From Deltaproteobacteria bacterium (lineage in GTDB: Bacteria > Myxococcota_A > Polyangia > Polyangiales > Houyiibacteriaceae), in NCBI GenBank assembly GCA_034670305.1, contig JAXMNT010000006.1:160001-224000 (forward strand): a DNA stretch of 64,000 nt, given 5' to 3'. Under the pieces are notes generated by a model, which was not told the DNA's origin, did no database searches, and was given only the letters and a program-made list of their open reading frames with translations. Shown piece after piece: positions 1-64,000 of the stretch. The position numbers and the translations under genes were made by a program. Each line of letters starts with the position of its first letter. Position 1 is the first letter of the stretch.

Positions 1-78
1 GCTCTCGATGCTCGGCTGACGGCCACACGGCTCGGGCTCTGCTCGGGCTGAAGATGAGGCGAAGAGGGACGGTGGGGC

Positions 79-1167
79 TCAGGCGCCCATTTCGATGCCG
101 ATGGCGCGCGCCGCAAAGACCAGCTGACCGTCGATCGGAACCAGCTTGGGCGCAGCGACCGCCTCTTCGATCGGCCGGCTGCGCACGGTGGTGCCTTCCA
201 GCGTGACCAGGCGACCGGTGCGATCCTCTGCGCAGAGCTTCGCCGCGTGCACGCCGAACCGGGTGCCGAGCACCCGGTCGAAGGCGGACGGAGAACCGCC
301 CCGTTGGATGTGGCCGAGCACGGTGGTCCGGATCTCGTGCGGCACCAGTCCTTCCAGCGCAGCTGCCAGTTGCACGCCGGCGCCGCCGAGCCTCGGCAGA
401 TGGCCTTCGGATCCCTCCGCGACGGTCGAGAAGGTGCCGCCCGCCGGCATGGCGCCCTCGCCCACCACGACGATGCTGAAGTTCGACCCGAGCTCGCTGC
501 GTCGCCGGATCTTCTTCGCCACCCGCGCGACGTCGTAGGGGATCTCTGGAATGAGGATGACGTCGGCGCCGCCGGCGATGCCGGCGCTCAGCGCAATCCA
601 CCCGGCGTGGCGGCCCATCAGCTCGATCACCATCACTCGGTCGTGTGCCTCGGCCGTCGAGTGCAGCGCGTCGATTGCCCACGTGGCGGTGCTCACCGCG
701 GTGTCGAGGCCGAAGGTCAAATCGGTGGCCGCCAGATCGTTGTCGATCGTCTTCGGCACGCCGACGACCTTCACGCCCATCTCGATGAACCGCATGCCCA
801 TGGACATGGTGCCGTCACCGCCCACGAGGACCAGCACGTCGACGTCCAGATCGTGAAGCCGCGACACCACCAGCGCGCTTGCGTCTCGCGGTGCCTCGTC
901 GTGTTGGGGCCCCTTGTACGCGAACGGATTCGCCCGGTTCGAGCACCCGAGCACGCTCCCGCCGCGCGGCAGGATCCCGCGCACGTCGTCGGTGTCGAGC
1001 CGCCGGATTCTCGGGGTGTCGTCGAGGAGGCCGGCGAAACCGTCTTCGCTTCCGAGGACCTCGAGGTCGCAGCCGGCGGCGTGTTTGACGAAGGCGCGGA
1101 CCACTGCGTTGAGGCCGGGGGCATCCCCGCCGCCGGTCAGGATGAGGGCTCGTTTGGGCTGGGTCAC
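79..1167 (-). CDS. pfkA: 6-phosphofructokinase (PfkA family)
   Basis: Motifs TGGGDAPGLN, GGDGT, PKTIDND, ELMGRHAG, LGHIQRGG. GTG start at 1167 with GGAGG upstream. Confidence 0.95.
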   Translation of the reverse strand: MTQPKRALILTGGGDAPGLNAVVRAFVKHAAGCDLEVLGSEDGFAGLLDDTPRIRRLDTDDVRGILPRGGSVLGCSNRANPFAYKGPQHDEAPRDASALVVSRLHDLDVDVLVLVGGDGTMSMGMRFIEMGVKVVGVPKTIDNDLAATDLTFGLDTAVSTATWAIDALHSTAEAHDRVMVIELMGRHAGWIALSAGIAGGADVILIPEIPYDVARVAKKIRRRSELGSNFSIVVVGEGAMPAGGTFSTVAEGSEGHLPRLGGAGVQLAAALEGLVPHEIRTTVLGHIQRGGSPSAFDRVLGTRFGVHAAKLCAEDRTGRLVTLEGTTVRSRPIEEAVAAPKLVPIDGQLVFAARAIGIEMGA

Positions 1168-1195
1168 GCGGACACCTCCATGGACGGGCGGGCGG

Positions 1196-1918
1196 TCACG
1201 CCCGCGATCGAGTGGCTTCGTACAAGGCGATGGACGCCGCCACCGAGGCATTCAGCGAGGCGACCGGACCGACCTGCGGGATCCGGCAGAGCGTATCGCA
1301 GCGCTCGCGCACCAGCCGACGCAGTCCTTTGCCTTCCGAACCCACGACGATGACGCGCTTGTCGGTCTCGCCGGCCCCGTGGAGCATGGTGAGATCTTCG
1401 GAGCCCGACGCATCGAGTCCCAGGATGCGGAAGCCGCGGTGGGTGAGATCGACGAGCGCCTTTTGCAGGTTTGTGACGCGGGCGATGCGGGCATGTTCGG
1501 TCGCACCCACCGAAGCGCGCACGACCGACGCGGTGACTTGCACGGAGCGTCGCTCCGGCAGCACGATGTCTCTCACCCCGAACGCGATGGCGGTGCGGAC
1601 GATGGCGCCGAAGTTGTGCGGATCCGAGAGTTCGTCCAGCGCGACGACGATCTCTGCGTGGTGGGCGATCTCCTCGAGCCCGCGGTAGGCGTAGGGCGGT
1701 CCTTCCGCCAGCACGCCCTGGTGTTTGACGCCCTCCCGTTTCGCCAGCCGGTCGAGCTGGTCACGGTCCACGGTCTTGACGGCGATGTCGTGGGTGCGCG
1801 CTTCGTCCACGAACTCGGCGAGCTTCCGGCTCATCGACGCGTCGACGAAGAGGGTCGTGACGGTCTTGGCGCGCATCGCTTCGATGACCGCGCGGCGTCC
1901 CGCGATGATTCGGTTCAC
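1196..1918 (-). CDS. rlmB: 23S rRNA (Gm2251) 2'-O-methyltransferase, SpoU/TrmH family
   Basis: Motifs HQGV, DPHNFGAIVRTA, GSEGKGLRRLV, SLNASVA. GTG start overlaps the pyrF stop (GTGA). Confidence 0.93.
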   Translation of the reverse strand: MNRIIAGRRAVIEAMRAKTVTTLFVDASMSRKLAEFVDEARTHDIAVKTVDRDQLDRLAKREGVKHQGVLAEGPPYAYRGLEEIAHHAEIVVALDELSDPHNFGAIVRTAIAFGVRDIVLPERRSVQVTASVVRASVGATEHARIARVTNLQKALVDLTHRGFRILGLDASGSEDLTMLHGAGETDKRVIVVGSEGKGLRRLVRERCDTLCRIPQVGPVASLNASVAASIALYEATRSRA

Positions 1919-2622
1919 GGGGAGTCCTGCATCGCTGTGTTCATCTCGGTCCGTATCGCACGCGCGGCGAGGATCGGGTCCTCTGCATTTCGAATGGGAC
2001 GCCCCACCACCAACATGGTCGCGCCCGCCCGGACGGCTTCGGCGGGGGTGGCCGTGCGTTTCTGGTCGCCGCGGTCCCCGCCCGCGGGGCGAACTCCTGG
2101 CACCACGAGGACGAGCTCGGAGGACAGTGCGCGGAGGGCAGCGCATTCGTGCGCCGAACAGACGAGGCCGTGGGCACCCGCGTCGAACGCCAGCTTGCCG
2201 AGCCGAAGGGCCACCGCGGCCGGGTCGCCGTCCATGCCGATCGTTTTCAGCGCTGCGGCGTCCAGAGAGGTGAGGGCGGTCACCGCGAGGAGGCGCATGC
2301 CCGATCCCTCCACCGCGCGCCGGGTGGCTTCGATCGCGGCTGGGCCGGCGCTGGCGTGGATGGTGAGGTCGCGGGCGCCGAGGGACGCGGCACGCGACGC
2401 GGCGCGGGCCATGGTGGCTGGAATGTCGTGGAGCTTCAGATCGAGGAAGCAGTCCGCCGTGGAGGCCGCGGCCCGCACCATGGAGGCGCCTTCGGCGATG
2501 AACAGCTCGAGCCCCACCTTGAACACATCGACGTGACCGTGGAGCCGTCCCATCCATTCGGTGGCCTGGGCGGCGCTGGGCACGTCCAGGGCGAACGCGA
2601 GCTCGGGGGCTGGGCCTGTCAT
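1915..2622 (-). CDS. pyrF: orotidine-5'-phosphate decarboxylase
   Basis: Motifs ALDV, FKVGLELF, FLDLKLHDIPAT, PGVRP, DQKR, VVGRPI. Confidence 0.96.
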   Translation of the reverse strand: MTGPAPELAFALDVPSAAQATEWMGRLHGHVDVFKVGLELFIAEGASMVRAAASTADCFLDLKLHDIPATMARAASRAASLGARDLTIHASAGPAAIEATRRAVEGSGMRLLAVTALTSLDAAALKTIGMDGDPAAVALRLGKLAFDAGAHGLVCSAHECAALRALSSELVLVVPGVRPAGGDRGDQKRTATPAEAVRAGATMLVVGRPIRNAEDPILAARAIRTEMNTAMQDSP

Positions 2623-2725
2623 GGGGTATGCGTCATCGCTCAGAAACCACTGCTTACAAACACATCGAGCGACCTCCAAAGGGAGATCGCTCGATTGTGA
2701 CTCGAATGTCGAGAAGGGCTACTGG

Positions 2726-3472
2726 CTAGAGATCCAAACCGGCCAACGGGTCGTCGGAGTCTCCGCCGCTCATCATCGTGCTGGTCATGCTGCGCGGACG
2801 CCGAACGCGCCGCATCGGGGAGGACGCGGTGTTCTCGGCTGCGGCTTCCATGGCGGAGGCGGCGGCCGCAAGTGCCTCGGCTTCTGCGCGACGGCGGGCT
2901 TCTTCTGCCTGCCTCCGGGCTTGGGCTTCCTGGGCAGCCTGCTCGCGCGCCTGCTGCGCTTCGTTGGCCTGCCGGTCCGCCGCTTCCCGTGCGAGCCGAG
3001 CGGCCTCGGCCGCCTGCTCCTGCTGCGGCGCGATCACACCGAAGTAGACACCGGCGACGGCGCCCAAGAGGACCGTGACCAATCCGACGATGACCATCGG
3101 GTTGACGCCCTTCTTCTCCTTCGCCTTGATCTCCGCCATCTGGCGGTCGTGCTCGAGCAGGCGCTGCTGCTCTTTGGCTCGGGACTGCGCTTCGGCGTCG
3201 AGGCGCACGCGGAGCGCAGCCTCTTCCTTTTCACGTTGAACCCGCAGTTCTTCCTCACGCTTCGCGCGCTCGGCTGCCGCAATCGCTTCCTGTTCGGCGC
3301 GAATCTTGGCTTCTTCGGCTTCGCGCTTTTGGCGCTCTTCCTCTTCACGTTTTTTGCGGGCGTCTTCAGCCTGCTGACGTGCGACTTCCTCTTCATCGGC
3401 GATGCGATCCTCTTCGAGGTGCATCAGCTCCTGAAGATTGAAGAGAACAGAGGATTCCTTCTGCTCGGACAT
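2726..3472 (-). CDS. bitopic membrane protein with E/R/A/K coiled coils on both sides of one TM helix (hypothetical, TolA-like composition)
   Basis: Long EEAR-rich helix, hydrophobic VIVGLVTVLLGAVAGVYFGVI segment, coding-like codon usage. Confidence 0.8.
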   Translation of the reverse strand: MSEQKESSVLFNLQELMHLEEDRIADEEEVARQQAEDARKKREEEERQKREAEEAKIRAEQEAIAAAERAKREEELRVQREKEEAALRVRLDAEAQSRAKEQQRLLEHDRQMAEIKAKEKKGVNPMVIVGLVTVLLGAVAGVYFGVIAPQQEQAAEAARLAREAADRQANEAQQAREQAAQEAQARRQAEEARRRAEAEALAAAASAMEAAAENTASSPMRRVRRPRSMTSTMMSGGDSDDPLAGLDL

Positions 3473-3666
3473 CTAGGGGGTGCTCCGTTGGGGCTCGGGC
3501 CGGTGTTGGCGCTGAAAAGTAGCAGGTCTCGCGTCGAATTGTCAACGGACTGAGATGTCGCAGGCGCGCGTGATTGCTCGCCTTTTTACGCAATTCGGAC
3601 CGTCGCAACGAGTTGGACACGCACAGGGACCCGGACCTTGGGAGAGACTGCTATTCTTCGAACGCC

Positions 3667-4167
3667 GTGATTCACCCCACCTTGTCGACGCACCCAGCCG
3701 TGGGCACCGCCCTCGGAACGCTTCTCTTGCTCACCGCCAGCGCATGCGGTGGGACCGGGTTCGACAAACCCGAAGGTGCGACGTGCGCCCGGGCCATCGA
3801 GTGCGCGCCGGGCCTCGCGTGTGTGATGGGGGTCTGCTCCAGCGATCTGACCGGCATCATGGGCATGGTCCCCGAAGACGCCGGCGAGATGATGATGGAA
3901 GATGCCGGCGACCTCGTGGACGCTCCGATGGCAGACGCACCTGGCGTGGACTCGGGACCCGGCGTGGACTCGGGACCCGGCGTGGACTCGGGACCTGGCG
4001 TGGACTCGGGACCGGTCGAGATGGACGCGGGCACGGATGCGGGTCCGGTCGAGATGGACGCGGGGACCGACGCGGGGACCGACGCGGGCACCGATGCGGG
4101 GCCGGTGGAGATGGACGCGGGCACGGACGCCGGCATGGAAGACGTGGGCGTAGACACGGGGGTCTGA
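3667..4167 (+). CDS. small lipoprotein: Cys-rich mini-domain plus acidic DSG/DAG repeat tail
   Basis: Hydrophobic signal ending in lipobox-like ASAC, then C-x5-C-x5-C-x4-C and GVDSGP/DAGT repeats. Start uncertain (GTG 3667 or 3700). Confidence 0.75.
   Translation: MIHPTLSTHPAVGTALGTLLLLTASACGGTGFDKPEGATCARAIECAPGLACVMGVCSSDLTGIMGMVPEDAGEMMMEDAGDLVDAPMADAPGVDSGPGVDSGPGVDSGPGVDSGPVEMDAGTDAGPVEMDAGTDAGTDAGTDAGPVEMDAGTDAGMEDVGVDTGV
3940..4011 (+). repeat. 4 x 18-bp coding tandem repeat CCYGGCGTGGACTCGGGA (PGVDSG), followed by PVEMDAGTDAG-type repeats to about 4140
   Basis: Read directly in the sequence. Confidence 0.95.
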
Positions 4168-4191
4168 CTCCCCTGGAAGGCGGAGCGGCCA

Positions 4192-4296
4192 TGCCGAAGC
4201 TGAAGCCGACGCCGAAGCCGATGCCGGTGCCGAAGGCCGAAGCCGAAGCCGCGGCCGAAGCCGATGCCGATGCCGAAGGCCGAAGCCGAAGCCGAT
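4192..4296 (+). repeat. intergenic (GCCGAN)n hexamer tract T1
   Basis: GCCGAA/GCCGAT/GCCGAC units between convergent genes. Confidence 0.9.
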
Positions 4297-4355
4297 CCCG
4301 GGCCATCCTTCAGCGCTTGCCGTCTTCTCGTGGGGGGCAGGTACTGGCGCGCGGA

Positions 4356-5381
4356 CTACTCGCGCCAGAAGAGTTTCCAGGGGTTGTGCTTCAGGTCGCG
4401 AAGCATCTCCTGGATGTCGTCGTAGATCTCTTCGTCCATGACCAGGCCGCCAACCGTGCCGCGGCCTTCGCGGATGTGGCCGACGATGCCTCGGGCGTCC
4501 GCGATGGTGGCGTTCGCGGTCTCGGCGAGCTCGGAGGCTTCGTGGATGGCGGTGCGGATCTCTTCCTGCTGCTGCGGACCGAACGCTTCGAGGGCGCCGG
4601 AGCCGTTCTCCGCCATGGAGCGCACGTCCCGGAGGATGGGATCGATGTCGCGTGCGACGGAGGCGAGCGTCGAGTCCAGGTTGCGCATGGTGCGTTGGAG
4701 CCGGGCGCCGTTGACGATGCCGTTGGCTCCGTCGAGGACTTCGTTGGTCTGCTCGGTCGCGCGCTCGACGTTCGCGAGGATGTTGTCGAGCCGGCCGTCG
4801 TTCTCTTGGAGCAACTCGTCGAGCTGCCGGATCATGTTCGCCGCCGAGGTCAGCAGGCCGGCCAGTTCCTCCCGGTTGTCCCGGACCAGGCTGGTCATGC
4901 CTTCAAGCAACTCGTAGGCGAGGGAGAGCGCGAGATCGAGTCGGGGGGGGTCGACGCCTTCCACGATCGCGCCGGCTTCGAGCGCGGGCCGTTCGGGGTC
5001 GCCCGGATCCACCGCGATGATCGATTCGCCCAGCATGCTCTGGCTGGTGACGTAGAAGAGCGCGTCTTCGTGGATCGTGTCGCGGATGTTGTCGTCGATC
5101 TCGAGCTTCATGCGGATCAGCGGCCGGCGGCCAGTCTGCGGATCGAGGCGTCCACCGCGGTACTCGATCTCCTCGACCCGGCCGACTCGGATGCCGCCCA
5201 CGTTCACGGAGGCGCCGGGTTGCACGTTGCCCGGGTTGTCGAAGTCGACGAAGAGTTCGTACTGGTCGCCGAGTTCCACCCCGCCGAGAAAGAAGATGAA
5301 CGCGCCGAGCATGCCGAGCGCGACGAGCACCAGCAGCCCCACTCGGACCTCGACGCTCAAGCCCTTCTTCTTCTCGCTCAT
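4356..5381 (-). CDS. mlaD: MCE/MlaD family protein with long helical C-terminus
   Basis: EVRVGLLV TM helix, MCE domain (GASVNVGGIRVGRV), helical region, C-terminal GTVGGLV...LKHNPWKL. Confidence 0.9.
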   Translation of the reverse strand: MSEKKKGLSVEVRVGLLVLVALGMLGAFIFFLGGVELGDQYELFVDFDNPGNVQPGASVNVGGIRVGRVEEIEYRGGRLDPQTGRRPLIRMKLEIDDNIRDTIHEDALFYVTSQSMLGESIIAVDPGDPERPALEAGAIVEGVDPPRLDLALSLAYELLEGMTSLVRDNREELAGLLTSAANMIRQLDELLQENDGRLDNILANVERATEQTNEVLDGANGIVNGARLQRTMRNLDSTLASVARDIDPILRDVRSMAENGSGALEAFGPQQQEEIRTAIHEASELAETANATIADARGIVGHIREGRGTVGGLVMDEEIYDDIQEMLRDLKHNPWKLFWRE

Positions 5382-5448
5382 CGCATCCACCCGGACGGGT
5401 GCGTCGAAGCGGGGAGGGCGGTCATCGGAACGTCATACGACATCGGCG

Positions 5449-6195
5449 TCAGACGTCCATCGGGCCTTCGGCCCGCCCTTGGATGAACTGCTGGACGATC
5501 GGGTCGTCCGTCGCGCGAAAGTCTTCCGGGCTGCCCAACATCCGCACCGTGCCCTTGTACAACATCGCGATTCGGTCGGCGATCGAGAAGATGGAGGTCA
5601 GATCGTGGCTCACCACGATGCTCGTGACCCCGACTTCGTCGCAGAGTTGCCGGATGAGCTGGTCGGTGCGGCGTGCGCTGACCGGGTCGAGGGAGGTGGT
5701 GGGTTCGTCGAAGAGCACGTACTCGGGGTCGAGCGTGAGGGCGCGGGCGATGGCCACCCGCTTCCGCATTCCGTCCCCGAGCTCCGCTGGGAAGCGGTCG
5801 GCGTACTTCTCCATCTGCACCACTTCGAGCCGGCTGCGCGCGTCGGCGATCGCGTCGTCCATCGACATGCCCCGGTGTTTGCGCAGGGGAAGCGCGACGT
5901 TTTGGGCACAGGTCATGGAGTCGAACAGGGTGGAACTCTGGAAGACCATCGCGCACTTCATCCGCACCGGATACAGCTCCGTCTCGCTCAGCCGCGAGAC
6001 CTCCTGGTCTCCGAGGAAGATGTCGCCGTCGTCCGGGCGGAGCAGGCCGATGAGGTGTTTGATCAGCACGCTCTTGCCCACGCCGGACGCGCCGATGATG
6101 AAGAAACACTCCCGGTCGGAGACTTCCAGCGTCACGCCGTTGAGCACGACCTTCGGGCCGAAGGCCTTCTTGATGTCGACGAATCGAATGGTCAT
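5449..6195 (-). CDS. mlaF: ABC transporter ATPase, MlaF/Mkl family (degenerate signature LGDG)
   Basis: Walker A GASGVGKS, Walker B VLFDEP, H-loop VSHD. ATG start at 6195. Confidence 0.92.
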   Translation of the reverse strand: MTIRFVDIKKAFGPKVVLNGVTLEVSDRECFFIIGASGVGKSVLIKHLIGLLRPDDGDIFLGDQEVSRLSETELYPVRMKCAMVFQSSTLFDSMTCAQNVALPLRKHRGMSMDDAIADARSRLEVVQMEKYADRFPAELGDGMRKRVAIARALTLDPEYVLFDEPTTSLDPVSARRTDQLIRQLCDEVGVTSIVVSHDLTSIFSIADRIAMLYKGTVRMLGSPEDFRATDDPIVQQFIQGRAEGPMDV

Positions 6196-6229
6196 CGGGC
6201 GGCCATCGCGGTGTGGATCGTCGTCCGGC

Positions 6230-7027
6230 TCACAGGGCCGGAAAAACGAAGTACCCGAAGATGCTGATGATGAGGTTGAGCACGATGATGGCGAAGCAGC
6301 TGCCGACCACCGCTTCGGTCGTGGCCCAGCCGACGCCCTCGGAGCCGCCGAAGGTGGCGAGCCCGCGCTGCGCACTGACGAGCGCGATCGCGCCGCCATA
6401 CGTGAACGCTTTGGTCACGCCCATGATCACGTCGCCCGAGTTCACCATGGAGAGGTTCGCAAACGTGTGCGGGTTCACGTCGAACATCACGTTCGCCACC
6501 AGCATGCCGGCGCCGAACGCGATGAATCCGCCGATGATCAGGACCACCCCGCTCATGATCACCGACGCGACGAACCGCGGCACCACCAGGTAGTCGACGG
6601 GGTCCGCGGCGCACATGCGCATCGCATCCACTTGCTCGGTCACCACCATGGAGCCGATCTCCGCAGCGATGCCTGCGCCGACGCGCGTGGCGAGTGGCAG
6701 CGCTCCGACCGACGCCGCCAGATCGCGGATCAGCAGCTTGGTGAATGTGGCGCCCACCATCGACATGTCGGGCACGAGCTTCTGGCTCTGCAGGCCGGTC
6801 TGGAACGTGATGATCGCGCCGATGAACGCCATGGTCACCGCCATGAAGAACATCGACTGGTTGCCAATCGCGTACATCTGCGCCGCGATCGCGCCCTTCT
6901 CTCGCTTGCCGTGGAACAGGTAATAGATGGTTCGCACAGACAGCCGGTAGACCGCGCCCACGTCCGAGATCACCATCTTGAGCGCGGTGATCGGCGAGGT
7001 GTTTTCGGCGCGTGAAGTAAAACCCAT
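6230..7027 (-). CDS. mlaE: MlaE family ABC permease
   Basis: RVGAGIAAEIGSMVVTEQVDAM...DPVDYLVVPR motif. Confidence 0.93.
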   Translation of the reverse strand: MGFTSRAENTSPITALKMVISDVGAVYRLSVRTIYYLFHGKREKGAIAAQMYAIGNQSMFFMAVTMAFIGAIITFQTGLQSQKLVPDMSMVGATFTKLLIRDLAASVGALPLATRVGAGIAAEIGSMVVTEQVDAMRMCAADPVDYLVVPRFVASVIMSGVVLIIGGFIAFGAGMLVANVMFDVNPHTFANLSMVNSGDVIMGVTKAFTYGGAIALVSAQRGLATFGGSEGVGWATTEAVVGSCFAIIVLNLIISIFGYFVFPAL

Positions 7028-7031
7028 CGGA

Positions 7032-7817
7032 TCAGTCCAGGATGAACGTCGAGCAATAGTCGGCGATGAAGATGCCCGCGGCCGCCGCGACGACCGATGC
7101 GTTGACGGCGCGGCCGACGCCAGGGGCGCCGCCGCGGGTGGCGAGTCCGTAGTAGCAGGACATCAGCGCGATCATCAGACCGAACAGGAATGCTTTGATG
7201 AGGCCAACCCAGAAGTCCCAGATCTCGAGCCGCTCCATCGCGGAACTCCAGAACAGCTGCGGGCTGACGTCGAGGAGGAGGTCGGCGGTGAGCATCGCGC
7301 CGCCGAGCGCGACCGCGTCGCCGATCACACACAAACACACCATCATGCTGACCATCGCCAAGACCCGGGGCACGACGAGGTACGCCACGGGATCGATCGC
7401 CAGCGCGCGCAGTGCGTCGATCTGATCGGTCACCGCCATCGTGCCGAGCTCCGCGGTGTTGTTGGCGCCCACCCGTCCGTTGAAGATCAGACCGATCAGA
7501 AGCGGGCCGATCTCCCGGAAGGTGGTGAACGTGGCGGCCCACCCGATGAACCCGGTGGCCTGGAACTGCTCGACGAAAGGCGCGGCCTGGATGACCATGA
7601 TGCCGCCCGTGAACGCCGCCGTCGCCGAGATGATCGGCACACTGCGCACACCCATGCGGTGCAGGTTCCGGAACAGCTCGTGCCGGTCGATCTTCCGCGG
7701 GTTGAGCCGCGCGAGGATCTGACCGAGCAGCATCGCCACGCCGCCGATCTGGCTGGCGATCGAGAGCAGTCCGCTGCCGATCTTGGCCGGCAACACGAGT
7801 GCCACGGACTCGCTCAT
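7032..7817 (-). CDS. mlaE: MlaE family ABC permease
   Basis: REIGPLL, GRVGANNTAELGTMAVTDQIDAL...DPVAYLVVPR, GVGRAV motifs. Confidence 0.93.
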   Translation of the reverse strand: MSESVALVLPAKIGSGLLSIASQIGGVAMLLGQILARLNPRKIDRHELFRNLHRMGVRSVPIISATAAFTGGIMVIQAAPFVEQFQATGFIGWAATFTTFREIGPLLIGLIFNGRVGANNTAELGTMAVTDQIDALRALAIDPVAYLVVPRVLAMVSMMVCLCVIGDAVALGGAMLTADLLLDVSPQLFWSSAMERLEIWDFWVGLIKAFLFGLMIALMSCYYGLATRGGAPGVGRAVNASVVAAAAGIFIADYCSTFILD

Positions 7818-7836
7818 GCGCGCGTTCCGATCTCGG

Positions 7837-8568
7837 TCACAGCGGACCTTCGGTCAGGCCATGCACGAACTGGCGGACCACCGGGATCTCAGAGCTCCGG
7901 GCTTCGTCCGCGGTACCGTCGAAGACCAAGCGCCCTTCGTGCAGCATGCCGACGCGATCGGCGATGGTGAGCACGCCGGAGACATCGCTCGAGATCACCA
8001 TCACGGTGGTGTCTCCGCTGCGCTGCTCTTCTCGGATGAGGTCGTAGATCTTCTGACTCGTGACCGGGTCGAGACCCGCGGTGGGTTCGTCGTAGAGCAC
8101 GATGGGCGGCCTGGCAATCGTGGCCCGCGCCACGCCGACCCGCTTCTTCTGTCCGCCGGACATGCTGGCGGGAATGCGCTGCTGGGTGCCGGGGAGGGCG
8201 ACCCGCTCGAGCCGTTCGGCGACCCGCTCCTGGATCTCGGCTTCCGGCAAATCGAACAAGCGCCGCAGCGGGAACGCGATGTTCTCCGCCACCGTCATGT
8301 CGAACAGCGCGTAGTTCTGAAACAGGTAGCCGATCTTCCGGCGCACGACGTTGAGCGCCAACGCGTCCAGGGCGGTGATCTCGTCTTCGTCGACGAAGAC
8401 CTTGCCCGCATCCGGTTCGACCAGCCCGGCCACGATCTTGAAGAGCACGCTCTTGCCGGCCGCGCCCGGCCCGATGAGCGCGAAGATGCAGCCGGCCGGC
8501 ACGTCGAGACTCACGTCGCGCAGCACCGGACCCTTGAACTGTTTGTGAATGCCTTCGAGCCGGATCAA
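7837..8568 (-). CDS. mlaF: ABC transporter ATPase, MlaF family (H-loop His replaced by Ser)
   Basis: Walker A GPGAAGKS, signature MSGGQKKRV, Walker B VLYDEPTAGLDP, H-loop VISSD. Confidence 0.92.
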   Translation of the reverse strand: MIRLEGIHKQFKGPVLRDVSLDVPAGCIFALIGPGAAGKSVLFKIVAGLVEPDAGKVFVDEDEITALDALALNVVRRKIGYLFQNYALFDMTVAENIAFPLRRLFDLPEAEIQERVAERLERVALPGTQQRIPASMSGGQKKRVGVARATIARPPIVLYDEPTAGLDPVTSQKIYDLIREEQRSGDTTVMVISSDVSGVLTIADRVGMLHEGRLVFDGTADEARSSEIPVVRQFVHGLTEGPL

Positions 8569-8628
8569 CGGCCGCGAGGGTACCCGACTTTGGGGGTCCC
8601 CGCGGCCGACTCGACGACCCGGCGGTGG

Positions 8629-9867
8629 CTAGAGGCCGCGCATCTCCGTCGCTTCACGGACGCGCATCACGCCCAGGATGAACGCGGCCATGCGCAGGTT
8701 GCACTTGTGGGTGTTCTGCACCTGGAGAAGGTTCGCGAACCCCTTCTTCATCACCTTGCGCAGCTCGGTGTTGACCCGGTCCTCTTCCCAGTAGAAGTGC
8801 TGCATGTTCTGGGACCACTCGAAGTAGCTCACGGTCACGCCGCCGCAGTTGGCGTAGATGTCCGGCACCACATGAATGCCCTTGCGATCGAAGACCTCGT
8901 CCGCTTCGGGATCCGTGGGGCCGTTCGCGCCTTCGACGATGTAGCGGGCCTGGACGTCCTCGGCGTTGTCGGCCGTGAGCACGCCGCCGAGCGCGGCCGG
9001 CACCAGGATGTCGCACTTCATCGTGAGCACGCTGTTGCCATCGACCTTCTCTGCGCCCGAGAACCCTTCGAGGGTGCGGTTCTTCTCGCAGTGGGCCATC
9101 GCCGCGGCGATGTTGATGCCCTCGCGGTTCACGTAGCCGCCCGTGATGTCGCTGATCGCGATGACCTTGGCGCCGTTCGCGACGTAGTCGTGTCCGGCCC
9201 AGCTGCCGACGTTGCCGAAGCCCTGGATGACGATGGTCTTGCCCTTCAGCTCCTCGCCGTGGTGCGCCAGGATCTCTTCACTCGCGTACACGACGCCACG
9301 CCCGGTGGCCTGGGTTCGGCCTTCGGATCCCCGCAGAGAGAGCGGCTTGCCGGTCACGACCCCCGGCTGGTAGCCGTGGTACTTCGCGTACTGGTCGAAG
9401 ATCCACGCCATGACCTGGCCGTTGGTGTTCACGTCGGGCGCCGGGATGTCGGTGGTCGCTCCGATGATGTCGTGAATGCCGTCGATGAACCGGCGGGTCA
9501 GCCGCTGCAGTTCCGCCTGCGAGAGTTTGCTCGCGTCGACCTGGATGCCACCCTTGGCACCGCCGAAGGGCACACCCGCGACCGCGGTCTTCCAAGTCAT
9601 CAACGACGCCAGTGCCGTCACCTCCATCGCGTCGACGTGGTGGTGGTAGCGCAGCCCGCCCTTGAAGGGCCCGCGCGCGTCGTCGTGCTGCACCCGGAAC
9701 CCGATGAACGTCCCGATGGTCCCGTCGTCCATGCGGATGTTCAGTTCCACACGCACTTCGCGGTGCGGCGTCTTGAGCTGCTTCGTGACGTCCGGCGTGA
9801 GCTTCAGGTGCGCGGCGGCGCGGTCGACGTAGAGCTGCGTGTTCTCGAGAAACTTGGACGACGACAT
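8629..9867 (-). CDS. gdhA: Glu/Leu/Phe/Val dehydrogenase (glutamate dehydrogenase)
   Basis: Motifs GPFKGGLRYH, GGAKGG, DIPAPDVNT, QGFGNVG, EGANGP, GGVTVSYFEW. Confidence 0.95.
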   Translation of the reverse strand: MSSSKFLENTQLYVDRAAAHLKLTPDVTKQLKTPHREVRVELNIRMDDGTIGTFIGFRVQHDDARGPFKGGLRYHHHVDAMEVTALASLMTWKTAVAGVPFGGAKGGIQVDASKLSQAELQRLTRRFIDGIHDIIGATTDIPAPDVNTNGQVMAWIFDQYAKYHGYQPGVVTGKPLSLRGSEGRTQATGRGVVYASEEILAHHGEELKGKTIVIQGFGNVGSWAGHDYVANGAKVIAISDITGGYVNREGINIAAAMAHCEKNRTLEGFSGAEKVDGNSVLTMKCDILVPAALGGVLTADNAEDVQARYIVEGANGPTDPEADEVFDRKGIHVVPDIYANCGGVTVSYFEWSQNMQHFYWEEDRVNTELRKVMKKGFANLLQVQNTHKCNLRMAAFILGVMRVREATEMRGL

Positions 9868-10037
9868 TCAAACACCCCTTGTGGCTGACGCGTTCTGGCG
9901 CGTCTGGATCCATACCCCTTGGTGAAGGCCACACCCCGCGGACTCCACTGCGCTCGTCCCCAAGCGCGGGCGGTGAGGTTCGCCCATGGGCCCGGCCGAG
10001 CGCAACAGAAGTCTGATGGGTCGCTTCGCGGGGCGCG

Positions 10038-10826
10038 CTACACCGCGGGGGCGGCGTCGGGATCGGGAGGTGGGGCGGTGGACTTGCGGCGCCAGGCCCA
10101 GACGAGGAGCACGGCGAGCAGCAGGTTCAGCACGAGGGCACCGGCGAGGATGCCCTTGAGCACGCCAGCGGTTCCGCGGGTGACCGTGACCGGCCCGAGC
10201 GAAACGAGGCGGGCTTCGCGGGGTTCGGCGGCGTGCTGCGTCTGCACGCCGATGACGGCGACGTCTTCGGTCCGCATCTCGTCCACGGCGCCCACGACGA
10301 GCGCGCGCACTGCGTCGGCGTCGTAGGGCGGCTCGGCGCCACGGTATTCGATGAGCACGCTGGCGCGAGGATGGGTGGTCTCGGTCTCGAGCGTCAGCCG
10401 CGAGCGGCCAGGAATTGCCAAGTGGACCCGCGCATCGAGCACACCGTCGATGACTTCGATCGAGCGGGCGAGTTCGCCGCTCAAGCCGGTCAGGAAGCGG
10501 GCACGCTCTTCGGTCGCGGTGGGCACGAGGCCGCCTTCGCCAAAGATCTCCGCGAGCCCTGGATCCGGGGTGCGCGGCAGACCATCGGCGCGCAGCACTT
10601 CGAGCGCGGGCGCCACCTCTTCCGGCGCCACCATGACGGCAAAACGCGCGTCTTCGCCCGACCCGCCGATCTGCTCTTTGGAAGCGCCGATGCCGCGTTC
10701 GTGGAGCGCGACCAAAACCTGGTTCGCTTGTTCTTCGGCGAGGTCCGCTTCGAGGGTCGCTTCGCACGCGCAGAGGAGTGTCAGCAGCGCGAGCCCGACC
10801 AGCACGGTTCGTCTCGGTGGACGCAT
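10038..10826 (-). CDS. SctJ/YscJ/PrgK-like (FliF N-terminal-like) inner-membrane ring lipoprotein, orphan in this window
   Basis: Lipobox LCAC; L-x-EEQANQVLVALHERGI; LVPTATEERARFLTGLSGELARSIEVIDGVLDARVHL; ASVLIEY; ALVVGAV; C-terminal TM. This is the YscJ/FliF pattern. Confidence 0.88.
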   Translation of the reverse strand: MRPPRRTVLVGLALLTLLCACEATLEADLAEEQANQVLVALHERGIGASKEQIGGSGEDARFAVMVAPEEVAPALEVLRADGLPRTPDPGLAEIFGEGGLVPTATEERARFLTGLSGELARSIEVIDGVLDARVHLAIPGRSRLTLETETTHPRASVLIEYRGAEPPYDADAVRALVVGAVDEMRTEDVAVIGVQTQHAAEPREARLVSLGPVTVTRGTAGVLKGILAGALVLNLLLAVLLVWAWRRKSTAPPPDPDAAPAV

Positions 10827-10827
10827 T

Positions 10828-12795
10828 TCAGTTCGCGCTGAAGCCGTACCGCGCACCCATGCGCGCGGATCCGAATGTCGGGAAACGAATGTTGCGCACC
10901 GCGCCGCGGATGCACGACTTGAACTGGCCACTGCCCTGGCGCGCGCTCACGCCCATCACCCGACCGCTGCCCGCGATCGCGATGTCGATCGTCACGTTGC
11001 CGAGGCTGCCGCCGCGGCGCGACTCGGGCACCACGCACGAGTTGAAGATCCGGTTGAGGTTCCGGTTCATCACGCCCTGCACGGACCCTGGATCGAGCCG
11101 GCCCTGTCCACCCATCGAGGTCACGTCGCCGAGTTCGATCGGGACGTTCATCGCGTCTTCGTAGGAACCGACGAACTGTCCGGCCATCACGGCGGCGCGC
11201 ATGCCGCCGCCCATGCCGTGCCGGCGCCCGCTCCGGGGTGGGTCGGGGAGGATGCCCGCGGTGCCAGTCAATTCGATCTCGCCGCGCGCGAAGAGATCCC
11301 CGAGGTTCGCGGCGGCCACGTTCTCGGTCTCGCCACTCTCGCGGGTCACGAGGAAGATGGTCACCCCCGTACCGACCGCGAGCAGCAACGCCGCCGCGAC
11401 CGCGATCTTGAACACACCGCTGCGTTTTTCGCCGGCTTCGGCCGAGGCGATCGCGGCGGCGCGCGCTTTTTCGTCCCGCCCGATCTTGGCCTGGTCGATG
11501 AACTCGCGGAACTCCGGCCACTGACGCAGCAGTTTGCGTTCGCCGGTGTCCATGTTCATCAACGAGTGTTCTTCGAGCACGTCGCTCTTCACGATGAGTT
11601 CGACGAGCTCACGGCCGGAGAAGGGTCCGTGGTCCAGCCCGTCCTTGACCACCATCCAACGGGCGGCGTCGTTCTCGGTGATCTTCGCGAGCAAGCCGCC
11701 CAGGTCCACCTCGGCCGCTGGCGCGGGCGCTTGGGGCGCTGGACCCCCGACCATGCCGGGCGCACCCGGAAGGGAGGGGCGGAACTCTTCGTGAATGCTG
11801 ACCCGGGCGCCAACCTGAGGCGCGCCAGGAGCGGCGGGCGGACGGGGCGGCTTGGGCGGGGCGGGCACCGCGGCTGCGGCAGCGGTTGCGGGCGGACGCT
11901 GGCTCGCCATGTCGATGTCGATGTCGACGTCGAGATCGAAGTCTTCCGCGGCCGTTTCCGGCGCGTCGGCCACGAGCGGCTGAAGCGCGGCGCGCACTTC
12001 GTCGGGGGACTGAAAGCGGCCGCTGGGGTCGGGGGCCAGGCACGTGAGGAGCACCTGATCGAGGGCTGGACTCGCGTCGGGATGGGCCTGCGAAGGCGGC
12101 ACGAAGCCGTCGGCAGGGGACTTGCCGGTGAGCAGTTGATAGAGGATGGCGCCGACGCCGAAGATGTCGCTGGCGGCGGTGGGGGGACCGCCGGCTTTGA
12201 CCTCGGGGGCCAGGCTTGCCTGTTCCGCGACCGGCAGGACGTTCGGACCGCCCGCGAGCAGGAGCGCCTGACCCACCCCGAAGTCCGCCACCTTCACCCG
12301 GCCATTCTTCGTGACCCAGACCACCTCTGGGCGCAGTGCACCGTGGCATCCCGTGGGGTGGACGGCGGAGAGCGCGTTGCAGACGTGTGCGATGACGTTG
12401 TAGGCGCCGCGCAGGCTCATCTGTCCACCTGCGGCGCGGCGTTTGGCGATCAACTCGGCCAGCGGCTGGCCTTCGACCCACTCGCTCGCGACAAAGGGCG
12501 CGCCCTTGGTGCCCACGCCGTAGGTGGCGGCGATGTTTCGGTGGGAAAGCTTTGCGGCGGCGCGACACCCTTCCTTCAGCGTCTTGACGCCGGGTTCGCC
12601 CAGCACGTCGAGACGCAGGACCCGAAGCGAGATCGGCTTTTGGGTCTTCTGGTCTTTGGCGCGGAACACCTTGCCGAGCGAGTCGGCACGGATCTCTACT
12701 TCGATCTCGAACCGGCCACCGACAACCGTGCCCGGCGCGATGAGTCCAGCCGAGGGATCGCGCGCAGTGCTTGCTGCGGGTCGAGCGTCGGTCAC
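10828..12795 (-). CDS. pseudokinase - Pro-rich linker - GYF-like domain - TM - AgmX/PglI/TonB_C-like periplasmic domain
   Basis: Kinase fold with DFG, APE and SDIFGVG kept, but ISLR in place of VAIK and HGALRPEVV in place of HRDLKPEN. RWMVVKDGLDHGPFS is GYF_2-like. C-terminal VTIDIAIAGSGRV...CIRGAVRNIRFP. Confidence 0.85.
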   Translation of the reverse strand: MTDARPAASTARDPSAGLIAPGTVVGGRFEIEVEIRADSLGKVFRAKDQKTQKPISLRVLRLDVLGEPGVKTLKEGCRAAAKLSHRNIAATYGVGTKGAPFVASEWVEGQPLAELIAKRRAAGGQMSLRGAYNVIAHVCNALSAVHPTGCHGALRPEVVWVTKNGRVKVADFGVGQALLLAGGPNVLPVAEQASLAPEVKAGGPPTAASDIFGVGAILYQLLTGKSPADGFVPPSQAHPDASPALDQVLLTCLAPDPSGRFQSPDEVRAALQPLVADAPETAAEDFDLDVDIDIDMASQRPPATAAAAAVPAPPKPPRPPAAPGAPQVGARVSIHEEFRPSLPGAPGMVGGPAPQAPAPAAEVDLGGLLAKITENDAARWMVVKDGLDHGPFSGRELVELIVKSDVLEEHSLMNMDTGERKLLRQWPEFREFIDQAKIGRDEKARAAAIASAEAGEKRSGVFKIAVAAALLLAVGTGVTIFLVTRESGETENVAAANLGDLFARGEIELTGTAGILPDPPRSGRRHGMGGGMRAAVMAGQFVGSYEDAMNVPIELGDVTSMGGQGRLDPGSVQGVMNRNLNRIFNSCVVPESRRGGSLGNVTIDIAIAGSGRVMGVSARQGSGQFKSCIRGAVRNIRFPTFGSARMGARYGFSAN

Positions 12796-12863
12796 CGGCG
12801 GAGACTATGCGGCGACGGGGCGTGGATCAACGGGTACCGGTGCGGATCCGCTCGAAAGAACGC

Positions 12864-13058
12864 CTAGAAGCGGATGCCGTTCTTGGCGCGATGTTTCCAC
12901 CAGCGGTAGGCCAAAAACCCCGTCGCGCCGATTCCCGCGATCGTCAACGGGACCACCCCAACCGTGGCGACACCGACGCCCGTCAGCACCGCCGCGCCCC
13001 CGGCGACGGTCCCCTTCTTGCGGGATTCTTTCTGTACGTCCGAACGTGCCTTGGCCAC
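12864..13058 (-). CDS. small (64 aa) membrane protein, hypothetical
   Basis: GTG start with AAAGGT upstream; Gly-rich hydrophobic hairpin flanked by basic residues, ending RWWKHRAKNGIRF. Confidence 0.7.
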   Translation of the reverse strand: MAKARSDVQKESRKKGTVAGGAAVLTGVGVATVGVVPLTIAGIGATGFLAYRWWKHRAKNGIRF

Positions 13059-13170
13059 GACGACCTTTCTAGCATGGAGGAACGACCGATACGAACGTGT
13101 GCCGGCGCGGTTCCCCCGACAAAGAGAGAACGGACAGCCACCGTCCCGTATTTCGCCCACGCGTGATGGG

Positions 13171-13364
13171 CGGCTTCGGCGTCGGCTTCGGCTTCGGCGT
13201 CGGCTTCGGCTTCGGCGTCGGCGTCGGCGTCGGCTTCGGCTTCGGCGTCGGCTTCGGCTTCGGCGTCGGCTTCGGCGTCGGCTTCGGCTTCGGCGTCGGC
13301 GTCGGCTTCGGCTTCGGCGTCGGCTTCGGCTTCGGCTTCGGCCTCGGCGTCGGCTTCAGCTTCG
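13171..13364 (-). repeat. intergenic (GCCGAA/GCCGAC)n hexamer tract T2
   Basis: About 32 units, read as TTCGGC/GTCGGC on +, just downstream of the helicase stop. Confidence 0.95.
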
Positions 13365-13380
13365 CGCCAGCCTCCTCAGC

Positions 13381-15264
13381 TCAGGCCTTGGCGCGTTCCA
13401 CGGTCAACGACTCGCCATTGAACTCATGGCCGTTCAGGGCTTCGATGACCGCGTCGACCTTCTCGGCCGGCACGAAGACGAAGCTGTGTTTGTCGCGAAG
13501 CCGGATGCGGCCCACGTCCTTGCGCTCGAGCCCGCCGATCTCCTGGAAGAGTTCGTTCAGGTCGCGCACCCGGGTGCCCGCCTGCCGGCCGGTGCCCACG
13601 TAGAGGCGCACGTGGTCTTCGTCGTCCCGCTCCGCGCGCTCTTCGTCGCGTTCCTTCGAATCGCTCGACGCGCCGTTGTCGTCGGTGCGGCCTTCGCCGC
13701 GTCGGCGCCGACTGCGCCGACGGGGCCGCTCCTGGCGATCCGGATCGCCATCGTCGGAGGGGCGTTCGTCTCGCGCTGCGGCCGGTTTTGCTTCGAGCTC
13801 GTCTTCGGCTTTCGGCTTCGCAGCCGCCTTCACAGGCGCCTTCTTGGCCGGCTTCTTCGGCTCGGCCTTGGGCGCGGCCTTCGCGCGTTTCGGCGCGGGG
13901 CGGGGTGCTTTCTCGCGGCGGGTGGCGGCCGCGACTTCGTCGACATCCGGGGTCGTGCCGAAGAACGCGCCGAGCAGACCGGCGATCAGACGCTCTGCCT
14001 TGGGGTGCGTGAGCAACCGGGCGGCGACGGCGCGATCGATCTCGGCGGTGCCGGTGATGGCGGCGTCCAGCATGCCGAGACGATCCATCTCGCGCCGGGT
14101 GCGCTCTTCGCCAGCGCTCGGGAGCGTGCGTTCCTTCGGGAAGATCTTGTACTGCAAACGCAGGTAGTAGAGCGTCCCGAGCTCTTTCGGACTCACGAGC
14201 GCGATCGCGGTGCCGGTGCGCCCCGCCCGTCCGGTGCGGCCGGTGCGGTGGATGTACTGCTCGATGTGCTCGGGCAGGGAGAAGTTGATCACGTGCGTGA
14301 GGTGCGAGACGTCGATGCCGCGCGCCGCCACGTCGGTCGCGACCAGGAAGCGCAGTTCTTCGGCACGGGTGCGCGCCATGATCTTCTCGCGGTCGCGTTG
14401 CGCGAGGTCGCCGTTGAGCCAGTCGGCGTTGTAGCCGGCCGCCTGCAACGACGCCGCGACCTGTTCGGTCTCGGCTTTGGTGTTGCAGAAGATGATCGCG
14501 CTCTCGGGATCTTCGACCTCGAGGATCTTCACCAGGTCGCCAGCGCGGTTCTGACCGGTCACCGTGTAGATGAAGTGGTCGATGCCGAGCGCGCCCACCG
14601 CGTCGCCGCTCAGCTCGAGGAACTGGGGCTCGACCATGTGGCGTTTGCTCATGCGCTGCACCGGGGAGTCCACGGTGGCGCTGAAGAGCAGGGTCTGCCG
14701 CTTCTTCGGCAGCAGCTCCATGATCGCGTTGAGTTCTTTCGCGAACCCCATCGACAGCATCTCGTCCGCTTCGTCGAGGACGAGCACCTTCAGGCCCGAG
14801 GGATCGAGCGTGCGCCGGCGCAGGTGGTCGAGCACCCGGCCTGGGGTGCCAGAGACGATCTGTGCTCCGTCGGCCAGCTCGCGGGTCTGCTTCTCGATCG
14901 GCGCGCCACCGTAGACGGCGGTGGTGCGGATGCCCTTGTGGGCGGCCAACTTGCCGATCTCGCGCGCGCTTTGAAGCGCCAGCTCCCGGGTCGGTGCGAG
15001 GACGAGCGCTTGAACGCCCGGCGTGTCGTCGACGATGCGGTCGACGATCGGGATCCCGAACGCGCCGGTCTTGCCGGTGCCCGTTCGAGCCTGGACGATG
15101 AGATCGCTGCCGTCGCTGGCGAGGGCGTAGCTCTCGGCCTGCACGAGGGTCGGCGTGGACCAGCCCATCGAGTCGAGGGCTTCGAGGACGTCCTTGCCGA
15201 TGCCGAGCTCGGCGAAGGTTTCGGGGCCCGCAGGGGCTTCCGGGGTTTCTACGGTTTCAGTCAT
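13381..15264 (-). CDS. DEAD-box RNA helicase (DeaD/CsdA-like) with C-terminal DbpA-type RNA-binding domain
   Basis: Motifs ARTGTGKT, PTRELA, TPGR, DEAD, SAT, ARGID, HRTGRTGRAG; C-terminal RRM-like region. Confidence 0.95.
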   Translation of the reverse strand: MTETVETPEAPAGPETFAELGIGKDVLEALDSMGWSTPTLVQAESYALASDGSDLIVQARTGTGKTGAFGIPIVDRIVDDTPGVQALVLAPTRELALQSAREIGKLAAHKGIRTTAVYGGAPIEKQTRELADGAQIVSGTPGRVLDHLRRRTLDPSGLKVLVLDEADEMLSMGFAKELNAIMELLPKKRQTLLFSATVDSPVQRMSKRHMVEPQFLELSGDAVGALGIDHFIYTVTGQNRAGDLVKILEVEDPESAIIFCNTKAETEQVAASLQAAGYNADWLNGDLAQRDREKIMARTRAEELRFLVATDVAARGIDVSHLTHVINFSLPEHIEQYIHRTGRTGRAGRTGTAIALVSPKELGTLYYLRLQYKIFPKERTLPSAGEERTRREMDRLGMLDAAITGTAEIDRAVAARLLTHPKAERLIAGLLGAFFGTTPDVDEVAAATRREKAPRPAPKRAKAAPKAEPKKPAKKAPVKAAAKPKAEDELEAKPAAARDERPSDDGDPDRQERPRRRSRRRRGEGRTDDNGASSDSKERDEERAERDDEDHVRLYVGTGRQAGTRVRDLNELFQEIGGLERKDVGRIRLRDKHSFVFVPAEKVDAVIEALNGHEFNGESLTVERAKA

Positions 15265-15943
15265 GTTCTTCTCTTCTTGGGACGTCGTCGTCGTGGAAGG
15301 ACCGCTCGAGCTGCGCGAGCGCGCGGCCCTCTTCGCGGTTCACCCTCCGCAACGTGTCCTGCAGCCGAAAGCGAATGCTTGCGGCGCGTTGGTGGCGGGG
15401 ATCGTCCGCGCATGCAGGTTGCAATGCGAGGTGCCGATCGTCCCAACCACGCAGGAAAACGTCGAGGTCGGTGGGGTCGCCGTCCAACTGTTGGGCGGCG
15501 TGGGTCCGGAGCTCGACGACTTGGGCCCGAAGACCCTCCTCGCACTGCTCAGGGACATCTTGGGGGGTGCTGGGCTCGGGCCAGAACACGGCGGGGATCA
15601 CGGAGCTGAAGCCGACCGTCATCACGTAGAGCATGAAAACCCAGTAGATTCCGAGCGCGACGCGTCGTCCACGCCGCCCAGCCCGCGCGACGGCTGCCGC
15701 GTGTGGGGTCGCCGGACTCGGCTCGGAGCCCGCCTCGGGCTCCTCTTGCTGCGCGTCGGCCAATCGTGCCTCGGGGGTTTTGCCCCGTGTTTCGGAGCTT
15801 TCGGAGCACCTCTCGAAGAGAGTCAGTACCCCGGAATTCCGAGCCTTTCTAGCCTTCGCGCCCCCGACGGTCAAGCCGGGCGTGGCCGGCCCCAAGCGAA
15901 TCGCACCGGGCCTGTGGGAGTCGGTGCGGCCCGACGGCGGCAT
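15257..15943 (-). CDS. hypothetical single-TM membrane protein (true start probably downstream of 15943)
   Basis: TM ALGIYWVFMLYVMTVGFSSVIPAVFWP followed by a helical domain with a Cys pair. Stop overlaps the helicase ATG. Confidence 0.65.
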   Translation of the reverse strand: MPPSGRTDSHRPGAIRLGPATPGLTVGGAKARKARNSGVLTLFERCSESSETRGKTPEARLADAQQEEPEAGSEPSPATPHAAAVARAGRRGRRVALGIYWVFMLYVMTVGFSSVIPAVFWPEPSTPQDVPEQCEEGLRAQVVELRTHAAQQLDGDPTDLDVFLRGWDDRHLALQPACADDPRHQRAASIRFRLQDTLRRVNREEGRALAQLERSFHDDDVPRREEHD

Positions 15944-15957
15944 GCTATGGCCGGGTC

Positions 15958-16131
15958 GTGGGATCCGGAAGCACAGGGCTGTTGTGGTACGTGCTCTGCT
16001 GCGGCTTCATCGGCTTCACGGTCAGCCTGGGCCTGGTGCTGATGTGGTGGGGAGAGCGTCGAAAGCGGCTTCGACGCGAGGCCCGGCGAGAGGGCCGGCT
16101 GCCCCCCACGCGCACCGACGATCTGCCGTAG
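15958..16131 (+). CDS. 57-aa small membrane protein not in the ORF track
   Basis: Manual translation: MGSGSTGLLWYVLCCGFIGFTVSLGLVLMWWGERRKRLRREARREGRLPPTRTDDLP. One TM plus a basic tail. Confidence 0.65.
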   Translation: MGSGSTGLLWYVLCCGFIGFTVSLGLVLMWWGERRKRLRREARREGRLPPTRTDDLP

Positions 16132-16151
16132 CCGCCACGGCGCCTCCCCGG

Positions 16152-16281
16152 GCCCGTGCCCTTGCCCGGCATCGGCTTCGGCTCCGGCATCGGCATCCAC
16201 ATCGGCATCCTTGTTGTCGTGCCCTCGCAGCCCACGACGATCATCAAGGGCACGGGCAAGGGTACGCGCAAGGGTACGCGC
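16152..16281. repeat. structured intergenic element: 13-bp inverted repeat enclosing a short CGGCAT/CGGCTT hexamer tract (T3), followed by CAAGGGTACGCG x2
   Basis: GCCCGTGCCCTTG at 16152-16164 and CAAGGGCACGGGC at 16245-16257; inner GTCGTG/CACGAC hairpin. Confidence 0.75.
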
Positions 16282-16329
16282 ACCGATCGGAGCGGGTGGA
16301 GTCCGCCCGACTTCTGGTAGTCTGCGCGC

Positions 16330-17913
16330 ATGCTCAGGCGCCTCGTCGAATCATCGGGCCATGCCCCTGTCTGGACCCTGGGAGTCGCGTGTCTGCTCGG
16401 CTGCGTGGGCGGCGACGCCTCGCCCCCCCAGGTGAACATTCACGATCCGCTCGGCCTCATGGACGTGGTCGGCGACCTCCGCCTGCTCGTCTTCCCCGCC
16501 GCCGCCCGCACCTGTGACGTGGCGCTTGGAGAACTGTCGCCCGCGCTCAGCGATGCGTCCGGCGCGACCTTCGACGACGCGGTGGTCGACATCCGCTTCG
16601 GCACCGACGAGGCCGCCATGGTCACGCTCGACGAGGGCCTCTACACCGTGCTCGTCCGAGGGCGCGGCATCGACCCCGTGTCGATGCGCCCCGACCAGAT
16701 CGTCGCGACCGGCTGCGCGGGCGACGTGCAGATCGATTCTGGCGGGACCCGCGACATCACCCTCGAGCTCAAGGATGTGGTCGGCATGGGGGTGTGCGAC
16801 GACGGAGTGCTCAGCCCCGACGAGCAGTGCGAAGCGGTCACCGGCCCCTCGCCCTGCGTCGCGTGTGTGACCCAGAGTTTCGTGTTTCACACCGCGACCG
16901 AAGCGACCCAGGAGCGGGCCTCCGTGGCCTGGGGCGTGGGACAACGCATCCTCGTGTCGTTCGAGAGCAACGCCAGTTCCCGGGAGGTCCGCACGATGGT
17001 GCGCGACGGACGGGGCGACATCATCATGTCGCCGAGCGCGCTCGCCATCGACCAGCCCGTCGACTTCGACGCACCGGTGGCCGGCGTCCAGAGCACGAGC
17101 GCGGCGGCGATCAGCGCGGCCCGCCTGGGTGTCGCGTTCACCGACTTCCCCGGTGGCATGGGCGAGATCCTCGTCCGCTTCTTCGACCAGACCCGGTCTC
17201 CGATGGGACCGCCCACCGCGGCCCATCCCATGACGGGCGGCCAGACCTTGCCGGACATCGCGATGACCGCGGACGGAACCGCGTTGGTGGTCTTCGCCGA
17301 CACGACGTCCGCGAGTGGCGCGTCGGCTTCCCTCTTCGCGGCGGGTTCGACCACGCCGGGCACCCCGGCTGCGATCGGCACTGCGAGCGTGCAGACGCCT
17401 GCCGTGGCTGCGGCGGGGACCGGGTTCTTGGTCGCGTTCGTCTCGGCCGGCGACATCTTCGTCCAGCGGTTCGACGCGGCGGGTGTCGCGTCCGCTGCGC
17501 TGCCAGTCGCGATGGACGCGGGCGAGCAGAGCGACCCCGCCGTCGCGGCACTCGATGCCGATCGGTTCCTGGTCACGTGGACCGATCCAGGAGGCATCCG
17601 AGCGAAGGTCTTCACTGGAGACACCGGAGGCACCACGCTCGTGGTCGGCGCGGGCGTCGCTCCGGCGGTCGGGGCGGGGGGCGAACGTTTCCTGCTCGCG
17701 TGGGAAGATGCCGGGACGATTCGGGCGCGCCTCTACGATGGCAGCGGCCAACCGGCCCGCAACCGTGAGTCGCCGCCCACGCCCGACGCGTTCGTCGTCG
17801 CGATGGGGGCCAAACCCGACGTCGCCGCGGGTGGCGACGCCAGTCAGGCCGCGGGCATCGTGGTGTTCGAAGCCGCGACCGACATTCAGAGCCGGATCTT
17901 CCCGCTACCGTAG
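16330..17913 (+). CDS. secreted lipoprotein, beta-rich repeat (propeller-like) C-terminal region
   Basis: Lipobox-like LLGC; short Cys motif CDDGVLSPDEQC; repeated P-x-VA...FLV-x-W/F...I-x-x-R-x-FD blades. Confidence 0.8.
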   Translation: MLRRLVESSGHAPVWTLGVACLLGCVGGDASPPQVNIHDPLGLMDVVGDLRLLVFPAAARTCDVALGELSPALSDASGATFDDAVVDIRFGTDEAAMVTLDEGLYTVLVRGRGIDPVSMRPDQIVATGCAGDVQIDSGGTRDITLELKDVVGMGVCDDGVLSPDEQCEAVTGPSPCVACVTQSFVFHTATEATQERASVAWGVGQRILVSFESNASSREVRTMVRDGRGDIIMSPSALAIDQPVDFDAPVAGVQSTSAAAISAARLGVAFTDFPGGMGEILVRFFDQTRSPMGPPTAAHPMTGGQTLPDIAMTADGTALVVFADTTSASGASASLFAAGSTTPGTPAAIGTASVQTPAVAAAGTGFLVAFVSAGDIFVQRFDAAGVASAALPVAMDAGEQSDPAVAALDADRFLVTWTDPGGIRAKVFTGDTGGTTLVVGAGVAPAVGAGGERFLLAWEDAGTIRARLYDGSGQPARNRESPPTPDAFVVAMGAKPDVAAGGDASQAAGIVVFEAATDIQSRIFPLP

Positions 17914-18006
17914 CGCTTCTTCCGGACGCTCAAGCGGTCGCGTGACGCCGGGCCGACGGCACCTGCGGGTGTCGCTTGGTGGCCGACGTGGCATGATCGG
18001 CGGCGT

Positions 18007-19620
18007 ATGCCCCCGTGGCGGTACCGCGTCATCTACTTCGTCCTGCTCCCCGCGATCGCGATCGCGACGGGCATCCTCGGGTACTACACGTGGGTCAGCG
18101 CCTCGGGGTTCGCGCGCCTGGGCGAGCAGACCATCGCGGACAGCACGCTGCTGCTGGTGCGCGAGAAGGTCGAGTCGATCGAACGCTACGTGATCACGCA
18201 GGACAACCTCGCGTTCGGCCTCGTCGAGCTGGCGGATGGGACCAGCATCGAGTCGAAGTGGTTGCCGGTGGCCGAGCAAGTGACGCCGAGCATTCACGCG
18301 CTGCTCTTGCTCGACGACGCCGGTGAGGTGCTCGGCTACGCGAACCGCGGCAACGAGCGGGAGGCCGCGCGCTTCTTGAAAGTGTTCGAAGAGCGCATGC
18401 TCGGCGAGCTGGAGTTGCAGCGGCTGACGGTCGGTCGGCTCAAACACCTTCACCAGTCGTTCGGCAACAAGAGCTACCTGCTCTCTTACGAAGCGCGGCG
18501 GCATGCGGGTCGCAGGGTGTACCTCGTCGCGCACCACGACACCGAGTACATCGTGGAAGAGGAGTTCCCGCGGCTCTTCGCCACCGAGGAAGGCAAGCGC
18601 CAGTACAACGTGGTGTCGGACGACAACCGCCGCGTGTACGGACCGAGCTTGGCCAACGCGGGCGACTACCTCGTGGGCCACCGTTTCCCGACGACGCTCT
18701 ACGCGTGGCGGCTGCAGGTCGCGCCGAAACAGGCGCCGCTGCTCGAGCGGCAGGGACGGAGCCGACGCGCGACCGACCTGGCGCTGCTCGGCATCGCCTT
18801 CTTGGTCGTGTTGCTCGGCGTGTTCTTCTTGCTCTACGCCGCGCACAAAGAGCGCCAGCTCAACGCGCTCAAGGGCGAGTTCATCGCGAACGTCTCGCAC
18901 GAACTCAAGACGCCCCTCTCCGTCGTCCGCATGTTTGGAGAGATGCTTGCGAGCGATCGCGTGCGGAGCGAAGAGAAGCGACAGCAGTACCTCGAGATCA
19001 TCGTCCGAGAATCGGAGCGACTGACGACGCTGATCGACAACGTGCTCGACTTCTCTGCGCTCGAACGGGGCCGGCCCATGTACGCGATGCGGCAGCGCGA
19101 TCTCGAAGAGGTGGTGAACCACGCGCTCGAGACGTTCCGCTACCGGGTCGAGCGAGAAGGCGTCGAGATCCAGCTCGACGTGCGGGGCGAGCTGCCCCCG
19201 GTGAAGATCGACGAGCAGGCGTTCGTGCTCGCGCTCGTGAACTTGCTCGACAACGCGATGAAGTACGGCGAGCGCACGCCGATCACCGTGACGCTCGAGC
19301 ACGTGCGCGACTTCGTGCAGGTGCGGGTGCGCGACCGCGGCCCCGGCATTCCGCCCCAGTCTCAGAAGCGGGTGTTCGAACGGTTCTTCCGTGGCCGCCG
19401 CGAGTCCGACGTGCGCGGCAGCGGCATCGGCCTCGCGCTTGTACGCCACATCGCCCAGGCGCACGGCGGGCGCGCCTGGGCGGTGAACTCGGATGAAGAA
19501 GAGGGCGGCGCCGTCGTCTCCTTCGCCATCCCCGCCCTCGCCGCCGGCGCCGCTCGAGACGCAGACGTGAGCGACCCGGGCAGCAGCATCGCGCCGGAAA
19601 GCGACCCCGCCGCAGCCTGA
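18007..19620 (+). CDS. membrane sensor histidine kinase (HisKA + HATPase_c)
   Basis: Two TMs; H-box ANVSHELKTPL; N-box NLLDNAMKY; DRGPGI; GSGIGLA. Confidence 0.95.
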   Translation: MPPWRYRVIYFVLLPAIAIATGILGYYTWVSASGFARLGEQTIADSTLLLVREKVESIERYVITQDNLAFGLVELADGTSIESKWLPVAEQVTPSIHALLLLDDAGEVLGYANRGNEREAARFLKVFEERMLGELELQRLTVGRLKHLHQSFGNKSYLLSYEARRHAGRRVYLVAHHDTEYIVEEEFPRLFATEEGKRQYNVVSDDNRRVYGPSLANAGDYLVGHRFPTTLYAWRLQVAPKQAPLLERQGRSRRATDLALLGIAFLVVLLGVFFLLYAAHKERQLNALKGEFIANVSHELKTPLSVVRMFGEMLASDRVRSEEKRQQYLEIIVRESERLTTLIDNVLDFSALERGRPMYAMRQRDLEEVVNHALETFRYRVEREGVEIQLDVRGELPPVKIDEQAFVLALVNLLDNAMKYGERTPITVTLEHVRDFVQVRVRDRGPGIPPQSQKRVFERFFRGRRESDVRGSGIGLALVRHIAQAHGGRAWAVNSDEEEGGAVVSFAIPALAAGAARDADVSDPGSSIAPESDPAAA

Positions 19621-19633
19621 CCCCACGGGCTTC

Positions 19634-20034
19634 TACATGGGGATTGTCGCTCCGCGGCTGGGCTCGACCTCCTCGTCGGATGCCTCCTGCGGGGGCCGAC
19701 CGCTCGCTCTTTTACATGGGGATTGTCGCTCCGCGGCTGGGCTCGACCTCCTCGTCGGATGCCTCCTGCGGGGGCCGACCGCTCGCTCCGCTCGACTGCC
19801 CCACCGCTCCGCGACAATCCCGCTCCGCGACAATCCCGCTCCTCGTCGGCTGCGCCTCCTGCGGGGGCGACTGCCCCACCGCGGGGGCCGACCGCTCGCT
19901 CCGCTCGACTGCCCCACCGCTCTTCTACATGGGGATTGTCGCTCCGCGGCTGGGCTCGACCTCCTCGTCGGATGCCTCCTGCGGGGGCCGACCGCTCGCT
20001 CCGCTCGACTGCCCCACCGCTCCGCGACAATCCC
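19634..20034. repeat. cluster of 103-bp REP/MITE-like elements with 11-bp terminal inverted repeats
   Basis: GGGATTGTCGC...GCGACAATCCC. Full copies at 19719-19821 and 19932-20034, truncated copy at 19640-19709, rearranged fragments at 19822-19920. Confidence 0.9.
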
Positions 20035-20040
20035 GCGCCG

Positions 20041-20682
20041 CTACTCGGTGGGAAAGAAGGCGTCCACCCAGCGGGGGCTCAGCCGGCGGTCTTCGGCCAA
20101 CTTCGCGAGCGCGTCGCGGGTGGTCCTAAGGATGGCGGCGCAGCTCGTGAGCCAGGCTTCGGTCCGCGCTTGATGGCGACCGAGCGCTGCGTACGCCTCG
20201 GCACGATCCGAGAGCGCGACGTGACCGAGCTGCAGCGCAGCGCGCAGGGCGTCGGCATGGGCGTCTCTCAATGTTTGCGCGGCGTGGTCTTTCGAGGCGA
20301 GCCGGCCGAGCACGAGCGTCGCCATCGGGATCTCGCAGGCGAGCCCAAGCGCGATGATCTCTTCGTGCGGTTCGGGGAAGAACTTTTGGTAGGTGTCCGA
20401 CGCCGCGTCGCAGGTCTCGAGCAAGTCGGTCGCGAAGCGATGCAGCCGATGGTCGAGCGCGGCGTCCGCGATCGACACGCGCGCCCGCGCGGCGGTGGCC
20501 ATCGCGCGCAGGTCTTCACCATCGGTCTCGATCGCTTGCCACTCTTCGAGCTCGGCGCGAATGCGCGCGAGCAACCGATGAATGCGCGGGTCGTCGCTCT
20601 GCGTCGCGAGCGCGGCGCCGACGAAGATCAAATCTCCACGCCGGCGAAGCCAGTCGTGCCGCCCGGTGAACGCCCACTTCAC
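20041..20682 (-). CDS. hypothetical all-alpha protein
   Basis: 213-aa ORF, GTG start overlapping the upstream stop (GTGA), coding-like composition. Confidence 0.75.
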   Translation of the reverse strand: MKWAFTGRHDWLRRRGDLIFVGAALATQSDDPRIHRLLARIRAELEEWQAIETDGEDLRAMATAARARVSIADAALDHRLHRFATDLLETCDAASDTYQKFFPEPHEEIIALGLACEIPMATLVLGRLASKDHAAQTLRDAHADALRAALQLGHVALSDRAEAYAALGRHQARTEAWLTSCAAILRTTRDALAKLAEDRRLSPRWVDAFFPTE

Positions 20683-21719
20683 GAGTCACCCATCATGTCG
20701 AAGATCTTTCCGATCGCGCCGCCGCCCAGGCCACCACCCGCAGAGGGTGCGCTTGGTGTGGCGCTTCCGCCGAACAGACTGCCGAGCTGACCCATGACCG
20801 AACCGGCCATCGACTGAGGCGTCGGCATGCCGCCGCCCATGCCGGGCACGCCGCCCATGCCAGGCATCTGAGGCACCTGCGCGCCCGGTGCCATCGGCGC
20901 CTGCATCTGTGGAGCGGCCGGTGCGTCGCCGGTTGGACTCAGGCCGCCGAGCAACCCGCCGAGCACGCCACCCAGTCCGCCGGTCATCGCGCCGGTCATC
21001 GCGCTGCCCATGCCGCCGCTGCCGCCGCCAGTCATCATCCCGACGAGTCCGCCGCCGCCCATCATGCTTCCGATCGCGCCGCCCATGCCCTGACCCATGA
21101 CGCCACCGTGGGTCGCTCCGCCGGCCGGCACACCAAAGCCGCCCATCTGTGGCGCGCCGCCCGGGGCACCCATCTGAGGTGCGCCCATCGAGGGTGCGCC
21201 CATCTGCGGCCCGCCCATCGTCGGCGCGCCCATCTGTGGTCCCGTCGCGGCGCCGCCACCGGTGAGGCTGCCGAGGTCGAGCCCGTTGCGCATCTTGTCC
21301 CACAGGAAGTCGATGAGCAGCGGCGTCAGGCCCGCGCCGATCGTTCCTGCGACCCGCTGAGGCAGACCCCAGCGCGAGGCGATGACCTGCGCGACGTGGC
21401 CGCCCACGACCCCCTGCAGTCCATCCTTGGCCGCGCCCATCAACCCATTGCCCCGCACGAGACCGCTGACCGCACCGGCCAGGAAGTTGGTCACGTAGTG
21501 GCTGCCGCCGACATCCGTCAACGAGGCCGGCGCGTCGGGAGACGCGGCGGCTGCGGAGCCACCCGGCATCGCGCGTTGCATCGCTTGCGCGGCCGCGGGG
21601 AACGCGGACTGCAAGAGTCCTTGGGCTTGCCCGGGCGGATAGCCTTGGGACTGGAGTTGCGTCATCGCCTGTTGGCCTTGCGGCGCGGACAGGAAGTTCT
21701 GGAAGAGGGAGCCGAGCAT
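20679..21719 (-). CDS. Gly/Met/Pro/Gln-rich low-complexity protein (N-terminus loosely DUF937/YidB-like)
   Basis: Helical N-terminal half, then PQMGAP/GGMG repeats. Lies 19 nt downstream of the response regulator. Confidence 0.8.
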   Translation of the reverse strand: MLGSLFQNFLSAPQGQQAMTQLQSQGYPPGQAQGLLQSAFPAAAQAMQRAMPGGSAAAASPDAPASLTDVGGSHYVTNFLAGAVSGLVRGNGLMGAAKDGLQGVVGGHVAQVIASRWGLPQRVAGTIGAGLTPLLIDFLWDKMRNGLDLGSLTGGGAATGPQMGAPTMGGPQMGAPSMGAPQMGAPGGAPQMGGFGVPAGGATHGGVMGQGMGGAIGSMMGGGGLVGMMTGGGSGGMGSAMTGAMTGGLGGVLGGLLGGLSPTGDAPAAPQMQAPMAPGAQVPQMPGMGGVPGMGGGMPTPQSMAGSVMGQLGSLFGGSATPSAPSAGGGLGGGAIGKIFDMMGDS

Positions 21720-21738
21720 CGCCCGATGCTAGCAGGTG

Positions 21739-22428
21739 CTACACGACGAGTTTGTAGCCGACCCCGTAGACCGTCAGAATGTGCCGCGGCTCGTTGGGCA
21801 CCGGCTCGATCTTCTTGCGGAGCTTCACGATGAAGTTGTCGACGGTGCGGTTGGTCGGGTTGGCCTCCACGCCCCACACCCGTTCGAGAATTTCGTCGCG
21901 GGACACCGGCGTGCCGTGCTGCGAGAAGAGCAACTTGAGCAGCTCCACTTCGTAGAAGGAGAGGGCGGACTCTTCGTCGCCGCGCAGCAGCCGTTGGGTG
22001 CCCGGGTCGATCGTGCAATCGCCGATCTCGAACGGGGTCGCGACCGGCGCGGGACCGCGCGACGCGCGGCGCAGGAGTGCGCGGATGCGGGCGACCAGTT
22101 CCCCCACCGCGAACGGTTTGGTCACGTAGTCGTCCGCGCCGACCCCGAGCCCGCGGATCTTGTCCGTCTCCTGGCTGCGCGCGGTCAGCATGAGAATGGG
22201 CACGTGCGCGTTCTTCTCCCGCACCCGCTCGCAGACCACGTAGCCGTTCATGTCCGGAAGCATCAGATCCAGAAGGATGCAGTCCGGATCTTCGCGCGCC
22301 GCGATCTCGACCGCGTCTTCTCCGGTCTTCGCGTGCAGGACCACGAACCCTTCGAACTCCAGCGTGTCGACGAGCCCCAGCGCAAGCGCAGGGTCGTCCT
22401 CCACGATGAGTATCGTGCGCGGGTCCAC
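21739..22428 (-). CDS. OmpR/PhoB family response regulator
   Basis: ILIVEDD, LLDLMLPD, LTAR, GADDYVTKPF; winged-helix RTVDNFIVKLRKKIE...TVYGVGYK. Confidence 0.95.
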   Translation of the reverse strand: MDPRTILIVEDDPALALGLVDTLEFEGFVVLHAKTGEDAVEIAAREDPDCILLDLMLPDMNGYVVCERVREKNAHVPILMLTARSQETDKIRGLGVGADDYVTKPFAVGELVARIRALLRRASRGPAPVATPFEIGDCTIDPGTQRLLRGDEESALSFYEVELLKLLFSQHGTPVSRDEILERVWGVEANPTNRTVDNFIVKLRKKIEPVPNEPRHILTVYGVGYKLVV

Positions 22429-22590
22429 CGCCGGCCATGGAACCACAGGACGCGGCCCTCGGCAGGGGAAATCTCGCCGTCCGTTCGAGGCTTGGCCCCT
22501 CGACCGACTGACTTCGCTATGGGTCGCAAATGCGGCCCACCTACTGCCGCCTACATTGAAGCGGACAAGGGGACCTTGTAGAATCCAGGC

Positions 22591-25500
22591 ATGGATGCGC
22601 GGTGGTGGATGCCCGCAGTCCTCACGGGTTTGGTGGCATGCAGTGGTCAGGCGTTGGTCGGAGGACCAGAGCCCGATGCCGCGTTCGACGCGCCGGTGAT
22701 GACGTGCGGTGAGACGCAGACTGCGTGCGGGGAAGAGTGCGTCGATCTGCTCGACGACCCGGATCACTGCGGCGCCTGCGATGCAGCATGCGCGGAAGGG
22801 CAACTCTGCGTTGGGGGCATGTGCGCGGTGGAGTGCCCGGCCGGTCAGATCGTCTGCGGCGATCGCTGCGTCGATGTACGGAGCGACCCGCTGCATTGCG
22901 GCGCGTGCGACGTGGCCTGCGACGAAGGGCTGCTCTGCGGCGATGGGATGTGCGGGGTCACCTGCGGCACGCTCACCCTCTGCACGGACGAAGCGGGCAG
23001 CGAGTACTGCGCGGATCTGACGACTTCGCGGGACGACTGCGGCGACTGCGGCCTCGGCTGCGGTCCCGGCGAGGTCTGTGTCGACGCGCTCTGCGAGATC
23101 TCCTGCCCCATCGGCCAGGTCCCGTGCGACGGGCTCTGCGTGGATCTCGGATCCGACCGCACCCACTGTGGTGCGTGTGGCGCCAGCTGCGCGGAAGGCA
23201 CCGTGTGCAGCGCGGGCACGTGTGAGACCTCCTGCGGAGGCGGCCTCACCGAGTGCGACGGCGTGTGCCGCGACCTGACGAGTGACCTCGGGCACTGCGG
23301 AGGTTGCGCGAACGCGTGTGCGACCGGCGAGGTCTGTTCGCTCGGGGTCTGCGAGACGGCGTGCAGCTCGACGCTGACCGACTGTGGCGGCGTGTGCCGC
23401 GACTTGGGGACCGACCGGCGAAACTGCGGCGGCTGCGACACGATCTGTGCGGATGGCGAAGTCTGTTCGGGCGGGGTGTGTGAGGTGTCGTGCGGCGGTG
23501 GCCTGAGCGAGTGCGATGGCGTGTGCCGCGACCTGACGAACGACCGTTTCCACTGCGGCGCCTGCAGCAGCGGGTGCGCGTCGGGCACCGTGTGCAGCGC
23601 GTCGACCTGCGAAGCGTCGTGCGGCGCGGGCCTGACCGACTGCGGTGGGTCGTGTCGCGACCTCGCGGTCGATCCCACCAACTGCGGCGGATGCGGCGTC
23701 GCGTGCGGCGCGCTCGAGGTCTGCTCGGCCGGCGTGTGTCAGATCTCGTGCGGCGGACTGACCGATTGCGGCGGCGTCTGTCGCGACACCGACACCGATC
23801 CGGGCAACTGCGGCGGATGCGGCACGAGCTGCGCGGCCGGTGAGGTGTGCACTGGCGCGGCGTGCGAGGTGACCTGCGGCGCAGGGCAGACGGAGTGCGA
23901 CGGCGTGTGCCGTGACCTCGCGACGAACCGGTTGCACTGTGGCGGATGCGACGTCGCGTGCGACACCGGTGGCATCTGCGCGAGCGGCGTGTGCGAAGTG
24001 TCGTGCGGCGCGAGCCTGACCGATTGCAGCGGCGCATGCCGCGACCTCGACAACGACCGGCTTCACTGCGGCGGATGCGACGCGGCCTGCGGACCGGGTC
24101 AGGTCTGCGCGGGTGGCGTGTGTTCGGTGAGCTGCACCCCGGGTCTGACGGATTGTGGCGGCGTGTGTCGGGACCTCGACACCGATCCGCTGGCCTGTGG
24201 CGCGTGCGGTGCGACGTGTGTCGCGGGCACTGCCTGCGTCGCCGGCGCGTGTGAGGTCTCCTGCCCCGCGGGTCAAACCAACTGCAGCGGAACGTGCCGC
24301 AGCCTCGACGACGATCGACTGCACTGCGGTGGTTGCGGCATCGCCTGTGGCTCCGGAGAGATCTGCGACACGGGCGTGTGCGTGCTCAGCTGTCCGGCCG
24401 GACAGACGAACTGCGGCGGCGTGTGTCGCGACGTCACCAACGATGTGCTCGCGTGCGGGGCGTGCGGCACGACGTGTGGCGCCGGCGAACTGTGCAGCGG
24501 CGGGGTGTGCACCGTCAGTTGCGGCGCAGGCCTGAGCGAGTGCAGCGGGGTCTGCCGCGATCTCTCCACCGACAGCAACCACTGCGGCGCGTGCGACGCG
24601 GGATGCCCGGCCGGGCAGCTGTGCAGCGGGGGGACGTGCGCGGTCTCATGCGGTGCCGGTCTCTCGAACTGCGGCGGCGTCTGCCGGGACCAGGACACCG
24701 ATCGTTTTCATTGCGGCGGGTGCGGGGTGGCGTGCGCGGACGGTGAGGTCTGCAGTGCGGGCGCGTGTACCGTCAGCTGCGGCGGCGGTCTGTCCAACTG
24801 CAGTGGCGTCTGCCGGGACCTGGCGAACGACCGGCTTCATTGCGGGGGTTGTGGGCTGTCGTGCAGCGCCGGTGAAGTCTGCAGCGGCGGCGTGTGCACG
24901 GTGAGCTGTGGCTCGGGACTGACCGACTGCGGCGGCGTCTGTCGCGATCTCTCCACCGACCGCAACCACTGCGGCGGGTGCGGGGTGCTGTGCGGCGCGG
25001 GCGAGCTCTGTTCGGGTGGCGTGTGCCAGGTCTCGTGCACCGGCGGGCAGGTGGATTGCGGTGGCGTGTGCCGCGACACGGACACCGATCGGTTCCATTG
25101 CGGTGGCTGCGGCGTCTCTTGCAGTGCTGGCGAGGTGTGCAGCAGCGGCGCGTGCACCGTGAGCTGCGGTGGCGGACTCTCGAACTGCGGCGGGGTCTGC
25201 CGAGACCTGGCGAACGACCGGCTGCATTGCGGCGGCTGTGGCATGGCGTGCGGCGATGGCGAAGTGTGCAGCGGCGGTGTGTGCACGGTCAGCTGCGGCG
25301 CCGGGCTGACCGACTGCGGTGGCGTGTGCCGTGATCTCTCGACCGATCGCAACCACTGCGGTGGATGCGGCATGCTCTGCGGCGCGGGCGAGCTCTGCTC
25401 CGGTGGCGCATGCTCGGTGTCTTGCACCGGCGGCCAAGTGGACTGTGGGGGCGTGTGCCGGGACACGGACACCGACCGGTTCCATTGCGGCGGCTGCGGC

Positions 25501-26523
25501 GTCAGCTGCAGCGCCGGAGAAGTGTGTGCGGCGGGGGCGTGTGCGGTGAGTTGTGGCGGTGGGCTCTCCAACTGTGGCGGCGTGTGTCGAGACCTCGCGA
25601 ATGATCGACTTCACTGCGGCGGCTGCGGTGTGATGTGCGCCGCCGGCGAGGTCTGCAGCAGCGGCGTGTGCACGGTCAGCTGCGGCGCGGGGCTCACGGA
25701 CTGCGGGGGTGTGTGCCGCGACCTCGGCACCGACCGCAACCATTGCGGAAGCTGCGGCACGCTGTGCGCGGCAGGTCAGGTCTGCAGCGGAGGGGGCTGC
25801 ACGGTCAGCTGCACCGCCGGACTCGTCAACTGCGGCGGCACTTGCCGCGACCTGAGCACCGATCGCTTCAACTGCGGTGGCTGCGGTGTCGGGTGTGGCG
25901 CCGGCCAAGTGTGCAGCGGTGGCAGTTGCACGGTCAGCTGCGGGGGTGGGCTCACCAACTGCAGCGGCGTGTGCCGGGACTTGACCACCGACGCGAACCA
26001 CTGCGGCGGATGCGGCATGGCGTGCGGGGCGGGCCAGCGGTGCAACGCCAGCAGCTGCGAGTTGAGCTGTCCGGGCGGTCAGGTGGCGTGCGGCGGGGTC
26101 TGCCTCGACAGCGCCACCGAGTCGTGTGCGGCGGGCACCGACCTCGGCACCCTGGTCGCGGGATCGAGCACGACGACCTCCCTCGAGACCTTGCCGGATG
26201 GCGGGCAAGAGGACTGGTACCTCGTCCGGTTCCCGATGAACCCAGACTTCCGCCAGCACGGCACCGGCAACGCCCGCATCAGCTTTGCCACGAACGACGG
26301 CAGCGCGTTCCGCATCCAGCTCTACAGCAACTGCACGCCGACCCCGCTGCCCGGTGAAGCGGGGGCGCTGCGAACGTCCTGGAACTTCCTGGACACCTGC
26401 ACGACGTTCGCGAACAACTGTTCGACGCGCGCGGTGGCGTGGCCGAACGTGGTCCGCATCCGAGTGACCCGAACGAGCGCCGCCACGTTCTGTGGCGGGT
26501 ACCGGTTGAGGCTCGAACGTTGA
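22591..26523 (+). CDS. 1310-aa lipoprotein with 26 tandem ~43-aa 8-Cys repeats (MXAN_6577/Stig1-like) and a distal C-terminal domain
   Basis: Lipobox LVAC; repeat consensus CGGGLTDCGGVCRDLxTDRxHCGGCGxxCxxGEVCSGGVCTVS; unique ~135-aa C-terminal domain (EDWYLVRF...YRLRLER). Confidence 0.92.
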   Translation: MDARWWMPAVLTGLVACSGQALVGGPEPDAAFDAPVMTCGETQTACGEECVDLLDDPDHCGACDAACAEGQLCVGGMCAVECPAGQIVCGDRCVDVRSDPLHCGACDVACDEGLLCGDGMCGVTCGTLTLCTDEAGSEYCADLTTSRDDCGDCGLGCGPGEVCVDALCEISCPIGQVPCDGLCVDLGSDRTHCGACGASCAEGTVCSAGTCETSCGGGLTECDGVCRDLTSDLGHCGGCANACATGEVCSLGVCETACSSTLTDCGGVCRDLGTDRRNCGGCDTICADGEVCSGGVCEVSCGGGLSECDGVCRDLTNDRFHCGACSSGCASGTVCSASTCEASCGAGLTDCGGSCRDLAVDPTNCGGCGVACGALEVCSAGVCQISCGGLTDCGGVCRDTDTDPGNCGGCGTSCAAGEVCTGAACEVTCGAGQTECDGVCRDLATNRLHCGGCDVACDTGGICASGVCEVSCGASLTDCSGACRDLDNDRLHCGGCDAACGPGQVCAGGVCSVSCTPGLTDCGGVCRDLDTDPLACGACGATCVAGTACVAGACEVSCPAGQTNCSGTCRSLDDDRLHCGGCGIACGSGEICDTGVCVLSCPAGQTNCGGVCRDVTNDVLACGACGTTCGAGELCSGGVCTVSCGAGLSECSGVCRDLSTDSNHCGACDAGCPAGQLCSGGTCAVSCGAGLSNCGGVCRDQDTDRFHCGGCGVACADGEVCSAGACTVSCGGGLSNCSGVCRDLANDRLHCGGCGLSCSAGEVCSGGVCTVSCGSGLTDCGGVCRDLSTDRNHCGGCGVLCGAGELCSGGVCQVSCTGGQVDCGGVCRDTDTDRFHCGGCGVSCSAGEVCSSGACTVSCGGGLSNCGGVCRDLANDRLHCGGCGMACGDGEVCSGGVCTVSCGAGLTDCGGVCRDLSTDRNHCGGCGMLCGAGELCSGGACSVSCTGGQVDCGGVCRDTDTDRFHCGGCGVSCSAGEVCAAGACAVSCGGGLSNCGGVCRDLANDRLHCGGCGVMCAAGEVCSSGVCTVSCGAGLTDCGGVCRDLGTDRNHCGSCGTLCAAGQVCSGGGCTVSCTAGLVNCGGTCRDLSTDRFNCGGCGVGCGAGQVCSGGSCTVSCGGGLTNCSGVCRDLTTDANHCGGCGMACGAGQRCNASSCELSCPGGQVACGGVCLDSATESCAAGTDLGTLVAGSSTTTSLETLPDGGQEDWYLVRFPMNPDFRQHGTGNARISFATNDGSAFRIQLYSNCTPTPLPGEAGALRTSWNFLDTCTTFANNCSTRAVAWPNVVRIRVTRTSAATFCGGYRLRLER

Positions 26524-27710
26524 CCCGTGCGTGGGCCACGGCGGTGGTCGGAATGTTCGTGCTGACTGCGGCTCCCGCACTGGCGCAGGACACCGTGGGC
26601 GACGAAGGACTGGTCGCGGTCTTCCACCTCGAGGGTGGCGCGGACGTCATGTTGTCCGACACCCTCGACGAGCAGTTCGGGTGGGGCGGGCACGTCGGTG
26701 CGCGGTTCGGTTTGGAAGTCGTGGGGCCGTTGTCGATCCAGGTGGGCTTCGAGAGTCTCTGGTTCCCAGTGGAGTCGCAGGACCCGGGCAACCTCTATCA
26801 GATCGCGCTCGGCGCGCGCGGCTACTTCCCGGTGACCGATGGCGCGCTCGGGGGGCCGTGGGTGGACGCGAACGCAGGAATCGGCATCACCGGCGAGCTC
26901 GTGCGTTTCGTCTTCGATGTCGGGGCGGGCTGGGACTTCTTTCCCCATCCCAAGTTCGGGGTGGGTCCGTACGTGCGCTACATGCAGATCGTGCAGCCGA
27001 ACGACGAACCGCTCGGGACCGATGCACGCATGCTTGGCTTTGGCGTGCACCTCACCGCGCGGCTCGGACTTCAATCGCCCCCGGCACCGGTCGAACGGAT
27101 CGAACGCGTCGTCGAAGCGCCGGAGGACCCGGACTCCGATGGCGACGGAATGAGCGACTCGCGCGACGCGTGCCCCTCCTCGGCGGAGGACATGGATGGA
27201 GTGCAGGACGACGACGGCTGCCCCGAACGGGACGCCGACTCCGATGGCATCGCCGACGAAGACGACCGCTGCCCGGAGCTGGCGGAGAGCCGGAACGGGT
27301 TCGAGGACGAAGACGGTTGTCCGGACGAAGCACCGGCACCGGAGCCCATCGCGAACCCGCGCGAGCGCGCTGGTGAACCGCTCGAGCCGACGGTGCGGTT
27401 CCGGGTCGGGACCGACCGCGTCTCGCCCCGTTTCCGGGCGGAGATCCAGGCGGTCTGTGAAGTCGCGGCAGAGAACCCCGAGTCGATCATCCGTGTCATC
27501 GGCCACGCCGACGAACAGGGCAGCGCCGCTGCGAACCACCGACTCGGAGCCCAGCGCGCGGGCGCGGTCGCCGAGCAGCTCGTGATCTGCGGCGTCTCGC
27601 CCACCCGACTTCACAGCGTCTCTTACGGCGACACCCGTCCCACCTGCGCCGACGACACCGTCGACTGCCACCTCGACAACCGCCGCGTCCACTTCGAACT
27701 GGTGCGCTGA
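26520..27710 (+). CDS. OmpA family outer-membrane protein: N-terminal beta-barrel, TSP3-like Ca-binding repeats, peptidoglycan-binding OmpA_C
   Basis: Signal peptide ending APALA-Q; alternating aromatic/Gly strands; DSDGDGMSDSRDACP and DADSDGIADEDDRCP; GHADEQG...RAGAV...YGDTRP...NRRV. TTG start overlaps the upstream stop. Confidence 0.9.
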   Translation: MTRAWATAVVGMFVLTAAPALAQDTVGDEGLVAVFHLEGGADVMLSDTLDEQFGWGGHVGARFGLEVVGPLSIQVGFESLWFPVESQDPGNLYQIALGARGYFPVTDGALGGPWVDANAGIGITGELVRFVFDVGAGWDFFPHPKFGVGPYVRYMQIVQPNDEPLGTDARMLGFGVHLTARLGLQSPPAPVERIERVVEAPEDPDSDGDGMSDSRDACPSSAEDMDGVQDDDGCPERDADSDGIADEDDRCPELAESRNGFEDEDGCPDEAPAPEPIANPRERAGEPLEPTVRFRVGTDRVSPRFRAEIQAVCEVAAENPESIIRVIGHADEQGSAAANHRLGAQRAGAVAEQLVICGVSPTRLHSVSYGDTRPTCADDTVDCHLDNRRVHFELVR

Positions 27711-27803
27711 CGCCCGCTGGCTCCGGTAGCCTCCACCTCCCGGGTTTCGGCACCGGATCTGCGAGACGCGTCCGCGATGAAGCGCAGATGGCCAGCAGCA
27801 GAG

Positions 27804-27940
27804 GCAGCGGCAGCTGCAGCGGCAGCGGCATTGGCAGCGGCAGCGGCAGAGACAGCGGCAGCGGCAGCGGCAGCGGCAGCTACAGCGGCAGCGGCAGCGG
27901 CAGCGGCAGCGGCAGCGGCAGCGGCAGCGACAGCGACAGC
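27804..27940 (+). repeat. (GCAGCG)n hexamer tract
   Basis: Read directly, about 22 units with variants. Confidence 0.93.
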
Positions 27941-28196
27941 CCATGCTCTCCTTCGGAGTCGCACGGTTTGTAGCCTCTCCTGCGGAAGTCGGCTCCTTCG
28001 TCCTTCGGACTCGGAGTGGCAGGGGTGGGCTTGCTGGCTCGGCGGCAACGTGTGGATGCGACGGAACTCCCCCCCACTCCCCCACAACTCCCCCCAACTC
28101 TCCCGAAACGAACCAGGAGCCAACGAGCACCACGCATCCAGCAGGAGAGCGGCGCGTGCGAGCACAAGGACAGGGGGGGGGTGTTTGGAGAACAAA

Positions 28197-28394
28197 GCCG
28201 AAGCCGACGCCGATGCCGATGCCGAAGCCGAAGCCGAAGCCGAAGCCGAAGCCGAAGCCGAAGCCGAAGCCGAAGCCGAATCCGAATCCGAAGCCGAAGC
28301 CGATGCCGATGCCGATGCCGAAGCCGATGCCGAAGCCGATGCCGATGCCGATGCCGATGCCGAAGCCGAAGCCGAGGCCGAAGCCGAAGCCGAT
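28197..28394 (+). repeat. (GCCGAA/GCCGAT)n hexamer tract T4
   Basis: 33 units read directly. Confidence 0.95.
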
Positions 28395-28432
28395 CGTTCG
28401 GGCACGGGCACGGGGACTGAGGCCCTGGCGCC

Positions 28433-29452
28433 TCAGTCGTCGCGTTCGGCGCGGAGCGGGCGGGTCATGAGGTCGACCATGGCTTCGCGGGCGGGCTGGT
28501 CTTCGTAGAGGATCTTGTAGACCTGGCGGGTGATCGGCATGTCGACCTCGAGCGCGAGCGCGAGCTCGTGGGCGCTCTGGGTGGTCTTCACCCCTTCGGC
28601 GACCATGCCGAGCTCGCCGAGGATCTGGCTCAGCGTCTTGCCTTGGCCGAGCGCGGTGCCGACCCGGCGGTTGCGGCTCAGATCGCCCGTGCACGTGAGC
28701 ACGAGATCGCCCATGCCCGAGAGGCCTGCGAGCGTCAGTGGATGTGCGCCGAGCTTCAGCGCGAGGCGTGAGAGTTCCGCCAGCCCGCGGGTGATGAGCG
28801 CGGCGCGGGTGTTGTGGCCCATGCCCATTCCGTCCGCGATGCCGGCCGCGATCGCGACGACGTTTTTCAGTGCGCCTCCGACCTCGACGCCGATCACGTC
28901 GTCGGTCGTGTAGACCCGGAACCGGTCCGTGTTGAAGTACGCCTGCACCCGTTCGGTGACGGCTTCGTCGTAGCCGGCGACACACACGGCGGTCGGCATG
29001 CCCTGCGCGACCTCTTTGGCGAACGACGGGCCGCCGAGGTAGGTGAGGCGGTGGTGTTCGGATTCTTCGAAGGCGTCTTCGAAGATCTGCGAGACGAGTT
29101 TGTGGGTGCCCTGTTCGATGCCTTTGGTGGCGCTGACCACAGCGGCCTTCTGCGGGATCATCGGCGCGAGCTGCGCCAGCAGGCCTCGGTTGGCTTCGGT
29201 CGGTACGACCACGACGGCCAGGTCGATCCCTTCGGCAGCGGCGGCGAGGTCGTTCGTGGCGGTGAGGGTGGCGGGGAGGGCGACGCCTTGGAGGTAGTCG
29301 GGGTTGGTGCGCGTCTTCTGGATCGCGGCGGCGTGGTCGGCTCTGCGCGACCAGAGGCGGGTGGCGTAGCCCTGGTCGGCGAGCAGTTTCGCGAGCGCGG
29401 TGCCCCACGAGCCGGCGCCGAACACGCCGATGGTGTGCGTCTTGTCGGTCAT
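28433..29452 (-). CDS. gpsA: NAD(P)H-dependent glycerol-3-phosphate dehydrogenase
   Basis: Motifs [54 protein letters not shown]. Confidence 0.97.
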
Positions 29453-29551
29453 GGGCGGCAGCCTACCAAAGACCGCACGGCGCGGTGGGGTGGTCGAGTG
29501 CGCACCCCGCGCTCCTCACGAGTCGACCCGTGAAGGCCGAGGACGCTGGGT

Positions 29552-31966
29552 TCAGGCGGTGGTGGGCGTCGCGGCCGGCTTCTTGTCGGCCGGTTTGTCG
29601 CTGCTGTCGCTGAGATCGAGTTGGAGCGAGTCGGGATCGATCAGGGCGTTGGCGAGGACTTCGTCCATCTTCTTCACCGGGACGAACTCGAGGGTCGTGC
29701 GGACCTCGTCGGGCACGTCTTCGAGGTCGGCCATGCAGCGCTCCGGAAGGATCACGCGCTTGATGCCCGCGCGGTGGGCCGCGAGGATCTTCTCTTTCAC
29801 ACCGCCGACCGGAAGCACGCGACCACGCAGGGTGATCTCGCCGGTCATCGCGACGTCGTGCCGGACCCGGAGGCCGGTGAGGAGGGAGACGAGCGCGGTC
29901 ATCATGGTGACGCCGGCGCTCGGGCCGTCCTTGGGCATGCCGCCCGCGGGGATGTGGATGTGGATGTCGCTCTTCTCGAGGAAGTCGACCGGGATGCCGA
30001 AGTCGGTGGCGCGGGTGCGCACGTAGCTCATCGCCGCCTGGGCCGACTCTTTCATCACGTCGCCGAGCTGGCCGGTGAGTTGCAGCTTGCCGGTGCCGTG
30101 CATCTTCGTGCACTCGATGAAGAGGATTTCTCCGCCGACCGAGGTCCAGGCGAGGCCGGTGGCGACGCCGCTTTCGCTCGTGCGTTCGGCGACTTCGCTG
30201 CTGAAGCGCGGGGCGCCGAGGAAGGGCTTGAGCGCCGCTTCGTCCGCGATCTCGAAGGGTCCCATGTCGCCTTCAGCGACCTTCACTGCGATGCCGCGGA
30301 CCACGCCGGCGATCTTGCGCTCGAGGTTTCGAACGCCCGCTTCGCGCGTGTACGAGTCGATGATCGACTCGAGCGCCGGGTCGAGGACCGAGATCTGCTC
30401 CGGCTTGAGTCCGTGCTCGTCGACCTGCTTCGGCATGAGGTGGACCTTCGCGATGTCCAGCTTCTCCTTGCGGGTGTAGCCGGGGATCTCGATGATCTCC
30501 ATGCGGTCGCGCAGCGGCGCCGGGATCGTGTCGCCGACGTTCGCGGTGGCGATGAACATGACCTTGGAGAGGTCGTAGGGAATCTCCAGGTAGTGATCGC
30601 TGAACGTGTCGTTCTGCTCCGGGTCGAGCACTTCGAGCAGCGCCGCAGCCGGGTCTCCACGGAAGTCGCGGCCGACCTTGTCGATCTCGTCGAGCATGAA
30701 GATCGGGTTGATGGTCCCGGTCTTCTTCATGCCCTGGATGACCTGGCCGGGGAGGGCGCCGACGTAGGTGCGGCGGTGGCCGCGAATGGCGGCTTCGTCG
30801 TGCACGCCACCGAGGCTGATGCGGTGAAAGCGGCGACCGAGGGCGCGGGCGACCGAGCGACCGAGCGAGGTCTTGCCGACGCCGGGCGGACCGATGAGGC
30901 AGAGGATCGGCCCCTTCTTGTCCTTCTTCAGCTTGCGGACGGCGAGGTACTCGACGATGCGCTTTTTGACCTTCTCGAGGCCCGAGTGGTCTTCGTCCAG
31001 CACCCGGCGCACCTGGGGGATGTCCAGGTTGTCGGTGGTCTCTTTCGACCACGGAATGTCGAGGATCCAGTCGATGTAGGTCCGGACGACCGTGTACTCC
31101 GCCGAACCGACCTGCATCTGGCGGAGGCGCTTGAGTTGCTTGCGGGCGACCTTGTCGGTCTCCTTCGGGAGCTCGGCTTTGGTCAGGCGCTCTTCGAGCA
31201 CGTCGAGATCGGTCGAGTCGCCGTCCTCTTCACCAAGCTCTTCGCGGATCGCTTTGAGCTGCTGGCGCAAGACGTACTCGCGCTGGTTCTTCCCCATCTC
31301 CTCTTTGATCTGGGAGTTGATGCGCTCCCGCATCTTGAGGATCTCGAGCTGCCGCGTGAGGAGCCGGAGCACCTTGCGGATGCGGTCCTTGGCGTCGATG
31401 GTCTCGAGCAACTGGGCCTTCTCGTCCACCGGGGCGTCGAGGTTGGCGGCGACCAGGTCGGCGAGCTGCCCAGGCTCCTGGATCGAGTCGATGAGGGAAC
31501 TCGCTTCGCGCGGGAGCTCCGGCATCAGCTGAATCACCTGCTTGGCGATGTCGCGCAGGCTCATCGCGAGGGCTTCGGCCTCGACGTCGTCTGCTTTCGG
31601 CTCTTCGAGCTTCGACGTGCGCGCTTTGAGGTAAGGCTCGTTCTGCTGAAGGCTCTCGAGCCGCACCCGCATGAGTCCCTGGAGAATCAGGCTGTAGTTG
31701 CCGCTCGAATGTTTGAGGGCCTTGAGCACCCGCGCGGCCACACCCACGGGGTAGAGGTCTTCGTGCGCTGGATCGTCGGTCGCGGGATCGCGCTGGGCGA
31801 AGATGGCGATGACCGGCTGATCGAGGTTCTCGATGTCCTGGACGAGGGCGACGGACTTCTCGCGGCCTACATCGAAAGGGGCCACCGCACCGGGGAAAAG
31901 AACTGCGTTCCGGATCGGTAGAACAGGCAGCTCGTCATCAAAATCGAGGGCGTCGTCGTTTGCCAT
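29552..31966 (-). CDS. lon: ATP-dependent Lon protease (La)
   Basis: LON N-domain; [19 protein letters not shown]; catalytic PKDGPSAG and GGVKEK. Confidence 0.97.
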
Positions 31967-32121
31967 GCGGTGCTCAGGGTGCGCTGGGTGGAGCGCACGG
32001 GAAATTTGAAGTGAGGCCGGAGGTTCACGAGAGCCGCGAACCTCTGCGGAACATAGTCAGACCCCCAACGGGGTGCAATACGCGTGTGGTCCGGGCGGCC
32101 TGGCGCCAGCCCGAAGCGCCG

Positions 32122-33261
32122 CTACTTCTCGTCCCAGGCGACTTCCGCGAGGGACGCGCCCAGGCGGTGGCTGCTGGTCACCGAGATCCGGATGCGTTCC
32201 ACATCGTCGAATTCTGCGGGGTGGGACACCCATTCGGGGGCCGGGGCCAAGCGCTCGAACTCGCCTTCGATCTCGGTGAGCTTGTTGCCCGAGCTGTCGA
32301 AGAGCTCGATCTTGTAGCCCTTCACAGCGCGATCGTTGTAGTGCCGGTTGTGTCCGTTGAGGATGCGCACCGCGCTGATCGAGCGCGCCGGCGACAGACG
32401 GCCTTCGACCCAGCCGGTCTGGCGGTCGTTGAGCAGCCACTCGGTGTGCTCGTCGCCGTCGAACACGTTGTCCGGTGAGAACTGCGCGTCGTTCCGGTAG
32501 AAGGCGCTGGCGGTCGAGAAGACCCGGTGGGGCGTCCGGACCATCAGCCACGTGCCCACCAGACACGCTGCGATCACGGTCGCCGTGGTCGCCCAGCGCT
32601 GCATGCGGCGCCAGCGGATCTGCCCGAGCGTCATCGACGCGCTGGAGAGCACCCGATCCACGTCCTGACGGCCGCGGCTCACATCCTTGTAGAGCTCGGC
32701 GTGCGCAGCCGATACGGCGCCATCCAGTGCGGGCAGTGCGGCTTCGCTGAGCGACGCCTTCGACATCTTCACCCGCTCGAGCCGCTCCGCATCGAGCCCC
32801 CGCGCCCGAAGCACGGTCTTCCAGTCGGCGAACGCATCGGGTTCGGCTTCGGCTTCGGCTTCGACTTCGGCTTCGGCTTCGGAGTCGGAGTCGGCTTCGG
32901 AGTCGGCTTCGGGTTCAGCGCCGGCGTCGGCTTCGGCGTCGGCTTCGGAGTCGGTTTCGGAGTCCGGCTCATCGGCGTCGTCCAACGCTTCGGCGATCGC
33001 GGCGACCGGCGTCTTCTTCACCGGGCCACCCACCCCGAGCGCTTCGGCTGCACCGAGCGTGCACTCGAGTGCATCCACCGCGAGGCGCAGTCCTTCGGCC
33101 GCATGGCCGTTGGACCAAAGCGCTTCGGCTGCATCGGCGCGCTGCCGACCGAGCGCCAGCCCCTCCGCCACGGCTTCACGCGCGGACGCGGGACGGCCCT
33201 TCGCCTCTTCGGCGGCCTGTTTGAGGAGGAACCACTCCTTCACCCGTGCGGCGATGGCCAT
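32122..33261 (-). CDS. membrane protein: helical N-domain with acidic AE/AD insert, one TM, C-terminal discoidin/F5-8-type-C-like domain
   Basis: ASAFY...[14 protein letters not shown]...ISAVRILNG...ASLAEVAW is discoidin-like. ATG start at 33261. Confidence 0.78.
32836..32966 (-). repeat. in-frame hexamer tract T5 encoding an AE/AD/SE acidic linker
   Basis: Same (NCCGAN) units, here inside a CDS. Confidence 0.85.
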
Positions 33262-33329
33262 CGGGCCGGCTCTTACCACGATGTGGGTCCGGGACAAAGC
33301 AAACCAAGTCCGCGGTGTGTCGTCCCAAC

Positions 33330-35393
33330 TCAGCGGTCGAAGTAGACGTCTCGGTCGAAGTCCCGGTAGAGGTCGTAGTTCGTCTCGTAGTTCATGACGA
33401 ATCGCCCGCAAATCACGGTGACGAGCACCAGGGAGCACACCATGGCGCCGCGCGCGAAACGCTGGAAGCCGTGGGTGGGCCAGACCTGCACGAGTCCCCA
33501 AGGCGCGAGGAGCAGCGCGGTCAGGCCAGTGACGATCCAGCGCAGCTCGCCCCAGTTGTTGGGCTGCTTCATCCACGCCGGCTCGACCGCAAAGTTCATC
33601 GTGTAGAGGACCAGCACGACGCCGATGAGGGTGCCTTTGAAGAGATCGGGGCGGCGCCAGGCTTCGGCGAGGAAGCGGCCGCAGCCGAGACAGAGCCAAG
33701 GATAGAGCGGCACGATGTACCAGCCGAAGGTCCAGTTGCCGGTCCCGATGGTGATCGCGCCGAGGTAGGTGAGCAGCGGGATGGCAACGTAGGAAGAGCG
33801 TTTCCACGAGCGGCCGACGTGCGCGGCGGTGGTGCCGAGCCAGAGGAAGAGGATCCAGCCGCGGCCGATCACGCTGTGGTTGATCAGCGTCACGTCGAAC
33901 CAGCGCATGAAGATGTTGAAGTGGAGCGGCCGGGTGCCCTGCTTCTCGGTCGCGTAGACGAACGTGCTCCAGTCGATGACGGCGCCGAAGAGCAAGAAGA
34001 GCCCACCGGTCGCGATGCCGGCGGTGGCGACGATCAGCGTCGCGCGAAGCCGCTCCTCACGCGGCAGGGCGAGCGCGAGCATGATGACCGCGAGCACGTA
34101 CGCCGCGCCGGTGACCTTCGCGAGTGCACACATCCCGGCGAGCACGCCGCACATGACGAGTGCGCGGGTCTTGCCGTGTTCTCGCCACCGTAAGAAACAC
34201 CAGACCGCGCCCAGGGAGAGCGTGCCGAGCAGGGCCTCTTCTTTGATGACCCGCGTCTGCAGAACGATCGTGGGTAAGATCGCGTAGAGCAGTGCACCGA
34301 ACCACGGGGCCGGACCGTGGGGGTCGACCCGGCGCCCGACCAGGAAGAGCAGCAGCAGCGTGGGTATGCACAGCAGGACCGGCACCAGACGCGTGTGTTT
34401 GAGTTTGCTGTGCGCGTAATGCTCGGCACCACCGAGGTGCGCCGCCGCGCCGACCAGCACGTGGGTGAGCGGCGGGTGTTCGAAGTAGGGCTGGATGATC
34501 GCCCAGTCGAGTCCGAAGTACTGAAGCCGCTCGTGGTGCACCCGGCCGCCGTAGATCGGCGCCCACAGGGACCAGCCGCGGGTCTCGCCACTCTCGAGCA
34601 GCTGCCATCCGTTCCACGTCGCGAAGAGTTCGTCACCGTTCTCGCGAAAGTCCGGCATGACGTCGTAGTCGTAGAGCCGGAACCCGAGGCCGAGGACCAG
34701 GATGCCCGCGAGGGCGATGCCGCCGAGGATGCGGACGCGGCCCTTCAGCGACGCGGCGCGTGCGCGGTAGAACGCCGCCCCGAGGCCCAGAGCAGCGAGC
34801 ATCATCAAGACCCAGAGCCACACCCGGCTCTTCGGCCAGCGGGTGTCTGGTGCGAAGAGTTTCGCGGGCACCTCGTCGCAGCTCTCGCCGCGACAGAGTT
34901 CCCAGCCGAGCCGGATCCCGGAGCGCTGGAAGTCGCCCGACCAGTCCACCACCAAGCGGTGGTCTCCGACCTCGAGGGTGCGTTCGCTGCGAAGGGTTTC
35001 TCCGTCGAGCGTCACTCGGACACGGTTCGAGCCACGCACGGCCAGCCGGTACCCTGAGCGCGGAACCGTCAGGGTGGTTCGCAGTTGGGCACGAAAGGGA
35101 AAGAGCTGGGCTGGGATCCCATCGCGCTCGAAGTTCCAACCTTGGATGTAGCGGCTGAGTGCTCGGCGTTCGTTCGGAAACTGGGCGCGGTGTTCGACCG
35201 TGTGATCGACGACGCGCCATTCGCCGTCGACCTCGGCGCGCCAGGTGGCGTCCACGCCGTGGGCGAGGTGTCCGTCGACGAGGACAGCGGTGGCGACGAC
35301 CGCGACGAAGGCGAGGGCACCCCACACGGCCGCGGGCCGGTTCAGGGTTCGCGTTCGGGGCGCGCGGGGTGGGGGGGTGACGGCCGGCGCCAT
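33330..35393 (-). CDS. ArnT/PMT-like (GT-C fold) membrane glycosyltransferase with N-terminal PA14-like periplasmic domain
   Basis: Many TMs; loop motif ENGDELF; YFEHPPL (ArnT EKPPL-like); LAKVTG. Confidence 0.82.
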   Translation of the reverse strand: MAPAVTPPPRAPRTRTLNRPAAVWGALAFVAVVATAVLVDGHLAHGVDATWRAEVDGEWRVVDHTVEHRAQFPNERRALSRYIQGWNFERDGIPAQLFPFRAQLRTTLTVPRSGYRLAVRGSNRVRVTLDGETLRSERTLEVGDHRLVVDWSGDFQRSGIRLGWELCRGESCDEVPAKLFAPDTRWPKSRVWLWVLMMLAALGLGAAFYRARAASLKGRVRILGGIALAGILVLGLGFRLYDYDVMPDFRENGDELFATWNGWQLLESGETRGWSLWAPIYGGRVHHERLQYFGLDWAIIQPYFEHPPLTHVLVGAAAHLGGAEHYAHSKLKHTRLVPVLLCIPTLLLLFLVGRRVDPHGPAPWFGALLYAILPTIVLQTRVIKEEALLGTLSLGAVWCFLRWREHGKTRALVMCGVLAGMCALAKVTGAAYVLAVIMLALALPREERLRATLIVATAGIATGGLFLLFGAVIDWSTFVYATEKQGTRPLHFNIFMRWFDVTLINHSVIGRGWILFLWLGTTAAHVGRSWKRSSYVAIPLLTYLGAITIGTGNWTFGWYIVPLYPWLCLGCGRFLAEAWRRPDLFKGTLIGVVLVLYTMNFAVEPAWMKQPNNWGELRWIVTGLTALLLAPWGLVQVWPTHGFQRFARGAMVCSLVLVTVICGRFVMNYETNYDLYRDFDRDVYFDR

Positions 35394-35471
35394 GGCGGGG
35401 GCGGAGGATAGCGGGGGGAGCCGGGGCTACAAGTGGGATCTTTCGATGAAATCGGCGAAGTCGATGGGACA

Positions 35472-35707
<236 letters not shown>

Positions 35708-35770
35708 AGCGTTTATCCCGGGCAGGCGTTTGGGGGCGGTTGGCGGTATGGTCCGCGCGCAGTGGCGCGT

Positions 35771-37762
35771 ATGGGGAGAATGCGGAGGGTCGGGCGCTGG
35801 GTGCGCGACTCGTTCGAGCGGGTGCGGAGGCGGCGGTTGGCGGTCCAGGGCATGCTCGTGGTGCTCGTTGGCTACACCGTCATGTCGCTCGCGACGCCCA
35901 TGCCGGTCGCGCTGCATGGGGACGGTTGGTACACGTATCTGTGGGCGCGCACGATCGTGTTCGACGGCGACATCGACTTCGCCAACGACTACGAGATCTG
36001 CGGCGACCCGTGGGACCTGCGGAACAACCCGGTCGGCGACAACCTCAACTACTGGAACCCGGGACCAGCGCTCTTCTGGGTGCCCATCCTCGCGTTCGAC
36101 CGGGCGACCCATCACCCTGCGCTCGACTCGGCCGACCCGCACGAGGCGCTCGCGTGCCGTGGGCCGATGGGGGAGCGGGCGGTGCGGGGCACGGTGCTCG
36201 CGGGCATCCTTACGGCGCTCTTCGGGCTGGTGGTGGCGCGGCGGCACTTCGGCGACGGCGCGGCGGTGGCGGGCGCGCTCGGCATCGCCTTCCTCGGGCC
36301 ACTTCTCTACTACTCCACGATCCTCGTGAGCTACGGCCACGCCGCGTCGAGCTGCGCGGCGGGCTTGGCGTTCCTCGGATGGGAGCGTTGGCGAAGTCGC
36401 GGCGACCCGCGCGCGGCGCCGAGCGGTGCGCGCTGGAGCGACGCGCCCTGGACGCGGTGGGCGGTCATGGGCGGGCTCTTCGGGTTCGCGATGTTGAGCC
36501 GCGCGCAGAACGCGGTGCTCGTGCTCCTGCCGTTCGGAAGCTGGGTCGCGGTCGCCTGGCAGATCGGACGCGCACCGGCTCCGCGGGCACGATTGATCCG
36601 CCATGTGTGCGCGGGGATCGCGTTCACCGCGGCGCTGCTCTTGGTCTTCTTTCCGCAGATCTGGTTCTGGCACCAGACCACCGGCAGCTGGATCACCGTC
36701 CCGCAGGGCTCGGGCTACATGCGGTGGGCGCACTCGATGTGGCACAAGTCGCTCTTCTCTTCGCAGGGCCTCTTCGCGTGGAGCCCGGTGCACTACCTCT
36801 CGCTCTTCGGGTTCATCGCGCTCGCATGCCGCGTCCGCAGCCGCACCCTCGGACTCTCGCTCCTCTTCTTGTTTGCGGTCGAGAGCTACGTCGTCGGCGC
36901 GGCGTACGACTGGAACGGGAGCGTCGGGTTTCCCGGTCGGCGCTTCGACGCGATGGCGGTGCCGTTCATGTTCGGGCTCGCCGCGTTCGCGGCAGAGGTC
37001 GCGCGGTGGAGTCGTCGCCGCTCGGGCCGCATGCCGGGGTTGGCGGCCACCGTTGCGTTCGTCGCGCTTTTCGGTTGGTCCCTGAGCGTCACGCTTGGTG
37101 CGGCGCGCGCGCTTCGCACCGACACCGCGCGCCCGTCGACCGAAGCGTGGGCCGACACCTTCACGCGTTTGCCGCCGAAGGTGCACCGGTCGTTGGGCAA
37201 CCCACTCACCTGGCCCGCGTCGTTGCCCTTCGCTTGGTTCTACGACGCGCATCCCTCGCGCTGGGATGTGGTGGGCGGGCCGGAGCTCTTTCATCACGAC
37301 GAGCGCTCGCTGAACTACCGGCCCGGCTCTTCGACGGTGGTGATGAACTCGCCGACCGCCGCCGCCTACTTCGACGACGCGGTGCAGTCCGAACACGAAC
37401 GCCGCACCGGCTTCCGATTCGGCCCGGGGGTCCACCGGATGCTGCTCCCCATCCACTGGCCGGACGTGGGCGCATTGCAGTGGACGGTCACCCCGGTGAC
37501 CGAGGGGGCCAAACTCGGCGTCTCGGTCGGCCCCGTGCGGCTCGGCACCCAGCGCGTGGCGGCGCCCGGTCAGCGGCTCCGGTTCACGACGCCGCTCGGT
37601 GCGTTCGAGCAGGGCATCAACGGGGTGTACCTCTGGGTCGAGGGCGTGGTGCTCATCGAGCAGCTGCAGATCCTCGACACCGATCCACCACCGAGCGAAG
37701 GCGCCCGCATCGAGAACGACCGGCTGCGAAGACTGCGCGACGAAGCCCGACAGGGGCGGTAG
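35771..37762 (+). CDS. putative GT-C fold multi-TM glycosyltransferase
   Basis: [26 protein letters not shown] first loop; SRAQN; GLFAWSP; W[11 protein letters not shown]. Start uncertain (35762-35780). Confidence 0.75.
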
Positions 37763-37971
37763 ACCATGTCGGTTTCGACCGACCGCGCGCTGAGATGCTC
37801 TGCGCACGTCGCTTCAAGAAGATCTCTATGCGGTTGGAGAGACTTCGTTGGTTGGACGTGGGCGGCCGAACGGATCTGCGCGGTGACGCGATCGAGAGCG
37901 TGCCGGATTCAGTCGCCGCCGCCATGCGCGCCGCCGGCTGGCCTCGCTGAGCGCGCTGGCTGTCTCCGCGG

Positions 37972-38679
37972 TCAGCGCGAGGTGGTCTGTGTCGCGTCGA
38001 CACAGCAGCGCACGCCCTGGCCGGACCACGCCTCTTCGGTTGGCTGATGGCTCGGCTGGTAGGTGCACCGCGCGTAGCTCTCCGGGGTGCCGAACGAACC
38101 ACCGATGGTCTCCCGCAGGTCGCCGCTCGCGTCGGTGTCCGACAGCCACTCGCCGAGGTTGCCCGCCAAGTCGTACACGCCTTCGGGCGTGACGCAGCCG
38201 GTGCGCGCACCGCCTGGCTCGAGCGACGACTGACTGACGCCTTCTTCGAAGGTGGCGTCGTTGCAGCGGCCCGGCTCGTGTTCCGTGCCGTAGGGGAAGG
38301 TGCGGGCGTCGCGCCCGCCGCAGGCGCGTTGCCATTCGCGCCGGGTGCAGAGCCGGAAGCCCGAGGTGCGGCACAAGCGGTCTGCGTCCTGCCAGCTCAA
38401 GGCATCGGTCGGAAGTTCGCCGCGCGCGGGCACGGTGGTGCCGCGTTGCACCCGGACCTCGTACCGATCGATGCACGCTTCCATGCCCGGGATGAGCGCC
38501 ATGCGATCGGGGCAGGTGGGCACGGTCGGACCGGACGCGGACGGCCCCGACGGCTCGCACCCAAGCGAGCCCACGGTGACGAACGCGGCCACGACCAGCA
38601 GTGCTTGCTTCGGGAGTCGCAGTCGCAGTGCTGGCTTCGGGAGTCGCAGTGCTGGCTTTGGAAATCGCAGTCGAAACAA
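37972..38679 (-). CDS. FGE-sulfatase (SUMF1/EgtB/PvdO-like) domain lipoprotein
   Basis: CIDRYEV, RLCTRREWQRAC, FPYG, GVYDLAGNLGEW, GVRCC; lipobox SLGC. Start uncertain. Confidence 0.88.
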   Translation of the reverse strand: MFRLRFPKPALRLPKPALRLRLPKQALLVVAAFVTVGSLGCEPSGPSASGPTVPTCPDRMALIPGMEACIDRYEVRVQRGTTVPARGELPTDALSWQDADRLCRTSGFRLCTRREWQRACGGRDARTFPYGTEHEPGRCNDATFEEGVSQSSLEPGGARTGCVTPEGVYDLAGNLGEWLSDTDASGDLRETIGGSFGTPESYARCTYQPSHQPTEEAWSGQGVRCCVDATQTTSR

Positions 38680-38699
38680 ACGCAGCTCAGCGACTCAGA

Positions 38700-41642
38700 T
38701 CAGTACGCCCACGACGCGCGGATCTCGTGGAGGATCGGTCGGCCGGAGCCGCCGGTTCGGTAGAGCCGGGCGTCGACCTGCAGGTACCGGTGCCGATGCA
38801 AGTCCGCCATGCAGGTCGAGAGATCCGCAGGCGAAGGTTCGAACGGTCCGCAGGGGGTCGCACCCGCGAGGCCCGCGACGGTGTCGGCGCTGCGCACGGT
38901 CATGTCGATGCCGGTCATGGCCGGCTCGTCGCTGTCCCACTCGACGCTGGTCCAGTATGGCGTCGCGTAGCCGGAGTCGAAGACCTGAGACCAGGTGCCT
39001 TCCGGCGCCACGAACGTACGGAGCAAGTGTCCGGTCATGTCCGAGTAGCTGTACAGCTCTTGACCCGCGTCGACGACGTAGGAGGCCTGCAGCACACAGT
39101 CGGTGTTGTAGACACTGACCGTGCCGGAGGTGAACCGGCTCGGCATCCAGATGCGGCCGTCTCGGTCGACGGCGACGCCGTGCGGGTTCGCGCCTGCCCC
39201 AACGGGCGCGCGGCAACGTTCGGTGCCATCGGCGTTGATGCCGATGACCTGGTTCACGCCGTAGCCGGATCCCCAGATCGTCCCATCCGGGTGGACCGTG
39301 ACACCGGTGACCTGGCTGACCGCGGTGTCGGTTCGCACGCCGGTCGTTCGGTCGATGTAGTGGACCGGTCCGCCTCCGCCCCATCCGCCGAACCACATGC
39401 GGTTCATGCCGTCGGGCGCGATGCCGTAGAACCAGGGGTTCGCGAAGCTCGAGGTGCTGTAGTCCGAGATGCGGACCCGAATCGAGTTCGGGCTCGACGA
39501 CGTCCAGACGTAGCCGTCCGGATCAGCGGTGAGGCCGTAGATGTTCACGCCGGTCTCGACCGTGTTGAGCACGACACAGGTCGGCGGGCTGGTGCTGGTG
39601 TCCACCATCGAGCCGCTGATGTGGAAGAGGCGGCCGCCGCTGTAGGAGCCAGCCCAGATGTCGCCCGCCGCGTCGATCGCGACGGAGCGCGCGATGTTGA
39701 GCACCGGCGCGCGGCAGATGAGGCTGCCGTCTGCCGCATCGAGGTGGACCACGTTGGACTGGTTCACATCCGCGGGGTTGCTGCCGGTGTGCGCCCGGTT
39801 GCTCACCCAGACGCTGCCGTCTTCCGCGACCGCGGTGCGCGACGGATAACGGCCGTGCGAGGTGACCTGCCAGTTCTTCACGCCAGTGCGGGTGTCGAGC
39901 TGCGCGACCTGGTTGCGGGCTGTGACCGCGATGTAGATGTAGTCGAAGTCCGTGGTCGACTGGCCGAGCGTGACGCTGCCGGGGAAGTCCGGGTGCTCTT
40001 CGATGCTCTCGCAGGTCCGCCCTTCCGCTTCACAGTCGGCGGGTGTGTCCCACGTGTCGGTGAAGCAGGGCTCCGGCTCGCAGGTGCCGCAAGCGTTGGC
40101 GACGCGCTCGTCGACGATGCCGTCGCAGTCGTCGTCGGTGGTGTTGCAGACTTCGACCGGCTCCGCGCCGCACTCACCGCAGGCGTTGCTCACGCCTTCG
40201 TCGGTCAGCCCATCGCAGTCCTGGTCCATGCCGTCGCAGATCTCGGTCGGGTCGCAGAACCCGCAGGCGTTGCTTCCGATCGCCCCGCGCTCGTCGATCT
40301 CGCCGTCGCAGTCGTCGTCTTCGCCGTTGCAGATCTCGGGCTGCGGCAACATCTGGCCGAGGCATTCGCCGAACACGGGGAACTCTTCGCCGCCTTCGCA
40401 GATGTGGCTGCCGCCGTAGCAACTGCCGACGCCGAGCGTGTCGGGCGGGCCGCCGTAGCAGTCCGCGGTCTCTCCGGTCGCGCACGAGCATCCGTCGTCG
40501 ACCAGGCCGTTGCAGTCGTCGTCGAATCCGTTGCCACATTCTTCGCTGGCCGCGGGCATGCCACAGCCGCCGCACGCGTTGCGCGCGCCTTCGTCCGAGA
40601 CTCCGTCGCAGTCGTCGTCGATGTCGTTGCAGCGTTCGGTCGCGCCCGGCCGGACCTCGGGGTCGGTGTCGTCGCAGTCGAGGGGCCACGCGGATCCGTC
40701 GGAGTCGGCGTCGCGACAGCCTTCATCGATCCGTCCGTCGCAGTCCTCGTCGGCGCCGTTGGCGGCGCCGCCTTCGCACTCGGTGACCGGCGTGACCTGG
40801 CCGGCACACATGCCCCACATGTTCTCCCCGGTGACGTCGTCGACCATGCAGTCGCGGCGTCCGCCGGTGCAGAGGCCGCGTCCTTGGGTGCGGAACGGTC
40901 CTTCGTAGCAGGGCTGGTTCGTCGGCGGCCGACACTCGCAGTCGGTGCCTTCAGGGCACATGCAGCGGTAGTCGCAGTTGCAGCCTTCGTCGACGAGCCC
41001 GTCGCAGTCTTCGTCTTCGTCGGTGCCGCACTCCTCGGCGACTTCTTCGCCGCACGCGCCGCATGCGTTGCGCAGACCTTCGTCGACGAGCCCGTCGCAG
41101 TCGTCGTCGAGGAAGTTGCAAGCGTCGACGCCCTCTTCCACGCCCGGACCGATCGCGCCTCGACATTCGCCCGCGACGCCGTCCTCGATGCACACCGCGA
41201 CGCCGCGTCGGCAGACGCCCACGCCGGCCGTCACCGGGTCGCCCTCGTAGCAGCCGATGCGGTCGCCGCGCTCGCAGGTGCAGTCGGCTTCGTCGGTCTC
41301 GCCATCGCAGTCGTCGTCGGTGCCGTTGCCACACACTTCGTCGGCGCCGGGGCTCGTGCCACGGTTGCGATCGTCGCAGTCGTTGCCGCTCGGACAGTCG
41401 ACGGTGTTGCCGTCGTAGCCGTCGCCGTCCCCGTCGATGCAGGTCTCGCCGACCATCGTGTCGGCGCCGCCGGTGTCGCCGGTCATGCCGGAGTCGCGGG
41501 CGCGGCAGTTGCCGTCGATGCACACGCTGCCTGCGGGGCAGTCGGCGGTGGTGGTGCAACTCTCGCCGCTCCCTCCGCCGCAGTCGCATGCCGCGATGAG
41601 AAGGAGAGACAAACAAGCGGAATAAGAGGCGCGGCTGATCAT
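38700..41642 (-). CDS. large Cys/Asp-rich lipoprotein with about 9 MopE-type (putative metal-binding) repeats and a C-terminal beta-propeller
   Basis: Lipobox IAAC; repeats E-x-C-N-x-x-DDDCDG-x-x-DE; propeller blades PSRTAV, ARSVAID, YGIAPD, PHGVAVD, YSYSDMTG. Confidence 0.88.
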   Translation of the reverse strand: MISRASYSACLSLLLIAACDCGGGSGESCTTTADCPAGSVCIDGNCRARDSGMTGDTGGADTMVGETCIDGDGDGYDGNTVDCPSGNDCDDRNRGTSPGADEVCGNGTDDDCDGETDEADCTCERGDRIGCYEGDPVTAGVGVCRRGVAVCIEDGVAGECRGAIGPGVEEGVDACNFLDDDCDGLVDEGLRNACGACGEEVAEECGTDEDEDCDGLVDEGCNCDYRCMCPEGTDCECRPPTNQPCYEGPFRTQGRGLCTGGRRDCMVDDVTGENMWGMCAGQVTPVTECEGGAANGADEDCDGRIDEGCRDADSDGSAWPLDCDDTDPEVRPGATERCNDIDDDCDGVSDEGARNACGGCGMPAASEECGNGFDDDCNGLVDDGCSCATGETADCYGGPPDTLGVGSCYGGSHICEGGEEFPVFGECLGQMLPQPEICNGEDDDCDGEIDERGAIGSNACGFCDPTEICDGMDQDCDGLTDEGVSNACGECGAEPVEVCNTTDDDCDGIVDERVANACGTCEPEPCFTDTWDTPADCEAEGRTCESIEEHPDFPGSVTLGQSTTDFDYIYIAVTARNQVAQLDTRTGVKNWQVTSHGRYPSRTAVAEDGSVWVSNRAHTGSNPADVNQSNVVHLDAADGSLICRAPVLNIARSVAIDAAGDIWAGSYSGGRLFHISGSMVDTSTSPPTCVVLNTVETGVNIYGLTADPDGYVWTSSSPNSIRVRISDYSTSSFANPWFYGIAPDGMNRMWFGGWGGGGPVHYIDRTTGVRTDTAVSQVTGVTVHPDGTIWGSGYGVNQVIGINADGTERCRAPVGAGANPHGVAVDRDGRIWMPSRFTSGTVSVYNTDCVLQASYVVDAGQELYSYSDMTGHLLRTFVAPEGTWSQVFDSGYATPYWTSVEWDSDEPAMTGIDMTVRSADTVAGLAGATPCGPFEPSPADLSTCMADLHRHRYLQVDARLYRTGGSGRPILHEIRASWAY

Positions 41643-41691
41643 GGAACCAGCAGTGTACGCGCTCTGCGCACCGCCAGACAGGGGGAGACCG

Positions 41692-43470
41692 CTAGTTCGG
41701 TCGAATTCTTGGTCGACGTCGTCGCCAAGTTGGCACAAGCCACATCAGGAGGGTGCCCACCAGCCCCGCGCTCCCCACCCCGATCGCGGCGCTCAGCGTC
41801 TCGGGGCGGTAACGAAGCCGAACGGTCTGGGTGCCCTCCGGCAGATCCCGCACCTCCAGAAGCCCGTTGTCGCCGGCCGCCACGGTTCCGATCGAGCTCG
41901 ACCAACCGCGCGCCCAGGTCTGGTTCACCACCAGGGTGCCGCCCTTGGACTCGACCTCGATCGCCATCGTATTCGCGGTGCGGCCGAGCCAGGTCACTCG
42001 GCTCTCTGCGCGCGCGTCGCCCGCCATGCGGGCCTGCGGCACCCGGCCCACGCGGAGTCCGGGCGCGGCCGGGTAGGTCATGCCGGTGTAGCAGCCCTGG
42101 GTACTGACCCCGCGGGCGGGGAAACTCGCGTAGCTCCCGTACTCGCCCATCGAGGTGATCTCGTAGCGGGCGGATCGGTCCACCGGAGGCAGCGGTGCGC
42201 CCCGCCAGCGGTCGATGACTTCGGCGTTGCCCCACGCCAGATGCAGCACGACGGACAGCGTGAGGAGCACGGGGAACGCGCGCCGCCATGCCCAGAGATC
42301 GACCGGCACGTTCAAGGTCGCGAGGCGACCGAGCATCCACTGCACGGTCACACCCGCGCAGAGCGCGAGGTAAAACGTGAACAGCACCGCGAACCGGGAG
42401 GGCACCCGAAGCGAGCCGTAGATGGGCAGCGCGTGGAGCAAGGTCCACGGATGAAGCTTGCTCACGCTGCCCATCATCATGAGCCCGAAGAAGACGAGAC
42501 CGAGCACGACTTGCCGGTGCGGCCTATCCGACCCCCGGTGCGCACTGGTTGGGGGGCGGCGCTGCCACGCCAGCACGACGCCGGCGAGCCCAAGCAGCAA
42601 GGCGATCCAACCGATGAACGTCCCGTACTCCGCCCACACGTACTCGTGTCCCGGAAAGCCGTAGTCGTACTCCTTGGAGGTGAGCATCGCGATCACCTCT
42701 TGGAGCGAGAGCTTGTCTCCGCCCGAGGTCGGCCGCGGGTAGTGCGCCATGGTGTCGAGGATCGGCAGGAGCCGAAACCCACACGCGAGCAACATCAGCG
42801 GGAGCGTGAAGAGGCCGGCGCGCACGACGCCTTTGGCGTTGTCCCGTCGGGCGATGCGGTAGATCCCGTCGAACGCGAGCAGCAGACAGAAGTACGGGAA
42901 CGGGTACACGCCGCCTTCGAGCACCGTGAGCGCGAGAATGGCCACGACCGCTGCCACATACCGGACGTCGCGGGCCGCGGCGTGCCACGCGAGCAGCAGC
43001 CAAGGCACGAAGTAGAACGGGAGGAAGGCGCTGTGACCGCCGCTGCCGTGCCATGCGAAGAACCCGCTCCCGGCCCACACGAGCGACGCCATCACCGACG
43101 GCCACGGCCCAAGCCCCATGCGGCGCTGCGCGAAGCGGTACATGCCGGCGAAGCCGATCGCGGTGTGGATCAGCAGGAAGAGTTTCAACCCGTGCGTGGT
43201 GCCGAACGGCAACACCAACCAGAAGAGCGGGGAGTACGCCTGCAACTGCGGGTCGCCGAAGAGCACGACCCCACCGCAGTGCCAAGGGTTCCACAGCGGC
43301 GCTTCGCCATAGCGCACCACGCTGACGTAGGACGCTTCCCACTGGTGCTGGAACTGCTGCCAGTCGCCGAAGCCGGTCTCGCTCCAATGCCACAGCGCAG
43401 GCGACCAGTAGAGGGCCGCCGCGGCCAACGAACACAGGGAAACGATCGCCCAACGCGGCACGGCCGCCAC
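41692..43470 (-). CDS. YfhO-like multi-TM protein (GT-C-like)
   Basis: GDWQQF...[18 protein letters not shown]-terminal [11 protein letters not shown]...VRLRYRP plus TM. Start uncertain: GTG 43470, or CTG 43788 including the acidic repeat. Confidence 0.8.
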
Positions 43471-43533
43471 CCTGCGATGGAAGGCGGCGAAACGCCAGCC
43501 CGACCAAGGGGCCGCTTGTTCTGCGGCGTCAGA

Positions 43534-43767
<234 letters not shown>

Positions 43768-43781
43768 TGCGGCTCCGCCCG

Positions 43782-45419
43782 CTACCAGCGGTCTTGGATG
43801 AACTGGACGCTTTGCTCGACTTGCGGGCTCGGGTCGGGCGGCAGCACCAGTTGGGCGGCGACCAGCCAGATCGCGATCGCGAACGCAGACAGGAGCACGA
43901 CGCCATCGCGCGTCCAGCGGGTGGCCCAGCCGAGCGCGCCGAACCCGAGCAGGACGAGCGGCGCCATGGTGAAGAGCCCGCTGAACCCCATGAGCTCCGC
44001 GAACGAGTGGGGGGCGAGATCCGCGGCTGCGAGCGCGGGCATCAGGTGCGCCATCGGCCAGTCGATCTCGGGCGGCAGGTGCGGGTAGTAGACCGAGAGG
44101 GTGCCGCCGATCGCGAGCGAAGCCGCCCCGGTCCCGAGCGCGAGGGTGTGACCGAGGACGGAGCGACGGTTCGCGATCCGATCGAGGCCGATCGCGGAGG
44201 CGACCGCGATGAAGGGCACGAGGACCACCAAGTAGCGCGGGCCGAGCGACCAGCCGCCGTCCCAGTTGTTCATCAAGCAGATCACGAAGTAGAGCGCGCC
44301 GCAGGCGGTGAGTGCCGCGAGTGCGCCCTGCCGCGAGGGTCCGCGCGTCCCAAGCAGCGCGAGGGCGCCGAGCGGCGCGAACACGAAGACCGGCGTCAGC
44401 GGCAAGAGCCCGAGCCGCGCGTCGAAGAGCAGCCGCCACGCGGCGTCCCAGTGGAACGCGTCCGCTCCGAAGAAACCGCTCTCGTGGCCGGCGCGGAACG
44501 CGGAGTTCTCGACGAACAAGTGCCCCGGGGTGAGCGGGTTCCCGTACGCGCTCCACTGAAAGAGCATCACGACGAAGGTCGGCAGCAGCGCGCCGAAGAC
44601 GAAGGGCAGCCACCGTCGGAACGGGAGCGCCTTGAGCGCGTACAGACACACGAAGAACGTGACGACGAAACAGGGGTACTCGAGCGCGGTCGCCCCCGCG
44701 GCCAGCAACCCCGCGAGGAACGCACGTCGTTTGCTCCGCTTCGTGGGGTCGACGTGCGCGTCGTACAGCAGCGCGAACCCTCCGAACGCTGCTGCGGCAC
44801 TCGTCGAATGGCTGGCGAACAAATACGTGTAGCCGAGCAGGACCGATCCGAGCGCCGTGGCCACGAACACGGTGTCGCGAATGAACCCCGAGCGGACGCG
44901 GGCACCGAGCCATCCGTGAAAGAAGAAGAAGAACAGACACATCGGCAGCACCGATGCGCTGATCCGGAGCAGCCAGAGCGTGGAAGGCCGCAGCTCGGAT
45001 CCGTCGTCGCCGAAGAGCCGGGCCAGACCGTAGGCCGGCACGCCCATCAGGCTGGTCAGCGGCGCCTTCACGCTGAAGTAGCGGCGCACGTCGCCGCGGG
45101 GCATCGCGCCTTCGCAGGGTTGTTTGGTTCCGTCCTGCGACCACTGCACGCAAGCGGCGTCGTTCACCCATCCCCAGCGCTCTCGAGGACCGCTGATCTC
45201 GAACGTGCCATCGAAGACGATCGCCGCGGTCATCTGGACCCGCACGTTCTCGTTGGGGTTGTTCAACTCCGGATAGAACGGAAACGCGTAGAGGGCGGCG
45301 AACGCGAAGAGCGCCGTTGCGGCGAGCGAACGTTTGCGGCTGGGGAGCGCGCGCATCGGAGCCTCGGAGGGCAGGTCTGCGCCGCGCTCCGTCGAAGCGC
45401 TGGGTTCCGAGATCGCCAT
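43782..45419 (-). CDS. putative GT-C fold multi-TM glycosyltransferase
   Basis: NNPNENVRV first loop; YFSVKAPLTSL; YGNPLTPG; WDGGWSLGPRYL. Confidence 0.72.
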   Translation of the reverse strand: MAISEPSASTERGADLPSEAPMRALPSRKRSLAATALFAFAALYAFPFYPELNNPNENVRVQMTAAIVFDGTFEISGPRERWGWVNDAACVQWSQDGTKQPCEGAMPRGDVRRYFSVKAPLTSLMGVPAYGLARLFGDDGSELRPSTLWLLRISASVLPMCLFFFFFHGWLGARVRSGFIRDTVFVATALGSVLLGYTYLFASHSTSAAAAFGGFALLYDAHVDPTKRSKRRAFLAGLLAAGATALEYPCFVVTFFVCLYALKALPFRRWLPFVFGALLPTFVVMLFQWSAYGNPLTPGHLFVENSAFRAGHESGFFGADAFHWDAAWRLLFDARLGLLPLTPVFVFAPLGALALLGTRGPSRQGALAALTACGALYFVICLMNNWDGGWSLGPRYLVVLVPFIAVASAIGLDRIANRRSVLGHTLALGTGAASLAIGGTLSVYYPHLPPEIDWPMAHLMPALAAADLAPHSFAELMGFSGLFTMAPLVLLGFGALGWATRWTRDGVVLLSAFAIAIWLVAAQLVLPPDPSPQVEQSVQFIQDRW

Positions 45420-45614
45420 CAAGGGCCGGATGCTAGCAGCCTCGCTCGCATGCCCCAGGCGATGAGGTGGTGCCCGTCTCGGGCGCGATCGGGGCCGCAC
45501 CGGACTTTCGCGGCCAGGAGCGAAACCGTCCGATGCCCGGAATGTTCGAAACCCGCGCGGGCGTTGCCGAAGTTCGTTGCGAGGGGTGCGAGTCGCCCCT
45601 TATACGTTCCGCAG

Positions 45615-46337
45615 ATGCTGGCCGCCGTTTCCATCGTCCTCCCGTGCCACAACGAGGAGGCTTGCCTCGAGGGGGTCGTGCGCGATGCCTGCGATGCCGG
45701 CCGCGAGCTCGCGGTGGACTGGGAGGTCGTGGTCGTGGACGACGGGAGCTCCGACTGGTCGCCCGAGCTGCTGCGCGCCCTCCAGCGCGACGAACCCAGA
45801 ATTCAGGTGGTCACCCACGAACGCAACCGGGGGTACGGCGCCGCCCTGCGGAGCGGGTTCGCGCGCGCCGTGCATCCGTGGATCTTCTACCTCGACGCCG
45901 ATGGACAGTACGATCCCTTCGATCTGCGCAACCACCTCGCGCTGGTCTCGAGCGAGACGATGGTCATCGGGTTCCGCGCGCCACGCCGCGACGGTCTGAT
46001 CCGCCTGCTCAACGGTTCGCTCTGGACCGCGCTCACCAACGCGATGCTCGGGCTGCGGGTCCGCGACGTGGACTGTGGCTTCAAAGTGTTTCCACGGGCG
46101 CTGCTCGACGGGCGCGCCCTGCGCGCCGACGGTGCCACGGTGGACGCCGAACTTCTGAGTCTCGGCCGGCAGCGTGGGTTGACCATTCACGAGGTCCCGG
46201 TGCAGCACCTTCCCCGGCGCGGAGGACGCGCCTCTGGCGCCCGGCCCGAGGTGGTGATGCGGGCGCTCATCGAACTGGTGAAGCTCGTCATCGCCCGACC
46301 GCAAGCCCGCGCCCAGCCCGTTCAACTCACGTCCTAG
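45615..46337 (+). CDS. GT2 glycosyltransferase, polyprenol-phosphate sugar synthase (DPM1-like)
   Basis: VLPCHNEE, VVVDDGSSD, NRGYGAAL, DADGQY, DVDCGFK. Confidence 0.92.
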   Translation: MLAAVSIVLPCHNEEACLEGVVRDACDAGRELAVDWEVVVVDDGSSDWSPELLRALQRDEPRIQVVTHERNRGYGAALRSGFARAVHPWIFYLDADGQYDPFDLRNHLALVSSETMVIGFRAPRRDGLIRLLNGSLWTALTNAMLGLRVRDVDCGFKVFPRALLDGRALRADGATVDAELLSLGRQRGLTIHEVPVQHLPRRGGRASGARPEVVMRALIELVKLVIARPQARAQPVQLTS

Positions 46338-46378
46338 AACGCATCGGCTTCGCCCTCCGGCGCCTGAGCCCGAGCCGC

Positions 46379-47281
46379 TCAGCCGCAGACGCGGTTGCGG
46401 CCGGTGCGCTTGGCTTCGTAGAGACGCTCGTCGGCGATCTGCAGGACCGCCTGCGCGCTCTTCATCTCTTCGGTCCACTCGGAGCAACCCAGGCTCACGG
46501 TCACATCGATCTTGGTGCCTTCGAAGAGGAAGGTGGCTTCGTCGATCTGCCGATTGAGTTTGCGCGCGAGTTCGATCGCGCCGTGCAAGCCCACCTCGGG
46601 ACAGATGATGCCGAACTCCTCGCCGCCAGTGCGCGCGACGATGTCGTCCCGCCGAACCATGCCTCGGACAAGGGTGCCGAGCTGGCGGAGCACGGAGTCT
46701 CCGGCGAGGTGCCCGAACGAGTCGTTGATCGTCTTGAAGTGATCGATGTCGAACATGATCAACGAGAAGGTCCGGCCGTAGCGCTGAGCGCGGCTCAGTT
46801 CTCGCTCGAGCATTTCGTCGAAGTAACGTTTGTTGTGGACCTGGGTGAGCCCGTCGGTGGTCATCAGACGGTAGATGACCTCGTGGTACTGGCCTTCGAT
46901 GTTGCCGCCGACGATGAACTTCAGGATGGTGCGGCCCACCTTCAGCTGGTCCCCGTCGCGCAGCGAGATCGAATCGACGATGAGCTCGTCGTTGACGTAG
47001 GTGCCGTTGGTCGAACCGAGGTCGCGGGCGGCGTACCCGCGGCCGTCGTGGCTGATGCGGCAGTGGTTGCGGGAGACACTCTCCTGATCGATCTGCACTT
47101 CGCACCGGGACGAACGGCCGATGATGACCGGTTCGGTTTGAAGCGGGATCCGGCGCCCGAGGTCTTCGCCGTAGATCACCACGAGGCACGCCTGGCGGGC
47201 GTCCTTGGCTTTCTTCTCACCCTTCGGACCGACGACCGTGATCACGGTCTTGTTCGGGTTGGTGGTGCGCTCGTCTTTCAC
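46379..47281 (-). CDS. FHA-domain diguanylate cyclase
   Basis: FHA motifs IGRS, VSRNH, DLGSTNGTYVN; TDGLT, DIDHFKTIND, RxxD I-site (RRDD), GGEEF. Confidence 0.95.
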   Translation of the reverse strand: MKDERTTNPNKTVITVVGPKGEKKAKDARQACLVVIYGEDLGRRIPLQTEPVIIGRSSRCEVQIDQESVSRNHCRISHDGRGYAARDLGSTNGTYVNDELIVDSISLRDGDQLKVGRTILKFIVGGNIEGQYHEVIYRLMTTDGLTQVHNKRYFDEMLERELSRAQRYGRTFSLIMFDIDHFKTINDSFGHLAGDSVLRQLGTLVRGMVRRDDIVARTGGEEFGIICPEVGLHGAIELARKLNRQIDEATFLFEGTKIDVTVSLGCSEWTEEMKSAQAVLQIADERLYEAKRTGRNRVCG

Positions 47282-47317
47282 GCGGACCTCGGCCCGTGAC
47301 GGACGGTCACTCGGTCC

Positions 47318-47353
47318 ATGCGCATGGCGATGCCCGTGGCGATGCGCATGGCG
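47318..47353. repeat. 3 x 12-bp repeat ATGCSCRTGGCG upstream of the diguanylate cyclase
   Basis: ATGCGCATGGCG-ATGCCCGTGGCG-ATGCGCATGGCG. Confidence 0.75.
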
Positions 47354-47474
47354 CTCGATCCTAGCGTGGACACTTCGGCTCCCAACCCAACACCGGTGAT
47401 CCAGGGTAGCGCGAAATCCAATCGGAAGTGAACGTGCGCGTCATACCCGCCTGAATCGCCGTGTCAGACACGGT

Positions 47475-48836
47475 TTATGCCGTGTAGCCCTTGGGGTCCG
47501 CGGCCATGGCGGCCCGTACTCGGGTCCCTTCTTCTTCGAACCCTTCGCGGCCCAGCAAGCCGAAGGCGAGCCGCTTGCCGAGCTCGACGCCGGGCTGGTT
47601 GAAGGCGTCGATGTCGTACATCTCGCCAGCGAGCGCGGTGGCGGCTTCGAACACGAACATCAAACCGCCGAGATGTTCGGCGTCGAGCGCACTGAGCCGG
47701 ACCGTCAGGCTCGGGCGCCGATCTTCGGCAAGCGCCCGTGCGGTGCCTTCGCGCTCGGCGTCCAGAAGATCGCCGAGGGTGTGGCCCCCGAGGTAACCCG
47801 TGGGTCCATCTTCTTTCGGGATCTCGAGGTCCGGGCGCTCGTCGATCGACACGAAGGTGACGAGTTTGTCTCGCGGTCCCTCCATGAAGAGTTGCACCTG
47901 CGCGTGTTGGTCGGTCGCACCGACGGCCGGCAAGGGTGTCGGTCCGGTCTCGACGATGGTGCCTTGTCGATCGCGCCGCTTGCCGAGGCTCTCGGCCCAC
48001 AGCTGAACGAACCAGGCAGCGAGTCCACGAAGCGGATCCGCATACGGCATCAGCACATGGATCCGGCGGTCGAAGAGCCGGTGGTGGAGCACGTGCAGCG
48101 CCGCCAACAGGCCGGCGGGGTTCTTCCGGAGTTCTTTCGCCTCACAGCGGATCCGCATCTGGTCGGCGCCCCGCATCATCGCGCGGACATCGAGTCCAGC
48201 GAGCGCACCGGGCACGAGCCCGACCGGGGTCAGCACGGAGAACCGTCCGCCGACGTTCGGCGGAATGGAGAGCGCGGTCAGCCCTTCTTTGTCGGCCAGC
48301 GCACGCAAGGAACCGTTCTTGGGATCGGTGACCACCGCGAGGTGGTCGTTCATCGGTACGCCGGCATCCCGCAGCCAACCTCGGACGACGAGCAACATCG
48401 CGGCGGTCTCGACGGTGCCGCCACTCTTGCTGATCGCGACGGCCAGCGTGGACTTCGGTTCGAGCCGCTCCAAGAGCCGCGCGAGGCGCCATGGATCGCT
48501 GTTGTCCGGAAAATGGATCCGCCGGCCGACCCGGAGTTCGGGCGGGCCGCCGAGCGCTTCGTAGACCGCCCGGCCGCCGAGGCTGCTGCCACCGATGCCG
48601 AGCACGAGCACGTCGGTGATGTGCTCGGGCGTCTGCTCAGCGAGTGCGACCGCTTCGTCCAGTGCGTTCGCATCCGAAGGCAACGACCAGAAACCGAGTT
48701 CGTAGGAATGCACCCGGGCGAGCACATCGTGCAGGCCTTGCGCGAACCGATCCTGGGCGGAGTCCAGGTGGGCGTCGGTGAGTCCACAGCGACAGCCCGA
48801 GTCCATCGCCAGCGTGTAGTCGAGGGTGATCCCCAT
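47475..48836 (-). CDS. pgi: glucose-6-phosphate isomerase
   Basis: GIGGSSLG, SKSGGTVET, VGGRFSV, QLWAESLGK, DQHAQVQL, FNQPGVELGK. Confidence 0.95.
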   Translation of the reverse strand: MGITLDYTLAMDSGCRCGLTDAHLDSAQDRFAQGLHDVLARVHSYELGFWSLPSDANALDEAVALAEQTPEHITDVLVLGIGGSSLGGRAVYEALGGPPELRVGRRIHFPDNSDPWRLARLLERLEPKSTLAVAISKSGGTVETAAMLLVVRGWLRDAGVPMNDHLAVVTDPKNGSLRALADKEGLTALSIPPNVGGRFSVLTPVGLVPGALAGLDVRAMMRGADQMRIRCEAKELRKNPAGLLAALHVLHHRLFDRRIHVLMPYADPLRGLAAWFVQLWAESLGKRRDRQGTIVETGPTPLPAVGATDQHAQVQLFMEGPRDKLVTFVSIDERPDLEIPKEDGPTGYLGGHTLGDLLDAEREGTARALAEDRRPSLTVRLSALDAEHLGGLMFVFEAATALAGEMYDIDAFNQPGVELGKRLAFGLLGREGFEEEGTRVRAAMAADPKGYTA

Positions 48837-48892
48837 GCGGCGGGTCTTACCACGTCCGCGACGAGACTGGCCGCCGAGTCTGCCGGCAGCCC

Positions 48893-49669
48893 CTACTTGG
48901 AGCGTCTGGAAAGGATCGCTTGCACTGCCGCGACGTTCTCGGGCGAGCCGTACCGCTTCGCGAGGGCGCGGTCTTCTTCGGCGGCCGTGTCGTCTCGACC
49001 ATGCACCCCGCCGTATCGAAGCAGCCGCTTGGCATCCCGGAGCGCCGCGAGGGGGGCGCGCGCCATGTCGACCGCCAGCCCATGGACCGAGTCGAGGAGT
49101 TCCGCGTCCTCGAACACTCGGGTGACGAACCCCCATCGCTCCAGCGTCTCTGCATCGAGCGTGCGGGCGCTGCCGATCCACTCCATGGCGCGTGCGTGTC
49201 CGATGAGCCGAGGCAGCGTCCACGAGCTCGCCAGCTCCTGGATCAATCCGAGCCTGACGAAAGGGAGCGCGAAGGTGGCGGATCGGGCCGCGTAGATTCC
49301 ATCGAAATGCGGAAGCATGGTCACGCCCATGCCGACGGCCGGGCCTTGGACCGCCACCAGGATCGGTTTGCTGAAGTCCGCGATGTTCCGCCAGATGTTG
49401 CCGACGGACCCGCCGCCCGCATTGCTGCGCTTCCCCGAGTCAGCACCGTGGCCCTTGCCCATCTCTACGAACAGCGAGAGGTCCGCCCCGGCCGAGAACA
49501 CCGGTCCCTCCGATGCGAGCACGGCCACCGACACACCCTCGTCTCGGTCGGCTTCCTCGAGCGCCGCCGCCAGCGCATCCGCGAGCGCCACGTCGAACGC
49601 GTTCCGTTTCTCGACTCGGTCGAGGGTGAGGGTGCGAACGGCACCCGCGCTCTTGATCCGAAGCGTCAC
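48893..49669 (-). CDS. enoyl-CoA hydratase/isomerase family protein
   Basis: KRNAF, FSAGADL, KPILVAVQGPAVGMG, PFVRLGL. GTG start overlaps the TetR stop. Confidence 0.92.
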   Translation of the reverse strand: MTLRIKSAGAVRTLTLDRVEKRNAFDVALADALAAALEEADRDEGVSVAVLASEGPVFSAGADLSLFVEMGKGHGADSGKRSNAGGGSVGNIWRNIADFSKPILVAVQGPAVGMGVTMLPHFDGIYAARSATFALPFVRLGLIQELASSWTLPRLIGHARAMEWIGSARTLDAETLERWGFVTRVFEDAELLDSVHGLAVDMARAPLAALRDAKRLLRYGGVHGRDDTAAEEDRALAKRYGSPENVAAVQAILSRRSK

Positions 49670-50253
49670 GTCAGCAGCCGCTCCAGGGCCGTCTCGAGAA
49701 CTTCCGTCGCTTCGTCCACCGACAGTCGTTGATTTGTGCGCAGGTTGTCCCAGCCCGACCAGCTTGCGGCTTGATGACACGCGCGGCGGCGCGGCTCGCG
49801 CTTCGACTCTTGCAACCGTTCGAAGTCCTCACGGAACACATAGTCCAGCTGCGCGCGCTTGATTGCACGAAACTTGTCCGCCTGCGCGTGGAGCGTGTGT
49901 TCGTCCTTGGCCAGCAAGAGCGAACGCCGCGTCGGCGAGATGAACTCGTAGAGCGCAGACCGCCGGCCGACGAACACCCGTATCCGCTCGCCGAGCGTCT
50001 TGCAGCCACGGGTGTCGATGGGGAGCAGCGGCGCCACCTCCGCGGCCTGAAGCTCGCTGGCGCGCAAGTGCACCGCTTCCATGTCCTTGAAGTGATGGAA
50101 CACCAGTCTCAGTGAGACGCCCGCCTTCTCCGCGACCTCGGCGGCCGTTGGACGCAGCTCTCCCGCCCGGAGGAGGTCCAGCATCGCTTGCGCGACCGCT
50201 CTGCGCGATCGGTCGGCGCGCAGCGTGCGGCCGTCCTTCTTTCTTGCACCCAT
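49666..50253 (-). CDS. TetR/AcrR family transcriptional regulator
   Basis: HTH PTAAEVAEKAGVSLRLVFHHFKDME. Confidence 0.92.
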   Translation of the reverse strand: MGARKKDGRTLRADRSRRAVAQAMLDLLRAGELRPTAAEVAEKAGVSLRLVFHHFKDMEAVHLRASELQAAEVAPLLPIDTRGCKTLGERIRVFVGRRSALYEFISPTRRSLLLAKDEHTLHAQADKFRAIKRAQLDYVFREDFERLQESKREPRRRACHQAASWSGWDNLRTNQRLSVDEATEVLETALERLLT

Positions 50254-50318
50254 GGGCCCCCGCTCATCGTCGATCACCCCCAATTAGGGTGCGATCAACT
50301 TGTAATTCTCCGCGCTCG

Positions 50319-51098
50319 TCACACCACGGCGGAGTCTTGGAGGGAGCGTAGTGCAGTGGCAGTCGATTCGTCCATGGGATGGTAGGACTCGATGCGGAGT
50401 TCTTGCGCGGAGACGTCGCGGGGTGTGCCAAGTGTGGTGAGTGTGGTGAAAAGTCGCGCTTCGATGCCTGCGCCGCGGAAGTGCAGCGGGACCAAGATCG
50501 TGGGGGCAGGACCTGGGCGTCGCCAAGCTGCGTCCAGCCAGCCCCGGGACTCGAGCCGTTCCAACAATTCGGCGACGACTTGGTCGCGTCTGGCATCTTC
50601 GACGAGCCGCGCGATCACCGCGTGGCCCACCTCGTCCAGGTTCACGACGGTCGAGCGGAGCGCGGCGGGATCGAAGAGCGCTTCCATCGCGTTCATCCCA
50701 GGCGATGGCAGGTGTCCGAGCAAGCGGGTGAAGAGCTGGGCAGCGCCGCCGTTGACTTGTCGCACCCGCCAGCTTCGGTCCACGACGATCGCTGGGAACG
50801 GATCGTGCGCCGCGAGGATCAGATCGATCGCCTGGCGAATCGGCGCCATGGGTTCGGATTCGTACGCAGACTCCGAGTACGCGGCGACGAAGCCCGCGGC
50901 GGCGAGCAGATCGTTGCGTTCGCGCAGCGGCAGCTCGAGCGCGCTGCCGAGCACCAGCACCATCTCCCGCGACGGGTTGGCTTTGTTCCGCTCGAGGCAG
51001 CTGAGATGCCGGGTGGACACCTCCGCATCCATGGCCAAACGCATCTGGCTGTACCCGCGTCGGGTACGCCAATCCCGCAGCAGTTCGCCGAACGACAT
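50319..51098 (-). CDS. XRE-HTH + MmyB-like ligand-binding transcriptional regulator
   Basis: FGELLRDWRTRRGYSQMRLA...STRHLSCLE; ERNDLLAAAGF; TLGTPRDV...ELRIESYHP. Confidence 0.92.
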   Translation of the reverse strand: MSFGELLRDWRTRRGYSQMRLAMDAEVSTRHLSCLERNKANPSREMVLVLGSALELPLRERNDLLAAAGFVAAYSESAYESEPMAPIRQAIDLILAAHDPFPAIVVDRSWRVRQVNGGAAQLFTRLLGHLPSPGMNAMEALFDPAALRSTVVNLDEVGHAVIARLVEDARRDQVVAELLERLESRGWLDAAWRRPGPAPTILVPLHFRGAGIEARLFTTLTTLGTPRDVSAQELRIESYHPMDESTATALRSLQDSAVV

Positions 51099-51131
51099 GG
51101 CCAGAGGGTATCAAGGAGGCGTCGCGAGACC

Positions 51132-51148
51132 ATGACCTCTGGGGTCAT
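51132..51148. promoter_or_regulatory. putative operator palindrome ATGACC-N5-GGTCAT between the divergent regulator and membrane-protein gene
   Basis: Perfect 6-bp arms in an 84-bp divergent intergenic region. Function is inferred. Confidence 0.55.
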
Positions 51149-51182
51149 CGAAGTGCCGTTGGTGCCGCCCCAGGGTTGGATC

Positions 51183-51530
51183 ATGCAAACCTCAACATCC
51201 GCCGCCTCCACCGAGGCTTCTCGCGCTCCCTGGCCCCGCGCTCGGCTCCTCGCCGCCGCGCTGCTGACCGTTTTCACCGCCTACTCGTCCTGGGTCACGG
51301 TCGACCAGGGCTACCTCGCCTTCGTCGACGTCGCGCTGGCCGGCGGCTGGAGCACCCAGGTCTTCGCCGACCTCGGCGTCGCCCTCCTCCTCGTCACGTC
51401 GTGGCTGATTCGAGACGCCCGCACCCGCCAGACCCCCGCTTGGCCATGGCTGCTCGGCACCCTCGCCCTCGGCAGCATCTCCCCACTCCTCTACCTCGTC
51501 GTGCGCCCCGGAACGGATCCGAACGTGTAG
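51183..51530 (+). CDS. small 3-TM membrane protein (DUF2834-like)
   Basis: QVFADLGVALLL...W...DAR...TLALGSISPLLYLV pattern. Confidence 0.8.
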   Translation: MQTSTSAASTEASRAPWPRARLLAAALLTVFTAYSSWVTVDQGYLAFVDVALAGGWSTQVFADLGVALLLVTSWLIRDARTRQTPAWPWLLGTLALGSISPLLYLVVRPGTDPNV

Positions 51531-51599
51531 ATCGGCTCTGGCTTCGTGACCGAGTCCAGGCCCGCGGCAGCGTCGATGTGCTCTATGATGGCAGCGTAG

Positions 51600-53978
51600 G
51601 TGTACTCCTTCCGCTCCGACCCACCGCCCGAACCCTGGATCGATCAACCGACCGAGGCGTGGGCGAAGCGCGTCCTCGAGCATGCACCGCTGGTGTGTTT
51701 GTGGGGTCCTCCACATGCGGGCAAGACCGCGCTCGGGCTGCGCCTCGCGAGCGACAACGAACGCACGTTGACGCTGCGCGTGTCGTTGCGGGCGCCCGAC
51801 GTGGGCCTGGCCGTGTTGCTCGCCTTGGCCCGCGCGCGTGAGGTCACCCAGGTCGCTTGGAGCGATCTGAACGGCGACGCGCTCATCGCCTCGGTGCTCG
51901 ACCTCGCCGAAGAAGGCGACGCGTTCGTCATCCTGGACGAGGCCGACCACGGCGACCCAGCTCAGGTACATGAGATGCTCACGGCGGTGAACGCCTATGC
52001 CCGTCGATCTCGATGGGTGGCCATCAGCCGGAGTGCTTCGACCTTCCCGTCGATTCCCACTCAGACCGCATGCATCACCTTCCCGAGTGGTCGCCCCATC
52101 CCGAAGGTGCCGAACCCGCCGTCGGACGAAGCACAGCAGCGGGCGCTCGCGGAGATCTCGATCTTTCCGACGCCGATCCCCCGCGGGTGGATGGAAGACG
52201 CGGGACACGAGCCGACCACGCTCGACACGATGATCTCGGACGGACTCCTCCGCGCGGAGCCTTCTGGCATCAGCGCGGCGTTGCCCAGCGTGCCGCCCCC
52301 TCCCGAGCGTCGCGACTCGTGGGTGCGACGGCTCCTGCGAGAAGGCGGGGACCCCGAGGTCGCCCTGGAGATCGCGCTCGGCGGAACCTCGGCGGAGATC
52401 GTGGAGCAGGTGCTCCGTTCGAGCGGCCGGACGCTGATGCGCTCGGGTGGTCTCGCACGCTGTTGGCCGTGGCTGGCGTCTCGGTCGGAACGGATCCTGT
52501 GGCGCTGGGTGGCGCACGGGGCGGTGGCGGTCGGGGATCGACTCACGCTGGCGCGCCTCTCCGAACCCGAGGCGCCGACGCCGGAAGAGGCGCTGGCGTG
52601 GGTGCGGGTGTTGCGCGCGCGCGGCGACCTCGAAGAGGCTGTGCGACGGGTGGTCGTGCTTCGGCAGATCGTGGATGAGACGGGCACAGAGACAGCAACC
52701 GACGCGGGGGCCGAGCGGTTTGCGGAGCTGGCGTTCGAGGCGTGTATGGAGCAGGCGCGCGCGCTGCTCGGTCTCGGCCGGTTGGTCGAGGCGTTTGCGG
52801 TCATCGAAGCCGCGCGTCCGCAGGGCGCCGACGAACGTCTGCGACGCGAAGGTCTGCGCATGCTCATCGCGCAGGGAATGGACGAGAGCGCGCCCATCGA
52901 TTCCGCGGCGTTGCGAGACGTCGCCCGCCGAGCCCTGCAGGAAGAGGGCGGACTCCGCTACCCGGACGTGTTGCTCGACCTCGCGTTCGCCGCCTACGGG
53001 GCGGGCGAGCTCGATGTGACGCGCCGATTGGCCGACCGGCTCACGGGCGGGGAAGACGGATGGTCCGCGGGGTTGTTCGGGGCGCGCCGCGCGCTGATGC
53101 TTCGGGCGGGACTGGCGGTGCTCGAAGGCGACTTCGGCTTGGCGGAGACCCTTCTCTCCAAGCTCGCGCCGCATGGCGAACCAGGAGACGCGGTCGATGT
53201 CTGGCGGCGGTTGGCCAGATGTCTGCTCCGCACGATGTCGGGCCGGTTGCGGGGCGTCGGCGCCGAGCTCGCGCACGTGCTCGCGGACGCCCGTCGGCTG
53301 GCTGCACCAGAGACCTCTGCGTTGGCTGGCGCGGTCGAAGCTCGATGGCGGGTGGTGAATGGCGATCCCACCCCGCCGCTGAATCCGTACCCGCACGAAC
53401 AACGCGCGCGTCCGGACCTGCGGCGTTTCCTGCGATTCGAACGCGCGTATTTGGACGTTCGCCACGGACGCCCGGTGGCGCTGGAGGACGTGACGGTCGA
53501 GGCGCTTGGCCACCCAGGTCTGCGCGCACAGGCCGAGATGATCCGCGCGATTCGGGCGGTGCTCGGCGGGCGGTTCGACGGCGCGATGGCCCACGCCCGA
53601 GCAGGCGTCGCCGTGGCCGCCGATTCGGGCCACTGGGTTCGCCTCGGCGAGTGCCTGCACACCCAGTGTGAGGTGCTGGTGATCGCCCGCGCCTTCGGGG
53701 AACTCTCCGACGCGGCCAGCGGGCTGCGCGCGCTTGGCGCCCGACTCGATGCCGATCGGGTGGGCAACCTCGCGTCGTTCTTCGAGGCGGTTGCACGGAA
53801 CGAAGTGACGCTCGATCGGCTCGAAGCCTGGGCTGCCCGCGACGATGTGGTACCGACCCTGGCGCGCCGTGCCCGCGCACTGCTCGATCAGCACGCGCCC
53901 CTGGACGCCGTGGACCAAGCGCTCGTGGCGGTCGTGCGCGAGCGCATGGGCGCCGCCCAGGACGCCGACGACTCCTGA
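51600..53978 (+). CDS. P-loop NTPase fused to TPR-like helical repeats (MalT/STAND-like, no evident C-terminal HTH)
   Basis: Walker A GPPHAGKT, Walker B FVILDEAD, then A/L/R-rich helical repeats. Confidence 0.7.
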   Translation: MYSFRSDPPPEPWIDQPTEAWAKRVLEHAPLVCLWGPPHAGKTALGLRLASDNERTLTLRVSLRAPDVGLAVLLALARAREVTQVAWSDLNGDALIASVLDLAEEGDAFVILDEADHGDPAQVHEMLTAVNAYARRSRWVAISRSASTFPSIPTQTACITFPSGRPIPKVPNPPSDEAQQRALAEISIFPTPIPRGWMEDAGHEPTTLDTMISDGLLRAEPSGISAALPSVPPPPERRDSWVRRLLREGGDPEVALEIALGGTSAEIVEQVLRSSGRTLMRSGGLARCWPWLASRSERILWRWVAHGAVAVGDRLTLARLSEPEAPTPEEALAWVRVLRARGDLEEAVRRVVVLRQIVDETGTETATDAGAERFAELAFEACMEQARALLGLGRLVEAFAVIEAARPQGADERLRREGLRMLIAQGMDESAPIDSAALRDVARRALQEEGGLRYPDVLLDLAFAAYGAGELDVTRRLADRLTGGEDGWSAGLFGARRALMLRAGLAVLEGDFGLAETLLSKLAPHGEPGDAVDVWRRLARCLLRTMSGRLRGVGAELAHVLADARRLAAPETSALAGAVEARWRVVNGDPTPPLNPYPHEQRARPDLRRFLRFERAYLDVRHGRPVALEDVTVEALGHPGLRAQAEMIRAIRAVLGGRFDGAMAHARAGVAVAADSGHWVRLGECLHTQCEVLVIARAFGELSDAASGLRALGARLDADRVGNLASFFEAVARNEVTLDRLEAWAARDDVVPTLARRARALLDQHAPLDAVDQALVAVVRERMGAAQDADDS

Positions 53979-53986
53979 GCGCAGAC

Positions 53987-54946
53987 TCAGCGTTCCGCAG
54001 AAGCGCGCTGCAAGCGGTCGCGGATCGCGGGTCCGAGGCCGGTCTCGTCCGGACACGTTTCCGCGAGGATCCAAGCGACGTCGGTCCGCCCGTCCAGGCG
54101 TCGCAGCGTGGCGAAGAGCCGGCGCGCTGCGGTGGCCGCGGTTCCGTCTGGGGTCAGCACCTCGGCGTGCGCGACTTCGACCCCAGCGGGTGGCGCGGCG
54201 CCCGCGTACGAGAGCCACGCGGCGGGGCCTGTGGGCCAGTGCTTGGCGTCGTCGCCGGAGAGGCGCAGGGTCTTTCGCGGCGCGTAGTGGCTCGCCAACA
54301 TGCCCGGCGCGGTGACCTTGGCGCTCGCCGCATGCAACGCGGTGCCCAGAGTTCGCTCGAGATCTTCGCGGGGGAGGGCGCCCGGTCGCAGGAGACGCGC
54401 GGTGCCGTCGGACTCCACCCCCACGATCGTGGACTCCACGCCGTGGGTGCACGGTCCGCCATCGAGCACGAGCAGGTCGTCTCCGAGTTCTTCCCGAACC
54501 GCGTCCGCGGTGGTCGGGCTGATGTGCCCGAACCGGTTCGCGCTCGGGGCCACGAGAGGGGCGCCGAACGTCTCGAGGAGCGCACGGGCCACCGGGTGTG
54601 AGGGGGAGCGCACCGCCACGGTGTCGAGCCCGCTCGTGGCTTCGTCCGGAACGTCCGCGTGCTTCGGCAACACGAGCGTCAATGGACCGGGCCAGTACGC
54701 CATGAGTGCCTCGGCAACCTGCGTCGCGCGGGTACCCAACCGCCCAAGGTCCACCACGTGTTCGATCTCCGCCAGCGTCGTACCGAGCACGTGCGCGATC
54801 AGCGGGTCGAAGTGTGGCCGGCCCTTGGCGGTGAACACCCGAAGGATCGCCTGCGGGTCGAACGCGTGCGCCGCGAGGCCATACACCGTCTCGGTGGGCA
54901 TGCCGACGAGGCCGCCTTCGCGCAGCACTTCGGCCGCGGCGCGCAT
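53987..54946 (-). CDS. sua5: L-threonylcarbamoyladenylate synthase (Sua5 type, with C-terminal SUA5 domain)
   Basis: PTETVYGLAA, KGRP, WPGPLT, APSAN, ESTIV, PGMLASHYAP. Confidence 0.95.
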   Translation of the reverse strand: MRAAAEVLREGGLVGMPTETVYGLAAHAFDPQAILRVFTAKGRPHFDPLIAHVLGTTLAEIEHVVDLGRLGTRATQVAEALMAYWPGPLTLVLPKHADVPDEATSGLDTVAVRSPSHPVARALLETFGAPLVAPSANRFGHISPTTADAVREELGDDLLVLDGGPCTHGVESTIVGVESDGTARLLRPGALPREDLERTLGTALHAASAKVTAPGMLASHYAPRKTLRLSGDDAKHWPTGPAAWLSYAGAAPPAGVEVAHAEVLTPDGTAATAARRLFATLRRLDGRTDVAWILAETCPDETGLGPAIRDRLQRASAER

Positions 54947-54957
54947 GTGGGCTGGCT

Positions 54958-56579
<1,622 letters not shown>

Positions 56580-56589
<10 letters not shown>

Positions 56590-58004
56590 TCGACCGCTTC
56601 CTCTGGCTCCGGCGTATACACCTTCTCGAACCCGCGTTCCCGCAGCTCGGCTGCGAGGACATCTTGGGGTTTCGGATCTCCGTGCACCAGCGCCACCCAT
56701 TGCAGGTCGCCCCGGTCCCGCACCTCGGTTGCGAAATCCAACAGGTCCGACTGGTCGCCGTGGGCGGAGAAGCCGTTGAGCACGCGCACGTCGCACCGGC
56801 GCTCTTTCTCCACGCCGAAGATCTTCACCCGGGTCCGGCGTTCAACCAGCCGGCGGCCGAGCGTGTGCTGCGCTTGGTAGCCGACGATCAGCACGGTGTC
56901 TTCGCGCCGGCCGACCGTGGCCCGCAGGTGGTGGAGCACCCGCCCGCTCTCGCACATGCCGCTCGCGGAGATCACCACGGCCGGGTCGGACGATGCGGTC
57001 AGGTGTTTGCTGTCGTCGACCGACGAGATGTAGTGGAGCCCCTCGAACTCGAACGGTGAGTCGCCGGTCGCCAGCAGCTCGTGGGTCTGCTCGTCGTAGC
57101 ACTCGGGGTGCATCTTGAAGACCTCGGTCAGGCGCACGGTCAGCGGAGAGTCGACGTAGACGGGCATGTCCGGGAGGCGGCCGGCGGTCTTGAGCTGCTT
57201 GAGTGCGAAGATGACTTCCTGCGCCCGTTCGAGCGCAAACGAAGGAATGATGACCTTGCCGCCGCGGTCGTAGGTGCGCTGGACGATCTCTGCGAGGTCG
57301 TCGCCCATGCGGTCGATCGGATCGTGCAGCCGGTCCCCGTAGGTGCTCTCGCTGATGAGGGCACAGGCGCCGGAGGGCACCTCCGGGTCGCGCAAGATGG
57401 GCATGTTCCGGCGCCCGAGATCCCCGGTGAACACCAGGCGCCGCTGCGCACCGTCGATGTCCACGTCGAGCACGACCACCGCACTCCCGAGCACGTGACC
57501 GGCGTCGAGAAACGTGACCCGCACGCCTTGGGCGATCTCGCTCGTCTGTGCGTACGGCACGCCGGTCATGCGCTTCATGACGCCGATGACGTCTTTCGCA
57601 TCGTAGAGCGGTTCGACCGTGGGGTCGTCGTAGTCGACGTCCATGTCCTGCCGCTGCTTCTCCAGAAAACGCGCGTCGTGTTTCTGAATCATCGCGGCGT
57701 CTTCGAGCATGGCCGCGCAGAGATCGCGGCTGGCCGGCGTCGTGAAGATGCGCCCTTGAAATCCGTTCTTCTGCAGGATCGGCAGGGCCCCAGAGTGGTC
57801 GATGTGTGCATGCGAGAGCACGCAGACGTCGATGTCTCGGGCGCGGAACGGGAGGTCCTTGTTGCGCTGGTAGGACTCGCGGCGACGCCCTTGATAGAGC
57901 CCGCAGTCGAGGAGCACGCGGGCATGGGGGGTCTCGACGATGTGCATCGAGCCAGTGACGGTTCGGGCTGCGCCCATGAACCGCACGTGCAGTGGCTTCA
58001 CCAT
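56580..58004 (-). CDS. metallo-beta-lactamase / beta-CASP ribonuclease
   Basis: LSHAHIDHSG, AGHVLGS, FTGDLG, ESTYGDR, SASGM, GFSAHGD, VHG. Confidence 0.93.
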
Positions 58005-59431
58005 TCCCGGAGTTTGCCCGGAAGCTGCCTCTCTTGCATGCCGGTGCGGCGCCGGATCGGAATCAGCGTCACCGAGATGCGTTGATCCCGGTCGGTTCTC
58101 ACCTGGCTCTGGTGGGTGCGGTGGCGCGGCGCGCGCACTTCGAGTTCGTGGATCTCACCGTCGGCGGGGACGAGGAGTGGCGACTCGGCCGGAACTCCGT
58201 CCCACAGGATGATCGCGTCGATGGGCGTCCGGTCCACTTCGATTTCCACGTCGCCAAGCGTTGCCGGTTCGATCGGCTCGACGTCCAGGTCGGGGGCCGC
58301 TGGGGCTTCGCGGGCGGGCTCGACCGCGGCGGCTTCGCGAGGAAGCGGCTGGAACACCGGTGTGGGATCGGCCGTGGGCCACAGCGCCCAAGCGAGCACC
58401 CCGACGGCCAGCGCCACGCCGACGAGGAGCGCAACCAGACCGGACCGTCCCCGTGGCAACACCAAGGTCCCGCCTTGGCGTTGCAGCTGTTTTCGCCGCC
58501 CGTCGGTGGAGTGGCGGCCGGTCGGGGCCGCATCCCCGAAGGTCGCCGCCCGCAAGACGAAGGCGACCTGTTCGGCAGAGAACGGCCGCGCCGAGGGCTC
58601 CTTCTCGAGCAGCTTGCGGGTCAACGTCTCGAGTTCGAGCGGGATGTTGGCGTCGGGCGCCATGTCCTGCATCGGGGGCACCGGGGCGCGCAAGTGGAGT
58701 GCAGCCATCGCCACCGGCTCTGGATCGTGGAACGGGAGGTGACCGGTCAGCATGCGGAACAGGATCACGCCGAGCTGGTAGAGGTCGGACGCTGGGCCGA
58801 CGTCCGAGCGTCGCACGCCCTCCGGACTGATGTAGGCGGGCGTGCCGATGATCGTTCCGGTGTCGGTGACCGTGATCTCTCGTTTCTCGTGCGGCCGCTC
58901 GTCGTGCAAGAGCCTCGCGATGCCGAAGTCCAGGACCTTGAGCCCACCTTCTTCGAGCAGGAAGACGTTGTCCGGCTTCAGATCCCGGTGCACCACTCCG
59001 GCGTCGTGGGCGGCTTGCAAAGCCTCTGCGATCTGCAGCGCGATGTGTGCTGCTTCGTCCGGTGAGAGTCGGGTGTCGATTTCCAACCGATCACCCAGGC
59101 TGACCCCGACGAGCTGCTCCATGACCATGTAGAGGCCATGCACCTCGTCGGTGCCGAAGTCGTGCACCGCGACCACGTGTCGAGAGGAGACGGAACTCGC
59201 CGCGCGGGCTTCGCGCTCGAATCGAAGCCGGGTCTTCGGATCGATCTTGTGCAGCACTTTGACCGCCACGCGCCGACCGATGACGGTGTCGGTGGCCGCG
59301 TAAACGACCCCCATGCCGCCGCTGCCGAGTGGGCTCTCGATTCGGAACCGTCCCCCCAGCACCGCGCCGCTCGGTACCATCCCATCGCCCGACGCGGACG
59401 CGCTCTGTTCCAGAGCGGTTGAGGCGCTCAT
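57998..59431 (-). CDS. membrane Ser/Thr protein kinase with C-terminal PEGA-like domain
   Basis: GSGGMGVVY, VAVK, HRDLKPDN, DFG, GTPAYISPE, one TM. Confidence 0.95.
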   Translation of the reverse strand: MSASTALEQSASASGDGMVPSGAVLGGRFRIESPLGSGGMGVVYAATDTVIGRRVAVKVLHKIDPKTRLRFEREARAASSVSSRHVVAVHDFGTDEVHGLYMVMEQLVGVSLGDRLEIDTRLSPDEAAHIALQIAEALQAAHDAGVVHRDLKPDNVFLLEEGGLKVLDFGIARLLHDERPHEKREITVTDTGTIIGTPAYISPEGVRRSDVGPASDLYQLGVILFRMLTGHLPFHDPEPVAMAALHLRAPVPPMQDMAPDANIPLELETLTRKLLEKEPSARPFSAEQVAFVLRAATFGDAAPTGRHSTDGRRKQLQRQGGTLVLPRGRSGLVALLVGVALAVGVLAWALWPTADPTPVFQPLPREAAAVEPAREAPAAPDLDVEPIEPATLGDVEIEVDRTPIDAIILWDGVPAESPLLVPADGEIHELEVRAPRHRTHQSQVRTDRDQRISVTLIPIRRRTGMQERQLPGKLREW

Positions 59432-59456
59432 GTGGGTCGTCGGCGCGGAGCGTTCA

Positions 59457-60476
59457 TCACTCCAACACCAGCCCCTGTGAACCGTTGGCGGGTCGAAGCA
59501 CGACCCCCGTCGTTCCGCCGCTGGGGGCACGCTCGCGGCCGGAGAGCCCGAAGCCCAATCCGATCGCACCAGCGACGACTGCCAGACCGACCCCGACCCA
59601 GAGCACCGGACGGCGTCGCAGCGGGGTGGGCGGATCGGGCAAACGTTGGAGGTGGGCGTCGACGAGCAGCCGCTGGCCCTCTTCGAGCGTGACCTCCCGT
59701 TCGAACGGGAGGAGCCCTGGATGCTCCACCACGACCCGATGCGTGCCGGGGGCCACTTCGAGTTCGCCGCTCACTTCGGTCCCATCCACGCGCACGATGG
59801 CGTCGCCATCCACGCCAGCTGGAGGTCGGACCGCGACCGCGAGATGGGAAGGTCGCCGGATCACTTCGAGTTCGATGGCCCTCCGGATGTCCGCGCCTTC
59901 GTGCAGCGAGATCTCCTGCAGCGCGGCCGCGTGCCCCTCCGCCGTGACCCGAACGACATGCGTGCCTGGGTTGAGCCGGAGCTCGCGAACGGCGCCCCCG
60001 GTCAGGGCCGCTCCATCGACCTGTACGTTGGCGTTCACTGGGGACAACTCAAGGGTGAGCTGTGCGACCGTCGAGCGTGCGTGCCCGATCATTTGCTGGG
60101 CTTCGACCAGGCTCTCTGCGTCCGCGACTGGGTCGGCCTCCGAGACGAAACGTTCGAGTTCCCCAAGCGCCTCCACGTAGTGGGCGAGGGCATAGTAGCA
60201 AAGCGCGAGGTTGAACCGGGTCGACGCACGCGGCACCGCGGCGAGGGAACGTTCGAACGCATCGGCTGCCTCGCCGAAGCGGCGCATGGTGGCGAGCTCG
60301 CGTCCGCGCTCGAAGTGCAGGCGTGCTTCGCGAACGACCGGGTCCTCTTGTTCCGCCTCTGTGACGCCATCCGGCTGCGCCCGCGCGTTGGCGCTGGTGG
60401 CGAGCAGGCTGAGTCCCAGGACAAGTGCTGCCAAACCGTCTCGTACCGTGGGGTTTTGTCGAGCGTGATTCATCAT
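59457..60476 (-). CDS. secreted TPR + PEGA domain protein with C-terminal membrane segment
   Basis: Signal peptide ending ARA-Q; TPR helices (EAADAFERS, FNLALCY); two PEGA-like units (VDG...PGTH); WVGVGLAVVAG. Confidence 0.88.
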   Translation of the reverse strand: MMNHARQNPTVRDGLAALVLGLSLLATSANARAQPDGVTEAEQEDPVVREARLHFERGRELATMRRFGEAADAFERSLAAVPRASTRFNLALCYYALAHYVEALGELERFVSEADPVADAESLVEAQQMIGHARSTVAQLTLELSPVNANVQVDGAALTGGAVRELRLNPGTHVVRVTAEGHAAALQEISLHEGADIRRAIELEVIRRPSHLAVAVRPPAGVDGDAIVRVDGTEVSGELEVAPGTHRVVVEHPGLLPFEREVTLEEGQRLLVDAHLQRLPDPPTPLRRRPVLWVGVGLAVVAGAIGLGFGLSGRERAPSGGTTGVVLRPANGSQGLVLE

Positions 60477-61192
60477 CCGGCTCCACACACCCCATCGGCG
60501 GAGCACACGCGTCCGCTCGCAGGATCGCATTCTGTGCCTTGGGGCTCGAAGCCGGTTTCGGTGCACTCGCCCGCAGCGCACATGCCCGTTCGACAGGGCG
60601 CGGGGGTGCAGGCTTCGCCATCGGGGCACGTCGTCCCGTCCACCCCGCCGTCCACTGGGCCGGAGTCGGCGGTGCCCGCGTCTGGCGCCATGCGCGGCCC
60701 GTCCACGAGGGACATCAGCGGGGCGCCGGGATCGCCGTGCGGCAACGTCGCCGGATCGACCTGAGCCGACACGCACATGCCCTCCACGCAGGTGTCGTCC
60801 GCGTCGCCGCACTCTTCGCCTGCTCGGGCGCAGGCGCGAGAGAGGAGCATGTCCAGTCGACGGGTCTGCCCAGGCAAGAAGTGGGTCATGGCCGTTCGGG
60901 TCACAACCGCTCGGCTCGTGGCCTCTCCTTCGTCGGTCCAGAGACTCACCACCACCCGCACGGGCGCGTCTCTGTCGGGACTCGTGGCGCTCACGCCCAG
61001 CGAGAACGGCAGCTCGACTTCGCCCGCGCCAAAACGTTGTTCCGCGCTGCCGATGCCAGCGCTGGAAGCGCTGACGAGGATGGAGTCGTACTCGACCCCG
61101 GCCTCGAGATTGGTGTCGACCACGACCAGCAGTTGGGTGGGGTCGGCGGCGCACCCCACGCATGCCACCAGTGTGAGGAGGAGAGTCCGCAC
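60473..61192 (-). CDS. Cys-rich lipoprotein, hypothetical
   Basis: Short signal with CVGC; TQLLVVVDTNL...LPFSLGV domain; Cys-rich tail. Stop overlaps the next ATG. Confidence 0.82.
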   Translation of the reverse strand: MRTLLLTLVACVGCAADPTQLLVVVDTNLEAGVEYDSILVSASSAGIGSAEQRFGAGEVELPFSLGVSATSPDRDAPVRVVVSLWTDEGEATSRAVVTRTAMTHFLPGQTRRLDMLLSRACARAGEECGDADDTCVEGMCVSAQVDPATLPHGDPGAPLMSLVDGPRMAPDAGTADSGPVDGGVDGTTCPDGEACTPAPCRTGMCAAGECTETGFEPQGTECDPASGRVCSADGVCGAG

Positions 61193-61306
61193 CGCGGGAG
61201 CATACCACCAAATTCTGATGGTGGCGGATGAGCGAGGTGCGTTTGTCGAAGGTTTGGACGAATGGTCGAGATGGACGCCGGGCGGCTGCGAGGCTACATG
61301 CCCGTC

Positions 61307-62980
61307 ATGGCGACACGACGCGAGATGTGGGAACGATTGGGCGAGGACGTGGACGTACTCGTCGTGGGTGGGGGAATCAACGGGGCCGGCATCGCGCGCG
61401 ACGCGGCGCGCCGCGGTCTCAAGGTCGCGCTCGTGGAGATGAACGACCTCGCCTCCGGGACGAGTTCCCGGTCGAGCAAGCTGGTCCACGGCGGACTCCG
61501 GTACCTCGAACACTACGAGTTCAGCATGGTCTTCGAGTCGGTCAGCGAACGGCGGATCCTCATGGACCTCGCCCCCCATCTGGTCAACCCGCTCGGCTTC
61601 GTCTTCCCCGTCTACAAGGGCTCGCCGCACAAGCTCTTCATGATCAACGCGGGCATGTGGCTCTACGATGGGCTCTCTCTGTTTCGGTCTCCAAAGATCC
61701 ACAAAAACCTCAAACCCAAGGACATCGCCAAACTCGAGCCGGCGTTGAAGCTCGAAGGCATGAAAGGGGCACCGCTCTACTACGACTGCTCCACCGACGA
61801 CGCACGACTCACCCTCGAGACGGCGATCGACGCCGTTCAACAGGGGGCAGTCGTGTGTACGGGCGCCAGGGTTGCGAAATTTCTCCAGAGCGACGACGGG
61901 CGGGTCGCTGGGGCGGTTGTTGAGAACACCTTGGACGGCGGCACCAAAGAGGTTCGCGCGCGCGTGGTGATCAATGCGACGGGCCCCTGGACCGACGCGA
62001 CGCGCACGCTGAGTGACGCGGAAGCCGCTGCGGTCCTTCGACCCACGAAGGGCGTGCACATCGTCGTCGACGCCAAGAAGCTTCCGATCAACAACGCGGT
62101 CGTCTGTTTTCATCCCTCGGACGGTCGCGTGCTCTTCGCGCTGCCCTGGGGCGACCGCGCCTACGTGGGCACCACCGACACCGACTACAAGGGCGCGCTG
62201 GACGACCTCGCCGCCACCCGCGACGACGTCGACTACTTGATCGACGCCGTGGGTCACTACTTCCCCGACCACCGGCTGACGCACGAAGACGTGATCTCGA
62301 CCTGGGCCGGACTGCGGCCCCTCGTCGCACCGCCCACGCAAAAAGGCAAAGCGGTCAACGAAGGAGCGGTCAGCCGCGAACACGAGATCCTCGTCGGTCG
62401 AGATGGTCTCGTGACCATCGCGGGCGGCAAACTGACCACGTACCGGAAGGTGTCGGGCGAAGTCGTCGATCGCGCGGTGCAACTGCTGCGTCTCTCAGGC
62501 GATGCGCCCAAGGGGCTGCGCGCGTCCAACACCGACGAGGCGCCGCTCCCCGGTGGCGTCGGTTGGCCCGACGACGACGACCACGACGTGATCGCGCGGC
62601 GGGTGATGGCGGCAAGCCAAGACCGCATCGAACACGACACCGCGACCTACTTGGCCGGCGCCTATGGCACGCGCGCGATCGACATGGCGCGCCGCGTCGC
62701 CGAGAACCCGACCCTCGCGATTCGCCTCGTGGCGGGCCGTCCGGAGATCCGCGCCCAGGTCCGCTGGGCCGTGCGCGAAGAACTCGCCGCGACCGTGACC
62801 GACGTGATGATTCGCCGGACGCAGCTCTTCTACCGAGACGGAGATCAGGGTCTTGGCTGCATGGGCGACGTCGCCGACATCATGGGCGCGGAGCTCGACT
62901 GGGACGACGCCGCCAAGCAGGCTTCGTGCGACGCGTACCGCGCAGAGGTTGCGCTGAGCCGGCGCTGGCAGTCGGAGTAG
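61307..62980 (+). CDS. glpD: FAD-dependent glycerol-3-phosphate dehydrogenase
   Basis: [52 protein letters not shown]. Confidence 0.96.
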
Positions 62981-63035
62981 GGGCGCCGGGGGCGAGCACC
63001 CGTACCGTTCCAAGTCGGAGTAGGGCGTCGGCTTC

Positions 63036-63212
63036 GCTGAAGCCGACGCCGAAGCCGACGCCGAAGCCGACGCCGAAGCCGACGCCGAAGCCGACGCCGA
63101 AGCCGACGCCGACGCCGAAGCCGACGCCGAAACCCACGCCGAAGCCGAAGCCGATGCCGACGCCGAAACCGACGCCGAAACCGACGCCGAAACCGACGCC
63201 GAAGCCGACGCC
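63036..63212 (+). repeat. (GAAGCCGACGCC)n tract T8 preceded by one inverted 12-bp unit
   Basis: GGCGTCGGCTTC-gct-GAAGCCGACGCC hairpin at 63024-63050, then tandem units. Confidence 0.95.
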
Positions 63213-63224
63213 TCGCCGGCCGGG

Positions 63225-63848
63225 CTACGCGCCGGTGAGGCTGGGGAGGGCGATCTGGAGTTCGAGGGTTCCGTCTTCGACGGAGATGCGTTCCAGCGTG
63301 AGCATTTCGAAGACGAGCGCGGCGGCGCTGCGGCTGGCGGCGTCGCGGACGGCGGGCACGGTGCGGAGGTCCACGCGCAGTCCGCCGGGGCCATCGACGT
63401 CGACGATGGCGCCGCAGGGATCGTCGGGGGGCGGCTGAAGCACGACGGCCCAGACGCTCTGAGCGATGACGCCGCTCAAGGCGCTCACCGCGTCGCGCAC
63501 GCTGCGGTTGCGCGCGAGTTCGGCGGGCTCGACCGACCAGCTGATCTCTTTGGCGCCGCGCGACGCGAACCGCACCGCCAAGGGCTCGAGCGAGAAGTCG
63601 ATCGATTCGTTGCCCACCGAGAGGTAGACGTGCAGTCGACCGCCGCGCGCGGTGACGGTCGCGCTGCGCACGCCGGGGGCGTGGGCGACGGCGCCGGTGA
63701 GGGCGCGGTCGCCGATGCTCGCGCGTTGGTCCCGCAGCTCACGCACCAGCCGTCGCGCGGTCGCGAGGGGGCCCACCGAGCGGAGCCGATCCCCGGCGCG
63801 GTCGGCGCCGGCGCGGACCAGACTCTTGAGGAGATCGAAGCGGCTCAC
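63225..63848 (-). CDS. hypothetical protein
   Basis: 207-aa ORF, GTG start overlapping the upstream stop (GTGA). Confidence 0.75.
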
Positions 63849-64000
63849 GCGTCGCTGCTCGTGGCAGCCGCAGTCTCCGCGGCCGGCTTGCGGGGCAACT
63901 TCCGGAACGCTTCGAGGTCGAGCGGCGTGTAGCGGGCACCTTCGCTTTCGACCTTGGTGGTGACGGAGGCGTCGTCGCGGTCGACGAAGAACCCTTCACG
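63845..64000 (-). CDS. 3' end of a gene starting beyond the window (product unknown)
   Basis: Open frame [51 protein letters not shown] with coding-like codons. Confidence 0.7.
   Translation of the reverse strand, partial: REGFFVDRDDASVTTKVESEGARYTPLDLEAFRKLPRKPAAETAAATSSDA

Follow-up and report, generated by a model that had tools for sequence, protein, structure and literature searches.

Type III secretion system (T3SS) genes are almost always clustered, and in the gene order prgH...prgK the needle genes lie in between. Among described systems, the Myxococcus xanthus T3SS*, or 'Myxo' non-flagellar T3SS (NF-T3SS), is encoded in gene clusters, MXAN_2434-2464 plus a short locus, the long one of which has SctD (PMC3459982, PMC10433427, PMC12075869). 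This type was reported as confined to Cystobacterineae (PMC3459982), and in PMC10196010 myxobacterial T3SSs are assigned chiefly to the order Myxococcales. Myxobacterial loci with an incomplete T3SS were initially annotated as relics (quoted in PMC3459982), and the route of T3SS* to the outside without secretin or needle is an open question (PMC10433427, PMC12075869). In Chlamydiales, the NF-T3SS is regarded as functional although its genes occupy several loci (PMC3459982). GltJ (AgmX) and GltG (PglI) act as connectors in the inner membrane for the Agl-Glt gliding machine (PMC3169522, PMC11135422, PMC11761067).

The locus described here lies in a 64-kb stretch of DNA (the window, analyzed as a whole) from a Sandaracinaceae-like myxobacterium, and consists of two minus-strand ORFs, a 655-aa gene (PK655) followed by the gene for SctJ, with these features:

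10828..12795, minus strand: PK655, a predicted 655-aa bitopic membrane protein with pseudokinase, Pro/acidic linker, GYF domain, membrane helix and TonB/TolA-like tail
11941..12732, minus strand: predicted pseudokinase domain of PK655, about residues 22-285 (Pkinase, 64 bits)
11509..11658, minus strand: predicted GYF domain of PK655, about residues 380-429 (sub-threshold HMM match plus fold)
11347..11415, minus strand: single membrane helix of PK655, residues 461-483 (read from the translation)
10831..11091, minus strand: predicted periplasmic TonB/TolA C-terminal-like domain of PK655, residues 569-655, of the AgmX/PglI 'myxo_SS_tail' type
10827..10830, minus strand: PK655-sctJ junction, ...AAC TGA A ATG CGT..., with the PK655 stop, a one-base spacer and the sctJ ATG
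10038..10826, minus strand: sctJ, 262 aa from the ATG at 10826, non-flagellar T3SS inner-membrane ring lipoprotein
10764..10766, minus strand: lipobox Cys codon of SctJ (LLCAC, residue 21 of the 262-aa form; read from the sequence)
10092..10154, minus strand: C-terminal membrane helix of SctJ, about residues 225-245 (read from the translation)

The SctJ ORF as listed spans 10038..10931, with the ATG at 10826 as its likely start; a GTG at 10805 (255 aa), used by the public gene call P0121, is an alternative. Reading of the TGA-A-ATG junction agreed with an earlier note on this DNA, made from the sequence alone, in which an SctJ-like gene began 1 nt after the stop codon of a 655-aa membrane protein. 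This one-base arrangement makes translational coupling of PK655 and sctJ likely. A promoter/terminator scan found no terminator-like site between both genes on the minus strand, and no sigma-70-like site at the locus, with nothing decisive. Among the sequencing runs listed for this stretch, four DNA runs of one study contain it and three others small shares of it, with no RNA run among them. The neighbors of the pair are gdhA (8629-9867) and a gene for a DEAD/DbpA helicase (13381-15264), and a Pfam scan of the 29 ORFs in the window found no other T3SS or flagellar gene, both as the earlier note had stated, nor any ExbBD- or TolQR-type gene beside PK655.

The assignment of SctJ was supported by several comparisons. 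The protein scored 83 bits against the Pfam family YscJ_FliF (PF01514; cut-off 24.4), of which sctJ is the sole match in the genome, and its best NCBIfam model was TIGR02544 (SctJ), with 146.2 bits over positions 2-190 of 193; the equivalog cut-off of this model (161.95) was reached in none of 251 genomes of the phylum. Using phmmer against solved structures, SctJ matched PrgK, MxiJ, EscJ and FliF, with an end-to-end alignment to MxiJ (query 13-246 on chain 10-232). The lipobox C21 was invariant across 61 aligned orthologues, suggesting lipidation at this residue, and RRK and a tail rich in proline come after the C-terminal membrane helix.

A six-frame search of the organism's own genome (96% complete) retrieved the core sct genes sctJ, L, N, Q, R, S, T, U and V, each in single copy, over eight loci on eight contigs:

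contig C6: SctJ
contig C50: SctV
contig C15: SctR
contig C32: SctU
contig C88: SctN
contig C13: SctT and SctS, adjacent
contig C99: SctQ, about 0.9 kb from the contig end, with its downstream neighbor beyond the contig
contig C3: SctL

Only sctS and sctT adjoin, the other seven loci containing one sct gene each, and unrelated housekeeping genes flank the sct loci throughout; the clustering in one or a few loci that is usual for T3SS genes was thus not found in this genome. All the Sct proteins scored best on Sct over flagellar NCBIfam models. SctV (774 bits; cut-off 692), SctR (230; 208.6), SctQ (101.8; 100.8) and SctS exceeded their cut-offs, and SctJ and four other core proteins, among them SctU, SctT and SctN, were slightly under the NCBI equivalog cut-offs. 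The closest named relatives of SctV, at 47-67% identity, are from metagenome-assembled genomes labelled delta proteobacterium, Polyangiaceae or Archangium.

Other T3SS components were sought in the same genome, in searches that cover 96% of it and that small, fast-evolving proteins can escape. The T3SS-type secretin model (TIGR02516) gave four matches at three loci (C11, C10 and C55), none above 122.8 bits (cut-off 238), and the SctD model (TIGR02500) matched only the FHA part of proteins encoded elsewhere in the genome, with at most 36 bits (cut-off 86) and without PK655 among the matches. The needle protein SctF (PF09392) had zero matches at E values up to 0.1, and no FliG was found. From these searches, the connections that normally join the ring to the cytoplasmic pods and to the outer membrane appear to be missing. 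A genome-wide check of the genes, as proposed in the earlier note, ended with sctRSTUV/N each found in single copy and with sctC and sctD not found.

The scattering of the sct genes is not peculiar to this assembly. In the closed genome G012, SctJ is encoded at 8.329 Mb, SctV at 5.652 Mb and SctT at 0.478 Mb, and in the five genomes of family f26 with SctJ and SctV on one contig these are 0.5-1.8 Mb apart. Orthologues are intact across the family at 49-64% identity, and SctJ, SctT and SctV are jointly absent from genomes G002, G018, G020 and G027. The linkage to PK655, whose conservation the earlier note had proposed to examine, held up: in 26 of the 29 loci from relatives, the gene immediately upstream of sctJ, and of the same orientation, encodes a PK655 homolog, at identities down to 27%, and this adjacency is also found in families f4, f6, f8 and f16, and in five genomes of f17. 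Sandaracinus amylolyticus encodes both members of the pair (P0062 and P0222). An active kinase gene downstream of sctV served as control; it was conserved in 0/29 loci and was rejected as a conserved T3SS partner. As judged from these comparisons, the tight pairing of PK655 and sctJ is conserved, with a putative role for PK655.

Family alignments of PK655, with the motif columns assigned by reading the alignment, indicated that the Lys of the VAIK motif is replaced by Arg in 108/113 members and that the position of the HRD Asp is A, G, T or S in all 113, with Asp never present; additionally, the Gly-rich loop is reduced to one Gly, and APE is retained in 113/113. By these motifs, PK655 does not qualify as an active Hanks-type Ser/Thr kinase and is predicted to be a pseudokinase, not an enzyme, family-wide. 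GYF domains bind proline peptides, and that of PK655 is the best-conserved region of the family. It is sub-threshold by sequence (GYF_2, E 0.018, 15.2 bits versus a cut-off of 25.8, covering 1-50 of 50), as is the tail (TonB_C, E 0.15; NF033768, 23.8 bits versus 40), but fold evidence supports both domains. The AF2 model of the GYF domain (pLDDT 82) has the order beta-beta-alpha-beta-beta, with the GYF domains of Smy2 and M. xanthus GltJ (7z3c) as best Foldseek matches, the latter with a probability of 1.00, an rmsd of 2.2 A over 58 columns and an E value of 0.056. The tail was modeled with a pLDDT above 90, and its top Foldseek rows were all TonB, HasB, FusB or TolA C-terminal domains (E 3e-3 to 8e-2, probability up to 0.97); in a VIA-align wide search, TonB/TolA C-terminal domains made up 12 of the 14 top rows (best Z 6.6, rmsd 2.4 A, 79 aligned). 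The GltJ/AgmX (NF033761) and GltG/PglI (NF033760) models were not listed for PK655 at E values up to 0.1. We also considered whether PK655 is a divergent SctD, which was rejected for the TonB/TolA-like periplasmic fold; ring-building-motif proteins did not appear in the fold match lists, which is not proof of absence, and a distant likeness may exist. As modeled, PK655 is a bitopic inner-membrane adaptor built as GltJ and GltG, with the dead kinase and GYF domain in the cytoplasm and the TonB/TolA-like domain in the periplasm, and these HMM and fold data bear out the domain reading of the earlier note (SctJ plus a GltJ/AgmX-like pseudokinase-GYF-TM-TonB_C protein). A complex prediction of SctJ 22-222 with PK655 485-655 scored 0.00, in a run without controls that counts neither way on binding.

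A paralogous ZnR-GYF-TM-TonB_C gene adjoins sctS-sctT on C13 and in 15 of 29 loci from relatives, and remains their neighbor even where its orientation differs. Within the genome, the tail of its product is the closest paralog to that of PK655 (39% over 82 residues), and the protein, possibly GltJ itself, scores 98.8 bits on the GltJ model (cut-off 450). Another ZnR-GYF gene is on C45. Separately, a full-length GltG-like gene is present on C42 (442.6 bits), and the GltG model matches the tail domain 47 times in the genome.

The best overall explanation, to which we give a probability of about 0.6, combines a scattered needle-less T3SS with PK655 as its T3SS-linked envelope adaptor. Of its parts, it is very probable that sctJ is the gene for the inner-membrane ring lipoprotein of a working, needle-less, secretin-less non-flagellar export machine, with nine core genes at eight loci. 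The failure to find secretin, needle or SctD, as well as the early annotation of incomplete myxobacterial loci as relics, would also fit decaying remnants of a lost T3SS or flagellum. We deem this highly improbable, since the nine genes are intact, in single copy and near or above equivalog cut-offs, the orthologues are intact across the family and the scattered layout persists over several families, whereas the genus without the system has neither SctJ nor SctV, nor fragments of them (the two genes searched). The earlier note had favored an orphan ring protein repurposed as scaffold, SctJ and PK655 forming a new trans-envelope motility or signalling machine independent of the T3SS export apparatus. 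The lack of any other Sct gene in the window and the tight, conserved coupling of the pair speak for it; nevertheless, it became improbable once the whole export apparatus, together with ATPase, stator and pod protein, was located in single copy elsewhere in the genome with no alternative YscJ/FliF protein found, SctJ, SctT and SctV proved to be present or absent together, and the sampled order turned out to include 16 genomes with PK655 and no SctJ versus one with SctJ and no PK655. The note's other option, a dispersed part of a needle-less T3SS, is supported by these data. As evidence against its ideas it had named a complete T3SS cluster elsewhere lacking only sctJ, with no conserved linkage to the pseudokinase gene. 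Only half of this held: the remaining T3SS genes are indeed encoded elsewhere, but as scattered singletons and not as a cluster, and the linkage is conserved.

The role of PK655 is less firmly placed, and it is conceivable, if somewhat unlikely, that it is functionally unrelated to the T3SS, being one of many myxobacterial GYF/TonB_C envelope adaptors (e.g., of gliding or pilus-related signalling) with an inherited adjacency to sctJ. Genus g3 contains a syntenic, intact PK655 orthologue in 13/13 genomes (40-47% identity), with the DEAD helicase gene upstream, versus SctJ and SctV in 0/13 (FHIPEP 0/7), and the one g3 orthologue examined still conserves the periplasmic motif and tail. The retention of PK655 in this genus after T3SS loss indicates that it is not exclusive to the T3SS, and the conservation of its tail without SctJ that the partner of the tail cannot be SctJ alone. 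In g3, the PK655 gene is convergent with a PilT-like ATPase gene, a further point for this reading. Moreover, in family f17 both genes are non-adjacent in at least eight genomes, and SctJ is absent from two genomes that encode a PK655-like protein. The DEAD-PK655-SctJ-GdhA block is itself partly syntenic, with GdhA downstream in 11/29 loci, so part of the adjacency might reflect an inherited order of genes; the abundance of tail-domain matches in the genome points in the same direction. Conversely, the one-base spacing without intervening terminator, the persistence of the adjacency with differing flanks and identities down to 27-35%, the lack of conservation of the sctV-adjacent kinase and the independent linkage of the paralogous adaptor to sctS-sctT, even with orientation changed, argue for a functional relation, as does the presence of PK655 in 23 of 24 SctJ-bearing genomes of the sampled order, which are related and not independent.

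For the scattered T3SS with PK655 as linked adaptor, we tentatively propose a mechanism, at somewhat short of even odds as a whole. PK655 would be produced together with SctJ via translational coupling and might connect the basal body of the T3SS outward with a partner in the envelope and inward with a scaffold in the cytoplasm; by analogy with GltJ, which toggles Agl-Glt complexes, it could position the machine at sites in the envelope or gate it there. An extension that we regard as unlikely is that gliding-type connectors have here replaced the SctD/SctK connection (FliG in flagella), reaching the pods via GYF and pseudokinase domains and the envelope via the tails. The candidates would be PK655, produced with SctJ, and the ZnR-GYF-TM-TonB_C protein encoded next to sctS-sctT; the TonB-like tails of both would hook the basal body onto a periplasmic or outer-membrane partner. 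If true, such a swap would supply the missing outer-envelope link of a secretin-less T3SS and a contact-regulated assembly switch.

In the papers searched, neither scattered T3SS genes of Polyangiales or Sandaracinaceae nor a pairing of SctJ with a pseudokinase was described; supplementary figures, among them that on GYF operons (fig. S4, PMC11135422), may bear on this, and the word 'secretion' is absent from the S. amylolyticus genome paper. An intact-looking core set scattered as singletons in several families and in closed genomes suggests a broader range of needle-less T3SSs, which cluster-based detection tools may overlook, and raises the question of how the genes are co-regulated. The two conserved GYF-bearing, TonB-like adaptors beside sct genes are concrete candidates for the route outside, and Sandaracinus amylolyticus, which has the two paired genes, offers a cultured relative for testing them.

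In injectisomes, SctJ assembles as a 24-mer ring encircling the SctRSTUV export gate. Compared with PrgK, MxiJ, YscJ and EscJ, the SctJ described here shares the full-length HMM match, the N-terminal lipobox Cys and the C-terminal membrane helix, and is the only YscJ/FliF-family gene in a genome with a full Sct export set. It differs from injectisome SctJ in its location apart from all other sct genes, its score 16 bits below the equivalog cut-off, the lack of an SctD partner among the proteins found and its putatively operonic arrangement with a pseudokinase adaptor. The likeness to the M. xanthus T3SS* rests on gene content, without implying shared lineage, and comprises a myxobacterial non-flagellar core (export apparatus, ATPase, SctJ, SctQ and SctL) for which secretin, needle and translocon were not found; the differences are the singleton genes, except for sctS-sctT, the lack of a detected SctD and the two linked GltJ-type adaptors. 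Chlamydia has at least four multi-gene loci, including secretin and needle genes, whereas seven of the eight loci here are single-gene.

PK655 shares with GltJ and GltG a bitopic build of adaptor domains in the cytoplasm, a single helix, a long linker in the periplasm (PMC3169522, PMC11135422, PMC11761067) and a tail like the TonB C-terminal domain, of the 'myxo_SS_tail' type, and with GltJ also the GYF domain; however, a pseudokinase takes the place of the zinc ribbon of GltJ or the FHA domain of GltG, neither equivalog model matches, and the gene adjoins sctJ and not glt genes. SctD proteins (PrgH, YscD, EscD) likewise have a cytoplasmic N-terminus, with a domain from phospho-signalling families (FHA in SctD, kinase-like in PK655), one helix and a periplasmic domain, and their genes are directly upstream of sctJ once needle genes are discounted, but PK655 has a TonB/TolA-like fold, with no FHA and no periplasmic domain of three ring-building motifs. 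With TonB and TolA it shares the C-terminal domain fold (Z 6.6-4.2) and the single-helix anchor, although its helix is internal, not N-terminal, and without histidine, and the cytoplasmic part is large. Together, these comparisons place the system as a needle-less T3SS in dispersed form, a variant of the T3SS* of myxobacteria, and PK655 as its conserved accessory adaptor, of putative function.

The pair formed by sctJ and the gene for PK655, a 655-aa pseudokinase-GYF-TM-TonB/TolA-like protein, was first proposed in an earlier note, which described an SctJ-like gene lying 1 nt after a membrane-protein gene with no other type III secretion system (T3SS) or flagellar gene around. Delimitation of the ORFs, HMM scores and a scan of 29 ORFs from the window, which contained no further secretion or flagellar gene, confirmed this description. 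The coordinates are as follows:

10828–12795, minus strand: PK655 ORF, 655 aa, stop codon TGA
10826 (ATG) to 10038, minus strand: sctJ ORF, 262 aa, starting one base after the TGA of PK655
start codon GTG at 10805, minus strand: public gene call for sctJ (P0121), 255 aa

A terminator scan found no terminator-like site on the minus strand in the gap between both genes. The product of the smaller ORF is predicted to be a full-length SctJ: it matches Pfam YscJ_FliF with 83 bits and its best NCBIfam model is TIGR02544 (146.2 bits over positions 2–190 of 193, 16 bits below the equivalog cut-off; 29 bits for FliF), while among solved structures it matches PrgK, MxiJ (end to end), EscJ and FliF. The cysteine of its lipobox does not vary among 61 orthologues and a C-terminal membrane helix is visible by reading the sequence. 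The neighbours of the pair are gdhA, a DEAD/DbpA helicase gene and a doubled Mla-like operon for lipid transport (4356–8568, minus strand, as for the pair; order MlaF, MlaE, MlaE, MlaF, MlaD), which directly follows gdhA. Elsewhere in the window, a 300-aa protein (46379–47281, minus strand) combines a YscD-cytoplasmic-type FHA domain (PF16697, 62 bits, cut-off 33.2) with a GGDEF diguanylate cyclase domain; it is not an SctD.

The domain architecture of PK655 proposed in the same note was also right, as seen from its Pkinase match, the loss of kinase motifs and the structural matches of its GYF and TonB/TolA regions. The N-terminal domain has a kinase fold (Pkinase, 64 bits); among 113 aligned members of the family, the VAIK lysine is changed to arginine in 108, the position of the HRD aspartate is occupied by A, G, T or S in all, and never by aspartate, and the glycine loop retains a single glycine, with APE being invariant. 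Judged by the changes in these three motifs, the domain cannot catalyse. The best-conserved stretch (ca. 361–420) shows a weak GYF_2 match (E 0.018) and a predicted beta-beta-alpha-beta-beta fold (pLDDT 82); structure comparison places GYF domains at the top of its matches, among them the one solved for Myxococcus xanthus GltJ, an inner-membrane connector of the gliding machine (7z3c, probability 1.00, E 0.056). A single membrane helix (461–483) comes next, and after it a conserved segment, GILPDPP. The C-terminal 87 residues, with a predicted fold above pLDDT 90, match the C-terminal domains of TonB, HasB, FusB and TolA (Foldseek, E 3e-3 to 8e-2), and in a search independent of Foldseek such domains made up 12 of the 14 best rows (best Z 6.6). 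With modest E-values and Z-scores, these predicted fold assignments rest on consistency and not on any one strong score.

A six-frame search of the genome containing the window (7.93 Mb, 105 contigs, 96% complete) revealed a complete core of non-flagellar T3SS (Sct) proteins, with exactly one copy per gene, distributed over its contigs as follows:

C6: SctJ, the only YscJ/FliF match in the genome
C50: SctV
C15: SctR
C32: SctU
C88: SctN, 593 bits
C13: SctT and SctS, adjacent
C99: SctQ, 0.9 kb from the contig end, which limits the view of its neighbours
C3: SctL

For all nine proteins the non-flagellar Sct model outscores the flagellar one, with SctV, SctR, SctS and SctQ scoring above the equivalog cut-offs. 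Pfam scans showed housekeeping or unrelated genes flanking every sct locus: for example, sctR lies near mreBCD and the gene for an ECF sigma factor, and sctU near priA; sctN has genes for a SNF2 helicase and a lycopene cyclase around it, sctL adjoins an M50 peptidase gene, and genes for cytochrome-oxidase assembly occur close to sctQ. In this same genome, we did not find SctD (matches to the FHA part only), a T3SS-type secretin (four matches in three loci, all far below cut-off), SctF or FliG and, therefore, the machine is predicted to be of a needle-less, secretin-less kind, with its genes fully scattered. Of the two possibilities contemplated for sctJ in the earlier note, that of an orphan ring protein repurposed for another machine was thus not borne out, because the full single-copy core exists in the same genome, and the other one, that of sctJ as a dispersed part of a needle-less T3SS, was right.

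Two of these loci contain additional peculiarities. The sctR ORF (L011, 9542–10735, minus strand, on C15) is listed with 397 aa, with a FliP domain only at residues 187–392; either its start lies further downstream or the protein has an N-terminal extension of ca. 186 aa. Also, C50 contains a single 976-aa ORF (17050–19980; 9051–11981 in locus L003, minus strand) with RNA polymerase beta C-terminal (Rpb2_6, Rpb2_7), beta-prime N-terminal (Rpb1_1, Rpb1_2) and alpha C-terminal domains, an unusual protein resembling a fused, cut-down RNA polymerase.

The scattering is inherited and not an assembly artefact, because the genes are also far apart in G012, a closed genome from this family (SctJ at 8.329 Mb, SctV at 5.652 Mb, SctT at 0.478 Mb) and within single contigs: SctJ and SctV are separated by 0.19–0.70 Mb in three genomes of family f17 and by 0.5–1.8 Mb in five of family f26, distances obtained by matching two result lists by eye. 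A clustered arrangement was found in family f47 (genomes of 5–10 Mb), with a longer YscJ/FliF-type ORF 16–38 kb from an SctV-type gene. Separately, several genomes of the family and order, beside the scattered Sct set, have a flagellar-type cluster with FliF-length (ca. 550–590 aa) and FlhA-type genes, ca. 15 kb apart in some relatives including G012 (C1:5592934–5609585), suggesting flagella in some members; both genes were absent in the six-frame search of the genome of the window.

The coupling of sctJ to this non-catalytic bitopic adaptor is tight and kept across an order. In the best SctJ loci from 40 relatives, a PK655 homologue (27–72% identity) lies directly upstream of sctJ on the same strand in 26 of 29; the exceptions are a short locus, one with a helicase gene directly upstream of sctJ and one other. 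Named members of the family come from Sandaracinus, Sandaracinaceae, Polyangiales and Myxococcota MAGs; both genes are also present in a cultured species, S. amylolyticus (P0062, P0222). In an independent sample of the phylum, the genes were adjacent in 4/4 SctJ-bearing genomes of the same family (including that of the window), in families f4, f6, f8 and f16 and in five genomes of f17, and were unlinked in at least eight f17 genomes and in both genomes checked from another class. As a control, an active kinase gene adjoining sctV was kept in none of 29 SctV loci, indicating that adjacency to a kinase is not automatic in these kinase-rich genomes. Nevertheless, part of the linkage signal is plain synteny, with gdhA also kept downstream of sctJ in 11/29 loci and the helicase gene frequently lying upstream.

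Evidence against a strictly T3SS-bound role for PK655 comes from genus g3 (genomes of 3.7–5.1 Mb, 95–100% complete), which retained an intact syntenic orthologue, after the DEAD helicase gene, in 13/13 genomes, having lost the T3SS genes searched for (SctJ 0/13, SctV 0/13, SctT 0/2). Over the order sampled, 16 genomes had PK655 but no SctJ, and a single one (G040) had SctJ but no PK655. In the one g3 locus examined (L142; G162:C5:169002–172886) the PK655 gene is convergent with a gene for a PilT-like ATPase; the periplasmic motif and tail of the protein are still conserved and, with SctJ absent, this implies that a partner for the tail exists without SctJ.

A second adaptor gene precedes sctS–sctT on C13 (130394–133490; 8391–11490 in locus L169, minus strand), in the order ZnR-GYF-TM-TonB_C protein (540 aa), 152-aa membrane ORF, sctS and sctT; upstream of these genes, a response-regulator/MshEN/TPR protein is encoded. 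The 540-aa protein has exactly the domain build of GltJ: an MJ0042-type zinc ribbon, a strong hit to GYF_2 (62 bits), a single helix and a TonB_C domain of the myxo_SS_tail type (44 bits, cut-off 40). Its gene neighbours sctS–sctT in 15/29 loci from relatives, including in flipped orientation, and its tail is the closest paralogue in the genome to that of PK655. Because there is also a full-length gene like that for GltG, another gliding connector, on C42 (44264–46255) and a second ZnR-GYF gene on C45, the C13 gene could be either the gliding GltJ or a T3SS-linked paralogue. The GltG model has 47 matches in this genome, mostly to its C-terminal TonB-like tail, a domain that is greatly multiplied there.

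As a conserved dead-kinase adaptor resembling GltJ, PK655 has a functional link to the T3SS that is plausible, if unproven. By analogy with other T3SS, SctJ would ring the SctRSTUV gate, and PK655, presumably made together with it, would supply what the needle-less system lacks. On the cytoplasmic side, the pseudokinase and GYF domains might bind proline-rich partners, as the GltJ GYF domain is described to bind AglZ (PMC11135422); on the periplasmic side, the TonB-like tail might engage a partner in the envelope, much like the modelled docking of GltG and GltJ to GltD (PMC11761067). The basal body could in this way be positioned or gated at envelope sites, which fits the reported recruitment of T3SS*, the needle-less system of M. 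xanthus, to prey-contact sites (PMC10433427, PMC12075869). Since g3 keeps PK655, the T3SS function would be only one output of a more general adaptor.

A dispersed needle-less T3SS with a dead-kinase adaptor should be of real interest to those who work on T3SS or on myxobacteria. Outside of Thiery et al. (2022) and of supplementary figures, a literature search turned up neither a scattered T3SS in Polyangiales nor an SctJ–pseudokinase pair, and the word "secretion" is absent from the genome paper of S. amylolyticus. Abby and Rocha (2012; PMC3459982) describe the "Myxo" loci as clustered and confined to Cystobacterineae, and the only scattered systems that they list are those of Chlamydiales, Hamiltonella and one plasmid. 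A survey of 17 genomes assigns the T3SS of myxobacteria mostly to the order Myxococcales (PMC10196010). The genes for T3SS* of M. xanthus are described as clustered (Kaimer et al., 2023, PMC10433427; Herrou et al., 2025, PMC12075869), whereas the Sct genes from the genome of the window are scattered.
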